Part shown: piece after piece, positions 1-15,874 of the stretch
Layout of the letters: each line of letters begins with the position of its first letter
Position numbering within the stretch: the stretch's first letter is position 1
Virus record (IMG/VR): IMGVR_UViG_2671180770_000015
Reading direction: 5' to 3' (one strand)
From: a virus
Lineage: Duplodnaviria; Heunggongvirae; Uroviricota; Caudoviricetes
Length of the DNA: 15,874 nucleotides
Program-made: the position numbers and the translations under genes
The notes under the pieces: model-generated
Told to the model about the DNA's origin: nothing
Seen by the model: the letters and a program-made list of their open reading frames with translations, nothing else
Databases searched by the model: none

Positions 1-100
1 ATTCTGAACTTTTGCTTTGCCACGGAATGGTCTGTGTTGTCGGGAGGATGCGTGATCTGATCCTTCAACTCAGCAAAAGTTCGATTTATTCAACAAAGCC
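1..100 (-). mobile_element. Partial IS903-group (IS5 family) insertion sequence, terminal 100 bp only; element body would continue beyond the left window edge
   Basis: Bases 1-100 are the exact reverse complement of 15775-15874. Bases 82-100 are the reverse complement of GGCTTTGTTGAATAAATCG, which I recall as the IS903 terminal inverted repeat. The outward-reading frame encodes ...SVAKQKFR, resembling the IS903 transposase N-terminal region. Recalled, not searched. Confidence 0.7.
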
Positions 101-600
101 TCAAACCTCAGCAAATAATCGAAGAACACATTAGCGGCTCAGCAGCAACCAGTGAGCGTCCTGGTTTTAACCGGTTGCTTGCTCGCCTGAAATGTGGTGA
201 TCAATTGATTGTGACAAAACTGGATCGCCTTGGTTGTAATGCAATGGATATCAGGAAAACAGTGGAACAACTGACCGAAACAGGTATCAGAGTGCATTGC
301 TTGGCATTGGGTGGCATTGACCTGACCAGTCCAACAGGAAAAATGATGATGCAAGTAATTTCAGCAGTCGCTGAATTTGAACGAGACCTTTTACTTGAAC
401 GCACTCATTCCGGGATAGTAAGAGCCCGCGGCGCAGGGAAACGCTTTGGTCGACCACCTGTGTTAAATGAAGAACAGAAACAGGTGGTATTCGAACGAAT
501 TAAGTCAGGTGTAAGTATAAGTGCCATTGCCCGGGAATTCAAAACCTCGCGGCAAACCATTTTAAGAGCCAAAGCAAAACTTCAGACACCTGACATATAA
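101..600 (+). pseudogene. Serine recombinase (PinQ/PinR-like resolvase/invertase family), 5'-truncated at the IS junction; catalytic-serine region missing
   Basis: Frame open from 61 to stop at 598-600, with no ATG/GTG (ORF track starts at TTG 175). Translation [13 protein letters not shown]...VTKLDRLG...[14 protein letters not shown]...GRPP plus C-terminal [18 protein letters not shown] matches the serine recombinase catalytic core and DNA-binding domain, but the N-terminal xRVSTxxQ motif is absent and replaced by IS-derived sequence. Confidence 0.85.
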
Positions 601-627
601 AAAATAATCTCGGTGTGAGATGCTTTA
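601..627. terminator. Bidirectional hairpin between convergent pin remnant and tfa
   Basis: ATCTC-ggtgt-GAGAT stem-loop at 607-621, flanked by an A-run upstream and T-rich sequence downstream. Confidence 0.4.
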
Positions 628-697
628 CGTGTTCCAAGCCCCCTTCCTTGCCGTAAATGGAAAGATACATCTAATTATAGAATTTATATGTTTTACC

Positions 698-1273
698 CTA
701 CGGCAGTGCTGGCCATTCAATATCCTGTGCAGTTGACGTATCAACACGGTTCAGCAATACCCGATACTTTTTCCATGCTTCCAGCAACGAGATTTCTTCC
801 TCCGTTGCAATTTCCAGATCTGCAGCATCCTGAAGCGGCGCAATATGCTCACTGGCTACCTGCATCAGGTTGTTTTTTGTTTCTTCCGCCTCCCGGATCC
901 GGAACAGTTTTTCTGCTTCCGTATCCTTCACCCAAGCTGTGCCGTTCCACTTCTGAAACTCCCCTTTCGGCGATAACCAGGTAACATTTTCCGGTAACGG
1001 ACCGAGTTCAGAAATAAATAACGCGTCGCCGGAAGCCACGTCATAGACGGTTTTTCCCCGATGATCTTCAACGAGATGCCACGATGCCTCATCACTGTTG
1101 AAAACAGCCACGAAGCCTGCCGGAATATCTGGCGGTGCAATATCGGTACTGTTTGCTGGCAGACCTGTATGAGGCGGAATATATGCGTCACCTTCACCAA
1201 TAAATTCATTAGTTCCGGCCAGCAGATTATAAATTTTTATGGTCCGTGCTTGTTCACTCATTCTGAATGCCAT
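698..1273 (-). CDS. tfa: Tail fibre assembly protein Tfa (lambda Tfa-like chaperone)
   Basis: 191-aa [42 protein letters not shown]..., near-identical to lambda Tfa as recalled. Its start codon overlaps the stf stop (TAATG at 1271-1275). Confidence 0.93.
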
Positions 1274-4236
1274 TATGCAAGCCTCACAATATAGTTAAAT
1301 GCGATGTTTTTGACGGTGTTTTCCGCGTTACCAGCAGCGTTAACGGTGATGGTGTGTCCATGTGAACCAATCGCAACGGAGTGCGTATGAGCACCAATAC
1401 TGACAGTATGTGCATGTGCGCCTGCGCTTGCAGCAGTGCCGGACAGCGAGTGGGTATGAGCACCATCTGATGATGTCTTCCCTGCATTACGAGTCTGGCC
1501 ACTACCGCTTGTTGTGCTCATAATCCCCGCGCTTAGATTTGAAATCGCGGTATAACCATTAGGGAAAATGCTCGTGTTCGTGCCACCAAATGCACCGGAA
1601 CTCTTGTGTTGGTGCGCACCGGCACTATTTGCAGTCCCGCTAATACTATGGGTATGCGCCCCGGTGTTATTCGTGGATTTGGTTCCGTAATCAAACGACG
1701 ATGTGTTTTTCGTCCCCAAATCCGTACTGGATGCGCTGGCGCTGTGGGTGTGCGATTTAATGCCGTCCTGTTCCTGAGACAATACGGCACGACCACTGGC
1801 GGGTTTGCCCTTAATCGTCCAGCCACGCATATCAGGGAGCACGCCTGACGGATAAGCGGCTGCAAGTTTCGGGTATGCAGATTTGTCAAAAGTCTGCCCC
1901 TGCATCAGGGCATAGCCAGACGGAACGGTATCTGATGGCCACGGGATTGGTGCGCCAGGCGGATAAAACTGCTCTGATGGCGTATAGAGTGAATAAACTG
2001 TACCGTCCGTTAACCCTTCCGGCTTATTAGCAGAATATGCTGGTGACGTATGAATCGTCACGCTGGCATTACTGGTATAATCCCATTGAATATTTACACC
2101 AGTCGCATAATTTCCGATTGCAACGTAAATATCGTAAGTATCACCAGATGTATTGACCCAGGCAAAATTTGTAAACCCTGTCGATGTGCGCTGCCATAAA
2201 GCACCAGTAATCCCCTTCGGATTACCATTACCTGCACGCAAAACAAGTTCAGATATACCTGCCTGTTGAGGTGACCCCACGTTAAATCCCGCGCCACCAA
2301 TCAACGTAATTGAAACAACAGAACTCGCCTGTGGCATGGTTACCGTTGCTAATTTGAACCAACCAGCACCACCACTGAATGACATTGTTGTTGAGTTAAG
2401 CGTACCAATATCTTTCGGCGTCAGTGTTATATCAGCTGAAAGCGCCTTACCATTCACCTTACGGGCAGAAGGTACCCGACCATTCGCATTATCATTAGCT
2501 GCTTTCACTGCTTTCGGTGTCGCAGCAAGCGTTTCAGATGCGCTGTTGGTTGCACTACTGAGCTGGACAATTCCTTTTTGTGTTGTCGTAGAGTCCTGAG
2601 CAGTATATTTCCCGTTAGCAAGGTCATAGGCTGCCTTTACCGACTTTGGCGTTGCCGCCAGCATTTCAGATGTGCTGTTGGTCGCGTTGCTAAGCTGAAC
2701 TATCCCTTTCTGTGCTGTCGTTGCATCCTGTGCGGTGTATTTCCCGTTAGCCAGCTCATACGCGGCCTTAACGGCTTTTGGCGTTGCCGCCAGTGACTCG
2801 GAAGTGCTGTTAGTCGCACTGCTGAGCTGTACTATCCCCTTTTTCGTCGTGCTCGCATCCTCAAGCGCCACGGCGGATGCAATATCCTCTGCCCGTTTTG
2901 CCGCTGTCTCGGCGCGCGTTGCCGCGGATTCCGCCGTACTTTTGCTCTGAGCTGCCGCCGTCGCACTGCCAGCTGCCTCTGTCGCCTTCGTGGATGCCGT
3001 CGTGGCGCTGCCCTTTGCTGCTGACGCCTGTCTGGTCGCCTCATCTTTTGAAGCAGACGCAGATGATGCCGATGACGCCGCCGAACTGGCGGACGATGCG
3101 GCAGCCGTTTTTGAGGATTCTGCGCTGGTTTCCGACGCTTTCGCGTTCGTCTCGGATGTCTTCGCTGCGGAAGCAGACCTCGCTGCTGCGCTGGCCTGTT
3201 CAGTGGCTTCGCCAGCCTTCGTTGTGGCTGTTGAAGCGGACGATGCGGCGCTTTCTGCCGATTTTCCGGCGGCGCTAGCACTGGCTGAGGCCTGCCCGGC
3301 ACTTGTTGACGCTGCACTGGCAGACGACGCAGCCGCTGTTTTTGAGCCTGCCGCAGCTGAGGCACTCTGTTCCGCTGCCGTTTCAGAAGACCTGGCGTTT
3401 GTCTCAGACGTCTTTGCCGCCTTCGCGGAATTGCCTGCCGCCGTTGCCGAGGAAGCGGCACTACTGGCGCTTGATGATGCGTTCGTTTCTGATGATTTCG
3501 CTGCCTCTTTTGAGGCCGCCGCATCCCGGGCTGAGGTGGCAGCTTCTGACGCCTTCGTGGTCGCGGCGGATGCAGAAGTAGCTGCTGATTGTTGTGACGC
3601 TGCCGCATTCGTTTCTGACGTTTTCGCCGCAGCGGCACTGGTAGCTGCCGCGCTTTTTGAGGACTCTGCAGCAGCAGCACTTTTCGATGCTTCACTGGCC
3701 TTTGTTGATGCCGTTCCTGCGCTGGAAGATGCTGACTGAGCAGATGATGCAGCCTGTCCGGCTGACGTGCTGGCGGCACGAGCTGAGCCTGCAGCATCGG
3801 TTGCATGAGTTGCCGCCTCACTGGCAGATGTGCTGGCATCACTGGCTGACTTCTTCGCGGCTGCCATGTTCTGTGCCACTGCGGACGCGTTACGCGCCAC
3901 CTCTTCCACCATCAGTTCAAAACGTCGCAGAGCCTCCGGACGGGCATCATCCTCCGTCATAGCACCGAGAAAATCATTCAGCGTACCGGGTCGGGAATCT
4001 TCATACACGGTGATGGTCCCGGCATGTGACGGCGGGAATCCTTCCACCAACAGAATAACGCTGTACTGACCGTACTCAACGTCCATGCTGTAACGCCCGG
4101 CTTCATCCGGATTTTCTGAGGCCAGCGTGTTCACCACCACCGCTGTGCTGTTACGTTTTGCTTTCAGCTGGATTGTGCAGTTCTGTACCGGTTTTCCTGT
4201 GCCGTCTTTCAGTACACCTGAAATCTTTACTGCCAT
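1273..4236 (-). CDS. stf: Side tail fibre protein Stf (lambda Stf-like), intact
   Basis: The ORF is 989 aa from a GTG at 4242; the likely true start is the ATG at 4236 ([26 protein letters not shown]...), matching the lambda Stf N-terminus. It has a long Ala/Ser-rich region, three tandem tail-fibre repeats, a His-rich GAHxH region and the C-terminus ...[11 protein letters not shown]. Confidence 0.93.
2476..2871 (-). repeat. Three tandem copies of a ~132-bp (44-aa) phage tail-fibre repeat inside stf
   Basis: Protein repeats ...KGIVQLS(S/N)ATNS(T/A)SE(S/M/T)LAATPK(A/S)VKAA... occur three times, with matching DNA periodicity around 2476-2871. Confidence 0.75.
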
Positions 4237-4247
4237 ATTCACCCCAC

Positions 4248-4273
4248 AAAAAAGCCCGCCTGAACAGGCGGGC
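4248..4273 (-). terminator. Rho-independent terminator immediately upstream of stf (downstream of the lom remnant)
   Basis: Minus-strand GCCCGCCTG-ttca-GGCGGGC followed by TTTTTTGTGGGG; the stem is 4254-4273 and the U-tract is the complement of the A-run at 4248-4253. Confidence 0.8.
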
Positions 4274-4300
4274 TGTCATAACACTGTGTTACCTGGCTAA

Positions 4301-4561
4301 TCAGAACTTATAACCGACACCCACGATGAAACCGTCAGTGCGCCAGTCACCACTGCCGGAGCCTTCATAAGCAATATCAATGGCCACGGATTCGGTCGGG
4401 TTAAACTGCACGCCAGCTCCCCACGCCAGAGACGTGTTGCTGTGGCGACCGTCATCACTTCCGGTCAGCACGTCGTGCGTTTTCCCCTTGTTGTCAGTTA
4501 CGCGGAGATAATCCCCGGAGAAAGTCGACACACGGCTGTAAGCCATACCGATATGCTCCAC
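4301..4561 (-). pseudogene. lom: Lom outer-membrane protein (Ail/Lom family), 3' fragment only (~80 C-terminal residues, no signal peptide)
   Basis: Translation ...SLAWGAGVQFNPTESVAIDIAYEGSGSGDWRTDGFIVGVGYKF matches the lambda Lom C-terminal beta-barrel strands; the N-terminal ~120 residues are absent. Confidence 0.85.
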
Positions 4562-5390
4562 TTAACCGACCACCATCACGGGCCTGCTGTTGCATAAAGT
4601 CCGCTGCCGCTTTTTTCCCAAGGTCATAAACCACCTTCAGGGCAGCCGGACCTATCTGCCCGTTCGTGCCATCGTTATTGATCTCGATGTTGTACTGCGG
4701 GGCAAACATCGCCATACCTGAACCACCAATATCCGCCACAACCCCCAGCTTACCGTCAGCACCACGACGCAGTGGCAGAATGGCTTCAGGTCCAGCTTCC
4801 CCCATCACACCCGCGCCTTTTGCAAAAGCAAAAAACGTCGGACGGTTAACCACCGTGCCACTGTAACGACTCAAATCAGCAGACTGATAAATCCCCCCAT
4901 TGGCATTCAGGGAAAGGCTGCTGAGATCAAATCCCAGTACACTGCCAATCCCTTTTATCGATTTCATCATGGTTGCCTGCGCCAGGATTTTCGCCATATC
5001 TGACAGCACCGAAGAGGTGAAGGATTTGAAGTTGAGTTTGCCGGTAGTGACAAAAGTTGCCAGGCCATTTCCCATGTTGCTGAAGGCTGACGAGAACACC
5101 TGTTCTGCTGTTCCTGCCGTATTGTCTGCATCCACGGTAAAATCCTGAAATGCACGCAGGACTCCGTTTTTCCAGTTACCCTGCACAACTTCAAGCTGTT
5201 GCCAGTAACGGCGATTCTCATTCAGTTGTCGGTTCAGGCTCTCCGTCAGCGCCTGCTCGGCCTTTCTGTAGTCATCCGTGTTATATGTCCCTTTCTGCTC
5301 ACTATCCCGCCTCAACTGCTCCAGCTGTTGCTGGTATTTCTGGCGAAGACTCAGTTGTACCTGATATCGCTGCCGCTGCTGATCACCCAT
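4494..5390 (-). pseudogene. Tail tape measure protein (lambda gpH-like), C-terminal ~280-residue remnant, reading through into the lom remnant
   Basis: Translation ...INNDGTNGQIGPAALKVVYDLGKKAAADFMQQQARDGG... matches the lambda gpH C-terminus. The native stop is missing and the frame runs a further ~17 codons into lom-derived DNA. A stop lies 9 nt upstream of the first Met, so the N-terminal ~550 residues are absent. Confidence 0.85.
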
Positions 5391-5548
5391 ACCTGGTTAT
5401 CTCCCGCAACGGTATTCCCGGCAACCTGCCGGGTGGCAACCGAGACCGCTTTCTGTGCCACACGGTTTATCGCCCATGCGCTGGCCTGTGGCACCATATG
5501 GGTATCAAGGCTGTTCAGATTGCGGATGGCATTCTCAAGCCCCTTCAT
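5351..5548 (-). pseudogene. Tail completion protein (lambda gpZ-like), N-terminal ~45-residue stub running out of frame into the tape measure remnant
   Basis: MKGLENAIRNLNSLDTHMVPQASAWAINRVAQ resembles the lambda gpZ N-terminus (MAIKGLEQAVENL...AMAINRVAS); similarity is lost after about residue 44 and the ORF terminates inside the tape-measure frame. Confidence 0.6.
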
Positions 5549-5559
5549 CCCACACCTCT

Positions 5560-5835
5560 TTACTCAATAAAGATCATTGGCTTACCATTAAAACGTTCAT
5601 GCCGTGTGACCGTCCATTGTTGTCCGTCATAAACAACGCGATCCCCGCGCCGTGGGCGGTATCCCGAAGAAAACACCACCAGAGAGACCGCAGGTCCGGA
5701 CAGAGCATTCAGCTCTGCCAGTGTTTCTCCCGGGATCACAGTCATATCGACATCATTAATCGAGGCTGTCTTTCCCATCTTTCTGACCGTGATAGCATCC
5801 ATACGCGCTGCCAGCCGGGAAAAGGGAGCAGACAT
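5560..5835 (-). CDS. Head-tail joining protein (lambda FII-like)
   Basis: 91-aa ORF; the pattern ...RRGDRVVYDGQQWTV... resembles lambda FII (...LRRGDTLTIGEENFWVDRV), and the gene sits between head and tail genes. Confidence 0.55.
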   Translation of the reverse strand: MSAPFSRLAARMDAITVRKMGKTASINDVDMTVIPGETLAELNALSGPAVSLVVFSSGYRPRRGDRVVYDGQQWTVTRHERFNGKPMIFIE

Positions 5836-6151
5836 TGAGTTTTACCGGCACTTCTTCTGCACTGGTTCCGGCATCTGCCCAGACAACCCCGACCAGCGGA
5901 TCAGAGCCGCTGTTAGTCAGCTGAACTTTTCCGGACTTCAGATAAACCTTCTTACCCGTTTTCATGTCATCCGTTTTCAGCTTAGGCAGCATAAACACAC
6001 CTTCGGTCATGCCGTCGCCTGTTTCACCCTGTGGAATATTGGTCAGCGCCACCGCAAAAACATCACCCACCTGCACCAGATCTCCGCTGCTGATGGCTGC
6101 ACTGGCAACAATCGCCACCGTTTTTCCTTCTTCTACAAAATTCTTTGCCAT
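5756..6151 (-). CDS. Phage head protein, DUF2190-like (putative capsid cement/decoration protein)
   Basis: The ORF track starts at 6196; the likely start is the ATG at 6151, preceded by GGAG (MAKNFVEEGKTVAIVASAAISSGDLVQVGDVFAVA...). Family assignment is from recalled sequence pattern and position immediately after the capsid gene. Confidence 0.5.
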   Translation of the reverse strand: MAKNFVEEGKTVAIVASAAISSGDLVQVGDVFAVALTNIPQGETGDGMTEGVFMLPKLKTDDMKTGKKVYLKSGKVQLTNSGSDPLVGVVWADAGTSAEEVPVKLNVCSLFPAGSAYGCYHGQKDGKDSLD

Positions 6152-6194
6152 AACTGTCTCCGCACAGCCCCGTTCAGGGGCTGATTTCAGGTAC

Positions 6195-6214
6195 AAAAAA
6201 AGCCCTTACGGGCC
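6195..6214 (-). terminator. Putative weak intrinsic terminator just downstream of the capsid gene
   Basis: Minus-strand GGCCCGTAAGGGC hairpin followed by seven T (complement of the A-run at 6195-6201). Confidence 0.4.
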
Positions 6215-6237
6215 ATCAGAGTTGTTGTCTGCGACGT

Positions 6238-8199
6238 TTACGCCGTACATTTCACCAGACCGCGGTGATCAACTGGCGCGACACCGGCGTCAATACGCAC
6301 TTTCGTTGTCACGCCATCCACACTGAAGCCCTCCATCTGATCAATATATGGCGTATCCACACCGTTGAGATAAGCCACTTCAATCGTATCGGAGCCTTTT
6401 GACGCAGCCAGGTAGAAGGTGGTCTGGCTGTTATCATCAAGACGAGGCTCTGCAATAACGGTCGCAAAATCTTTCACCGGGTTAATAATACCGGCGTTAA
6501 TGTCAGCCCCCTTGACACTTGAGGAGCGAATGACCTGGTTAGCAACAGACTCCATCGCCGTCGGTACCAGTACGAACGCAGGACGAATATTCAGATGACG
6601 CTCCCCCTCTTTCTGAACGCGCATCAACTGGCGGGCTTTATCCAGCGATGCCACGTCCATTGCAGCGCTCTCCAGTACGTTTGCATGTTTCGCTTTATCG
6701 AACAGACTTACATTATCTGTGGAGATTTTCGGGTTAGACGTCAGAATGGCATAAACCAGATCGGCAATAGTGGATTTCGCCGCACGGCCCAGTTTCATCG
6801 GGACATCGGTCAGCATATTCAGATCATCATTGATAATGGCCTGACGGGTGATACTGAACAGCTCGCCATAGGTCGCCAGTGCAATAGTGGCCTGTTTATC
6901 TCCGGTGGTGACGTATTTATATTCCGCCCCTTCACGCACCTGACGCAGAGCACTGAAGCCCCCCATACCCACACGATGGGCAATTTTAAAATCAGACAAC
7001 TGACCTTTCCGCGTCCACTGTTCATAGGTTTCAGGGGCATCTTCCCAGCCCTGCAGAATGGCTTTGTTCGCAACATCCAGCAGAATATTACCGAAGTCAG
7101 ACGTACTGTGTGTGAACGCCGCACCGACCATCTGCATCGGGTTATAACTGGAAACCCCAATACCCCGTTCAGTCAGTGACATACGGGCATATTCACGCAG
7201 GGTCATCCCGTTGTAGACATTATCACGTTCGGTTTTTTCAAATCCGGCACGCGCCATCAGCGCCTGGCGGATCCCGTCCCCCACAAAATTACCGTTACCG
7301 GCATAAATATGAGCCGGGGTATTTTTATTGGATGGCGTGGACTCGTGCCCCATCTCGTTCAACAGCTTTTCGCGGGCCTGCTCCAGCGAACATTCAGGAT
7401 CGGCAAGACACTGAGCCTGCAGCGACTGATAACGCCCGCCAAACATGGCAAACAGATCATTAATACCGTTTACACGCGCTTTTTGCTCTGCCAGGACCTG
7501 CGCACGGATGCTGTTTTCATCCACCACGGGTGCTGCTGCTGCCTGCACTGGCGTCCGGGAGGCTGCAGGTTCATCATCCTGTACGCGTGGAGCACTGTTG
7601 CGTGGCGGAGTAATCATGTTTCGAATGGATTCCGGCATCTTTTTAAATTCCTCTGTACGTTTTGACTGAATACATGCCATTGCCTTAACGGCTGGCGTTA
7701 CCTGATCAGCAAATCCATGTGCCAGACATTCGGCACCGGACATCCAGGTCTCATCCACCAGCATGGCAGCAATTTCATCGGTGGTTTTCCCGGTTTTCTG
7801 TGCATAAGCGGGTAACAGAACCGCCTCAACCTTATCGAGCAGGTCGGCATAGGTGCGCATGTCCTCCGCATCACCGCCCGTAAAGCCAAATGGTTTATGA
7901 ATCATCATGAAGGTGTTTTCCGGCATAATGACCGGGTTTCCCACCATCGCAATGACCGACGCCATTGACGCCGCCACACCGTCGACATAAACGGTAATGG
8001 ACGCACCATGTGTTTTCAGCGCATTAAAAATGGCGATGCCTTCAAAGACATCGCCACCCGGTGAATTAATATGGAGATTAATGTGGGTGATATCGCCCAG
8101 TGCATTCAGATCACTGATAAACTGCTTCGCTGTAACACCCCAGAAACCAATCTCGTCATAAATATAAATATCCGCGTCACTCTGGTGACCAGCCTGCAT
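6238..8199 (-). CDS. Prohead protease (ClpP/S14 family) fused to HK97-fold major capsid protein
   Basis: Single open frame 6238-8460. The N-terminal part has the ClpP-like motifs IYIYDEIGFWG and INSPGGDVFEGIAIFNAL; the C-terminal ~400 aa look like a major capsid protein. The likely start is the ATG at 8199 (MQAGHQSDADIYIY...); an alternative ATG at 8331 cannot be excluded. Confidence 0.8.
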   Translation of the reverse strand: MQAGHQSDADIYIYDEIGFWGVTAKQFISDLNALGDITHINLHINSPGGDVFEGIAIFNALKTHGASITVYVDGVAASMASVIAMVGNPVIMPENTFMMIHKPFGFTGGDAEDMRTYADLLDKVEAVLLPAYAQKTGKTTDEIAAMLVDETWMSGAECLAHGFADQVTPAVKAMACIQSKRTEEFKKMPESIRNMITPPRNSAPRVQDDEPAASRTPVQAAAAPVVDENSIRAQVLAEQKARVNGINDLFAMFGGRYQSLQAQCLADPECSLEQAREKLLNEMGHESTPSNKNTPAHIYAGNGNFVGDGIRQALMARAGFEKTERDNVYNGMTLREYARMSLTERGIGVSSYNPMQMVGAAFTHSTSDFGNILLDVANKAILQGWEDAPETYEQWTRKGQLSDFKIAHRVGMGGFSALRQVREGAEYKYVTTGDKQATIALATYGELFSITRQAIINDDLNMLTDVPMKLGRAAKSTIADLVYAILTSNPKISTDNVSLFDKAKHANVLESAAMDVASLDKARQLMRVQKEGERHLNIRPAFVLVPTAMESVANQVIRSSSVKGADINAGIINPVKDFATVIAEPRLDDNSQTTFYLAASKGSDTIEVAYLNGVDTPYIDQMEGFSVDGVTTKVRIDAGVAPVDHRGLVKCTA

Positions 8200-8335
8200 C
8201 CTGAACCAGGAATTATTCTTCGGACTGGTCGTCGGTGTGCTGCGGCTCCTGTCGTTTCGTTGCGGCACTGCTGCCTCCTTTATCACTGGCCGGATCGGTA
8301 TCAAATACCAGATCCAGCTTGCGGTTTTCATCAAT

Positions 8336-9154
8336 TTAGGCCTTGCGCCGACGTTTGACATCATCCGGATTACGACCACCAGCACGTACCCAGTCTGATT
8401 CTGTCGCCGCTCCACCACGAATCTGGATTTTCCAGGCCTCAGCCTCCTTAACAGGGTCAATCCACGGCATCACCGGTCCGGAATACACCGCGGTATACAG
8501 TGAAGAACGGTCAAGATCGCGGGGTAGCCTGATAACACCGGATGCCACAGCCTGTTTCAGCCAGGCACGATACATCGGGCGGGTGACGGCACCAATAAAC
8601 CAGTCCTGCAGGATCAGGTAGCCATCAGTAGACTCAACCAGTTCCTGACGCTGCGCGCTGTAAGTGCCGTTATAGTTGCGTGCCGTACTGGAAAAACTCA
8701 GACGACTGCCCGCCGCCACGGCACGCAACTGACCATTACGAAAAGTTTCAAGGTTAGGATTGGGACGATCCGACTTCACCATTCCGATTTCTTCGCCGGG
8801 TTTCAGATCGTCGTAAATAATGCCTGGCTGAATGGTAAGCTCGCGTTCATTCTCCTTGCTGCCATTACCATCCGGTTCATAGCTCTGCCCGTCGCCTTTC
8901 CGGATGTACATCCCCAGAGCAGCGGCGATCCTTGCTGCAGTCAGCTCAGAATCTTCATACTCTTTCAGAGCACTGAGGCGGATCAGCACACCGGACAACA
9001 AAGACGTCCCGCGCATCTGGTGCAGACGGCGAACAAATTTAAGATGCAGCATTCGCTCTGCATCCACTTCTTTGGTTTCCATCTGCCGCCCGGATACGGG
9101 ACGGCTTTTATACACCAGATATTTTTCGGGACACCCCCAGTCATCAACAAACAC
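8336..9154 (-). pseudogene. Portal protein (lambda gpB-like), C-terminal ~270 residues only
   Basis: Translation ...YSAQRQELVESTDGYLILQDWFIGAVTRPMYRAWLKQAVASGVIRLP... resembles the lambda B C-terminal half (...YSSARASANESWRYF...EEALLRGIIRPP); the N-terminal half is missing. Confidence 0.7.
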
Positions 9155-9186
9155 GCCCTGATTCAGCCTGTTGCTCTCATCACTGG

Positions 9187-10578
9187 TCAGCTGGCCGGAT
9201 CAATTCGCTGGCTCTCCCCGTCGCTGTCACCGCGCAATGACTGCGTGATGTTGTAACGATCAATAATCCAGCGTTCGCCACGGCTGCCATAGCCCGTTAC
9301 CTGAACCACAAAACGGCGATGACGTCCCGCCTGCACATCCACTGTCGCCACAAGGAAATTAACGCCATCCGGCACACTGCGGGAAGGAACTGGCTCTGCC
9401 CGCTGCTCAAGCAATTCACTTTTTCGTTGCTCCATGCTGGCGCGGGGAAGATAAGGTAATCCCCAGTCGGTATTGATAACCGTCTTGAGTGTCTCTTCAC
9501 TTCCGGTTGTCTCGTATTCCTGTTCTGCAGTAAGCAGTTTGTAAACGAGTTGCGAGAGTGTCTGATAAGCAGCTGCCGGACCCTCCATCCAGAATGACGC
9601 AATACGTGAACGCCGGGGATCACCATAACGACTGCCATCTGCATTGATGGATTCACCATCCCGTAACCAGACCCCACGTCCGTTCAGCTCGCGTTTTTGT
9701 TCAGGCAAAATCCGTCCTGAACAGGAAGGACACTGAATATAAGCCGCCTCACTTGCCAGCACAGGATCGGCAATATCACGGAAACCAGCAACCACATCGC
9801 CGCAGGGCTGAAAATACTCACCACAGTGTGGACAGGGCCAGTACCAGCGACGGCGATCGCCACGGTTATAGAGCGACAGGATCCCCGTGGTTGGTGGAGC
9901 CTCATGCGGTGAAGTCCGTCGCCATTTCACATCCTTCACATCCCTGCCGGGGGAACTCTCCACAAGCGTCATACCACTGGACATAAATGTGGTGGTACGT
10001 TTTGAGGCAAGAGAGAAGGCATCCCCCTCACCATCAATATCTTCCGGAAAACGGTCATAATCCGTCAGCGCCACGCATTTATAATCTGATGAAGACATGA
10101 TATTGACTGACGGCCAGCCGATTTTCAGGTAGTTGCCAGCAAGGAATGTTCTGTCATAAACGTTGTTGTCATTTTTGTTCGGACTCAGGCGACTGACCAC
10201 TTCCGGGCTGACGCGAAACGTTCTGGCGAGTCGTTTTTTGGAGTGTTCGCGGGCTTTTTCCTCCGTCATCTGAATGATCAGCATATCAGCAGGATCGCAA
10301 ATCACGTTGTAAATCACCCAGCCGTCAATCAGGCCGATAGTCTTGCCGGTTCGTGCCGGGCCAACAAATATCACTGCGTCGTATTCACGCGAGGCCAGGC
10401 AGTTCATCGGCTCAATAACATACGGTGCCACCAGCGGATCCCACGGGACTGAGTTCCCTGCCCCCATGGGCACCCGCATATACTGAGCAACGGCATCAGC
10501 AACCCGCATTCGTCTCGGTGCGCGAAGGATATAACCTGAATCGGTTCGTGCTGCCTTTGCGGTTTCCTGATTCAGCAT
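9187..10578 (-). pseudogene. Terminase large subunit (lambda gpA-like), truncated to 463 aa (lambda gpA is ~640 aa)
   Basis: WYWPCPHCGEYFQ matches the lambda gpA FHVACPHCGEEQY region, and the ORF ends at ...WIIDRYNIT..., equivalent to about gpA residue 480. The downstream sequence is portal-derived, not terminase. The start overlaps the terminase small subunit stop (ATGA). Confidence 0.8.
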
Positions 10579-11072
10579 TACTCCTCCTGCTGTAATTCCT
10601 CCTCATCATCCGCACCTGCTTCAGTCACCCGCAGGGCTATCTGATCGCGCAGATCATCAATAATGGACTGAACACGGCTCACAGCGGCAGGCTGCAGACC
10701 GCAGTCACGTTCCAGAATATCCGGTAATGTCTCCAGCACCTGCACGACCGCTTTTGCCCAGATGGCAAACTCCCGTCTGACATCACTGGCCGGAATGAGT
10801 TGCGCCGTTTCCTGTTCGAACTTAAGACGCTCACGTTCAGACTGATACCTGGCTTTGCGCTCATGCGCGTCCATTTCGCCTTCTGCAACCGGCGGTGGTA
10901 ATGCCAGAAATGCCGACACAATATCAACCACCCGATAAAGCTTGAGGTTGCTTTCATGCCCCCCTGCAACGGGTAGATTTTGCAGCCTTGCCGCAGCAGT
11001 CTGGCGATGTACACCTGACAGTGCCGCCAGTTGACTGATATTCAGCGTCAGATTTTTTAACTCTCGATCCAT
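10578..11072 (-). CDS. Terminase small subunit (Nu1-like DNA packaging protein with N-terminal HTH)
   Basis: 164-aa ORF with an N-terminal helix-turn-helix-like segment (LTLNISQLAALSGVHRQT), an acidic C-terminus, a GGAG ribosome-binding site and a position between cos and terminase large. Confidence 0.7.
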   Translation of the reverse strand: MDRELKNLTLNISQLAALSGVHRQTAAARLQNLPVAGGHESNLKLYRVVDIVSAFLALPPPVAEGEMDAHERKARYQSERERLKFEQETAQLIPASDVRREFAIWAKAVVQVLETLPDILERDCGLQPAAVSRVQSIIDDLRDQIALRVTEAGADDEEELQQEE

Positions 11073-11236
11073 ACCCGCTCCAGAATGTTTTAAACATGCA
11101 TCTTGCGAACGACTTTAGGCAAACGGTGTTAGTGATGAACAAAAAACAATCAAAATCGACACCACAAAAATAAAAATACTGTAATATCAATCTATTACAG
11201 TAGTGGTGATGACGGATGAAATTTCAAAAACTAGCC

Positions 11237-11300
11237 TTTTTCCGCGACGCTCCCGCCCCGTGGCAGGGGCCCCCACCGGGAGGACCCGACAGCCTGACAG
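11237..11300 (-). other. cos site (cosN/cosQ-like cohesive-end region)
   Basis: The minus-strand sequence GGGTCCTCCCGGTGGGGGCCCCTGCCACGGGGCGGGAGCGTCGCGG resembles lambda cosQ/cosN (GGGTCCTTTCCGGTGATCCGACAGGTTACGGGGCGGCGACCTCGCGG) and lies ~170 bp upstream of the terminase small start. Confidence 0.55.
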
Positions 11301-11438
11301 CCGTGACGAGCATCTGATACAGCGCTTTACATAATGGCATAGGAATAATTCAGAAGGACATCACAGCATGCCCACACAAATTAGTGTGAGTGTCCTGTTT
11401 CTTCCTACGCACAGGACTGACGAGCATGAGGGGAAAAT

Positions 11439-11606
11439 ATGCGAACCATAAATGCCTCATCTTCAGCAATGCAGCCGGCATCCGAACAGGACGATATTGT
11501 AAATTCACCTAATTACGAGGACATTGCAGTAGTTGAATTGCAGCTCTGTATTAGCCTGACAGTGACAGAATGCGACATTGACTCTGTCACAGGTGAAATA
11601 GTTTGA
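11439..11606 (+). CDS. Hypothetical small protein (55 aa), not in the ORF track
   Basis: ATG at 11439 preceded by GAGGGG at about 7 nt spacing; translation MRTINASSSAMQPASEQDDIVNSPNYEDIAVVELQLCISLTVTECDIDSVTGEIV; no family recognised. Confidence 0.3.
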   Translation: MRTINASSSAMQPASEQDDIVNSPNYEDIAVVELQLCISLTVTECDIDSVTGEIV

Positions 11607-11626
11607 ATGATTAGCAGTTATGGTGC

Positions 11627-11833
11627 TCAGTCAACCACCAGGGAATAATCCTTCGAATTCTTATCGTGCTTCACCAACGCTGCCTCAATTGCCCTGAATG
11701 CTTCCAGAGACACCTGATGTTCTATACATGCAATTACAACATCCGGGTAACTCATAGAAATGGTGCTATTAAGCATATTTTTTACACGAATCAGATCCAA
11801 CGAGAGTTCATCAGCAGATTGTTCTTTATTCAT
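11627..11833 (-). CDS. Small prophage protein, YbcW/YnfO-like (68 aa)
   Basis: 68-aa [60 protein letters not shown]...; recalled similarity to small proteins found beside Nu1 homologues in K-12 cryptic prophages. Confidence 0.5.
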
Positions 11834-12133
11834 TTTGTCGCTCCATGCGTTTGCTCGTCATCTAGCGGTTAAAATATTACTTCAAATCTTTCTGCATAAA
11901 AGAGGAAAAGTATGAAAGTTTGAGTACATCGACCTTACATACATCTGTCGGTTGCATATCCCTCCTGGATGCCAGCAAGGCTCAACTTTGTTACGCAATC
12001 AACACTATTCATTAAAAACAGGCTTAATATTTGACATAAATCATCAACAAAACACAAAGAGGTCAGACCAGATTGAAACAATAAACACGATAATGCAAAC
12101 TACGCGCCATCGTATCACATGGAAGGTTTGCCA

Positions 12134-12544
12134 ATGGCTCAGGCTGCCATTTTTAAAGAAATATTCGATCAAGTGCGTAAAGATTTAAACTGTGAATTAT
12201 TTTATTCTGAGCTAAAACGTCACAATGTCTCACTTTATATTTACTATTTAGCCACAGATAATATTCACATTGTGTTAGAAAACGACAACATAGTGTTAGT
12301 AAAAGGACTCAAAAAGGTTGTAAATGTTAAATTCTCCAGAAACAAACATCTTATAGAGACCTCCTATAATAAGTTGAAATCAAAAGAAATCACATTTCAA
12401 CAATACAGGGAAAATCTTGCTAAACCAGGAGTTTTCCGATGGGTTACAAATATCCAGGAACACCAAAGATATTACTATGCCTTTGATAACTCATTACTAT
12501 TTACTGAAAGCATCCAGAAAACTACACAGATCTTACTACGCTAA
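12134..12544 (+). CDS. ydfO: DUF1398-family prophage protein (YdfO/YbcV-like), 136 aa from the second Met
   Basis: The ORF track starts at 12119; the ATG at 12134 ([11 protein letters not shown]...) is preceded by GGAAGG. Assignment is from length and synteny with the Qin cspI-gnsB-ydfO cluster, not a sequence match I can verify. Confidence 0.45.
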
Positions 12545-12644
12545 ACCATAACGTCCGACTTCTCTCACTCCTGAGCCGGACTGCATTGGTTTAATAAAAA
12601 CCATCAACAATTGTGATTTAGATATTCGGAACCATTCAAATATA

Positions 12645-12685
12645 ACAAAACCCCGTAAAAACGAGGTTTATGGATAAATTTTATT
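12645..12685. terminator. Bidirectional hairpin between convergent ydfO-like and gnsB-like genes
   Basis: AACCCCG-taaaaa-CGAGGTT hairpin at 12649-12668 with T-rich flanks on both strands. Confidence 0.4.
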
Positions 12686-12868
12686 ATTGAATACATCAGA
12701 TTAAATTAATCTTGACATCATAGCTTTCAAGACCCGTCATTTTTTCCCGTGCGGTAAACTGAATACTGGTAACTTCTTTCCCGGTCTTTTTCTTAAGTTC
12801 AATAATTTTTTTGTTATATATTCAGAAATATCTGCTTCTGCTTTTGTTTTTAAGTCTTCAATATTCAT
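12686..12868 (-). pseudogene. gnsB: GnsA/GnsB-family small protein gene, disrupted by a frameshift in a homopolymer run
   Basis: Minus-strand start MNIEDLKTKAEADISEYITKK, then after a 7-base A-run (plus-strand T-run at 12806-12812) the GnsA/B-like sequence IIELKKKTGKEVTSIQFTAREKMTGLESYDVKINLI continues in another frame. The frame is restored by a single-base insertion in this run (8 A instead of 7). Confidence 0.6.
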
Positions 12869-13038
12869 CATTTCCTCTTTTAGTCTGTTATGACTTTCCA
12901 GTTAGACAGTAAGTCGATTATATGGTGCAAACGTGTAAAAGATAAGATGAAACATCGCAATAATCAACATACGATAGTCTAAATTTTACACAAACAGACA
13001 AAGAGAATTTCCCGAATTATCAATGCAATAGCATCAAA

Positions 13039-13230
13039 TCAACTCAAGAGCCTTATTGCTGCTTCCAGAATTTCTTCTGAAGTAACATGTCGATCCGCGG
13101 CTACATAAATGACTTTATGATCTCCGGTCAGAGATGGAAACCCTGCGGCCATTACAGTAAGGTGTGTTTTTTCGCCATTTGGATATTCACGCATGATGGT
13201 GTTAACTCCAGTCATCGCTGGCACTACCAC
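13039..13230 (-). CDS. Hypothetical protein (63-aa ORF; possibly a longer protein interrupted by a homopolymer frameshift)
   Basis: ORF MVVPAMTGVNTIMREYPNGEKTHLTVMAAGFPSLTGDHKVIYVAADRHVTSEEILEAAIRLLS from a GTG start. Upstream, an ATG at 13270 (MKKIIVFF) would join this frame if the 9-base A-run at 13246-13254 (on the + strand) were 8 bases. Confidence 0.4.
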   Translation of the reverse strand: MVVPAMTGVNTIMREYPNGEKTHLTVMAAGFPSLTGDHKVIYVAADRHVTSEEILEAAIRLLS

Positions 13231-13312
13231 TGCTGGTTCAGAGTTAAAAAAAAACTATGATTTTTTTCATGATGTTACCGTAGTATGTGAGTATCCATCG
13301 AATAGACACCAA

Positions 13313-13352
13313 GCAAAAAAGCTCCCGAAGGAGCCTTCATTTTCACTTTTTT
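13313..13352. terminator. Intrinsic terminator (bidirectional hairpin) downstream of the cold-shock gene
   Basis: GCTCC-cgaa-GGAGC at 13321-13334, flanked by AAAAAA (13315-13320) and T-rich sequence; gives a U-tract on the minus strand. Confidence 0.65.
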
Positions 13353-13541
13353 AAATCCAACGACAGACGGCTGGCATTTAAGTATTGTGAAATATTATCA
13401 AATGTAATCATCATTGATTTACAAAAGATACATTTTGCCCCGAAAGGATTCATGTCAGAAACATCAAAAGATGATGTTCTATACTGGGAACCATGACAAC
13501 ACGGGCATCTAAAGTGAATATGGTTTGTAATATTGTCTACC

Positions 13542-13754
13542 TCAAAGCGCCACTACATGAACAGCGGCAGGACCTTTAGGTCCGTTCTCAATACCAAATT
13601 CAACTTCCTGATTCTCAGTTAATGTTTTGAAATCGTTGCTCTGAATTGCTGAGAAATGGACAAACACATCTTTGCTGCCATCTTTCGGCGTGATGAAACC
13701 AAAACCTTTTTCAGGGTTAAACCATTTCACTAAACCAGTCATTTTGTTAGACAT
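13542..13754 (-). CDS. cspI: Cold-shock protein, CspA family (CspI-like)
   Basis: 70-aa [41 protein letters not shown]... with the RNP1/RNP2 cold-shock domain motifs; symbol assigned by synteny with the Qin lysis cassette. Confidence 0.9.
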
Positions 13755-13920
13755 AATTATTACCTTTTGAAGAAATTAGCCCTTGGGCAGAATGGTCCGA
13801 AAAAAAATATCAGAGAGAAAAACCAACAAGGAAATCTCAAGAGGTACAAATAATAAAATTATAACAATGACTGCTTCAGATAAATTTGTAACAAACCAGA
13901 ACACCATTAACGCATGATTA
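13755..13920 (-). promoter_or_regulatory. Probable long AT-rich 5' leader and promoter region of the cold-shock gene (extent uncertain)
   Basis: About 360 bp of AT-rich non-coding sequence lies between the Rz stop (14117) and the csp start (13754); CspA-family genes typically have long structured 5' UTRs. No promoter hexamers could be placed with confidence. Confidence 0.3.
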
Positions 13921-14116
13921 ACCACCCATAGCAAGGATTACTTTTGTAAAGAAAAACACAGCAATGAAAGAATAGCTTTATTTATTAATAAAACGTGTCA
14001 TTCTGATTAAGACCTTTTATCTTACCCTTAAGATTTCAGGAATTTTGGCTCATGGAAGAGTCCTTTTTATTTAAATTTTACATTCCGCGATGTAAATGTT
14101 CCGATTTAATATTACC

Positions 14117-15140
<1,024 letters not shown>

Positions 15141-15144
<4 letters not shown>

Positions 15145-15452
15145 AGATATTTATGATGAGGACGCTCGTGCTTATTGGCAGGATTTTCAATCTTAAAGGA
15201 GTACTGATGCTGCAGATAAGACTCAACTTTTTCTGACAATTTTTCTGCTACTTCCAGGAAGACTTGCCGGACGCTCCTTCTGGCTGCTGCCTCATAAAAC
15301 TCCAGCGCAGCTCCTTCAACACGGTCCATGGCGACATCCAGGTCAAAAATTTCACCGTCAAAGCGTTCTTTGTCCTGTAAGGCTACAGTTACCGTAACTT
15401 TATTCTCAAAATTACGGACTCCTTTCACAACCAGTTCATAGTCTTGAGTCAT
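15141..15452 (-). CDS. ydfR: YdfR-like protein (DUF1327), conserved between holin and endolysin in Qin-type lysis cassettes
   Basis: 103-aa ORF lying between holin and endolysin; its stop overlaps the endolysin start (ATGA). Identification is by position and length. Confidence 0.65.
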
Positions 15453-15456
15453 TGGA

Positions 15457-15672
15457 TTACTCTCCTCTCGCAGCCTTACGCCTGTCTTCTTTAATCTTGA
15501 AATAAAGATTTGTCAGATACGTCAGCAGGCCAAATACCAGGCTACCCAGCACACCTATTGCTGCCCACTGTGAGGGCGTGACTTTATCGAGCAGCTGTAA
15601 AAACCAGTAGCCAGCACTGCCTGCGGAGGTGCCGTAGGCAATGCCTGTTGAAATTTTGTCCATGGATTTCAT
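15457..15672 (-). CDS. essQ: Class II pinholin (S21-like) with dual-start motif
   Basis: The 71-aa form starts at the ATG at 15672, preceded by [38 protein letters not shown]... closely matches phage 21 S21 as recalled; the Met1-Lys-Ser-Met4 arrangement gives antiholin and holin starts. The upstream extension in the ORF track is unlikely to be translated. Confidence 0.85.
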
Positions 15673-15774
15673 AGCCTCACCTCCGCACGGAACGGATGGC
15701 ATAGTTATTATGTGTAGGCTTCCAGACACATCAATCAGAACCTTAATTGATATATATGCTGGAGACGATGCAAT

Positions 15775-15874
15775 GGCTTTGTTGAATAAATCGAACTTTT
15801 GCTGAGTTGAAGGATCAGATCACGCATCCTCCCGACAACACAGACCATTCCGTGGCAAAGCAAAAGTTCAGAAT
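15775..15874 (+). mobile_element. Partial IS903-group (IS5 family) insertion sequence, terminal 100 bp only; element body would continue beyond the right window edge
   Basis: Begins GGCTTTGTTGAATAAATCGAACTTTTGCTGAGTTGAAGGATCAGATCACGCATC..., which I recall as the IS903 end including its terminal inverted repeat; exact inverted copy of 1-100. Confidence 0.7.

Follow-up and report, generated by a model that had tools for sequence, protein, structure and literature searches.

Very likely recent insertion of an IS903-group element into codon 31 of the Qin prophage recombinase gene pinQ in one Escherichia coli lineage

The window (the whole stretch of 15,874 nucleotides analyzed here) opens with 100 bp of an insertion sequence that runs directly into a serine recombinase gene without its head. 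This is very likely the outcome of a recent, ordinary knockout in one Escherichia coli lineage, in which an IS903-group element inserted into codon 31 of the pinQ gene of prophage Qin. The junction, the missing residues, the orientation of the IS and the empty site in a sister strain can be read directly from the sequences compared. In the proposed course of events, an IS903-group element of 1057 bp would have transposed into pinQ codon 31 with its transposase-start end beside the 3' part of pinQ and its transposase transcribed away from pin. Such an insertion would cut codons 32-196 off from the promoter, the ribosome-binding site, the start codon and the first 30 codons, leaving a promoterless, start-less pseudogene whose frame would remain open only because the event is recent. 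The features at the left end of the window are as follows.

1-100, minus strand: end of an IS903-group (IS5-family) element, 100 bp, transposase-start (IRL) side
58-60, plus strand: TGA stop within the IS, directly 5' of the open chimeric frame (from the translation)
61-102, plus strand: 13 IS-derived codons (61-99) and the junction codon CTC, Leu (100-102) (from the translation)
83-100, minus strand: 18-bp terminal inverted repeat at the IS tip, reading GGCTTTGTTGAATAAATC on the minus strand
101-109, plus strand: predicted right-hand copy of a 9-bp target duplication, TCAAACCTC, whose left copy is expected outside the contig, beyond the IS
101-600, plus strand: pinQ nucleotides 92-591, i.e., PinQ residues 32-196 and the stop codon (499/500 nucleotides and 165/165 amino acids identical)

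The IS part of the window ends with ...CAACAAAGCC at base 100. A multiple alignment of four independent IS copies (YSP8-1, a KPC plasmid, Combat11I9, and MSB1_9D) places the terminus at exactly this base, since all four stop at ...TTATTCAACAAAGCC and continue into unrelated flanks. Some matches extend the IS similarity to 116-125, which is a chance likeness of the flank according to the same alignment. The 18-mer GGCTTTGTTGAATAAATC is found at the element tip at both ends of the window (83-100 and 15775-15792), and it also forms both boundaries of the 1057-bp copies in Combat11I9 (NZ_CP021726.1), MSB1_9D and YSP8-1; the Combat11I9 and MSB1_9D copies are surrounded by 9-bp target duplications. 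Window 1-100 is 100% identical to the IS5-family copy of E. coli YSP8-1 and ~95% identical to IS903B copies (~5 differing positions per 100). Compared with IS903/IS903B (1057 bp, 18-bp inverted repeats, 9-bp duplication), the 18-bp repeat is thus identical and the inner 82 bp are ~95% identical, while the window includes two copies and, unlike a full IS903B, just the terminal 100 bp of each. The transposase gene opens with a TTG at 68-66 on the minus strand and leaves the window after its first 22 codons.

A Megablast search with window 1-1300 in 5,426 complete E. coli genomes yielded matches that span pinQ, tfaQ and stf, and in every one of them, across thousands of genomes with up to 99.8% identity, the pinQ homology starts exactly at base 101. 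The original prediction, which had recombinase similarity beginning right after position 100 at about residue 30 and had assigned the preceding in-frame codons to the IS, was accurate on these points: alignment to intact PinQ locates the truncation at codon 31, where the junction codon CTC (Leu) replaces ATC (Ile31), and 13 codons are IS-derived. The chimeric frame is 179 aa long, continues with PinQ sequence after the junction codon up to the stop at 598-600 and, as had been predicted, has no ATG at its head, the first one occurring at 244. The junction is a true sequence join, and a chance pattern is ruled out.

The allele appears to be private to the source lineage. Neither a 28-mer over 100/101 nor a 140-bp junction query gave a match in the 5,426 complete E. 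coli genomes, the GTDB species representatives or the JGI metagenome contigs. This lack of a second occurrence in any other collection searched, together with the draft state of the contig and the repeat sequence at both of its ends, would also fit an artefact of short-read assembly in which a repeat gave rise to a chimeric join. Such an origin is nevertheless highly improbable, as the break lies exactly at the canonical IS terminus, which is what real transposition predicts, the contig is present in two samples, and assemblers usually halt within repeats and seldom invent joins between unique and repeat sequence. The window is the entire contig CYAV01000077.1 (100% identical) of assembly GCA_001277695.1, a short-read draft. 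At the protein level, the predicted 36-aa N-terminal chimera (MSRIF...KIKPRLC) is absent from the protein collection, as is the 66-aa Combat11I9 counterpart that served as positive control.

Contigs with the same 141-aa TTG-initiated ORF as the window were considered as further carriers of the junction and rejected. None has it, and they represent contig-end truncations, scaffold gaps, hairpin-like artefacts or other insertions. Three draft contigs (L009, L010, and L016) start with an inverted pinQ piece, CGGTTAAAACCAGGACGCTCACTGG, right before TTGCTT; these inverted starts look like hairpin or foldback assembly artefacts and not biology.

The recombinase part is well preserved downstream of the junction. 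It is identical to intact 196-aa PinQ (WP_000086527.1, from locus L001) from K32 to I196, i.e., over 165 of 196 residues (84%, close to the 85 percent estimated beforehand), and the only nucleotide difference from the intact allele, at base 444, is silent. In Pfam, the Resolvase domain (PF00239) matches frame residues 18-127 with profile positions 36-144 of 145 (E = 1.2e-28), the first 35 profile positions being missing, and the C-terminal helix-turn-helix is intact.

448-579, plus strand: HTH_7 domain (PF02796), intact, frame residues 130-173, profile positions 1-44 of 45, E = 3.3e-11

NCBIfam returned only sub-threshold matches to other serine recombinase families and has no PinQ-specific model. 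Residues 1-30 are absent from the window, and with them Y7, R9, the nucleophile S11, Q15 and Q20. The best PDB match of full-length PinQ is Gin (E = 2.7e-29), followed by gamma-delta and Tn3 resolvase (E ~1e-22); in these alignments PinQ Y7, R9 and S11 correspond to gamma-delta Y6, R8 and S10, and S11 also to S9 of Gin. In Tn3 resolvase, S10 is the nucleophile and mutants of Y6, R8, S10, D36 and R68 or R71 have lost recombination, and those of Q14 and Q19 likewise show severe impairment (PMC2794168). Measured against the architecture of small serine recombinases, the frame lacks the N-terminal Y-x-R-x-S nucleophile motif, which the intact alleles have, and retains the rest of the catalytic domain with the E-helix and the C-terminal HTH_7. 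We take the missing 30 codons to be strand beta1 and helix A of the catalytic domain, in line with the known resolvase fold. No recombinase can be encoded from the window because the nucleophile, four further catalytic residues and beta1/helix A are gone, which bears out the predicted loss of the serine motif and of an active invertase. The notion that the family naturally begins at this point is contradicted by 25 full-length relatives.

The gene is pinQ of the cryptic prophage Qin, as indicated by near-identity and by the Qin synteny of the window, in which tfaQ, stf, rzpQ/rrrQ/ydfR/essD, cspI and gnsB are all found. An assignment to pinE of prophage e14 was rejected on the basis of the homologous loci. 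The window represents the left arm of this lambdoid prophage, and two tail-fiber genes follow pinQ.

698-1273, minus strand: tfaQ, tail-fiber assembly gene, convergent with pinQ (Pfam Caudo_TAP; RefSeq annotation of homologous loci)
1273-4236, minus strand: side tail-fiber gene, 987 aa, intact, converging on pinQ

Further to the right are remnants of tape-measure, capsid-protease, portal and terminase genes and then a ydfO-like gene, gnsB, cspI, rzpQ, rrrQ, ydfR and essD. Apart from deletions, the order of sequence matches that of annotated Qin prophages throughout. Relative to L006, an intact prophage of the Qin type, ~12 kb are missing from the window in three internal deletions with junctions at 4543-4549, 5391-5393 and 9189. 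Lost are a stretch from within lom to the tail-tip genes, another that takes most of the tape measure and continues into the tail genes, and part of the portal/terminase region.

The relative age of the insertion follows from a sister assembly, GCA_019551925.1 (L018), which aligns without gaps to window 101-10236 (10,136 bp) and differs from it by 10 mismatches (99.90% identity); at least four more assemblies resemble it. It carries the internal prophage deletions of the window, an intact 196-aa pinQ and the empty target site, which reads GGTTTTAAAA followed by TCAAACCTC and AGCAAAT. A sister with the same deletions and an uninterrupted gene means that the IS insertion is recent and lineage-specific and took place in an already degraded prophage, and the remnant, with one silent difference and no secondary lesions, agrees with a recent insertion. 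The proposed order of events, with the IS arriving after pin had been acquired, is thereby confirmed.

How much of the gene has been lost from the genome is a separate matter. The original prediction called the recombinase ‘decapitated’, and the head is indeed absent from the window; the picture would be the same if the gene were merely split, as either end of the contig includes no more than 100 bp of IS. On the right, 15774 is the last base that matches Qin; it lies upstream of essD in an intergenic region and is followed by a second IS end.

15775-15874, plus strand: second IS end, exact reverse complement of 1-100, adjoining the intergenic region upstream of the holin gene essD

Because the far IS side lies outside the contig, deletion or relocation of the pinQ head looks the same here as a simple split. 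We consider it probable that a simple cut-and-paste insertion took place, that it duplicated the 9 bp TCAAACCTC, and that the genome retains the 5' fragment on the far side of the IS. In that case the first 91-100 nt of pinQ may be separated from the rest of the gene by just the 1057-bp element, and the 5' side of the gene, ...GCAGGTTTTAAAATCAAACCTC, would be expected to be joined to GGCTTTGTTGAATAAATCAGATTTCGGG, the IRR end. An IS-mediated rearrangement via two inverted IS copies, in which the 5' end of pinQ was deleted or moved by ~15.7 kb or more, is the less likely course, although it retains a real chance. Both contig ends are the same IRL-side IS end in inverted orientation, which is the geometry of an inversion or of a replicative intramolecular transposition; two independent simple insertions, however, yield the same picture. 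The IS copy of YSP8-1 has no target duplication, which implies that such rearrangements occur in the IS903 group, whereas the other IS903B insertions in or near pin are simple ones with 9-bp duplications and, between its ends, the contig runs colinear with the sister strain. With an inverted IS copy on either side, the 15.7-kb Qin remnant also has a composite-transposon-like arrangement, the transposase-start ends of the copies pointing inward.

Similar disruptions occur in other strains. Combat11I9 carries an IS903B at 3080-4136 of locus L002, inserted in pin at ~codon 60 with the duplication CCGGTTGCT. As in the window, pin is interrupted there by the same kind of IS in the same orientation, and the two parts of the gene are entered in RefSeq as an N-terminal pseudogene fragment and a C-terminal ORF named ‘recombinase family protein’; the event is independent of the one in the window and lies at a different site. 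In MSB1_9D (L003), an IS903B is located at 2044-3100, just upstream of pinQ, in the same orientation and with a clean 9-bp duplication. This suggests that IS903B-type elements have inserted repeatedly in the 5' region of pin. Other complete E. coli genomes have IS1 next to pinQ. N-terminally truncated PinQ/R ORFs form a 90%-identity cluster of 359 members, and an identical 112-aa ORF is found on 71 contigs elsewhere. Disruption or truncation is a common fate of pinQ, of a kind that is already known, and the contig is already public; knockouts by IS in decaying prophages are routine, and truncated pinQ/pinR ORFs abound in E. coli assemblies.

Several starts and a promoter-like site have to be considered for residual expression of the remnant.

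90-119, plus strand: weak sigma-70-like hybrid site TCAACA-18-AATAAT, only 9/12 consensus matches
175-600, plus strand: longest ORF with a canonical start (TTG), 141 aa, no Shine-Dalgarno-like sequence upstream
262-600, plus strand: candidate residual ORF (GTG start), 112 aa, preceded by AGGA at 253-256, chosen by the gene caller on the source contig

The original prediction had named the TTG at 175 and IS-driven readthrough as possible sources of a DNA-binding fragment. Readthrough is unlikely because the transposase, on the opposite strand, is transcribed away from pin and a plus-strand transcript meets the TGA at 58-60, which closes the frame. The TTG is the first canonical in-frame start, as had been suggested; lacking a Shine-Dalgarno sequence, it is a poorer candidate than the GTG at 262, which, on sequence grounds, is the most plausible residual ORF; its product would retain the E-helix and the HTH together with some of the catalytic domain. 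An AGGA also precedes the ATG codons at 343-349. The hybrid site combines a -35-like TCAACA in the IS inverted repeat with a -10-like AATAAT in pinQ, and 800 bp contain four promoter-like sites compared to 1.2 +/- 1.2 in shuffles, which is weak evidence.

It would thus be conceivable, though quite improbable, that the remnant yields a DNA-binding fragment without catalytic activity, of 112 aa (from GTG 262) or 83-85 aa (from ATG 343-349), which could modulate inversion by other Pin paralogues through binding to Pin crossover sites or through mixed multimers. The HTH_7 and the E-helix region are intact, the AGGA sequences and the promoter-like site over the junction are suitably placed, and the C-terminal domains of Hin and gamma-delta resolvase bind half-sites on their own. 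On the other hand, the native promoter and translation start are severed and the promoter match is weak (9/12), the residual catalytic piece without beta1 and helix A is unlikely to fold, and similar truncated ORFs are frequent by-products of fragmented assemblies and of disruptions. An even more specific version, which we regard as very doubtful, would have the -35 of the IS end and AATAAT drive a transcript for a 112-aa or ~84-aa serine-less fragment of E-helix and HTH that binds the P-segment sites of e14 or poisons PinE/PinR tetramers. If this were true, the phase of the tail-fiber cassette would be biased or locked and T2 sensitivity altered, and the remnant would be a naturally evolved dominant-negative recombinase. 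We infer instead that a truncated product, if made at all, would be non-functional or unstable.

The likely consequence of the knockout depends on what intact PinQ does. Kirigo et al. (NAR 2025; PMC12529663) reported that overproduced PinQ acts in trans on prophage e14 and inverts its 1797-bp P segment, that this inversion creates a chimeric StfE2 and blocks adsorption of phage T2, and that a pinE mutant is locked in one orientation. If this report holds and the strain carries e14, the allele represents a natural loss of PinQ-driven P-segment inversion, for which PinR or PinE paralogues elsewhere in the genome, outside the view of a single contig, could compensate. Its value would lie in being a clean, recent and natural pinQ null allele with a near-isogenic intact sister, relevant to selection on anti-phage inversion in the wild.

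Relative to its closest kin, PinQ and PinR of Qin and Rac (WP_000086527.1), the window has the same residues 32-196 and the same neighbors, and differs in lacking the first 30 codons, the start codon and the promoter, with IS sequence in their place. With the Din-family invertases Gin, Hin, Cin and PinE, PinQ shares the fold and the domain order, and it is 36-39% identical to Cin and other phage invertases. Unlike in Din systems, pinQ converges on the tail-fiber genes and its 5' end abuts no invertible segment. The Fis-dependent recombinational enhancer of Din systems is located in the 5' part of the invertase gene, of which the window lacks the first 91 nt. We found no inverted pair of crossover sites around a segment adjoining the recombinase gene: inverted repeats around pinQ-tfaQ-stf were none better than chance in the window and in the intact locus L001, and the e14 crossover site had no match at up to 3 mismatches.

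Escherichia phage HannyBb (L022), a complete lambdoid phage of 45 kb, encodes a 100% PinQ-identical protein at 6001-6591 in the same convergent position. The gene lies there between the tail-fiber genes and int/xis, with no obvious duplicated tail-fiber cassette. Its carriage by HannyBb means that pinQ is borne by functional phages too and is not confined to cryptic prophages.

One residue within the retained part of the catalytic domain deserves attention.

235-237, plus strand: TGT, PinQ Cys76, at the position of the catalytic Arg71 of Tn3/gamma-delta resolvase (PDB alignments)

PinQ and PinR of E. coli read DRLGC where Gin, gamma-delta and Tn3 resolvase read DRLGR. The equivalent of R68 is present as R73 and the equivalent of R71 is Cys76, both in the window and in intact E. 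coli PinQ. Of 22 distinct PinQ relatives with 78-93% identity, 20 keep arginine, or by a stricter count all but one E. coli cluster (P0024), which has cysteine. To our knowledge, all characterized serine recombinases have the catalytic arginine at the DRLGR position. Judging from the alignments, Cys76 would sit uneasily with the claim that PinQ itself inverts the e14 P segment, given that R71 substitutions in Tn3 resolvase cause a severe loss of catalysis and recombination (PMC2794168). For specialists in recombinases, the cysteine may be more noteworthy than the truncation; it leaves the verdict on the latter unchanged.

Two Rfam matches were observed elsewhere in the window. A full-length IS009 match (RF02111) lies at 732-930 on the minus strand, inside the 3' part of tfaQ and a short way downstream of the pin remnant, on the strand opposite to it (220.9 bits compared to a gathering threshold of 117). 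A cspA thermoregulator match at 13515-13900 on the minus strand (112.8 bits, gathering threshold 78) presumably corresponds to the 5' UTR of cspI, the cold-shock gene of Qin.

Follow-up and report, generated by a model that had tools for sequence, protein, structure and literature searches.

Fragments of Z, H and lom in a Qin-type cryptic prophage of Escherichia coli: a deletion scar and the reuse of its breakpoints

How do the beginning of a minor tail gene, the end of a tape-measure gene and the end of lom come to lie back to back on one strand of a prophage? The question is raised by positions 4301 to 5548 of a stretch of 15,874 bp, hereafter the window, which is the complete draft contig CYAV01000077.1 (assembly GCA_001277695.1) and constitutes a lambdoid prophage remnant whose minus strand carries nearly all genes. 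An initial annotation, made from the letters alone, proposed that two adjacent deletions had fused these pieces. Alignment to an intact prophage now places the breakpoints to the base, and a comparison of the same sites among other strains leads to a second question, that of where such prophages break.

Among complete E. coli genomes, 98% of the window aligns, at 98.6% identity, to prophages spanning about 27.8 kb. The best match, an intact Qin-type prophage at the Qin locus (L002, NZ_CP080080.1), was used as the reference for base-level mapping. Its left arm is annotated with essD, ydfR, rrrQ, rzpQ, cspI, ynfQ, ynfR, ynfN and gnsB. The head part contains terS (DUF1441 type), terL, a small gpW-like gene, the portal gene, a ClpP-capsid fusion, a DUF2190 gene and a Gifsy-2-family gene; the tail part is formed by Z, U, V, G, T, H, M, L, K, I, J and lom, which makes the head-tail module complete, and lom is followed by stf, tfaQ, pinQ, ydfK, ynfT and ydfJ. 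Local alignment of the window to this prophage gives four collinear blocks and exactly three gaps, named below J3, J1 and J2 in the order in which they separate the blocks:

Block 1: window 15699-9189, L002 3001-9511 (local alignment, 98.8% identity)
Block 2: window 9189-5391, L002 10966-14761 (local alignment)
Block 3: window 5393-4546, L002 19308-20155 (local alignment)
Block 4: window 4549-101, L002 26382-30830 (local alignment; covers lom', stf, tfaQ and pinQ)

The left module essD/Q-ydfR-rrrQ-rzpQ-cspI-ynfQ-ynfN-gnsB is collinear in the window, and the same genes are annotated in K-12 Qin. The right arm carries stf-tfaQ-pinQ, with tail-fibre families recognized by Pfam and pinQ readable from about residue 31 to residue 196. 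An Rfam cspA thermoregulator precedes cspI, and the Rfam scan returned no match within range of the Z'-H'-lom' scar. Judged by these modules, the window belongs among the Qin-type cryptic prophages. Both of its ends consist of IS5-family sequence, the same 100 nt in inverted orientation, and for this reason it contains no host flank; a chromosomal location at the Qin/ydfJ locus is presumed from the relatives.

The closest known system is K-12 Qin itself, at the ydfJ locus, which shares the modules and gene order just described and whose structural genes are likewise broken by internal deletions; its nohA/terL-stfQ junction was mapped for comparison. The two copies differ in what they have kept. 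K-12 Qin has lost everything from the start of the terminase gene to stf and has a lambda-type nohA packaging module, whereas the window retains terS (DUF1441 type), most of terL, the portal 3' end, the protease-capsid fusion, two head-completion genes and the scar. In a published comparison of 189 strains, the size of Qin varied between 11 and 97 kb (PMC6379469).

The scar and its immediate surroundings comprise the following features:

5560..5835, minus strand: intact upstream neighbour, a 91-aa head-completion gene (Pfam PF13856, Gifsy-2 family, E = 6e-17)
5391..5548, minus strand: Z' stub, start codon and codons 1-52 plus 2 nt (alignment to L002 14604-14761, ending at 5391)
5391..5393, minus strand: junction J1, microhomology GGT (three-line alignment)
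5351..5390, minus strand: out-of-frame tail of the Z' ORF, 13 tape-measure codons read in the wrong frame, stop at 5353-5351
4546..5393, minus strand: H' remnant, tape-measure codons 740-1021 (282 codons) in the native frame (alignment)
4546..4549, minus strand: junction J2, microhomology GGTA (three-line alignment)
4494..4545, minus strand: 17 codons (YGLQPCVDFLRGLSPRN) over which the H' ORF reads on into lom DNA, off the lom frame, TGA at 4496-4494
4301..4549, minus strand: lom' remnant, codons 118-199 and the stop (alignment from L002 26382, inside the lom CDS 26031-26630)
4253..4274, minus strand: native lom terminator-like hairpin kept downstream of the scar, a 9-pair stem with 7 GC pairs followed by TTTTTT

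The last intact head gene ahead of the scar, at 5560..5835, is collinear with L002 14317-14592 and bears the RefSeq name 'DNA breaking-rejoining protein'. The intact Z-like minor tail gene has 192 codons; in the window, Pfam Minor_tail_Z matches 5548-5351 over profile positions 1-52 of 190. At J1, position 14761 of L002 is joined to position 19308, the shared GGT being Z 14759-14761 and tape-measure 19308-19310, and the 4,549 bp lost are the Z 3' end, U, V, G, T and H codons 1-739. Native Z (GATAACCAGGT/GAAAGG, the slash here and below marking the breakpoint) and native tape-measure DNA (CACGGTGGGT/ATGGGTGATC) give the product GATAACCAGGTATGGGTGATC, in which Z codon 52 is joined, out of frame, to codon 740 of a 1021-codon tape-measure gene. 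The resulting Z' ORF (5351..5548) is 65 aa long, and its tail overlaps the start of the H' ORF. The out-of-frame fusion had been recognized from the start; the length then given to the Z part, about 44 residues, is to be replaced by 52 codons plus 2 nt.

The H' remnant is 99.3% identical to L002 19308-20155 and 99.9% identical to L001. Its ORF starts at the internal Met741 (ATG at 5390) and runs without internal stop over 298 aa (4494..5390). Pfam Tape_meas_lam_C matches 5390-4494, and phage matches cover 'tape measure / M'. Lambda-type tape-measure proteins measure about 850-1020 aa and consist of N-terminal and central coiled regions and a Tape_meas_lam_C domain. With codons 740-1021 of 1021 only, H' is not a full-length protein of this gpH family. 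The initial annotation had estimated the remnant at the last 280 codons or so, close to the 282 found; it had also called the fragment 'central', which it is not, as it represents the 3'-terminal quarter of the gene, including the last sense codon.

At J2, L002 position 20155 is joined to 26382 with the loss of 6,230 bp, a segment that extends from the third base of the H stop through M, L, K, I and J to lom codon 117. The partners are the tape-measure end CGGTA/ATG, where the stop TAA overlaps the M start codon, and lom GGGTA/TGG; with their flanks, GCATATCGGTA/ATGGAGACG and GATGGCGGGTA/TGGCTTAC yield GCATATCGGTATGGCTTAC. The native H stop was correctly described as missing, and the extent of the damage can now be specified: TAA has become TAT by loss of its third base alone, the join falls at lom codon 118, and reading continues over 17 codons into lom. 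Codons 118-199 of lom' itself stand in a different frame from this read-through. The remnant has no start codon and lacks the signal peptide, whose absence had been noticed earlier, as well as the first beta-strands. The Pfam Ail_Lom match (4561-4301) covers profile positions 118-199 of 199 and does not amount to a complete Ail/Lom barrel, with its signal peptide, 8 strands and profile 1-199. Z', H' and lom' are fragments, not members, of their protein families.

The fragments show 98-99.9% identity to the corresponding portions of intact genes. Since identity at this level flanks both sides of each junction, chance resemblance is ruled out, and as each fragment matches part of a longer intact gene, so is the idea that these could be intact genes of an unusual phage family. 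Pfam and alignment both place the Z stub, the tape-measure 3' part and the lom 3' part on the minus strand where they had first been recognized, and the two deletions postulated there (Z'-U-V-G-T-H' and the H stop plus M-L-K-I-J-lom') correspond to the 4,549 and 6,230 bp measured by alignment. The junctions lie where they were expected (5390-5420 and 4547-4565), at 5393-5391 (J1) and 4549-4546 (J2).

The third gap lies outside the scar, between the terminase and portal genes:

9189..9189, minus strand: junction J3, terL codon 463 joined to portal codon about 178 (alignment and Pfam)

Here a loss of 1,455 bp has removed the end of the terminase gene and the beginning of the portal gene across a 1-bp microhomology, T, and the junction itself creates a TGA stop. 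In Pfam terms, GpA_nuclease ends at profile position 116 of 294 and Phage_portal_2 begins at position 158 of 354. The terminase-side breakpoint of J3 is common, within one nucleotide, to deletions in other strains that have different right partners, an observation which provided the first clue to the reuse of breakpoints discussed below.

The three junctions have the appearance of microhomology-mediated deletions: the joined sides share GGT (J1), GGTA (J2) and T (J3), with no insertion. In a simulation of random junctions in the same phage sequence, only 5.6% showed a microhomology of 3 nt or more, which makes it unlikely that J1 and J2 are homology-free joins. Deletion adjacent to an insertion sequence does not account for them, as the J1 and J2 products are fully explained by their native flanks. 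The alignment that had been suggested as a check of the breakpoints thus revealed microhomologies of 3-4 bp and no IS remnant; neither IS nor filler DNA is present at J1 or J2, and the only IS sequence of the window is found at the contig ends.

We therefore regard the region as debris of a Qin-type prophage, very probably non-functional and produced by three presumably RecA-independent deletions with short or no microhomology. The ancestral E. coli prophage would have carried a complete head-tail module, from which, in one lineage, the J3, J1 and J2 deletions would have taken 1.5, 4.5 and 6.2 kb, leaving a 52-codon Z stub, the last 282 tape-measure codons and the last 82 lom codons in their original order and orientation. 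At each junction either two DNA ends would have been joined or a nascent strand would have switched template, at 1-4 shared bases and presumably with no transposable element involved. The chimeric ORFs (65-aa Z', 298-aa H' and lom') would then be by-products rather than genes under selection. One feature fits this explanation poorly: random illegitimate recombination predicts neither the reuse of breakpoints by independent deletions nor the crossing at TA, both described below.

The scar occurs in a draft assembly, and chimeric joins in a short-read contig have to be considered. The window is a whole draft contig whose ends are the same 100 nt inverted, as is typical of repeat ends in an assembly graph. 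Contigs carrying the scar were sought by exact-protein look-up of the two chimeric ORFs, which retrieved 9 and 23 contigs. At least 14 contigs, derived from independent samples, combine J1, J2 and J3, and the 27-mers spanning them are identical in every fetched contig that reaches the sites. Beyond the window, the carriers belong to 3 NCBI assemblies, 4 ENA metagenome assemblies and 5 or more Logan assemblies; samples and assemblers vary, and the contigs differ from the window by 0-32 substitutions. Because the same three junctions recur in independent samples processed by different pipelines, they are inherited in a real lineage. Moreover, the joined sides share only 3-4 bp, which is too short to mislead a k-mer assembler, and we give practically no credence to an assembly artefact.

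The allele is also rare. Queries of 91 nt centred on the junctions found J1 or J2 in none of 5,426 complete E. coli genomes, and the exact J1 and J2 patterns had no match in one-genome-per-species or JGI metagenome collections. The scar is a new allele of a decaying cryptic prophage, absent from all the complete genomes searched. Its use would mainly be that of a lineage marker, with three exact junctions and a presence in human-gut samples; the single ENA record naming its source gives human gut.

J1 and J2 were encountered only together: neither was found alone among the contigs reaching both sites or among the 5,426 complete genomes. This co-occurrence is what would be expected if J1, J2 and perhaps J3 had arisen in a single complex replication event by serial template switching of the MMBIR/FoSTeS type, a nascent strand jumping from Z to the tape-measure gene, copying 848 nt and jumping again to lom. 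The conserved order and orientation are those that forward template switches require, and both acceptor sites read GGGTATGG, an 8-mer with only two copies between Z and lom. Co-occurrence would however be equally expected if both deletions predated the sampled lineage. The form carrying J2 alone would encode 1038 aa and would escape the homologue search, which returned nothing above about 520 aa. Furthermore, L023, L025, L039 and L038 carry single deletions at the same sites, showing that each join can occur alone. We consider a single event rather unlikely and tentatively retain separate deletions.

The length and integrity of the H' ORF call for another comparison. An uninterrupted frame of 298 aa, predicted by gene callers and preceded by GGAG about 10 nt upstream of its ATG, could be taken for a domesticated protein expressed from Met741 and kept for its usefulness to the host, all the more as many strains independently keep tape-measure C-terminal fragments starting at Met741. 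This recurrent start is nevertheless nucleotide-precise whether the upstream partner is in frame, out of frame or unrelated, which points to a mutational hot spot rather than to selection, and other strains keep other sub-fragments (codons 741-893 alone or 894-1021 alone). The surroundings contain no promoter-like site, the search for sigma-70-like promoters in 4150-5900 being negative. With more than 99% identity to intact genes, an open H' frame is expected without selection. Domestication appears very improbable, and the scar is best described as pseudogene debris, the outcome of ordinary prophage decay and a known kind of thing.

Comparable remnants exist. The defective O157 prophages with IS629-associated deletions, as in DEC4E, have also lost the tail genes from Z to the 5' part of H and retain a tape-measure 3' fragment, which in DEC4E is followed by tail-tip genes. 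The difference is that in DEC4E an IS1203/IS629 copy occupies the junction, 21-24 nt beyond the J1 site in the downstream direction, whereas the window junctions are devoid of IS. The initial annotation had considered the survival of a fragment between two deletions an unusual pattern, a view which does not hold, since short islands flanked by adjacent deletions are frequent in this family of phages: L020 (strain KFu022) has a 381-nt J island between terL' and tfa', L018 (strain ET881) a 520-nt stf island between terL' and the host gene ydfI, L031 (CP030281.1, a widespread Qin variant) tape-measure codons 741-893 flanked by a portal fragment and stf, and L030 (one Logan contig) five collinear islands.

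As to the joining reaction, RecA-independent recombination, alternative end joining and microhomology-mediated end joining (MMEJ) of the IEE type resemble the window in their clean junctions (1-4 bp here, up to 6 bp elsewhere), in the absence of inserted DNA and in the loss of kilobases. IEE is an MMEJ-capable E. coli enzyme present in more than 30% of assemblies, which in vitro requires at least 4 bp of homology (PMC9943667). Many junctions of this phage family depart from that requirement, sharing TA only. To our knowledge, microhomology deletion pathways predict neither the reuse of the same nucleotide across strains nor a bias for TA.

Both are nonetheless encountered here. Four of the six window breakpoints, namely the tape-measure side of J1, both sides of J2 and the terminase side of J3, are hubs at which prophages of other strains have been joined to other partners. 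The terminase site, L002 9511 (GCTA/TCC), is joined elsewhere to the portal gene, to DNA upstream of the portal gene, to stf, to J and to the tape-measure gene, and it also serves as a right partner. When the H' ORF was used as a protein query, many chimeras were found in which the tape-measure C-terminus is fused at a few fixed positions, one of them exactly Met741, the J1 site, to unrelated N-terminal partners such as terS, terL, gpT, ClpP-capsid, Z, KilA-N, PerC, Dam and a Cro-like protein. At the DNA level, the tape-measure site L002 19310 (GGGTA/TGGG; GGGTA/TGGGTGATC) has at least 8 different left partners, among them Z (the window), terS (L023), three terL positions (L025, L026 and L039), the portal gene (L031) and the capsid gene (L030); at the protein level its partners also include gpT, an HTH_36 protein and a Cro-like protein. 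In strain E1620, this hub is joined directly to the J3 terminase site (CCAGCTA/TGGGTGATC). The H/M boundary of J2 is used in the opposite direction in L030, the lom site of J2 is reused with a terL partner in L038 / strain ES2, and the stf site of the K-12 Qin terL/stfQ junction is common to two other left partners.

TA lies inside the microhomology in 15 of the 22 mapped junctions whose native flanks are both readable, a sample that grew from successive leads and not from a planned survey, and in which the partners of one hub are not independent TA observations. Simulated random junctions in the same sequence give about 0.5%, or 3% when at least 2 shared bases are required. One of the TA junctions is located in the host gene ydfI. 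In the data examined, the reuse of breakpoints and the TA bias are real. A literature search with incomplete coverage found no paper describing such a pattern.

The deletions may have been initiated by a sequence-preferring break, nick or replication barrier at TA-containing hubs, followed by rejoining. This proposal, to which we lend a little less than even weight, refines the explanation by microhomology deletion without excluding it: the scars are the same and a specific cause is added. A broken hub would rejoin either another hub or any site with terminal microhomology, so that J2 (GGTA/ATG with GGTA/TGG) would be a hub-to-hub join, and J1 and J3 joins of a hub to an ordinary site. The joining of the same sites to different partners across strains argues for it, as does the excess of TA, 15/22 against about 0.5% expected. 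On the other hand, no enzyme or element that would act in this way was found, the Z side of J1 and the portal side of J3 lack TA, and in some of the joins at hubs the shared bases are GG, GGT, T or CT. Because of these last joins, a DNA end fixed at the hub, or a 3' end stalled there, fits better than TA-specific chemistry.

The hubs have no strong shared motif beyond TA and a G two bases upstream. Several candidates were examined and discarded. Hairpins or cruciforms seemed promising by eye at two hubs, and a systematic scan found stems of 4-8 bp with no consistent geometry. The IS629 insertion of DEC4E, a candidate at the J1 site, stands 21-24 nt off the hub. Quasi-sites of the Pin/Din invertases were rejected, the published Pin crossover repeats TTGGTTTGGGAGAAGG being unlike the hubs. 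Two hits, H72 and H75, proved to be intact terminases. We know of no fit to all hubs by Chi, the RuvC/RusA consensus, integron secondary sites, the lox spacer, mimicry of IS2, IS150 or IS1 ends, or type II restriction sites. For gyrase, Topo-Seq papers report quinolone-stabilised scission before G and a degenerate 130-bp motif.

By extension, lambdoid prophage decay in E. coli could be driven by breaks or template switches at a few preferred TA-containing sites, independent strains repeatedly losing the same 'segments' and the hub sides of J1, J2 and J3 being instances of this process. We hold this generalization as tentative and somewhat doubtful; the agent could be, for example, a nuclease or topoisomerase, a transposase that acts on pseudo-sites, or a sequence prone to lesions. 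The scar in itself matters little, and the context of breakpoint reuse matters more. If decay does use recurrent, sequence-preferred breakpoints, models of domestication in which recurrent gene retention is taken as evidence of selection would have to allow for mutational bias, parallel deletions would cease to be a sign of common descent, and a DNA-breaking or template-switching activity with a preference for TA would remain to be found.

Some lesions are private to the window copy: the portal remnant contains a nonsense codon at 8338, gnsB is frameshifted near 12805, and pinQ is cut short at position 101, where it meets the end of an IS5-family element.

Many E. coli strains carry Qin-type or related lambdoid prophages in which deletion breakpoints repeatedly hit the same nucleotides. 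These hubs, revealed by the comparison of loci L018-L021, L023-L031, L034, L035, L038 and L039, are joined to different partners and used in both directions. On the intact Qin-type reference prophage L002 (NZ_CP080080.1) they are located at positions 9511, 9643, 10418, 12011, 19310, 19763, 20155 and 26385, and they correspond in the window to the following junctions:

9189: J3, joining the terminase large subunit gene (terL) to the portal gene
5391: J1, joining a Z-like tail gene to the tape-measure gene
4546-4549: J2, joining the tape-measure end to lom

A crossing at a shared TA was found in 15 of the 22 mapped junctions, whereas 0.5% would be expected. The same rule holds for the K-12 Qin terL|stfQ junction and for one inside the host gene ydfI.

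The native sequence on the right-hand side of both J1 and J2 is GGGTATGG (L002 19307 and 26381), and the only two copies of this 8-mer between Z and lom are the ones at these two junctions. The coding strand of L002 contains eight copies of the shorter GGTATGG, the opposite strand none. A separate Z'-to-H' deletion with breakpoints other than those of J1 was encountered in a related prophage of strain MS10495 (L001, NZ_CP058901.1, 6380-6388), where tape-measure codon ~683 is joined to Z codon 12 (L002 14639|19141) across a short AA microhomology, without TA.

At J3, 1,455 bp were cleanly lost (L002 9511|10966) with a microhomology of 1 bp, fusing terL codon 463 to portal codon ~178; the TGA that ends the truncated terL arises from the junction itself. 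The other partner of this fusion is annotated as follows:

8336-9154, minus strand: portal remnant, with a nonsense substitution private to the window (GAA to TAA at 8338)

This substitution, in a remnant already truncated, leaves a product of 272 aa in the window versus 313 aa in the sister contigs, which carry identical J1, J2 and J3. A second gene also differs from the sister contigs:

12737-12871, minus strand: gnsB, with a frameshift at ~12805

Its product is 43-44 aa long in the window versus 57 when intact, the state seen in sister contigs that share these three deletions. Upstream of cspI, a cspA thermoregulator matches Rfam above the gathering score (13515-13900, minus strand).

Another sister contig, L008 from the human gut (ENA), differs downstream of the scar in its tail-fibre region (5080-6664), where a 437-aa fibre gene and an 89-aa Phage_fiber_C gene replace the 987-aa stf. 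These different fibre genes behind the same scar imply that the fibre end has been exchanged or rearranged within this lineage.

The first and last 100 nt of the window (1-100 and 15775-15874) are identical in inverted orientation and show a 100% match to one end of an IS5-family element present in multiple copies, which is probably IS903-like. Such ends indicate that, in the source strain, the prophage segment is bracketed by two inverted IS copies or by a collapsed repeat. The first of them adjoins the following gene:

101-600, plus strand: pinQ (serine invertase), without its first ~30 codons

The 5' part of pinQ is missing because the IS5-family end abuts the gene at position 101; the full 196-aa pinQ is present in sister contig L003. 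A recent study reports that PinQ inverts the e14 P segment and blocks phage T2 adsorption (PMC12529663). Inside the tfaQ gene, an IS009 candidate RNA (732-930, minus strand) also exceeds the Rfam gathering score.

Follow-up and report, generated by a model that had tools for sequence, protein, structure and literature searches.

The gene at positions 6238 to 8268 on the minus strand of the analyzed DNA (a stretch of 15,874 nucleotides, referred to here as the window) appears to be an intact tripartite capsid gene of the Gifsy-2 type, which occurs in lambdoid and related siphophages, a reading to which we assign a probability of about 0.93. Fused protease-scaffold-capsid genes of this type are already known, Salmonella phage Gifsy-2 being where they were studied first, and the gene is ordinary in that respect. 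Effantin et al. reportedly described the tripartite capsid gene of Gifsy-2 in Virology in 2010. The encoded protein scored 983.2 bits against NCBIfam NF045540 (scaf_prot_MCP1), a curated family of fusions between a ClpP-like prohead protease and a major capsid protein, for which the cut-off is 475, with the match extending over profile positions 2 to 651 of 652. It also matched PHROG 133 and was identical over 676 of 676 residues to RefSeq protein WP_001583540.1. Among 5426 complete E. coli genomes, 2236 carry the gene, and the ClpP-plus-capsid architecture recurs in 84 of the 148 nearest 50%-identity representatives. The gene has little discovery value: its family is curated (NF045540), occurs in about 40% of complete E. 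coli genomes, and has been on record since 2010. The practical gains are that the gene start and the domain boundaries are fixed and that the Pro/Ala stretch can be read as a probable variable tether.

Gene start and domains of the fusion protein

The first-pass annotation placed protease and capsid in one uninterrupted frame encoding a polypeptide of 650 to 740 amino acids. The list of open reading frames does contain an uninterrupted 740-codon frame on the minus strand (8460 to 6238), and profiles located both domains within this single frame. By our arithmetic, the random chance of a stop-free run of this length is about 1e-15, at about 3/64 stops per codon. The single chain therefore stood, but the upper length did not; the protein has 676 amino acids, and the upstream 64 codons are portal region. 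The gene and its ribosome-binding site are as follows.

6238..8268, minus strand: complete fusion gene (prohead protease, linker, scaffold-like helices, major capsid protein), 676 amino acids plus TAA stop
8274..8281, minus strand: Shine-Dalgarno sequence AAAGGAGG (contains AAGGAGG), read directly from the sequence, 5 nt before the GTG

The best start is the GTG at 8268-8266, the codon from which RefSeq annotates the identical gene as well. From this start the fusion gene overlaps the stop of an intact portal gene (TAA at 8215-8213) by 56 nt. The first 192 nt (5') of the 740-codon frame fall within the 3' part of the portal gene, which is read in a different frame, and lie outside the fusion gene. 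Two other starts were ruled out. The TTG at 8460 (740 amino acids) lies inside the portal gene, in a region that no profile covers. The ATG at 8199 (653 amino acids) has a weak ribosome-binding site, is preceded by residues that are conserved in alignments (K17, S20, W21, F22, and R23), and is replaced by Ile in Gifsy-2 and MD8.

The fusion protein can be divided into the following regions.

7684..8178, minus strand: ClpP-like (peptidase S14) protease domain, residues 31-195; Pfam PF00574 CLP_protease, E=1e-35
7594..7683, minus strand: conserved junction segment AMACIQSKRTEEFKKMPESIRNMITPPRNS, residues 196-225; 83-100% identity across 20 aligned homologues
7522..7593, minus strand: hypervariable Pro/Ala/Thr/Gln-rich linker, residues 226-249
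7339..7521, minus strand: conserved segment of predicted helices, residues 250-310; scaffold candidate akin to the HK97 delta domain
6241..7338, minus strand: major capsid protein region, residues 311-676

The protease forms the N-terminal third of the protein, and the Pfam match bears out the ClpP-like motifs that had been noticed there. The domain scored 213.9 bits against NF045542 (head maturation protease; cut-off 120) and matched ClpP chains in the PDB (best E=5.5e-16), in alignments that paired the catalytic motifs. The catalytic residues Ser101 and His124 were present in all 69 family representatives (35-59% identity), and position 173, the ClpP Asp position, was acidic in 63 of the 69. 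That the third catalytic residue aligns as Glu instead of Asp here is a feature that counts against the best explanation. Scores fell far below the ClpP equivalog cut-offs (TIGR00493, 58 bits versus 309; NF011091, 58 bits versus 361). Judged from these sequence comparisons, the domain has the ClpP fold and catalytic motifs yet is not a ClpP orthologue. The only protease-family matches in Pfam were to ClpP-fold serine protease families (CLP_protease, SDH_protease, and NfeD1b_N), all within the fusion frame, and neither the open reading frames of the window nor the gene context revealed a separate protease gene between the portal and capsid genes.

The middle region between protease and capsid (residues 196-327) runs from the junction through the linker and three predicted helices into a disordered stretch, and corresponds to the middle region of about 130 residues, a putative scaffold, that is typical of NF045540. 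The first-pass annotation suggested that the Pro/Ala-rich linker acts as the scaffold. The linker is present (residues 226-249), but its identity in homologues is only 8-54%, except in the nearly identical P0004, and indels of as many as about 15 residues change its length. No other part of the protein is less conserved; the segments on either side are mostly 80-100% identical. Because it is so variable in sequence and length, the Pro/Ala stretch is unlikely to be a scaffold and is probably a flexible tether. A better candidate for a scaffold resembling the HK97 delta domain is the segment of residues 250-310. AlphaFold2 predicted helices at 251-274, 281-289, and 295-308 (pLDDT about 80-89), and the segment is conserved in alignments. 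It lies within the matches to NF045541 and to the phage LPPA33 protein, both of which are without a ClpP domain, and thus stays with the capsid domain where relatives carry another domain at the N terminus.

The capsid part matched Pfam Phage_capsid_4 (E=2e-54). Sequence searches of the capsid half against solved structures gave weak matches only (JBD30 capsid, E=3e-4), and a comparison of folds was therefore needed. A model of residues 290-676 based on just 21 sequences of 73% identity or more had a mean pLDDT of 31.5 and was discarded; modeling succeeded after relatives with 41-52% identity were added from a profile search. The profile searches and the structure model both support a C-terminal HK97 fold, which starts at about residue 328, in the same polypeptide as the protease, as is typical of NF045540. 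Thus, profile searches did not place the C-terminal half in a noncapsid family, an outcome that would have spoken against the proposed fusion. Disorder is predicted for residues 310-325, where the maturation cleavage site may lie.

Proposed assembly and a possible internal start at codon 211

We infer the processing of the fusion protein and its cleavage site by analogy with the Gifsy-2, HK97, and lambda systems. A T=7 procapsid would be built on the portal from full-length chains, whose protease and helical parts would point to the interior. As these parts belong to the full-length chains, every coat subunit would bring its own scaffold and protease. The enclosed proteases would then remove everything N-terminal of the capsid domain, cutting probably in the disordered stretch at about 310-327. 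The fragments would leave, the shell would expand during DNA packaging, and trimers of the cement protein, the product of the next gene, would bind and stabilize it. According to our rough estimate, if each of about 415 subunits kept about 330 N-terminal residues, the interior of the procapsid would be roughly half filled with protein. Literature searches found no experiments on the fusion protein or its 99%-identical phage copies and gave nothing useful on capsid proteomics or processing in mEp460 and its relatives.

One alternative is a nested gene like lambda C/Nu3, in which translation from an internal start at Met211 would yield a protease-free scaffold-capsid protein of 466 amino acids, so that only a minority of subunits would carry the protease. 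The packing estimate favors fewer protease copies. A GAGGA lies 10-11 nt before the in-frame ATG at codon 211, and the spacer between them is rich in A/T. In relatives with identities as low as 57% (1720a-02, mEp213, Gifsy-2, and MD8), the Met is conserved and a GAGGA/AGGAG likewise precedes it. However, the GAGGA encodes the conserved Glu-Glu-Phe motif, and its conservation thus needs no extra explanation. Its distance from the ATG is among the longer ones for a ribosome-binding site, Met occupies the position in only 5 of the 69 representatives of the wider family, and no experimental hint of such a start was found. We therefore regard the internal start as unlikely. If it were true, a single gene would set the ratio of protease to coat through translation, and a nested gene would be hidden within it.

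A capsid gene among decayed neighbors

The sequences on either side of the fusion gene include the following features.

6195..6214, minus strand: terminator-like hairpin GGCCC-GTAA-GGGC(T), then T run; stem-loop 6214-6201, T run to 6195, 24 nt past the stop codon
6165..6183, minus strand: second hairpin CAGCCCC-TGAAC-GGGGCTG, found by folding, just upstream of the next gene's ribosome-binding site
5756..6151, minus strand: head decoration ("cement") protein gene; Pfam PF09956 Phage_cement_2, E=4e-20; PHROG 122 head decoration
8336..9154, minus strand: portal gene remnant; Pfam PF05136 matches only profile positions 158-354
9187..10578, minus strand: terminase large-subunit remnant, 463 of about 700 amino acids, with the nuclease domain cut short

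The portal remnant (PF05136) upstream and the cement gene (PF09956, PHROG 122) downstream constitute the head-module context expected for NF045540. The putative terminator hairpin that the first-pass annotation had placed after the gene was recovered by a consensus scan and by folding. Equivalent hairpins with U runs follow the gene in Gifsy-2, MD8, and LPPA33, where the position is kept and the sequence differs, and the counterpart in mEp213 is annotated as a rho-independent terminator. The stem is short, at 5 bp, and the intergenic region as a whole shows no exceptional folding (z = -1.9). The hairpin is most likely a partial terminator or a 3' mRNA-stabilizing element that raises expression of the capsid gene relative to the downstream genes of the late operon. 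At the site of the second hairpin, Gifsy-2 has a hairpin of another sequence.

The observation that the fusion gene is the only large structural gene besides stf to appear intact was also upheld. The portal gene has lost its N-terminal part to a deletion with its junction at 9189 and carries a nonsense change (GAA to TAA at 8338); an intact gene would end at 8213. In the terminase remnant, Pfam GpA_ATPase is complete, but GpA_nuclease is represented only by positions 1-116 of 294. The terminase lesion involves a deletion of 1454 bp relative to intact prophages. The tape-measure gene is truncated, and most other tail genes are deleted. The stop codon of the cement gene has been lost (TGA to TGC at 5830-5828, adding 24 amino acids relative to intact prophage L001). 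IS5-family ends flank the region, and an IS5-family element separates the late operon from upstream sequences. The arrangement of the window was not present as one contiguous match among the 5426 complete E. coli genomes. The locus is a dead, IS-flanked remnant of a Qin-like prophage in which the fusion gene is a relic. No functional head can come from the window, which has lost the portal, part of the terminase, and nearly all tail genes. Thus, the intact capsid gene should not be taken as evidence of an inducible phage.

It might be proposed that the host has kept the gene for a new role: its product might form capsid-like compartments, interfere with incoming phages, or assist a satellite. 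This would explain why the fusion gene alone is intact beside decayed neighbors. Five differences from L001 were found over 3.8 kb, 2 of which inactivate or alter neighbors, and none fell within the 2031-nt fusion gene. However, the probability of zero of five by chance is about 0.02 by our arithmetic, and the count is biased in that L001 was selected for being the best match. At 99.9% identity, the decay is evidently recent, and an intact gene is therefore expected by chance. In addition, the IS element cuts the operon off from the upstream promoter region, and the same deletions were found in none of the 5426 E. coli genomes, giving no sign of a maintained lineage. A host role is thus very improbable.

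Although its neighbors do carry lesions (the cement stop loss and the portal nonsense change), the notion that the fusion is an artefact of adjacent protease and capsid genes fused through a frameshift or the loss of a stop codon in a decayed prophage is refuted by the uninterrupted gene in mEp460, Tritos, LLS, Gifsy-2, and the 2236 E. coli genomes, by the 100% identical RefSeq protein, and by the architecture that the 84 representatives share. The gene is best regarded as a Gifsy-2-type capsid gene that remains intact in a dead prophage.

Comparison with other head systems

In HK97, the protease gp4 is encoded by a separate gene and belongs to a different family that is not ClpP-like, and the delta domain is fused to the capsid protein gp5. 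The HK97 capsid is stabilized by covalent cross-links rather than by a cement protein. In contrast, the protease here is fused and a cement gene lies downstream; no separate gp4-family protease gene was found beside the capsid gene.

The lambda C/Nu3/E plus gpD system resembles the one predicted here in its lambdoid T=7 head, in having protease and scaffold in one frame, and in its trimeric stabilizing decoration protein. Here, too, the portal is a lambda-family protein (PF05136) and the terminase a gpA-type enzyme. Lambda differs in that its protease and scaffold (C and the nested Nu3) are apart from the capsid gene E and in that its protease is not ClpP-like. The fusion protein gave no Pfam match to the lambda E or S49 families, and the traits of a lambda-type head module were not found.

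Proteins of NF045541 (scaf_prot_MCP2), such as the 662-amino-acid protein of Pseudomonas phage LPPA33, share the helical segment and the capsid domain but have a different, non-ClpP N-terminal domain. The LPPA33 protein has 33% identity over residues about 250-673 of the window protein, which scored 399 bits against NF045541, below the cut-off of 525. Gene order is the same in LPPA33, Gifsy-2, MD8, mEp213, and 1720a-02: terminase large subunit, small gene, portal, fusion gene, and cement gene, followed by a head-tail or hypothetical gene.

The closest phage counterparts are the genes of E. coli phages mEp460, Tritos, cdtI, Ayreon, and phi458, which are 98.7-99.3% identical. These copies reside in complete head-tail modules, whereas the window copy is in a decayed prophage. 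The Salmonella phage Gifsy-2 gene STM1034.3n has 70% identity over 97% of its length and the same architecture of ClpP-like protease, middle region, and major capsid protein. Its description as a fused protease/coat gene dates from 2010, as cited in PMC12315714. The Gifsy-2 capsid has T=7 symmetry (PMC8814770), and decoration protein trimers occupy its 3-fold axes (PMC8538268). Within the family, the literature records autoprocessing to the mature coat protein and T=7 shell formation for Gifsy-2 only. Gifsy-2 also has the same neighbors, an overlapping portal gene upstream and a homologous downstream gene of about 107 amino acids that is the cement protein gene here. The two genes differ in their N-terminal leader and linker sequences, and Gifsy-2 is an inducible phage, whereas the window copy belongs to a defective E. 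coli prophage.

Extent and domain content of the fusion gene

Sequence comparison places the fusion gene at 6238-8268 on the minus strand, with a predicted product of 676 aa. The first-pass annotation had allowed up to 740 aa, the length of the open frame that runs from 8460 to 6238 on the minus strand, but codons 1 to 64 of that frame fall within the 3' end of the portal gene, which is read in another frame. The start was assigned from the annotation of intact relatives, in which the portal stop is equivalent to window position 8213 and the start of the next gene to 8268; from the GTG at 8268, which AAAGGAGG precedes by 5 nt; from the identity of the resulting product to RefSeq WP_001583540.1 (676/676 residues); and from the poor case for ATG 8199, which has a weak ribosome-binding site, lies downstream of conserved residues, and encodes a Met that is Ile in Gifsy-2 and phage MD8.

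Features of the fusion gene (residues of the 676-aa product) and its 3' flank
Residues 1-30: variable leader with a conserved SW(F/Y) motif at its end
Residues 31-195: ClpP-like domain
Residues 196-225 (window 7594-7683): strongly conserved junction
Residues 226-249: Pro/Ala/Thr/Gln-rich stretch, least conserved (8-54% identity versus mostly 80-100% in its flanks)
Residues 250-310: conserved helical segment, predicted helices 251-274, 281-289, and 295-308
Residues 310-325: predicted disordered stretch
Residues about 328-676: HK97 fold in the predicted structure
6214-6201, minus strand: terminator-like hairpin after the fusion gene, T run to 6195
6183-6165, minus strand: second hairpin, ahead of the cement gene ribosome-binding site

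The observation that a ClpP-like protease and a capsid protein share one frame was confirmed. Pfam CLP_protease matched the N-terminal third of the protein (E=1e-35) and Phage_capsid_4 its C-terminal half (E=2e-54), whereas PHROG 133 spans the entire protein, and the NCBIfam family NF045540 (scaf_prot_MCP1) matched over its full profile with 983 bits against a cut-off of 475. The NCBIfam domain for ClpP-related head maturation proteases scored 214 bits against a cut-off of 120, but the protein fell far under the NCBIfam cut-offs for genuine ClpP equivalogs. Among solved structures, the protease part aligned with ClpP chains (best E=5.5e-16) such that the Ser (AASMAS) and His (MIHKP) motifs matched up. 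All 69 wider-family representatives (35-59% identity) have Ser101 and His124, and 63 of them have an acidic residue (Glu or Asp) at position 173, the counterpart of the ClpP Asp.

The gene stands in a conserved order: terminase small subunit (DUF1441), terminase large subunit, a small gene, portal, fusion gene, cement protein (PF09956, PHROG 122), and a gene of a Gifsy-2 family (PF13856) that PHROGs label minor tail protein. The terminator hairpin proposed after the fusion gene is present, with its T run, at 6214-6195. At the equivalent place, a G+C-rich hairpin with a U-rich tract occurs in Gifsy-2, MD8, and LPPA33, although the sequences differ, and the authors of the mEp213 record annotated theirs as a rho-independent terminator. 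Since the late operon continues downstream with genes required for the virion, we infer that the hairpin terminates transcription only in part or stabilizes the 3' end of the RNA, and does not stop transcription altogether.

Capsid fold and candidate scaffold

Assignment of the C-terminal half to a non-capsid family had been set beforehand as the refuting result, and no such family was found with the Pfam profile or with Foldseek on a predicted model. By sequence, the only link to solved structures was a weak match to the phage JBD30 capsid (E=3e-4), and prediction from a shallow alignment gave a low pLDDT of 31.5. A model of residues 250-676 built from 71 sequences of 41-100% identity reached a mean pLDDT of 78.5 and a pTM of 0.67. 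Foldseek returned 250 PDB matches at E<=0.001 for this model, and all 50 of those listed were encapsulins or phage major capsid proteins. The low-confidence part of the model, residues 426-461, is probably the E-loop.

The Pro/Ala-rich linker had been proposed as the scaffold. However, it is the least conserved part of the chain, and its length differs by up to about 15 residues between homologues; it behaves as a tether. The conserved helical segment is the scaffold candidate instead, in an arrangement as expected for a delta-domain-like scaffold joined to the coat protein. This segment also accompanies the capsid domain where relatives have a non-ClpP-like domain at the N-terminus. For example, the match to NF045541 (scaf_prot_MCP2) begins at residue 222 (286 in 740-codon numbering) and that to phage LPPA33 at residue 251. 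With length, start, and scaffold candidate corrected in this way, the interpretation of the gene as a protease-capsid fusion is supported. Across 20 aligned homologues, the junction that connects protease domain and linker (AMACIQSKRTEEFKKMPESIRNMITPPRNS) keeps 83-100% identity, and its Pro212 is retained in 64 of the 69 wider-family representatives.

The analysis demonstrates domain content, catalytic residues, fold, and synteny; head assembly is proposed by homology to Gifsy-2, HK97, and lambda. Full-length chains and portal would co-assemble into a procapsid, with the covalently joined helices serving as scaffold and the tethered proteases brought inside, one per subunit. The proteases would then cut, probably somewhere in residues 310-327, and remove all that lies N-terminal to the capsid domain. 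DNA packaging would expand the shell, which the cement protein would stabilize by binding. A GAGGA located 10-11 nt before Met211, and conserved as far as MD8, hints at an internal start there that would give a protease-free product; the case is weakened because this motif encodes conserved residues and because Met at position 211 is rare in the wider family (5/69 representatives).

An intact gene in a decayed prophage

The fusion gene is an intact relic within a dead prophage. In the 3.8 kb around it, the window differs from a near-identical intact prophage at five positions, none inside the gene, and the high identity to live copies points to recent decay rather than selection. Three deletions set the window apart from an intact Qin-like prophage; their junctions lie at 4543-4549, 5391-5393, and 9189 (overlaps of 7, 3, and 1 nt). 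The first two removed lom', J, I, K, L, M, most of the tape-measure gene, T, G, V, U, and part of Z, in pieces of about 6.2 kb (lom' to M) and about 4.5 kb (tape measure to Z'). The third, of 1454 bp, runs from the C-terminus of the terminase through a small gene into the N-terminus of the portal. None of the 5426 complete E. coli genomes has this arrangement as a single contiguous match. Of the five differences from the near-identical prophage, one is a nonsense change in the portal remnant (GAA>TAA at 8336-8338), 41 codons ahead of the normal stop and inside the 64 upstream codons of the 740-codon frame, and another abolishes the stop of the cement gene (TGA>TGC at 5828-5830), adding 24 aa and running into the next gene.

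The window begins and ends in a perfect 100-nt inverted repeat (1-100 and 15775-15874, ending GGCTTTGTTGAATAAATCG) that matches the termini of IS5-family (IS903-like) elements, for which annotations exist on numerous E. coli chromosomes and plasmids. One IS copy thus stands at either end of the 15.7-kb remnant, in opposite orientations, and the whole could form a composite-transposon-like or invertible segment. The left copy interrupts the invertase gene pinQ (101-600), with homology to intact pinQ starting at 101. The right copy sits upstream of the holin gene essD, at a distance of about 100 nt (about 15673-15774), and separates the late operon from its upstream promoter region.

The 989-aa side-tail-fibre gene stf (1273-4242) contains three tandem 132-nt repeats at 2480-2875, 62-73% identical to the reference copy, and three stretches that match the Pfam Phage_fiber_2 repeat. 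Between the terminase and lysis genes, 11500-13500 is A+T-rich (33-39% G+C versus about 52% in the head genes); by position it is the counterpart of the Qin cargo region (gnsB, ynfN, cspI, and others) of intact relatives.

Comparison with known protease-capsid fusions

The 4-kb region around the fusion gene matches 2236 of the 5426 complete E. coli genomes, with an identical annotated product name. The family is mosaic: some E. coli copies combine a protease and scaffold half of the window type with a capsid half of the Stx-phage type, and others the reverse. When three such homologues (P0070, P0074, and P0079) are aligned to residues of about 345-400 in the window protein, the change from one type to the other falls close to where scaffold and capsid meet. 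When residues 250-676 were searched against 1.84 billion cluster representatives, 10,625 relatives came up at E<=0.001. Among the nearest 148, the N-terminal region was ClpP-like in 84, another long region in 35, and little or nothing in 29.

Protease-capsid fusions are an already known gene type, on record since 2010 work cited in PMC12315714. Protein identity is 98.7-99.3% in phages mEp460, Tritos, cdtI, Ayreon, and phi458, about 76% in Stx-converting phages, 73% in mEp213 and LLS, whose heads are also of the fused kind (PMC12315714), and 71.5% in Fels-1. It is 57% in Pseudomonas phages F10 and MD8, and the MD8 record labels the homologue "protease and major capsid protein." Gifsy-2, at 70% identity, has a T=7 capsid (PMC8814770) whose 3-fold axes carry a trimeric decoration protein (PMC8538268).

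What the first reader, a model, noticed from the sequence alone, without database searches (positions are those of the whole stretch)
8336..10578. Terminase large subunit truncated and joined to the 3' half of the portal gene
The terminase ORF stops at a point equivalent to about lambda gpA residue 480, and 30 bp downstream a new frame encodes only the C-terminal half of a portal protein. The terminase C-terminus, any gpW-like gene and the portal N-terminus are absent, so the locus cannot package DNA on its own. The upstream terminase small subunit and cos site look intact, so the element might still be packaged in trans by a helper phage.
Basis: partly seen in the sequence, partly recalled or inferred. 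Interest (0 to 1): 0.45.

Follow-up and report, generated by a model that had tools for sequence, protein, structure and literature searches.

The report
Deletion-truncated terminase in decayed Qin prophage
A 1,454-bp deletion in a decaying Qin-type E. coli prophage fused two-thirds of the large terminase gene to the last two-thirds of the portal gene, which is ordinary prophage decay, but at least nine other E. coli lineages have independent deletions starting within about 10 bases of the same point.

Summary
The genes lie on the minus strand. Compared with intact relatives (phage vB_EcoS-569R4, mEp460, and the Qin locus of E. coli 19SZHZ886Rt; 97-99% DNA identity), the window lacks 1,454 bp. 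The missing stretch covers terL codons 464-700, the whole 70-codon gpW-like gene and portal codons 1-177. The junction (window 9189) shares one base of microhomology and creates a TGA directly after terL codon 463.

The portal fragment has lost its ATG (now CTG) and carries a GAA>TAA nonsense codon at 8338-8336. cosN (11258-11247) and terS are intact. Two further deletions (about 4.5 and 6.2 kb) remove most tail genes. IS5-family ends bracket the contig.

An independent assembly of the same reads contains the same junction, and the joins share too few bases to be graph artefacts. The locus is therefore a multiply hit, packaging-dead Qin-type remnant. Packaging in trans is conceivable but untested and unlikely to be efficient.

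Unexpectedly, the left breakpoint is recurrent. I found at least 10 distinct deletion junctions, with different right-hand partners, within about 10 nt of terL codons 463-466. One further junction keeps the opposite side. The site is the 3' end of the left arm of a 9-bp inverted repeat. Partner sequences often begin TA|CCGG.

The parts
11247..11258 (-). cosN cohesive-end site GGGCGGGAGCGT, with intact flanking cos region
   Evidence: The joined ends of phage Tritos align across this point. The record ends ...CCTGCCACG and starts GGGCGGGAGCGT.... There is only one copy in the window.
10578..11072 (-). Small terminase subunit (DUF1441 type), intact
   Evidence: Pfam DUF1441, E=5.6e-39. 164/164 aa aligned at 99.4% identity to the intact Qin-locus copy.
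9187..10578 (-). Truncated large terminase terL' (codons 1-463 of 700, plus a TGA created by the junction)
   Evidence: GpA_ATPase is complete; GpA_nuclease covers only 1-116 of 294. Alignment to the intact 700-aa TerL stops at residue 463. This corresponds to lambda gpA at about residue 445.
9188..9190 (-). Deletion junction: 1,454 bp missing, 1-nt microhomology (T)
   Evidence: Window ...GGCCAGC T GACCAGTG...; intact left side ...GGCCAGCT|ATCCGG...; intact right side ...TTCCCAT|GACCAG.... The same junction is in the independent assembly L150.
9189..9197 (-). Surviving left arm (CGGCCAGCT) of a 9-bp inverted repeat; its right arm and the 44-nt spacer were deleted
   Evidence: In the intact phage, CGGCCAGCT-N44-AGCTGGCCG is the only inverted repeat of 8 bp or more within about 225 nt on either side. 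The predicted ssDNA hairpin is -20.9 kcal/mol, z=-3.45.
8216..9190 (-). Portal gene remnant (codons 178-502 of 502). Start codon lost. The called ORF is 9154-8336.
   Evidence: tblastn aligns portal residues 178-502 at 98.5% identity. Pfam Phage_portal_2 covers 158-354 of 354. ATG178 is now CTG. An in-frame TGA lies 4 codons upstream of the junction and there is no Shine-Dalgarno sequence.
8336..8338 (-). Nonsense mutation GAA>TAA in the portal remnant
   Evidence: Window GGCC TAA ATT versus GGCC GAA ATT in L001 and L002.
6238..8268 (-). ClpP-like prohead protease / major capsid fusion gene, apparently intact
   Evidence: Pfam CLP_protease plus Phage_capsid_4. Residues 1-675 align at 99.4% identity with one gap.
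5390..5393 (-). Second deletion junction (about 4.5 kb): Z' codons 1-53 joined to tape-measure codons 740-1021
   Evidence: L002 position 17523 joins 22070. Protein map. 3-nt overlap; the right end lies at GGGT|ATGGG.
4543..4549 (-). Third deletion junction (about 6.2 kb): tape-measure end joined to lom' codons 118-199. Genes M, L, K, I and J are lost.
   Evidence: L002 position 10449 joins 16672. Protein map. 7-nt overlap.
1..100 (.). End of an IS5-family insertion sequence; it truncates pinQ at codon 31
   Evidence: It is the reverse complement of window 15775-15874. That 100-mer hits annotated IS5 family transposase elements at up to 47 places per genome. pinQ residues 31-196 lie at window 100-597.
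15775..15874 (.). Inverted second copy of the same IS5-family end

Best explanation
The window is the late region of a Qin-type (mEp460-like) lambdoid prophage of E. coli (GCA_001277695.1, contig CYAV01000077.1) that is being eroded by illegitimate deletions. One 1,454-bp deletion with 1 nt of microhomology joined terL codon 463 to portal codon 178. It removed the rest of the TerL nuclease domain, the portal-binding C-terminus, the gpW-like adaptor gene and the portal N-terminus.

The junction itself supplies the TGA that ends terL'. The portal remnant has no start codon and a later nonsense codon, so it is most likely an untranslated pseudogene (inferred). Two more deletions removed most tail genes. 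The element cannot cut cos, translocate DNA into a head, or build a virion.

Shown: the deletion anatomy, its reality, and the intact cos and terS. Inferred: loss of function and lack of translation.

The left breakpoint is not random. It lies in a window of about 10 nt (AGC TAT CCG G) where at least 10 different deletions start in different E. coli lineages. The most likely cause is a mutational hot spot. The site is the stem-loop boundary of a 9-bp inverted repeat, and partners tend to share an imperfect TA(N)CCGG microhomology. This fits a stall or break at a hairpin followed by microhomology-guided rejoining. That mechanism is inferred and not tested.
For: Deletion defined base by base against phage vB_EcoS-569R4 and against an annotated intact Qin locus, 19SZHZ886Rt.

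Domain truncations.

Twelve functional-phage records hold the full region at 95-99% identity and all are about 1.45 kb longer at this point.

An independent assembly carries the junction.

cosN matches phage termini.

Hot spot. Distinct junctions at the same site, each with a different right-hand partner:
- window, to portal codon 178
- L003-L008, to the 3' part of stf
- L009-L012, to stf and ydfI
- L147
- L132
- L237
- L275, to portal codon about 262
- L276, to codon 64 of the gpW-like gene
- L277, to stf
- L143 keeps the right-hand side instead.

In 240 loci sampled only for carrying the left flank, 2 of about 19 downstream left breakpoints over 4 kb fall within +0 to +10 nt of the site, against about 0.05 expected.

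Inverted repeat and hairpin.
Against: Both assemblies derive from one read set, so there is no orthogonal (long-read or PCR) confirmation for this strain.

No other genome, among 5,426 complete E. coli genomes or the one-genome-per-species set, carries this exact junction.

For the hot-spot mechanism: the hairpin window is only in the top 2.8% of the region, not the strongest. The general link between breakpoints and predicted structure is weak (p=0.03, uncorrected). The window's own junction uses only 1 nt of microhomology and its portal partner lacks the TA-CCGG motif. Part of the motif recurrence among partners is expected simply because they recombined with the same site.
Confidence: 0.9

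Rival explanations
1. Assembly or sequencing artefact: the terL-portal join is a chimeric contig or a collapsed repeat, and the real genome has intact genes.
For: The window is an entire 15,874-bp contig of a short-read draft, ending in IS repeats. The exact junction was found in no other genome.
Against: The Logan assembly of ERR134545, built independently, contains the identical junction and the Z'|tape-measure junction. The joins share only 1, 3 and 7 nt, far too few for a k-mer graph misjoin. Equivalent truncations at the same site occur in long-read complete genomes.
Confidence: 0.03
2. Retained, selected function: TerS plus TerL(1-463) plus cos is kept because the truncated ATPase-only terminase (or the cos/TerS pair) benefits the host. 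For example, it could act as a dominant-negative decoy that interferes with packaging by incoming mEp460/Qin-type phages. On this view the recurrent truncation point reflects selection for that product.
For: The same 463-aa protein, or the same protein with a short added tail, recurs in many lineages with an unbroken ORF. The exact sequence is on 73 contigs and the 494-aa version on 121. The left side (lysis genes, cos, terS, terL') is retained in all but one junction type. The ATPase domain is complete.
Against: Breakpoints cluster at nucleotide level, with microhomology and an adjacent inverted repeat. That points to mutation bias rather than selection. Residue 463 lies inside the nuclease fold, after the first catalytic Asp motif and before the aligned second acidic motif. 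It is not a domain boundary, so the remnant is probably poorly folded. The tails added after residue 463/464 differ freely (0, 13 and 30 residues). No expression or phenotype data exist.
Confidence: 0.07
3. Helper-dependent mobile element: the remnant keeps cos and terS so that it can be packaged in trans by a related helper phage, like a cos-type satellite.
For: cosN and its flanks are 97-98% identical to functional phages, and terS is intact. Relatives with this terminase type are common in E. coli: 1,961 of 5,426 complete genomes match this region.
Against: The window has a single cos, so there is no second cos to terminate packaging. It has no integrase, excision, replication or capsid-size-redirection genes. 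The structure derives from a full phage by random-looking deletions, and IS copies bracket it. By established lambda biology (from memory: doc particles from unexcised prophages), in-situ packaging without a terminal cos gives defective particles.
Confidence: 0.1

Closest known systems
Qin (Kim) cryptic prophage locus of E. coli
   Same: The cargo and late genes, and their order, are the same: pinQ, tfaQ, stf, then DUF1398, gnsB, ynfN, ynfR, ynfQ, cspI, rzpQ, rrrQ, ydfR and the holin. This is as annotated in the intact-length Qin locus of strain 19SZHZ886Rt between ydfJ and rspA. Relatives with the same truncated TerL sit next to ydfK, ydfJ and ydfI.
   Different: This copy keeps part of the head module (terS, terL', portal', protease-capsid, decoration and head-completion genes) and has its own three deletions. 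From memory, K-12 Qin has lost all head and tail genes between its Nu1-like nohA remnant and stfQ, whereas the small terminase here is the DUF1441 type. Chromosomal flanks cannot be seen in the window because it ends in IS copies.
Functional phages mEp460, vB_EcoS-569R4, phi458, Ayreon
   Same: 95-99% DNA identity over cos, terS, terL, portal and protease-capsid, with identical gene order.
   Different: Those phages carry the full 700-aa TerL, the 70-aa gpW-like adaptor and the 502-aa portal. The window lacks 1,454 bp of that segment.
Lambda Nu1-A-W-B packaging and portal module
   Same: Same order (small terminase, gpA-type large terminase, small adaptor, lambda-family portal) and a lambda-like cosN. 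Pfam GpA_ATPase, GpA_nuclease and Phage_portal_2 all match.
   Different: Only 25% (TerL) and 22% (portal) identity. The small terminase is a DUF1441 protein, not Nu1. Protease and major capsid are fused.
Palindrome- and nick-site-associated deletion hot spots (for example hairpin-stimulated deletions in lacI, or fixed endpoints at M13/pC194 origin nick sites; recalled from memory, not checked)
   Same: One deletion endpoint is fixed to a few nucleotides at the edge of an inverted repeat. The other end varies and shows short or imperfect homology.
   Different: The stem here is short (9 bp, 44-nt spacer). Deletions reach 0.9 to more than 25 kb rather than excising the palindrome. No nicking protein or origin is known at this site. 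The mechanism is untested.

Membership tests
Lambda gpA-type large terminase (PF05876 + PF20454) | Complete N-terminal packaging ATPase domain | tested here: met
   GpA_ATPase positions 2-247 of 247, E=6.8e-72.
Lambda gpA-type large terminase (PF05876 + PF20454) | Complete endonuclease domain and the C-terminal region needed for cos cutting and prohead docking | tested here: not met
   GpA_nuclease covers only 1-116 of 294. Residues 464-700 are absent. The region aligned to lambda gpA from about residue 445 to 641 is missing.
Lambda-family portal protein (PF05136) | Full-length portal with its own start codon | tested here: not met
   Only profile positions 158-354 of 354 are present. Codons 1-177 are deleted, ATG178 is now CTG, there is a TAA at codon 462, and no Shine-Dalgarno sequence.
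Qin-type lambdoid prophage | Synteny and near-identity with annotated Qin genes (pinQ, tfaQ, gnsB, ynfN, cspI, rzpQ, rrrQ, ydfR) | tested here: met
   Four collinear blocks at 97.8-99.2% identity to the annotated locus. Per-gene tblastn.
Qin-type lambdoid prophage | Chromosomal position between ydfJ and rspAB | not testable with these tools
   The contig ends in IS5-family repeats on both sides. Relatives with the same TerL' do sit next to ydfK, ydfJ and ydfI.
cos-packaged phage satellite (PICI-like) | cos site recognised by a helper's terminase | tested here: inconclusive
   cosN and its flanks are conserved. Recognition and cutting were not tested.
cos-packaged phage satellite (PICI-like) | Own integrase, regulation and replication genes, plus a compact dedicated gene set | tested here: not met
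   None are present in the window. All genes are collinear leftovers of a full phage late region.
Recurrent (hot-spot) illegitimate deletion site | Several independent junctions with different partners at the same few nucleotides, more than chance would give | tested here: met
   10 left-retaining junctions and 1 right-retaining junction within about 10 nt. 2 were observed against about 0.05 expected in a sample chosen only by the left flank.
Recurrent (hot-spot) illegitimate deletion site | A structural or sequence cause (hairpin, microhomology, or a specific nuclease) | tested here: inconclusive
   9-bp inverted repeat with the breakpoints at its arm-loop boundary. Hairpin z=-3.45 but only in the top 2.8% regionally. 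Partners begin TA|CCGG or TA|TCCGG in 4 of 9 left-retaining junctions other than the window's. No enzyme is identified.

The most novel reading that the evidence does not exclude
The terL codon 463-466 site (AGCTATCCGG, at the edge of the CGGCCAGCT/AGCTGGCCG inverted repeat) is a built-in fragile site of mEp460/Qin-type phages. It repeatedly and independently starts deletions that kill packaging while sparing lysis genes, cos and terS, which amounts to a sequence-determined route to prophage domestication. It may be one of a set of TA-centred (GGTA/CTA) recurrent breakpoints in this phage family that reflect a specific nicking or rejoining activity.
Probability: 0.5. Interest if true: 0.55.

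Novelty: new member of a known kind. Interest (0 to 1): 0.3.

Why it matters
The finding itself is routine. It documents one more way a lambdoid prophage loses its packaging machinery, and it shows that the 463-aa 'terminase' annotated in many E. coli genomes is a deletion product rather than a short family.

The recurrence is what could matter. If deletions in this widespread prophage family start again and again at the same few bases, prophage decay is partly deterministic. The site would then be a natural, easily tested model for RecA-independent, structure- or microhomology-guided deletion in the chromosome's terminus region. It would also give a practical marker for tracing independent inactivation events of Qin-type prophages across E. 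coli lineages.

Tried and rejected
- An exact junction scan of one genome per species found nothing. None of 5,426 complete E. coli genomes has this junction. It is private to this strain as far as the data go.
- The 325-aa portal protein P0018 looked like reuse of the right breakpoint. It comes from full-length prophages with frameshifted portals, where Met178 is simply the next ATG. Rejected.
- IS-mediated adjacent deletion as the cause of the fixed left end was rejected. No IS, IS scar or target duplication lies at any of the junctions, and L009's extra DNA is tail-fibre and ydfI sequence.
- Pin/Gin-type invertase pseudo-sites: the site does not resemble the AAACC..GGTTT core as I recall it. 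Not pursued.
- A T^CCGGA-type restriction cut with fill-in would fit L132 and L143. However, those two are better explained by 7-nt (TATCCGG) and 4-nt (TATC) microhomology, and it would not explain why only this TCCGGA site is used.
- Cas3-type unidirectional degradation should not give endpoints this precise. Not supported.
- A Chi site next to the break: none seen by eye.
- L164 seemed to share the right partner of L132/L143, but its junction is a separate AACCC microhomology.
- The L261 'junction' is a Nextera adaptor.
- A full-text literature search for a described terminase deletion hot spot in cryptic prophages found nothing specific.
- A terL-portal fusion by frameshifting is unlikely. 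The portal frame has a TGA 4 codons upstream of the junction.
Full report
**What is in the window.** All relevant genes are on the minus strand. Running downstream from cos, the gene order is as follows.
- A DUF1441-type small terminase lies at 11072-10578.
- A 463-aa gpA-type large terminase fragment lies at 10578-9187.
- A portal fragment is called as a 272-aa ORF at 9154-8336.
- A ClpP-protease/major-capsid fusion lies at 8268-6238.
- A DUF2190 decoration-type gene and a Gifsy-2-type head-completion gene follow.
- Next come fragments of Z, the tape-measure gene and lom, then a full tail-fibre gene, its assembly gene, and a truncated pin invertase.

Upstream of cos lie the Qin cargo and lysis genes: DUF1398, gnsB, ynfN, ynfR, ynfQ, cspI, rzpQ, rrrQ, ydfR and the holin. 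The window is the whole contig CYAV01000077.1 of E. coli assembly GCA_001277695.1, from run ERR134545.

**Checking the observation.** Megablast against phage records found 12 phages (vB_EcoS-569R4, phi458, mEp460 and relatives) that cover window 8000-11300 at 95-99% identity. In each, the match is two pieces spanning about 4,750 bp for a 3,301-bp query.

Base-level comparison with vB_EcoS-569R4 (L001) and with an annotated full-length Qin locus (L002) gives a single gap of 1,454 bp.
- The window reads ...GATCCGGCCAGC T GACCAGTGATG....
- The intact left side reads ...GGCCAGCT|ATCCGGAAG....
- The intact right side reads ...TTCCCAT|GACCAGTG....

The deletion removes TerL residues 464-700, the entire 70-aa gpW-like gene and portal residues 1-177. 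Only one base (T) is shared at the join. The join itself creates the TGA that ends terL'.

Pfam agrees. The ATPase domain is complete, the nuclease profile is covered only at positions 1-116 of 294, and the portal profile only at 158-354 of 354.

The portal homology extends from codon 178 to the natural stop (window 9190-8216). The called ORF is shorter for two reasons. ATG178 became CTG at the junction, and a GAA>TAA mutation lies at 8338-8336. The portal frame has a TGA four codons upstream of the junction and no ATG or Shine-Dalgarno sequence, so the fragment is probably not translated.

TerL residue 463 aligns to lambda gpA at about residue 445. That is after the first catalytic-Asp motif (ATVDVQ aligned to AGIDSQ) and before the aligned second acidic motif.

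**Is it real?** The contig comes from a short-read draft, so I checked for an artefact. An independent Logan assembly of the same run (L150) contains the identical junction and also the Z'|tape-measure junction. The three joins in the window share only 1, 3 and 7 nt, which a k-mer graph cannot misjoin. Equivalent truncations occur in long-read complete genomes. I rate an artefact at about 3%. Confirmation by PCR or long reads is still missing.

**Wider state of the element.** Relative to the full-length locus, the window has two more deletions.
- L002 position 17523 joins 22070. This is about 4.5 kb, running from Z codon 54 to tape-measure codon 739.
- L002 position 10449 joins 16672. This is about 6.2 kb, covering genes M to J and the 5' part of lom.

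gnsB and ynfN carry stops. Both contig ends (1-100 and 15775-15874) are inverted copies of an IS5-family end, and pinQ begins at codon 31.

By contrast, terS is 99.4% identical to the intact copy. The cos region is also conserved. The joined termini of phage Tritos align across window 11258, where the record ends ...CCTGCCACG and starts GGGCGGGAGCGT..., a lambda-like cosN.

The locus therefore cannot package DNA and could not build tails either. The idea that it could be packaged in trans rests only on an intact cos and terS. The window holds a single cos and no integrase, excision or replication genes. At most, in-situ cos cutting by a related terminase is conceivable. I could not test this.

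**An unexpected recurrence.** The exact 463-aa protein is encoded on 73 other contigs. In those contigs the junction is different...GGCCAGCTA|GCCGCGCTGAC..., joined to the 3' part of a tail-fibre gene (L003-L008). Following this lead produced a series of distinct junctions, all within AGC TAT CCG G.

| Source | Junction | Right-hand partner |
|---|---|---|
| window | T\|GACCAG | portal codon 178 |
| L003 type | TA\|GCCGCG | 3' part of stf; 3 complete genomes |
| L009 type (494-aa protein, 121 contigs) | TA\|CCGGAGTC | stf fragment, then ydfI; 2 complete genomes |
| L147 | TATC\|AGCATC | N-terminal region of stf |
| L132 | TATCCGG\|CAGGAA | (not listed) |
| L237 | TA\|CCTGAG | in-frame fusion to another tail-fibre allele |
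| L275 (O27:H7 B4103-1) | TA\|GCGGCG | codon about 262 of a diverged portal; a second, independent terL'-'portal fusion |
| L276 (01G17CRGN001) | TA\|CCGGCTGG | codon 64 of the gpW-like gene, leaving a full portal |
| L277 (ETEC4073) | TA\|CCGGGGCT | stf |

One further junction (L143) keeps the right-hand side instead. There a cro/YdaS-like gene is joined at ...GGATATC|CGGAAGAC.

The right-hand partners differ by kilobases and by allele. The window type cannot derive from the others, or the others from it. These are therefore independent events.

**Is the clustering more than chance?**
- In 240 viral and metagenomic loci chosen only because they contain the 27-mer to the left of the site, about 19 credible left breakpoints lie in the next 4 kb. 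Two of them are within +0 to +10 nt of the site, against about 0.05 expected.
- Among the non-partial truncated TerL proteins listed from the 90%-identity cluster, four C-terminal types end at residue 463 or 464 and one ends at residue 443.

Both lines make chance unlikely.

**Possible cause.**
- In the intact sequence the site is the 3' end of the left arm of CGGCCAGCT-N44-AGCTGGCCG. This is the only inverted repeat of 8 bp or more within about 225 nt on either side.
- The 101-nt segment folds as ssDNA at -20.9 kcal/mol, with z=-3.45 and 0 of 200 shuffles as stable. Regionally it is only in the top 2.8%.
- Partners of the site frequently begin TA|CCGG or TA|TCCGG. That is an imperfect match to TATCCGG.

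This suggests a stall or break at the hairpin followed by microhomology-guided rejoining. It is an inference. Nothing here identifies an enzyme.

**Other recurrent breakpoints in the family.** Positions below are relative to the terL site.
- Position +133 (GATA|) was used by two distinct events.
- The end of the gpW-like gene (GGGTA|CCGG) was used by three events.
- Position +1114 (GTTA|CC) was used by two events.
- Position +9798/9800 (GGGTA|TGGG) was used by the window's own second deletion and by L221/L134.
- Position +18943/5 (GGGTA|CC) was used by two events.

All of these lie at a TA step. I cannot explain this.

**Comparison with known systems.** The element is a member of the Qin-type/mEp460-type lambdoid group by near-identity and synteny. 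Its packaging module works like lambda Nu1-A-W-B but is only 22-25% identical. It is not a functional terminase or portal, because the defining C-terminal and N-terminal parts respectively are absent. It is not a dedicated cos satellite. The hot spot resembles classical palindrome- or nick-associated deletion hot spots (recalled from memory), but with a short stem and very long deletions. A full-text literature search found no description of it.

**Verdict.** The finding is real and correctly read, but biologically ordinary. It is one private deletion in a multiply damaged prophage. The added value is that its left end falls in a recurrent deletion start site shared by many E. coli lineages. 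That is new as far as I can tell and cheaply testable.

Noticed in passing
window 9189-9197 (minus strand); intact sequence at L001 5104-5165: The deletion's left end lies in a recurrent breakpoint cluster. At least 10 distinct deletion junctions with different right-hand partners fall within about 10 nt of terL codons 463-466 (window, L003, L009, L147, L132, L237, L275, L276, L277 types), plus L143, which keeps the other side. The site is the arm-loop boundary of the 9-bp inverted repeat CGGCCAGCT-N44-AGCTGGCCG.
   Followed up: partly
window 5390-5393; L221/L134, L181, L107, L117, L218, L053, L062, L092, L119: Other breakpoints in this phage family are also reused by different events, and all sit at a TA step, often GGGTA|. 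The right end of the window's second deletion (GGGT|ATGGG) coincides within 2 nt with the right end of an unrelated deletion in L221/L134. The end of the gpW-like gene (GGGTA|CCGG) is used three times, +1114 (GTTA|CC) twice, and +18943/5 (GGGTA|CC) twice. No mechanism was identified.
   Followed up: partly
window 4543-4549 and 5390-5393: Two further illegitimate deletions (about 6.2 kb and about 4.5 kb) leave only Z codons 1-53, tape-measure codons 740-1021 and lom codons 118-199. The tail genes U, V, G, T, M, L, K, I and J are gone.
   Followed up: yes
window 1-100 and 15775-15874: Both contig ends are inverted copies of the terminal 100 nt of a multicopy IS5-family insertion sequence (IS903 group, by memory). 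The 15.7-kb prophage remnant is therefore bracketed by two IS copies, and pinQ is cut at codon 31.
   Followed up: partly
window 8336-8338: A GAA>TAA nonsense mutation lies in the portal remnant, 41 codons before its natural stop. It is independent of the deletion.
   Followed up: yes
window 12699-12868 and 13042-13266: The gnsB and ynfN homologues contain stop codons or frame breaks relative to the reference Qin locus. Neighbouring cspI, ynfQ, ynfR and rzpQ are 100% identical at protein level.
   Followed up: no
window 11259-11300 (minus strand, just upstream of cosN): The short direct repeat GGCTGTCA is present in two copies here and three in phage Tritos (an 8-bp indel). The segment between cosN and terS diverges from Tritos but matches mEp460-type phages, which suggests a different cosB/terS specificity group.
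   Followed up: no
L275 (NZ_CP024245.1) and L276 (NZ_CM148329.1): Other complete genomes carry independent terL' truncations at the same site. One is joined to portal codon about 262 of a diverged allele. The other is joined to the last codons of the gpW-like gene, with a full portal downstream. The terL'-'portal architecture has therefore arisen more than once.
   Followed up: partly
window 11500-14000: An AT-rich block (GC 33-41% against about 53% in the head genes) holds the Qin cargo genes DUF1398, gnsB, ynfN and cspI. This fits cargo ('moron') DNA between the lysis cassette and cos.
   Followed up: no

Follow-up and report, generated by a model that had tools for sequence, protein, structure and literature searches.

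The order R3-I1-R2-R1 has been described for lambda, phi80, 21 and Gifsy-1 (Feiss, PMC9026076). Among lambda-like phages cosQ is highly conserved, and differences between cohesive ends cluster at positions 7-12 (Feiss et al., PMC4669245); Gifsy-1, itself a lambda-like cos phage, has a cohesive end that differs from that of lambda at positions 8, 9 and 11 (PMC4669245). Initiation of packaging needs a matched cosB, and none of lambda, 21 and N15 initiates on the cosB of the other two; termination is not cosB-specific (PMC4669245). For the mEp213/LLS family, GGGCGGCGCGCT has been published as the putative cohesive end or cos (PMC12315714). Cos-bearing phage-inducible chromosomal islands of the EcCICFT073 type hijack the terminase of a lambda-like helper (PMC9026076).

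In the 15,874-bp stretch of DNA analysed here (referred to as the window), positions 11130-11287 on the minus strand most probably constitute a sequence-intact lambda-type cohesive-end site, a reading to which we assign a probability of roughly 85%. The site belongs, by its sequence, to the class found in lambdoid phages with a DUF1441 small terminase, whose members include the mEp460, phi458, VT1-Sakai, Fels-1 and Gifsy types. As part of the same best explanation, and with the same confidence, an inverted repeat lying within the site is read as the sequence around the core of its candidate IHF site, I1. Judged by its elements, this is a real cos of a known kind and an ordinary, unsurprising feature of a lambdoid prophage. 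What the analysis provides is the placement, at base-pair resolution, of the packaging origin of a common E. coli/Shigella family of lambdoid prophages (the mEp460/phi458 type), which follows the published lambda/Gifsy-1 plan cosQ-cosN-I2-R3-I1-R2-R1.

The relevant genes of the window all lie on the minus strand. The small terminase subunit (10578-11072, minus strand, 164 aa) belongs to the DUF1441 family (Pfam PF07278, E = 5.6e-39), a protein annotated as small terminase in mEp460 and Gifsy-2, and its gene stands directly upstream of that for a gpA-type large subunit. This large subunit (9187-10578, minus strand, 463 aa) is truncated: it retains a GpA_ATPase domain (PF05876, E = 6.8e-72) and a partial GpA_nuclease domain (PF20454) that is cut at 116 of the 294 profile positions. 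Sequence searches with the DUF1441 protein detected no similarity to lambda gpNu1 and none to solved structures, while Foldseek matched its N-terminus weakly (E > 0.1) to a MerR/BldC-like winged helix. Pfam also called a portal fragment, a ClpP-protease/capsid fusion, a tape-measure fragment, and a tail fibre with its assembly protein, and, on the lysis-gene side of the cos, DUF1398, Rz-like and lysozyme genes.

The cosQ heptamer GGGTCCT, the packaging-termination signal, lies at 11281-11287 (minus strand) and is identical to that of lambda. It is separated from the predicted nick by 22 nt compared to 23 nt in lambda, and is kept in PhiR40_1, CP-1639, mEp043, Kp4865-4, VT1-Sakai and Tritos. 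At 11247-11258 (minus strand), lambda analogy together with the starts of the Tritos and cdtI records places a predicted cosN with a 12-nt 5′ cohesive end, GGGCGGGAGCGT; the nicks would fall at 11258/11259 on the minus strand and at 11246/11247 on the plus strand. The minus-strand order is GGGTCCT, 22 nt, CCACG/GGGCGGGAGCGT and then CGCGGAAAAAGGCTAGTTTTTG (slashes mark predicted nicks), and both the CG at the nick and the left half GGGCGG are present, the site reading ...CCACG/GGGCGGGAGCGT/CGCGG. There is a single copy of the composite GGGTCCT-N22-GGGCGG in the window, and none of 200 shuffles contained one. Compared to the lambda cohesive end GGGCGGCGACCT, GGGCGGGAGCGT differs at positions 7, 8, 9 and 11 only, that is, in the variable right half. 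A sequence-only reading of the window had proposed a G+C-rich stretch resembling lambda cosQ/cosN upstream of the small terminase gene. That stretch is present, and the alignment to lambda cos suggested as a check supports it, with 48 identical positions in 75 alignment columns; at the junction of the two lambda ends, the cosQ heptamer, the nick-flanking CG and bases 1-6 of the cohesive end are the same as in the window, and I2 is homologous. From the cohesive end to the ATG of the small terminase gene (11072) there are 175-186 bp; the ATG stands at +187 here compared to +191 in lambda. An 8-bp tandem unit, GGCTGTCA, adjoins cosQ at 11288-11303 (minus strand); it is present in two copies in the window and in three or four in Tritos and some IMG/VR prophages. 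A hairpin, GTCCTGT...ACAGGAC, found some 105 bp upstream of cosQ (11390-11417, minus strand), is conserved in relatives and carries a compensatory change in CP-1639 (GTCCGGT...ACCGGAC).

Two deposited phage records bear on the position of the nick. The linear Tritos record ends in ...CCCCTGCCACG (...CCACG) and starts with GGGCGGGAGCGTCGCGG, i.e. with GGGCGGGAGCGT, and its joined ends equal the window sequence across the cosN stretch; the cdtI record starts at the same base, with GGGCGGGAGCGT. That these ends coincide with the predicted nick agrees with the earlier proposal of a retained cos, with the qualification that the position of both termini may itself have been set by analogy with lambda. 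The published mEp213/LLS cohesive end, GGGCGGCGCGCT, is found at the equivalent position in mEp043 and Kp4865-4. Ayreon and mEp460_4F5 were left out when the ends were defined. The Ayreon record (MF807953) begins at its terminase gene and has a scrambled tail at cos, with a foreign-looking insert between ...CCACGGGG and the I2 segment. In the mEp460_4F5 record (LR595868) the first base lies 4 nt ahead of the predicted nick, and 3 nt are missing just past the cohesive end. Since several records of this family have been arbitrarily opened or misassembled at cos, the placement of the site can be used to orient them correctly.

Between cosN and cosB, an I2-like segment, CGCGGAAAAAGGCTAGTTTTTGAAATTTCATCCG (11213-11246, minus strand), aligns with lambda CGCGGGTTTTCGCTATTTATGAAAATTTTCC and is nearly invariant among 81 close relatives (π = 0.024). 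It contains a 10-bp palindrome, TGAAATTTCA (11217-11226), situated between cosN and R3, that is invariant in the same 81 sequences. The cosB region itself holds three putative small-terminase sites matching TCRWCACYA: an R3-like site, TCATCACCA (11204-11212, minus strand, in the direction of the terminase gene); an R2-like site, TCGACACCA (11156-11164, plus strand), inverted relative to R3 and R1; and an R1-like site, TCATCACTA (11130-11138, minus strand). These three copies within 83 bp, in the orientation -, +, -, make up three of the four matches in the window, a count that is illustrative and an enrichment that is partly circular, as the pattern was built from the three sites themselves. 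For this reason the three-site cosB call rests mainly on the same layout being found in nine relatives. The comparison covered the 400 bp upstream of the DUF1441 terminase genes of PhiR40_1, Chris1, CP-1639, mEp043, Flotzy, Kp4865-4, VT1-Sakai, Gifsy-2, Fels-1 and Pmp14, and the common plan is a TCATCA-type element about 45 bp past the nick, an A+T-rich interval, an inverted copy, and a direct third copy about 25 bp further on. A TCATCATCATC-type element occupies the place of R3 in VT1-Sakai, Fels-1, mEp043, Chris1 and Pmp14; in relatives, inverted GATGATGA or GTGTCGAA elements occupy that of R2, and GTTCATCA or GTTCGACA elements are kept at that of R1. Tritos and cdtI have cosQ, cosN and I2 in common with the window and diverge from it exactly at the start of cosB, and their small terminases are only 41% identical to that of the window, which is the modular link expected between cosB and small-terminase specificity.

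In lambda, the IHF site I1 fills the slot that separates R3 from R2. Here that slot holds a candidate IHF core, TATCAATCTATTA (11185-11197, plus strand), the sole exact match to the consensus WATCAANNNNTTR in the 15,874-bp window, where 0.76 such matches would be expected by chance. With respect to the terminase gene, the core lies on the strand that also carries I1 in lambda. The core here is a perfect match to the consensus at +62 from the nick, whereas that of lambda carries one mismatch and lies at +79. An A-tract, AAAAATAAAAA (11166-11176, plus strand), is visible 8 bp 5′ of the core and is nearly invariant in the 81 relatives; core and A-tract together form what we take to be the arrangement of strong A-tract-assisted IHF sites such as H' of lambda attP. 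Cores with zero or one mismatch were located at +59 to +64 from the nick and on the same strand in 11 of 13 aligned relatives, with exact cores in Tritos, CP-1639 and mEp460_4F5. The exceptions were Pmp14, without any core, and Gifsy-2, where the only one lies at +76 on the opposite strand. In Chris1 an exact match on the same strand, TATCAACAAGTTA, was read by eye and not anchored by script. Hardly any variation is seen among the 81 close relatives at WATCAA, at TTR or in the T-run, and two of the four N positions of the core (11192 and 11193) are the most variable columns of all.

An inverted repeat surrounds this core. The sequence-only reading had reported a perfect 9-bp repeat, ACTGTAATA-tcaatc-TATTACAGT, at 11178-11201, which is exactly as described; the repeat extends by one further pair to perfect 10-bp arms, TACTGTAATA-N6-TATTACAGTA, at 11177-11202 (arms 11177-11186 and 11193-11202). 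Whether such a repeat is unusual depends on the frame of reference. Window-wide, perfect 10-bp-arm repeats with a 3-10 nt loop averaged 0.2 per shuffle, at least one being found in 14.5% of shuffles, and when the 174-bp cosB interval (from cosN to the terminase gene) was shuffled by itself, only 0.5% of shuffles had an arm of at least 9 bp. A single-stranded DNA fold of the region gave z = -5.4 relative to shuffles.

The symmetry was compared across 80 prophage loci that encode a small terminase 99% identical to that of the window. All ten pairs are kept in only 5 of 49 distinct haplotypes, most retaining 7-9 pairs, and the changes are mostly one-sided; for this reason symmetry does not appear to be the selected feature. 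The viable phage phi458 carries a 12-bp perfect palindrome and the equally viable mEp460 keeps 8 of 10 pairs, and perfect palindromes come in two forms, one with T-A and the other with C-G as outer pairs. CP-1639, which has the same R-site type, keeps its IHF core (TATCAACAACTTA) and lacks the right arm. Most relatives of the DUF1441 type have an IHF-like core at the same distance and in the same orientation without the palindrome, and no palindrome was found at the I1 position in the VT1-Sakai family; only the mEp460/phi458 lineage has a perfect palindrome around I1. The earlier suggestion that the palindrome is a cosB-type terminase- or IHF-binding element was thus correct in part: the repeat lies within cosB and holds a candidate IHF site, but its symmetry, absent from other cosB types and complete in so few haplotypes, is not what is conserved. 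The palindrome probably marks the IHF site of cosB, and the comparison points to the IHF core, the A-tract and their spacing as the selected features, with perfect symmetry dispensable and lineage-specific.

The interval is also exceptionally variable. Nucleotide diversity over the 39 bp between R3 and R2 (11165-11203) is 0.109 in the 81 close relatives, compared to 0.014 at third codon positions of the small terminase gene and 0.016-0.024 in the remaining cos, so that diversity beside the IHF core is 5-8 times that of the surrounding DNA. Several columns of the interval carry three or four alleles, and more allele combinations occur than could arise without homoplasy. In the VT1-Sakai family, too, a conserved IHF-like core is bordered on both sides by hypervariable patches, and no hypervariable island was found in lambda-Nu1 cos sampled in the same way. 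These hypervariable flanks are a small, unexplained observation. We offer only as a speculation that, where the small terminase is a DUF1441 protein, these flanks of the cos site truly are a hot spot of hypermutation or diversification. The R3/R2 and inner quasi-palindromes are nested and might promote mutagenesis by template switching; alternatively, selection could act on how the DNA is bent or on a second, hairpin-related function. If this speculation were true, cosB would be an unexpected place of rapid, localised evolution.

What, then, does the symmetry itself represent? The view we lean towards, which is compatible with the main explanation, is that it has no function of its own: the spacer around the IHF core is A+T-rich and evolves fast, and a perfect repeat would be one state that it reached by chance or through mutation (template switching, for example). 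The scarcity of fully paired haplotypes, the homoplasy of the diversity hot spot and the 14.5% of window-wide shuffles containing such a repeat all favour it; it accounts less well for the 7-10 of ten pairs held in nearly all close relatives, and the two perfect versions with different outer pairs suggest some pressure or bias towards symmetry. The palindrome could instead be the site of a dimeric protein, either the DUF1441 small terminase or another phage or host regulator, acting on CTGTAAT and ATTACAG, with the IHF match being incidental. The 81 close relatives keep these arms fairly well (88-100% per column, or 71-81 of 81 sequences), the perfect version is longer in phi458, and a repeat this good is rare among cosB-interval shuffles (0.5%). 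However, CP-1639, with a 64%-identical small terminase and the same R-site type, has the IHF core and no right arm; other DUF1441 cosB types lack the palindrome at this place; mEp460 is viable with two pairs broken, arm changes being mostly one-sided; and about 18 bp separate the centres of the half-sites, a distance that does not correspond to whole turns of the helix. We consider a dimer site improbable on these grounds. The arms are better conserved than a pure spacer needs, and a second, protein-binding role for them keeps a low weight.

Slightly less probable still is that the hairpin and the T-run which follows it on the terminase-sense strand (TACTGTAATA-N6-TATTACAGTA-TTTTTATTTTT) act as a weak intrinsic terminator or pause that bars non-antiterminated transcription from the packaging genes. 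The sense-strand RNA folds at -20.3 kcal/mol (z = -5.0) with its stem directly before UUUUUAUUUUU; in the commonest haplotype, that of phi458, the stem is 12 bp long with four G-C pairs and is followed by UUUUAUUUUU; and when G-U pairs are counted, pairing is retained in 92% of inner-stem cells on the sense strand. Yet a promoter and terminator scan of 10950-11700 gave nothing overlapping the palindrome, the stem in the window has only two G-C pairs, other cosB families lack a hairpin with T-run at this place, and the T-run is equally well explained as the A-tract of the IHF site. Covariation was also weak: a pair count over 47 haplotypes yielded three compensatory cells, with scores reached by 10-54 of 500 shuffles, within the range that the tool returns for related sequences without structure. 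Changes preserving a G-U pair on the sense strand affected 5 of 8 A positions compared to 2 of 8 T positions, an excess judged non-significant. The arms also resemble the SOS box of E. coli, whose consensus is TACTGT(AT)4ACAGTA. A LexA box made of the perfect half-sites TACTGTA...TACAGTA would draw on CTGT at 11179-11182 and ACAG at 11197-11200, both with A/T-rich flanks, but the spacing CTGT-N14-ACAG is 6 bp longer than the canonical CTGT-N8-ACAG and no promoter-like site overlaps it; we therefore rejected this candidate as almost certainly wrong.

Taking the repeat as the surroundings of I1 within a DUF1441-type cosB, the site can be set against its closest counterparts. Like lambda, it has three R-type repeats of which the middle one is inverted, an IHF core between R3 and R2 on the strand of I1, and a gpA-type large terminase. 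It differs from lambda in its R sequence (TCRWCACYA compared to the CGTTTCC type), in the R3-R2 distance (about 48 bp compared to about 61 bp), in its DUF1441 small terminase, which is without detectable similarity to gpNu1, and in the hypervariable flanks of I1, which lambda-type prophages lack. The Gifsy-1/Fels-1/VT1-Sakai/mEp213-type cos is served by a DUF1441 small terminase and accompanied by fused ClpP-capsid head genes. The window shares with it the cos layout, the TCATCA-type family of R sites and similar right-half variants of the cohesive end. The small terminase of the window is 39.9-57% identical to those of Fels-1, VT1-Sakai and mEp213 and 46.8% identical to that of Gifsy-2 (Gifsy-1 lay outside the searched collection). 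The R-site variant there is TCATCATCA compared to TCATCACCA here, which suggests a different packaging specificity. Closest are mEp460, phi458 and mEp460_4F5: their small terminases are 98.8-99.4% identical to that of the window, cosQ, cosN, I2, R3, R2 and R1 are essentially identical, and the palindrome and IHF element are in the same place. They differ by a few substitutions at hypervariable positions and in the cosQ-cosN spacer, and in that the cos of the window sits in a deleted prophage without functional large terminase, portal or tail genes. Comparison with mEp460 and phi458, working phages with almost the same cosQ, cosN, I2 and cosB, is what leads us to regard the site as intact.

The decay of the surrounding prophage is extensive. 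Window positions 101-15699 match the best complete E. coli genomes at 98.6% identity, but the match is spread there across 27.8 kb, and these genomes are without the three deletions of the window. An exact search for the junction of IS and prophage, run on one genome per species, gave no hit. In E. coli 19SZHZ886Rt the matching prophage lies at ydfJ/pinQ...rzpQ/rrrQ/essD, the Qin locus, and pairwise comparison with this intact prophage placed the three deletion junctions at about 4543-4549, 5391-5393 and 9189 of the window. A 6.2-kb deletion removed the region from lom to the tape-measure gene, a 4.5-kb deletion removed tail genes, and a 1,454-bp deletion removed the C-terminus of the large terminase, a small gene and the N-terminus of the portal protein, fusing the large terminase to a portal fragment. 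Positions 1-100 and 15775-15874 are perfect inverted copies of a 100-nt terminus of an IS5-family (IS903-like) element. The 15.7-kb remnant thus lies between two inverted IS copies in a composite-transposon-like arrangement, with only 100 nt of each IS inside the window. Together, the IS5-family ends, the deletions and the truncated terminase identify the element as a defective, IS-flanked remnant that cannot make terminase. Having lost the nuclease domain of the large terminase, the resident prophage is predicted to be unable to cut its own cos.

By analogy with lambda, a dimer of the matching small terminase would bind R3 and the inverted R2 of cosB, and host IHF, bound to TATCAATCTATTA and the A-tract between them, would bend the DNA and bring the two sites together. 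The gpA-type large subunit would thereby be set on cosN, and its staggered nicks would leave the 12-nt end GGGCGGGAGCGT; packaging would then proceed one way, toward the terminase and head genes, with cosQ acting at termination. The sequences themselves show the anatomy of the site, its conservation and the termini of the phage records; protein binding, the nick positions and the activity of this particular cos are all projected from that model. As the prophage lacks the large-terminase nuclease domain, the site would be usable only in trans, by a helper of the same cosB specificity, and the helpers able to start here should be those of the mEp460/phi458 type only. Under the rules of lambda, packaging runs one way from cosN through cosB and the terminase genes and ends at a second cosQ-cosN in the same orientation. 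In the present orientation packaging would be directed toward window position 1 and on past the IS into the chromosome, and would end at a second cosQ-cosN of the same orientation about a genome length away; the window holds a single copy of cos. Upstream of the site, on the lysis-gene side, 4.5 kb separate cos from the right-hand IS, and packaging from this cos would leave them out. The earlier proposal that the whole IS-bracketed unit is a potential substrate for helper-phage transduction was too broad, because packaging from cos is one-way and requires a second cos, only one is present in the window, and a matching helper is needed. As termination is not cosB-specific, this cos could also end packaging begun at another lambda-like prophage located upstream. 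A sequence-intact cos in a dead prophage may thus still start packaging by a matching helper, or terminate packaging from another lambda-like cos, and its relevance to transduction would concern the neighbouring chromosome rather than the whole remnant.

EcCICFT073-type islands resemble the remnant in being small (about 15.7 kb here) and non-autonomous, with a lambda-like cos and dependence on a helper terminase. They differ from it in that the window contains only the decayed late genes of a Qin-locus prophage, and no integrase, replication or Rpp-type redirecting genes were seen in the window or in its annotated relative. A phage-inducible chromosomal island was rejected as an identity for the element, whose genes are only phage late, lysis and moron genes and whose cosB is the ordinary phage cosB of mEp460/phi458 and not an island-specific one. 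Rfam returned no family in the cos region; elsewhere in the window, two matches scored above the gathering threshold, IS009 at 732-930 (minus strand) within the tail-fibre-assembly gene, and the cspA thermoregulator leader at 13515-13900 (minus strand), upstream of a cspI-like cold-shock gene.

Follow-up and report, generated by a model that had tools for sequence, protein, structure and literature searches.

An AT-rich stretch between the packaging and lysis genes of a viral DNA of 15,874 nucleotides (hereafter the window) raises the question of what this region is and how the genes that it carries are organized. We consider it very likely that the stretch is the accessory ("moron") arm of a Qin/lambda-type lambdoid E. 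coli prophage, extending from the last lysis gene to cos and carrying about four cargo units. The term moron is used here as by Hendrix and Juhala, for an accessory unit that lambdoid phages carry.

The first-pass annotation had described an AT-rich accessory island with packaging genes on one side and lysis genes on the other, and base composition bears this out. GC content in 500-nt windows was 0.51–0.55 over 4000–11000, 0.47–0.48 over 10750–11750, 0.33–0.39 over 11750–14250 and 0.48–0.50 past 14250, a clear AT-rich trough rather than a uniform profile. Two-breakpoint likelihood segmentation of positions 6001–15874 placed breaks at 11490 and 14165, separating segments with GC of 0.524 (up to the structural genes), 0.357 and 0.476 (from the lysis genes on); the shift is real and far above chance (log-likelihood gain of 102, versus a maximum of 10.3 in 20 shuffles). 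Its onset, previously put at 11100, lies about 400 nt further right, since the breaks and windows together place the beginning of the AT-rich core at ~11500–11630; positions 11100–11258 are the leader of the small-terminase gene, left of cos. The right arm is also AT-rich in lambda (GC 0.40 vs 0.505) and in the Qin prophage of K-12 (0.367).

Many E. coli prophages match the region at 99% identity (99.2% nucleotide identity to NZ_CP070902 over 6.5 kb), and at least 80% of positions 10500–15874 was found in one place in 629 of 5426 complete E. coli genomes. Qin, a cryptic prophage of E. coli K-12, matches window 12056–15699 at 96.6% nucleotide identity over 3.6 kb, and the segment compared (ydfO-gnsB-ynfN-ynfR-ynfQ-cspI-rzpQ-rrrQ-ydfR-essQ; b1549–b1556) has the same genes, order and strands as the window, where the annotated K-12 order reads rzpQ, cspI, ynfQ, ynfR, ynfN, gnsB, ydfO. 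CspI, YnfQ, YnfR and RzpQ have exactly the K-12 protein sequences, and the 271 nt upstream of cspI likewise do not differ from K-12. The two prophages part company left of ydfO: K-12 Qin continues with ynfO and with nohA, which is of the lambda Nu1 type and joined to the remnant of a tail fibre, whereas the window continues with a ybcW-like gene, the cos site, the gene for a DUF1441 small terminase subunit and more head genes. The island is thus already known, as an annotated and named block of K-12 Qin, which the first-pass annotation had not recognized. Statements on function below are carried over from K-12 (96.6–100% identical) and refer to the literature on that strain rather than to the strain of the window.

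On the left, a lambda-like cosN is predicted on the minus strand at 11247–11262, with a nick at 11259/11258 and a putative 12-nt cohesive end, GGGCGGGAGCGT. The last position of the linear phage Tritos genome falls at window 11259 and its first at 11258, and these ends ('...CCACG / GGGCGGGAGCGTCGCGG') resemble those of lambda ('...TTACG / GGGCGGCGACCTCGCGGG'). Of the 12 positions of the putative cohesive end, 9 agree with that of lambda, GGGCGGCGACCT, and both are flanked by the same ACG and CGCGG. These likenesses argue for a lambda-type cos site with its predicted cleavage point at 11259/11258, which would make the island the right end of the virion chromosome; the site falls inside the interval of the first-pass annotation, which had missed it. 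The first gene after cos, 186 nt downstream, encodes a DUF1441 small terminase subunit (10578–11072, minus strand; Pfam DUF1441, E 5.6e-39; PHROG 141 'terminase small subunit', E 6.8e-72). On the right, the island is bounded by the last gene of the lysis cassette, rzpQ, which encodes an Rz-like spanin (14117–14614, minus strand; Pfam DUF2514, E 7.7e-39), with the rzoQ lipoprotein nested in another frame inside the ORF at 14167–14439. The prophage itself is internally deleted: terminase and portal genes are fused, with a truncated large terminase subunit abutting a portal fragment, tail genes are missing, with a tape-measure fragment abutting the tail fibre, and the Pin invertase is truncated.

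The gene nearest to the lysis cassette is cspI (13542–13754, minus strand), whose 70-aa product is 100% identical to K-12 CspI and contains a cold-shock domain (Pfam CSD PF00313, E 1.6e-31) with both RNP1 (KGFGFI) and RNP2 (VFVHF). The CspA-family gene with a long leader that had been proposed from the sequence is therefore present: the leader and coding sequence at 13515–13900 (minus strand) match the cspA thermoregulator family (Rfam RF01766) at 112.8 bits, above the gathering threshold of 78 (E 1.1e-28). Together, the cold-shock domain and the structured leader are the sequence features of the cold-inducible CspA subfamily (CspA/B/G/I). Alignment with the leaders of cspA, cspB and cspG placed the 5'-UTR at 13755–13899, or ~145 nt, and the Rfam model begins at 13900; the same length of 145 nt, with a cold box, has been published for cspI (PMC6719143), and the cspI 5'-UTR has been demonstrated to be an RNA thermometer (PMC13271884). 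Upstream lies a cspA-type promoter (13900–13940, minus strand) with a -35 TTGCTA at 13934–13929, an extended -10 TGcGTTAAT at 13914–13906 and a probable start at ~13899. In an alignment with the K-12 cspA, cspB, cspG and cspI upstream regions the TTGC, TG and TTAAT columns are invariant, and the cold-box columns are likewise invariant relative to cspA, cspB and cspG. In K-12, cspI is described as induced by temperature downshift (Wang et al., 1999, as cited in PMC6719143 and PMC13271884), and its deletion has a fitness phenotype (PMC7406224).

The small ORFs, also noted earlier, are ynfQ, ynfR and ynfN, which follow cspI closely, and the ybcW-like gene. The first, ynfQ (13343–13531, minus strand), begins 10 nt past the cspI stop with an annotated ATT start and encodes a 62-aa, YmcF-like protein resembling a four-Cys zinc ribbon (Pfam PF23641, E 6.9e-32), a paralogue of the YmcF encoded downstream of cspG. 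Only 2 nt past its stop begins ynfR (13275–13340, minus strand), a 21-codon ORF identical to K-12 YnfR, codons 2–9 of which form the hairpin of an intrinsic terminator (13338–13314, minus strand). This terminator has a GC-rich stem, a UUCG loop and then U6, folds at -14.9 kcal/mol (z -2.8), and was also found by a consensus scan. Its hairpin is invariant in phages that are 91% identical overall, and remains unchanged in the four such phages in which ynfR is shortened to 12 codons. The next gene, ynfN (13039–13270, minus strand), is intact in its 51-aa K-12 form (13039–13194), whereas the 76-aa form annotated in relatives is frameshifted by a T9 run at 13243–13251 (T8 in relatives, T7 in K-12 Qin). 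YnfN matches PHROG 3425 and 4911, both without known function, and has no relative in the PDB.

In the interval from the ynfR terminator to ynfN, the consensus scan detected no promoter. In K-12, cspI, ynfQ and ynfN share 6.5-, 5.9- and 5.8-fold induction and 38-, 42- and 51-fold dependence on SspA (PMC11228462), and the long-term stationary-phase profiles of cspI and ynfN are near-identical (PMC7406224). Furthermore, YnfR-SPA is cold-induced in K-12, and because the SPA tag lies downstream of the terminator, this requires read-through mRNA (PMC6001520). These K-12 data support the view that cspI-ynfQ-ynfR-ynfN would form one cold-inducible unit, in which the internal terminator is probably leaky and lets transcription pass into ynfN.

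Further along lies gnsB (12696–12868, minus strand). The first-pass annotation had recognized a GnsB-like gene; the family assignment holds, but the ORF in the window is frameshifted, which had gone unnoticed. Its A run at ~12806–12812 is A7 (A8 in K-12 Qin), so that the frame shifts after codon 22, and the full-length match to Pfam PF08178 (residues 1–54 of 54, E 5e-35; PDB GnsA 4XO1/4XO2) was obtained only after one A had been restored. Among 2137 E. coli records, 41 carry the same A7 allele, which is annotated as 'frameshifted' in strain ER1709. The gene is either a pseudogene, in which case this part of the cargo may be dead, or a product of homopolymer sequencing error. A perfect TATAAT about 50 nt upstream (12917–12922, minus strand), conserved in 7 of 7 aligned loci and paired with a weak -35, is a candidate -10 element; although it was not picked up by the consensus promoter scan, gnsB probably has its own promoter. 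Downstream lies an intrinsic terminator (12669–12640, minus strand; -11.9 kcal/mol) that is invariant in the 91%-identical phages. Several hairpin terminators had been claimed for the island. Two (13338–13314 and 12669–12640) are convincing, while a third, past ydfO, is weak, and since the scan count of 3 equals the chance expectation of 3.0, the weight of the terminators lies in their position after genes and their invariance in phages 91% identical rather than in their number. Plasmid-borne gnsA or gnsB rescues low-temperature growth defects, and both genes are cited as raising unsaturated fatty acids, an effect measured there for gnsA (bioRxiv 10.1101/2024.03.27.586906).

The remaining two genes lie between gnsB and cos. 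The DUF1398-like gene reported earlier is ydfO (ydfO/ybcV-type; 12134–12544, plus strand), which is antisense to the late operon; its product covers the full DUF1398 profile (Pfam PF07166, positions 1–119 of 119, E 1e-42) and matches PDB 2HH8, 'hypothetical protein ydfO' (E 5.5e-65). The ybcW-like gene (11627–11833, minus strand), annotated as hypothetical or YbcW, encodes a 68-aa protein closely similar to a 68-aa lambda ORF (PHROG 657, E 5e-47), with no Pfam family and no PDB relative.

We then compared the arm with those of other phages. The slot from Rz to cos is a classic site of accessory (lysogenic-conversion) genes in lambdoid phages. Lambda 47023–48090 matches window 11481–12563 at 89.4%, a stretch that includes the DUF1398 and ybcW-like genes, oriented alike in both, and the right end of lambda, in the order Rz, bor, DUF1398 ORF, ybcW-like ORF, ynfO-like ORF, cos, presents the same slot. 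Lambda carries bor where the window carries cspI-ynfQ-ynfR-ynfN-gnsB, has a ynfO-like ORF adjoining cos where the window has none, and uses Nu1 where the window uses the DUF1441 subunit; its arm is AT-rich relative to its lysis genes, as in the window, and the cosN sequences are similar. The equivalent genes of DLP12 are presumably borD-ybcV-ybcW. The bor gene is a textbook moron, expressed from the prophage. Five phages with complete genomes of 45–48 kb, the temperate Tritos (OV696610), mEp460_ev081, HannyBb, 2H10 and PhiR63_1, carry a csp-ynfQ-ynfN-gnsB module between Rz and cos, and several of them have no DUF1398 gene. Tritos is 99.1% identical over window 11259–14200, but has a different small terminase subunit left of cos.

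A second relative of the cargo is the cspG-ymcF-ymcE-gnsA locus of the K-12 chromosome, which shares the order of cold-shock gene, YmcF-type protein, middle gene and Gns. Nucleotide identity is 74.5% between window 13758–13395 and cspG-ymcF, and 73.7% between 12886–12695 and gnsA; judged from these alignments, the cspI-ynfQ and gnsB segments are paralogous to the chromosomal cspG-ymcF and gnsA. The two loci differ in their middle part. On the chromosome, where the locus lies outside any prophage, ymcE overlaps both neighbours and no internal terminator was seen, whereas the window has ynfR with its terminator, an unrelated ynfN, a 170-nt spacer and the candidate gnsB promoter.

These comparisons support the moron-type reading of the island. 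The cargo varies between related phages with shared flanks, which for lambda are the Rz-type spanin and the DUF1398/ybcW pair at 89.4%: bor alternates with cspI-gnsB, and the DUF1398 gene is present or absent. Its composition deviates from that of its surroundings (GC 0.357 vs 0.524 and 0.476). As for signals of its own, the cspI unit has conserved promoter columns and a terminator, and gnsB has a terminator and a candidate TATAAT, with a weak -35 that escaped the scan. No own promoter or terminator signals were found for ynfQ, for ynfR beyond the 13338–13314 hairpin, or for ynfN. Expression from a silent prophage would be expected from the literature on the near-identical K-12 Qin genes.

Each gene had been proposed to be an independent unit, so that every island gene would be a separate moron with its own promoter and terminator. 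Two well-placed intrinsic terminators with a weaker third, the conserved TATAAT upstream of gnsB, the opposite strand of ydfO, and sub-modules that come and go independently among phages all fit this proposal, but the gaps of 10 and 2 nt in cspI, ynfQ and ynfR leave no room for signals, and the scan found no promoter from the ynfR terminator to ynfN. Co-regulation of cspI, ynfQ and ynfN in two K-12 data sets (PMC11228462; PMC7406224), the need of YnfR-SPA for a transcript past the terminator (PMC6001520), and the overlaps among ymcF, ymcE and gnsA in the paralogous chromosomal locus also speak against it, and we regard full independence as unlikely. What stands is a set of about four separate units, namely cspI-ynfQ-ynfR(-ynfN), gnsB, ydfO and the ybcW-like gene, a count that is based on gene spacing, on the only terminator of the cspI-ynfN stretch lying inside ynfR, and on the co-regulation in K-12.

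It is highly improbable that the island is the debris of a dead prophage, with an AT-richness and small ORFs that come from mutational erosion and not from functional cargo. The prophage is indeed defective (truncated large terminase, portal and tape-measure fragments, truncated Pin invertase), and frameshifts affect gnsB and the long ynfN form in the window. Nevertheless, the same module is found in isolated phages, CspI, YnfQ and YnfR do not differ from their K-12 counterparts, phages of 91% overall identity preserve the ORFs, terminators and -10 element, intact lambda too has an AT-rich equivalent arm, and the K-12 genes are expressed and regulated, with a fitness phenotype for the cspI deletion (PMC7406224). 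We give equally little credence to a cassette serving mainly in toxin-antitoxin or anti-phage defence and not in cold adaptation, with GnsB as toxin, YnfN as antitoxin and the cold-shock-domain protein as effector. RefSeq and Pfam name GnsA/GnsB 'addiction module toxin', ymcE-gnsA is listed among E. coli type II pairs (PMC8484670), and ynfN occupies the antitoxin position upstream of gnsB; however, YnfN is not similar to YmcE (best local alignment score 15), and ynfN is separated from the downstream gnsB by 170 nt that include a candidate promoter, whereas ymcE overlaps its partner. CspI does match the PADLOC cold-shock-domain model (E 3e-15), but this reflects only the ubiquitous domain, and the remaining proteins have no PADLOC match except a marginal restriction-enzyme match of YdfO (E 4e-4). 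Moreover, the frameshifted gnsB allele coexists with ynfN in 41 records, with no sign of addiction.

We return to a mosaic cargo of about four units, the majority of which run in the same direction as the late operon. In the first, a cspA-type promoter would drive a 145-nt thermosensing leader followed by cspI (an RNA chaperone), ynfQ (a zinc-ribbon small protein) and ynfR, with the leaky terminator in ynfR letting transcription run into ynfN. The second would be gnsB, with its probable own promoter and strong terminator; its product, when overproduced, is expected to raise unsaturated fatty acids, although the gene is disrupted here by 1 nt. The third and fourth would be ydfO on the opposite strand and the ybcW-like gene adjoining cos. 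In a lysogen, the units would be expressed from their own signals, and the leader would favour expression of cspI mainly in the cold. In the lytic cycle, late transcription antiterminated by Q would probably read through all minus-strand genes; given the internal deletion, such read-through would have no role in virion production here.

As a discovery the island is minor, since its genes are named and annotated in K-12 and cspI and its leader have been studied by experiment. The gain is a clean annotation, comprising the true AT-rich start, the cos site, the parts shared with lambda and with the cspG locus, the gnsB frame and a count of about four units. Csp proteins are transcription antiterminators. 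A terminator within the translated ynfR mini-ORF could act as a cold-conditional read-through switch, such that ynfN, and possibly gnsB, are reached only upon cspI induction; hairpin formation might be blocked either by ribosomes coupled from ynfQ into ynfR or by accumulating Csp proteins. This suggestion is tentative, and we consider it unlikely. It draws on the read-through needed for the cold-induced YnfR-SPA, on ynfN tracking cspI in two data sets, and on the hairpin being invariant, unlike the YnfR peptide. If true, such a switch would couple an RNA chaperone and a membrane-fluidity factor in one phage-borne cold cassette.

In 500-nt windows, GC content was 0.51-0.55 over the head and tail genes (4000-11000), 0.47-0.48 at 10750-11750, 0.33-0.39 at 11750-14250 and 0.48-0.50 in the lysis genes. 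When 6001-15874 was segmented by maximum likelihood with two breakpoints, the breaks fell at 11490 and 14165 (GC 0.524, 0.357 and 0.476 in the successive segments), with a log-likelihood gain of 102 compared with a maximum of 10.3 among 20 shuffles. Both analyses bear out the compositional shift described in the first-pass annotation, which had set an AT-rich island at 11100-14116. The right limit coincides exactly with the stop of the spanin gene, and the left limit, judged by the break at 11490, lies ~400-500 nt too far leftward. An AT-rich arm is likewise present in lambda (GC 0.40 vs 0.505 for S-R-Rz) and in Qin, the cryptic prophage of E. coli K-12 (0.367). We observed no sign of an insertion element bounding the island, as a repeat search of 11000-14200 returned no inverted repeats of 12 nt or longer and a single direct pair, of 17 nt, near cos. 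The relevant genes all lie on the minus strand, which means that the late operon of the phage is read leftward.

The region 10500-15874 was matched in 5303 of 5426 complete E. coli genomes (at least 80% in one place in 629), the best match being 99.2% over 6.5 kb; Qin matched at 96.6% over window 12056-15699. RefSeq gives the same order in Qin and in the closest relative, an E. coli prophage in NZ_CP070902: essD/essQ, ydfR, rrrQ, rzpQ (with rzoQ inside), cspI, ynfQ, ynfR, ynfN, gnsB and, on the opposite strand, ydfO. In the closer relative ynfQ is named ymcF, and beyond ydfO come a hypothetical gene of 68 aa, a DUF1441 gene and the gene for the large terminase subunit. The K-12 proteins are identical to the window's CspI, YnfQ, YnfR and RzpQ, and Pfam matches comprised CSD, YmcF-like, GnsAB, DUF1398, DUF2514, DUF1327 and DUF1441, with the DUF1441 protein assigned by PHROGs as the small terminase subunit. 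The structure of YdfO has been solved (2HH8); sequence searches found no relative of YnfN or the YbcW-like protein in the PDB. The island is thus already known: in E. coli prophages the block is annotated and has been characterised in part. We took the ORFs at 11952-12188(+) and 13776-13934(-), for which a PHROG match was absent, and at 13287-13496(+), whose PHROG match was marginal, as chance ORFs. Separately, a 55-aa acidic ORF at 11439-11606(+), which runs opposite to the late operon in the gap separating cos from the ybcW-like gene, matched PHROG 4035, a family of unknown function, over its full length (E 1.2e-41); it is unannotated in the RefSeq relative and in phage Tritos, and its position is that of lambda's ynfO-like ORF.

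The Rfam cspA thermoregulator matched at 13515-13900(-) with 112.8 bits (gathering 78), and K-12 and the window are identical across 271 nt of the cspI upstream region; the CspA-family gene with a long leader noted at first reading is therefore cspI itself. When this region was aligned with the upstream regions of K-12 cspA, cspB, cspG and cspI, the invariant columns comprised a -35 TTGC (13934-13931(-)), an extended -10 (TG at 13914-13913 and TTAAT at 13910-13906, minus strand), GGTTTG opening the cold box (13897-13892(-)), and a GCC.AA.GGC box near the ribosome-binding site. These elements would place the transcription start near 13899 and give a leader of 145 nt, as PMC6719143 gives for cspI with reference to Wang et al. 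1999. That the cspI leader is an RNA thermometer has since been demonstrated (PMC13271884).

We then considered how the island is divided into transcription units. Consensus scans returned counts no higher than expected by chance (3 terminators vs 3.0; 7 promoter-like sites vs 10.1) and were thus uninformative, so we put weight on position, fold energy and conservation, the last from an alignment with four isolated phages, ~91% identical overall. The cspI stop lies 10 nt from the ynfQ start (annotated as ATT), and the ynfQ stop 2 nt from the start of ynfR. Codons 2-9 of ynfR fold into a GC-rich hairpin with a UUCG loop and a U6 tract after it (13338-13314(-); -14.9 kcal/mol, z -2.8), the sole terminator of the cspI-ynfN stretch, and the consensus scan found no promoter between this hairpin and ynfN. 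While ynfR has 21 codons in E. coli prophages, a TAG shortens it to 12 in the four phages (loci L010-L013), in which the conserved element is the terminator and not the peptide. In published K-12 work, cold shock strongly induced YnfR-SPA, which was scarcely detected at 37 C (PMC6001520); since the tag sits past the ynfR terminator, its detection requires read-through mRNA. In K-12, cspI, ynfQ and ynfN were induced 6.5-, 5.9- and 5.8-fold by AZT and depended on SspA by 38-, 42- and 51-fold (PMC11228462), and log2 fold-changes in long-term stationary phase were nearly equal for cspI (2.61/5.82/3.76/2.01) and ynfN (2.01/5.59/3.92/2.16) (PMC7406224). The published data are consistent with a single cold-inducible unit from cspI to ynfN containing a leaky terminator.

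The gene gnsB lies 170 nt downstream of ynfN, with a perfect TATAAT upstream (12922-12917) and a terminator after the gene (12669-12640(-), -11.9 kcal/mol); this TATAAT and both hairpins are unaltered in the four phages. On the opposite strand, ydfO has a weak hairpin at its 3' end, and the ybcW-like gene (11627-11833) is the final gene ahead of cos. The segments downstream of rzpQ (14030-14116(-), z -0.28) and of the ybcW-like gene (11540-11626(-), z -0.34) folded no better than shuffled sequence and were not counted as terminators. Spacing, hairpins, promoter scan and K-12 co-regulation together point to about four transcription units. The first-pass annotation had treated each gene as an independent unit with several hairpin terminators among them; some genes do carry their own signals, but cspI to ynfN probably share one unit, and the terminators amount to two good ones and a weak one after ydfO, a scan count that equals chance. 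Read-through at the ynfR terminator could conceivably be regulated.

The position of the island on the phage chromosome followed from phage Tritos, for which a literature search found no paper. Its linear genome (46,360 bp) matches window 11259-14200 at 99.1% identity, ending exactly at window 11259 and starting at 11258. The Tritos ends read ...CCACG followed by GGGCGGGAGCGTCGCGG, and those of lambda ...TTACG followed by GGGCGGCGACCTCGCGGG. This parallel marks a lambda-type cosN within the window, which places the island at the right-hand end of the virion chromosome. The 11100-11258 part of the original interval belongs to the other chromosome end, namely the cosB region and small-terminase leader. 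Just right of cosN, at 11288-11302(-), we observed an 8-nt tandem unit, GGCTGTCA, present twice in the window and three times in Tritos, and a 17-nt direct repeat, ACAG(C/G)(C/A)(G/C)TGACGAGCAT, at 11297-11313 and 11411-11427 (spacing 114 nt); both are possible recognition elements, for terminase or of the cosQ type.

Lambda is 89.4% identical to window 11481-12563, and its right end runs Rz, bor, DUF1398 ORF, 68-aa ybcW-like ORF, ynfO-like ORF, cos. The DUF1398/ybcW pair is thus common to both, and the place of lambda's bor is taken in the window by cspI to gnsB. In Qin, ynfO stands where the window has the ybcW-like gene, and phages mEp460_ev081, 2H10 and PhiR63_1 carry the csp-to-gnsB module without an annotated DUF1398 gene. 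At the chromosomal K-12 locus cspG-ymcF-ymcE-gnsA, cspG-ymcF is 74.5% identical to the window's cspI-ynfQ and gnsA 73.7% to its gnsB segment, whereas the middle parts (ynfR, terminator and ynfN vs ymcE) are unrelated. With interchangeable cargo, deviant composition, conserved flanks and signals of its own, the block broadly fits the moron interpretation proposed at first reading.

This cargo most likely serves lysogenic conversion, supplying genes for adaptation to cold and stress. CspI is a cold-induced RNA and ssDNA chaperone whose loss lowers competitiveness in long-term stationary phase (PMC7406224). According to a preprint (bioRxiv 10.1101/2024.03.27.586906), overproduction of GnsA or GnsB yields more unsaturated fatty acids (citing Sugai et al. 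2001), and plasmid clones of gnsA or gnsB rescue low-temperature growth defects. In a lysogen the cargo genes' own signals would drive their expression; during lytic growth, by analogy with the lambda paradigm, Q-modified polymerase would read through them. We rejected defence or a toxin-antitoxin function, a weak reading, as the main one: PADLOC returned just a generic cold-shock-domain match for CspI and a marginal restriction-enzyme match for YdfO (E 4e-4), and YnfN is unrelated to the YmcE antitoxin.

Two real indels distinguish the window from its closest relative in 6.5 kb, both in homopolymers. The gnsB A-run (~12806-12812) is A7 in the window vs A8 in K-12, Tritos and all other phages, shifting the frame after codon 22; 41 of 2137 records share the A7 allele, which the annotation of strain ER1709 labels 'frameshifted'. 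The ynfN T-run (13243-13251), whose length sets whether the N-terminal extension of YnfN is in frame, is T9 in the window, T8 in most relatives and phages (76-aa YnfN) and T7 in K-12, and the 51-aa K-12 form is intact in the window. Both runs may be read either as real slippage mutations or as homopolymer sequencing errors; the variation at ynfN could be of a slippage-prone kind.

Elsewhere in the window, at 8336-10578(-), the large terminase ORF stops after 463 aa, which cuts the nuclease domain at position 116 of its 294-position profile, and adjoins a lambda-type portal gene of which the C-terminal part (profile positions 158-354) is left. The junction, near 9188, is an internal deletion in which the terminase C-terminus and portal N-terminus were lost. 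It was contiguous in none of 5426 complete E. coli genomes; in other genomes the terminase gene is broken at about the same point and joined instead to a tail gene. A C-terminal fragment of the tape-measure gene (4494-5390(-)) almost adjoins the side tail-fibre gene (1273-4242(-)); the distal tail genes appear to have been deleted, so the prophage is defective. The Pin-type invertase (10-600(+)) is truncated, lacking its catalytic N-terminus, with similarity to K-12 PinQ from about residue 31 and a stop codon in the upstream frame. A full-length match to Rfam IS009 (RF02111, 220.9 bits) lies at 732-930(-) inside the tail-fibre assembly gene (698-1273). Two sub-threshold matches to the Hfq-binding RNA isrG (3231-3661(+); 32.7 and 21.1 bits, gathering 100) sit where the tail-fibre gene is GC-rich and repetitive and are probably due to chance or driven by the repeats. 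Lastly, similarity to the closest relatives falls off at the holin gene (15500-15874): 37 of 54 substitutions relative to NZ_CP070902 fall within 15500-15699, and the alignments of both relatives stop at 15699, which suggests a further mosaic junction upstream of the lysis cassette.

Follow-up and report, generated by a model that had tools for sequence, protein, structure and literature searches.

One-base length changes in two homopolymer runs disrupt gnsB and ynfN in a decaying Qin-like prophage of Escherichia coli

The closest described relative of the locus studied here is the string cspI-ynfQ-ynfR-ynfN-gnsB in the Qin prophage of E. coli K-12. The same genes, in the same order, on the same strand, and with the same sequence, are present in a 15,874-nt stretch of DNA (hereafter, the window), and identity in many strains is above 99% over 861 bp. 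In K-12 MG1655, ynfN is frameshifted at a run of seven A's (A7), and RefSeq flags the gene as "frameshifted" (1773-2002 of the MG1655 locus). The window is affected at the same run but has nine A's (A9), and its gnsB has a run of seven T's (T7) where MG1655 has eight (T8); the deletions in the surrounding prophage also differ. ER1709, which is a derivative of K-12, carries the same double hit: it has T7 in gnsB and a length change in ynfN, and both genes are annotated as pseudogenes by PGAP. However, its ynfN is A7 whereas the window's is A9, and the strain backgrounds differ.

A paralogous layout is found around ymcE-gnsA, a reported type II toxin-antitoxin pair that lies by cspG-ymcF: each locus has a csp gene, a ymcF-like gene, a 76-aa ORF, and a gns gene. 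We considered whether YnfN might be a YmcE-like antitoxin of GnsB and rejected the idea, because there is no sequence similarity (YnfN gave no BLASTP alignment to the YmcE antitoxin and no match to PF15939) and because K-12 has a broken ynfN together with an intact gnsB. Literature searches turned up no more than passing references to ynfN and gnsB and did not find these two tracts discussed. As for the type of lesion, frameshifts at runs of nine A's or T's that can be restored by slippage have been described in mxiE of Shigella, in IS elements, and in disrupted E. coli ORFs (PMC1088944), and ynfN in the window likewise has U9 in its mRNA at the point of the frameshift. In cases of programmed slippage, however, the shifted arrangement is conserved in homologues, whereas most ynfN alleles have the in-frame 8-nt run, and A9 is both derived and rare.

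The string of genes in the window lies on the minus strand. It is headed by an intact cold-shock protein gene, cspI (13542-13754), which is followed by an intact ynfQ (13343-13531; a gene for a ymcF-like cold-shock small protein, PF23641) and by ynfR (13275-13340), which encodes a 21-aa cold-shock-induced small protein (YnfR-SPA was induced upon cold shock; PMC6001520). The stop codon of ynfR is 4 nt upstream of the ATG of ynfN, so translational coupling of these two genes is possible. By a consensus scan only, gnsB is closely followed by a terminator-like hairpin and then a T tract (12648-12669, minus strand), and there is no such hairpin in the interval between ynfN and gnsB. The 861-bp stretch is found in over 2100 complete E. 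coli genomes, including 1342 at 99% identity or above, and across it the two run indels and one SNP are all that separates the window from strain 99COLEC. Further upstream, in the 5' leader of cspI, there is a run of eight A's (13800-13807, about 46 nt before the start codon) whose length is anywhere between 7 and 10 nt in the strains that we compared.

The gnsB pseudogene (GnsA/GnsB family, PF08178) occupies 12696-12868 on the minus strand, with coordinates transferred from the RefSeq annotation of gnsB in strain 99COLEC. The original prediction, made from the sequence of the window, was that this gene is split by a 1-nt frameshift in the T7 run at 12806-12812 (A7 in the mRNA), and this was borne out: intact alleles have eight T's, and adding one base to the run restores the 57-aa GnsB of RefSeq and the reference strains. 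The frame that begins at the ATG encodes MNIEDLKTKAEADISEYITKK (21 GnsB residues), shifts after codon 21, and continues with 22 unrelated residues and a stop, and the truncated product is called as a protein of 43 or 44 aa (ORF 12737-12868 or 12737-12871). Against the PF08178 profile, the truncated product aligns over positions 1-32 only (49.2 bits) instead of over the full 54, whereas the repaired protein aligns over 1-54 of 54 (119.6 bits). The gnsB DNA in the window is a member of PF08178 with a disrupted ORF, i.e., a family pseudogene. The repaired GnsB also aligns with residues 1-56 of the GnsA structure (4XO1/4XO2, E = 2.7e-20), GnsB and GnsA being 67% identical by BLASTP, and the frameshift costs 36 of the 57 residues of the fold that is known from GnsA.

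The 43-aa frameshift product turns up in a large protein collection, both as the D5 variant that the window encodes (224 contigs) and as an N5 variant (at least 1000 contigs), and the truncated form even has a matching PHROG family, about 44 positions long. We also noticed that in some genomes, such as that of strain 537-20, PGAP gives the T7 gnsB as a 41-aa "GnsA/GnsB family" protein with a non-canonical start (IYNKK..., 1637-1762 of the locus), at odds with its treatment of T7 gnsB in ER1709 as "frameshifted".

The ynfN pseudogene (13039-13270, minus strand; 76 aa when intact, phrog_3425) is broken at the A9 run (13246-13254; U9 in the mRNA), which has one more nucleotide than the intact gene (8) and two more than K-12 (7). 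Both this run and the T7 run are present in the sequence as originally described. The ATG of ynfN (13268-13270) begins a frame that encodes MKKIIVFF and reaches a TAA after codon 8, and the gene is split into this 8-codon stub (13244-13270) and a 63-aa ORF with a GTG start (13039-13230), both on the minus strand; no uninterrupted 76-aa ORF that starts with MKKIIVFF exists in the window. Removing one base from the run gives a 76-aa YnfN that is identical to WP_000720962.1 and that matches phrog_3425 over positions 1-76 of 76. YnfN had no match in Pfam, NCBIfam, or the PDB. Thus, the 63-aa ORF would indeed gain an ATG start if the run were one base shorter, as had been proposed, but the gain is 13 residues and not eight; the eight codons mentioned originally are those of the ATG-started stub upstream of the ynfN stop.

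Judging from the reading frames, gnsB and ynfN are probably both functionally inactivated in the window. YnfN would lose its start codon and its first 13 residues unless translation re-initiates internally, and its C-terminal part might still be made, because in K-12, where ynfN is broken, the locus is still expressed upon cold shock. We considered the 63-aa ORF as a marker for A9 and discarded it: the contigs recovered by exact look-up carry A7, A8, or other upstream changes. The 63-aa ORF in those contigs is an artefact of start-codon annotation.

To count alleles in complete E. coli genomes, we placed each run in the middle of an 80-nt query, a length at which a sequence must be identical to the query to reach the band of 99% identity or above. 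With identical flanks, the T run of gnsB was T8 in 1427 records, T7 in 41, and T9 in 5, and the A run of ynfN was A8 in 1045 records, A7 in 417, and A9 in 2. The ancestral length of both tracts is 8. A7 accounts for about 28% of the complete genomes that have the locus, K-12 MG1655 among them, and the joint rarity of the window's two alleles, T7 and A9, is about 2.8% times 0.14%. Tabulating the haplotypes of 25 loci placed T7 on three or more backgrounds and A7 on two or more, and for each of them the table also has a counterpart that differs only in having the 8-nt run. Both tracts have undergone independent length changes in E. coli lineages other than this one. The two genomes with A9 are 2014C-4423 and HNSQ2209; RefSeq describes the gene in both as "ynfN, frameshifted", and their gnsB alleles differ. 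Among GTDB species-representative genomes, a scan for the ynfN tract found four loci; all of their runs were 7 or 8 nt long, and none was A9.

We also asked whether the window's run lengths are real. The original prediction had offered homopolymer error in the assembly and slipped-strand variation as the two explanations, and had called for a comparison of run lengths across related strains. If the breaks were errors, then the true genome would have 8/8 and the contig would miscount one or both runs. Both differences are indeed single-base changes in the region's longest runs, A9 is rare elsewhere (2/1479 records), the closest sister isolate lacks it, and some of the public T7 or A7 calls (e.g., in ER1709) could be long-read artefacts. 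On the other hand, the Logan assembly of run ERR134545 is 100% identical to the window over 10,048 bp, including T7 and A9, and its contig of about 10 kb is unbroken through both runs. Identical T7 and A9 calls in two different assemblies, with no contig break, speak against miscounting, although ERR134545 is possibly the same read set as GCA_001277695.1, the assembly that contains the window, in which case A9 comes from one data set on which two assemblers agree.

The sister assemblies bear on this question as well. The nearest sister is L024 (GCA_012595785.1), a T7/A8 isolate that 3 SNPs and 1 indel in 14.1 kb separate from the window. As L024 was sequenced independently and has T7, this allele of gnsB is inherited and marks a sub-clade rather than being an artefact. 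Also, the other runs of at least 7 nt in the window (at 6195, 13261, 14336, and 14528) have the reference length, and a 15.6-kb alignment contains no further 1-nt indel in runs of that size. (The other single-base changes in this alignment are at 11326, in a T run of 2-3 nt; at 13013, in a complex site; and at 13799, in the strain-variable A run of the cspI leader.) Overall, an explanation by sequencing or assembly error is improbable, and of the two explanations first offered, it is the slipped-strand origin that fits the polymorphism on several haplotypes.

The sister assemblies also give the order of events. Three more isolates (L022, L025, and L026), which like L024 share the window's three large deletions (described below), are 8-21 SNPs away and are T8/A8. 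Among the sister assemblies that we compared, no other isolate of the sub-lineage has A9 in ynfN; it was found in this isolate only, alongside three private substitutions. So, gnsB broke first and the broken allele was inherited, while ynfN broke later, in this isolate. These are two separate events, as the lineage data (T7/A8 in L024, T7/A9 in the window) show. The original prediction had named fixed pseudogenes as the result that would argue against both error and phase variation, and comparison of the assemblies fits such fixed, inherited alleles, which track lineages.

We think it very likely that both breaks are genuine, fixed one-base slipped-strand mutations in the coding sequences of small accessory genes of a cryptic prophage. 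In the mechanism that we propose, replication slippage in 8-nt mononucleotide runs would have escaped mismatch repair, first converting T8 to T7 in gnsB and later A8 to A9 in ynfN, and the frameshift alleles would have persisted because the genes are presumably dispensable to the host. The loss of gnsB may even have been favoured, or else neutral, as GnsB is annotated as belonging to a toxin family. In mutation-accumulation work with E. coli, the indel rate climbs steeply with run length. The comparison of the window with its nearest sister (one indel in a single 8-nt run versus three substitutions in 14 kb) fits such a rise. Furthermore, just four of the runs in the window were ancestrally 8 nt or longer, so both events fell on its few most slippage-prone sites, and replication slippage is known to make A/T runs of such length hypermutable (Baranov et al., 2005, PMC1088944). 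As to a mismatch-repair mutator signature, the private SNPs, of which there are only three, are one transition and two transversions. What we see is ordinary, recurrent gene decay, and public annotation already flags such alleles in other strains, K-12 included.

A different reading of slipped-strand variation is that the runs are contingency tracts, which reversibly switch gnsB and ynfN at high frequency under selection. Both tracts are early in the coding sequence, both are length-polymorphic species-wide and, as at contingency loci, among close relatives, and changes have occurred in both directions, to 7 and to 9. Nevertheless, phase variation seems very unlikely. At 7-9 nt, the tracts are on the short side for switching efficiently in E. 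coli that is proficient in mismatch repair. Alleles that turn gnsB off are a small minority (about 3% of complete genomes). In the sample that we examined, the ON and OFF states are not scattered within clones and instead track lineages (A7 in K-12; T7 in the window's clade). Finally, the Logan assembly, which is a de Bruijn assembly, has no contig break or bubble at the runs. Phase variation is unsupported.

A third question is whether the frameshifts, if real, are complete, or whether the pseudogenes are leaky, with a fraction of full-length protein still being made. This would be compatible with fixed slipped-strand mutations as the origin of the breaks. The geometry of the sites, as computed, would allow it. 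In the mRNA of T7 gnsB, the zero frame reads A_AAA_AAA, and if the ribosome shifted by -1 on it, the product would be exactly the wild-type GnsB; in ynfN, the loss of one U from U9 by RNA polymerase slippage would restore the 76-aa frame. Also, runs of nine A's or T's are prone to transcriptional slippage in many bacteria, where this can restore disrupted ORFs (PMC1088944). Slippage on a 7-nt run, however, is expected to be weak, and most alleles are 8 nt long and in frame (1427 for gnsB and 1045 for ynfN), so although the slippery motifs are in the correct frame, the out-of-frame arrangement is not conserved. Leaky expression is thus a possibility that we consider somewhat doubtful, and because the arrangement is not conserved, any such expression would be adventitious and not programmed. 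A more elaborate proposal would be that the 8-nt runs are kept as graded tuning switches of the cold-shock module, so that length variants are recurrently selected and the "broken" alleles are leaky; we regard this as highly implausible.

The two ORF breaks merit annotation as frameshifted gnsB and ynfN pseudogenes and not as novel short genes. Similarly, the classic 51-aa "YnfN" of K-12, which begins at an internal Met, is what remains of a 76-aa protein disrupted at the run that is also affected here. In E. coli, both tracts are convenient natural markers of mutation by slippage, and they could be used to tell lineages apart. Outside of annotation hygiene, the significance is slight.

The setting of these genes is a Qin-like lambdoid prophage remnant in decay. 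The window is the whole of contig CYAV01000077.1 from E. coli assembly GCA_001277695.1 (100% identity), which was identified by looking up the exact product of an ORF that spans a deletion. Relative to an intact relative in strain 19SZHZ886Rt, it has three deletions of about 6.2, 4.5, and 1.5 kb, which take tail, head(-tail), and terminase/portal genes and have junctions near 4543-4549, 5391-5393, and 9189. At least four further assemblies, as well as several contigs from gut metagenomes, have this three-deletion architecture. The ends of the contig (1-100 and 15775-15874) are an identical 100 nt in inverted orientation and correspond to the end of an IS5-family (IS903-like) element, whose left copy interrupts pinQ. 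The prophage remnant thus has an IS copy on either side, and it is there that the assembly broke.

Decay has continued in this isolate. One of the three private substitutions, 8338 C->A, creates a TAA stop (8336-8338) in the portal gene, which was already truncated, so that the portal fragment is 272 aa in the window versus 313 aa in the sister assemblies; this stop is common only to the window and the Logan assembly of ERR134545, which was recovered by looking up the 272-aa product. The window thus offers a small, clean example of the stepwise decay of a cryptic prophage, in which blocks of genes were deleted, IS elements inserted, one gene gained a nonsense mutation, and two more were frameshifted at homopolymers, and in which the order of events is resolved. 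Another run in the remnant, a run of eight T's inside rzpQ (DUF2514, Rz-like; 14528-14535), has a length of 8 at every matched locus, in contrast to those of gnsB and ynfN, which may reflect purifying selection or merely a small sample.

By exact look-up, the 298-aa tape-measure fragment and the 272-aa portal fragment are specific to the lineage. We had also considered the 463-aa truncated terminase (9187-10578) as a lineage marker, but exact look-up found it in prophages with a different deletion architecture as well. In these other settings, the terminase ORF is joined directly to a tail-fibre fragment. The distribution of the 463-aa form implies either a common breakpoint or an older truncation across several Qin-like remnants.
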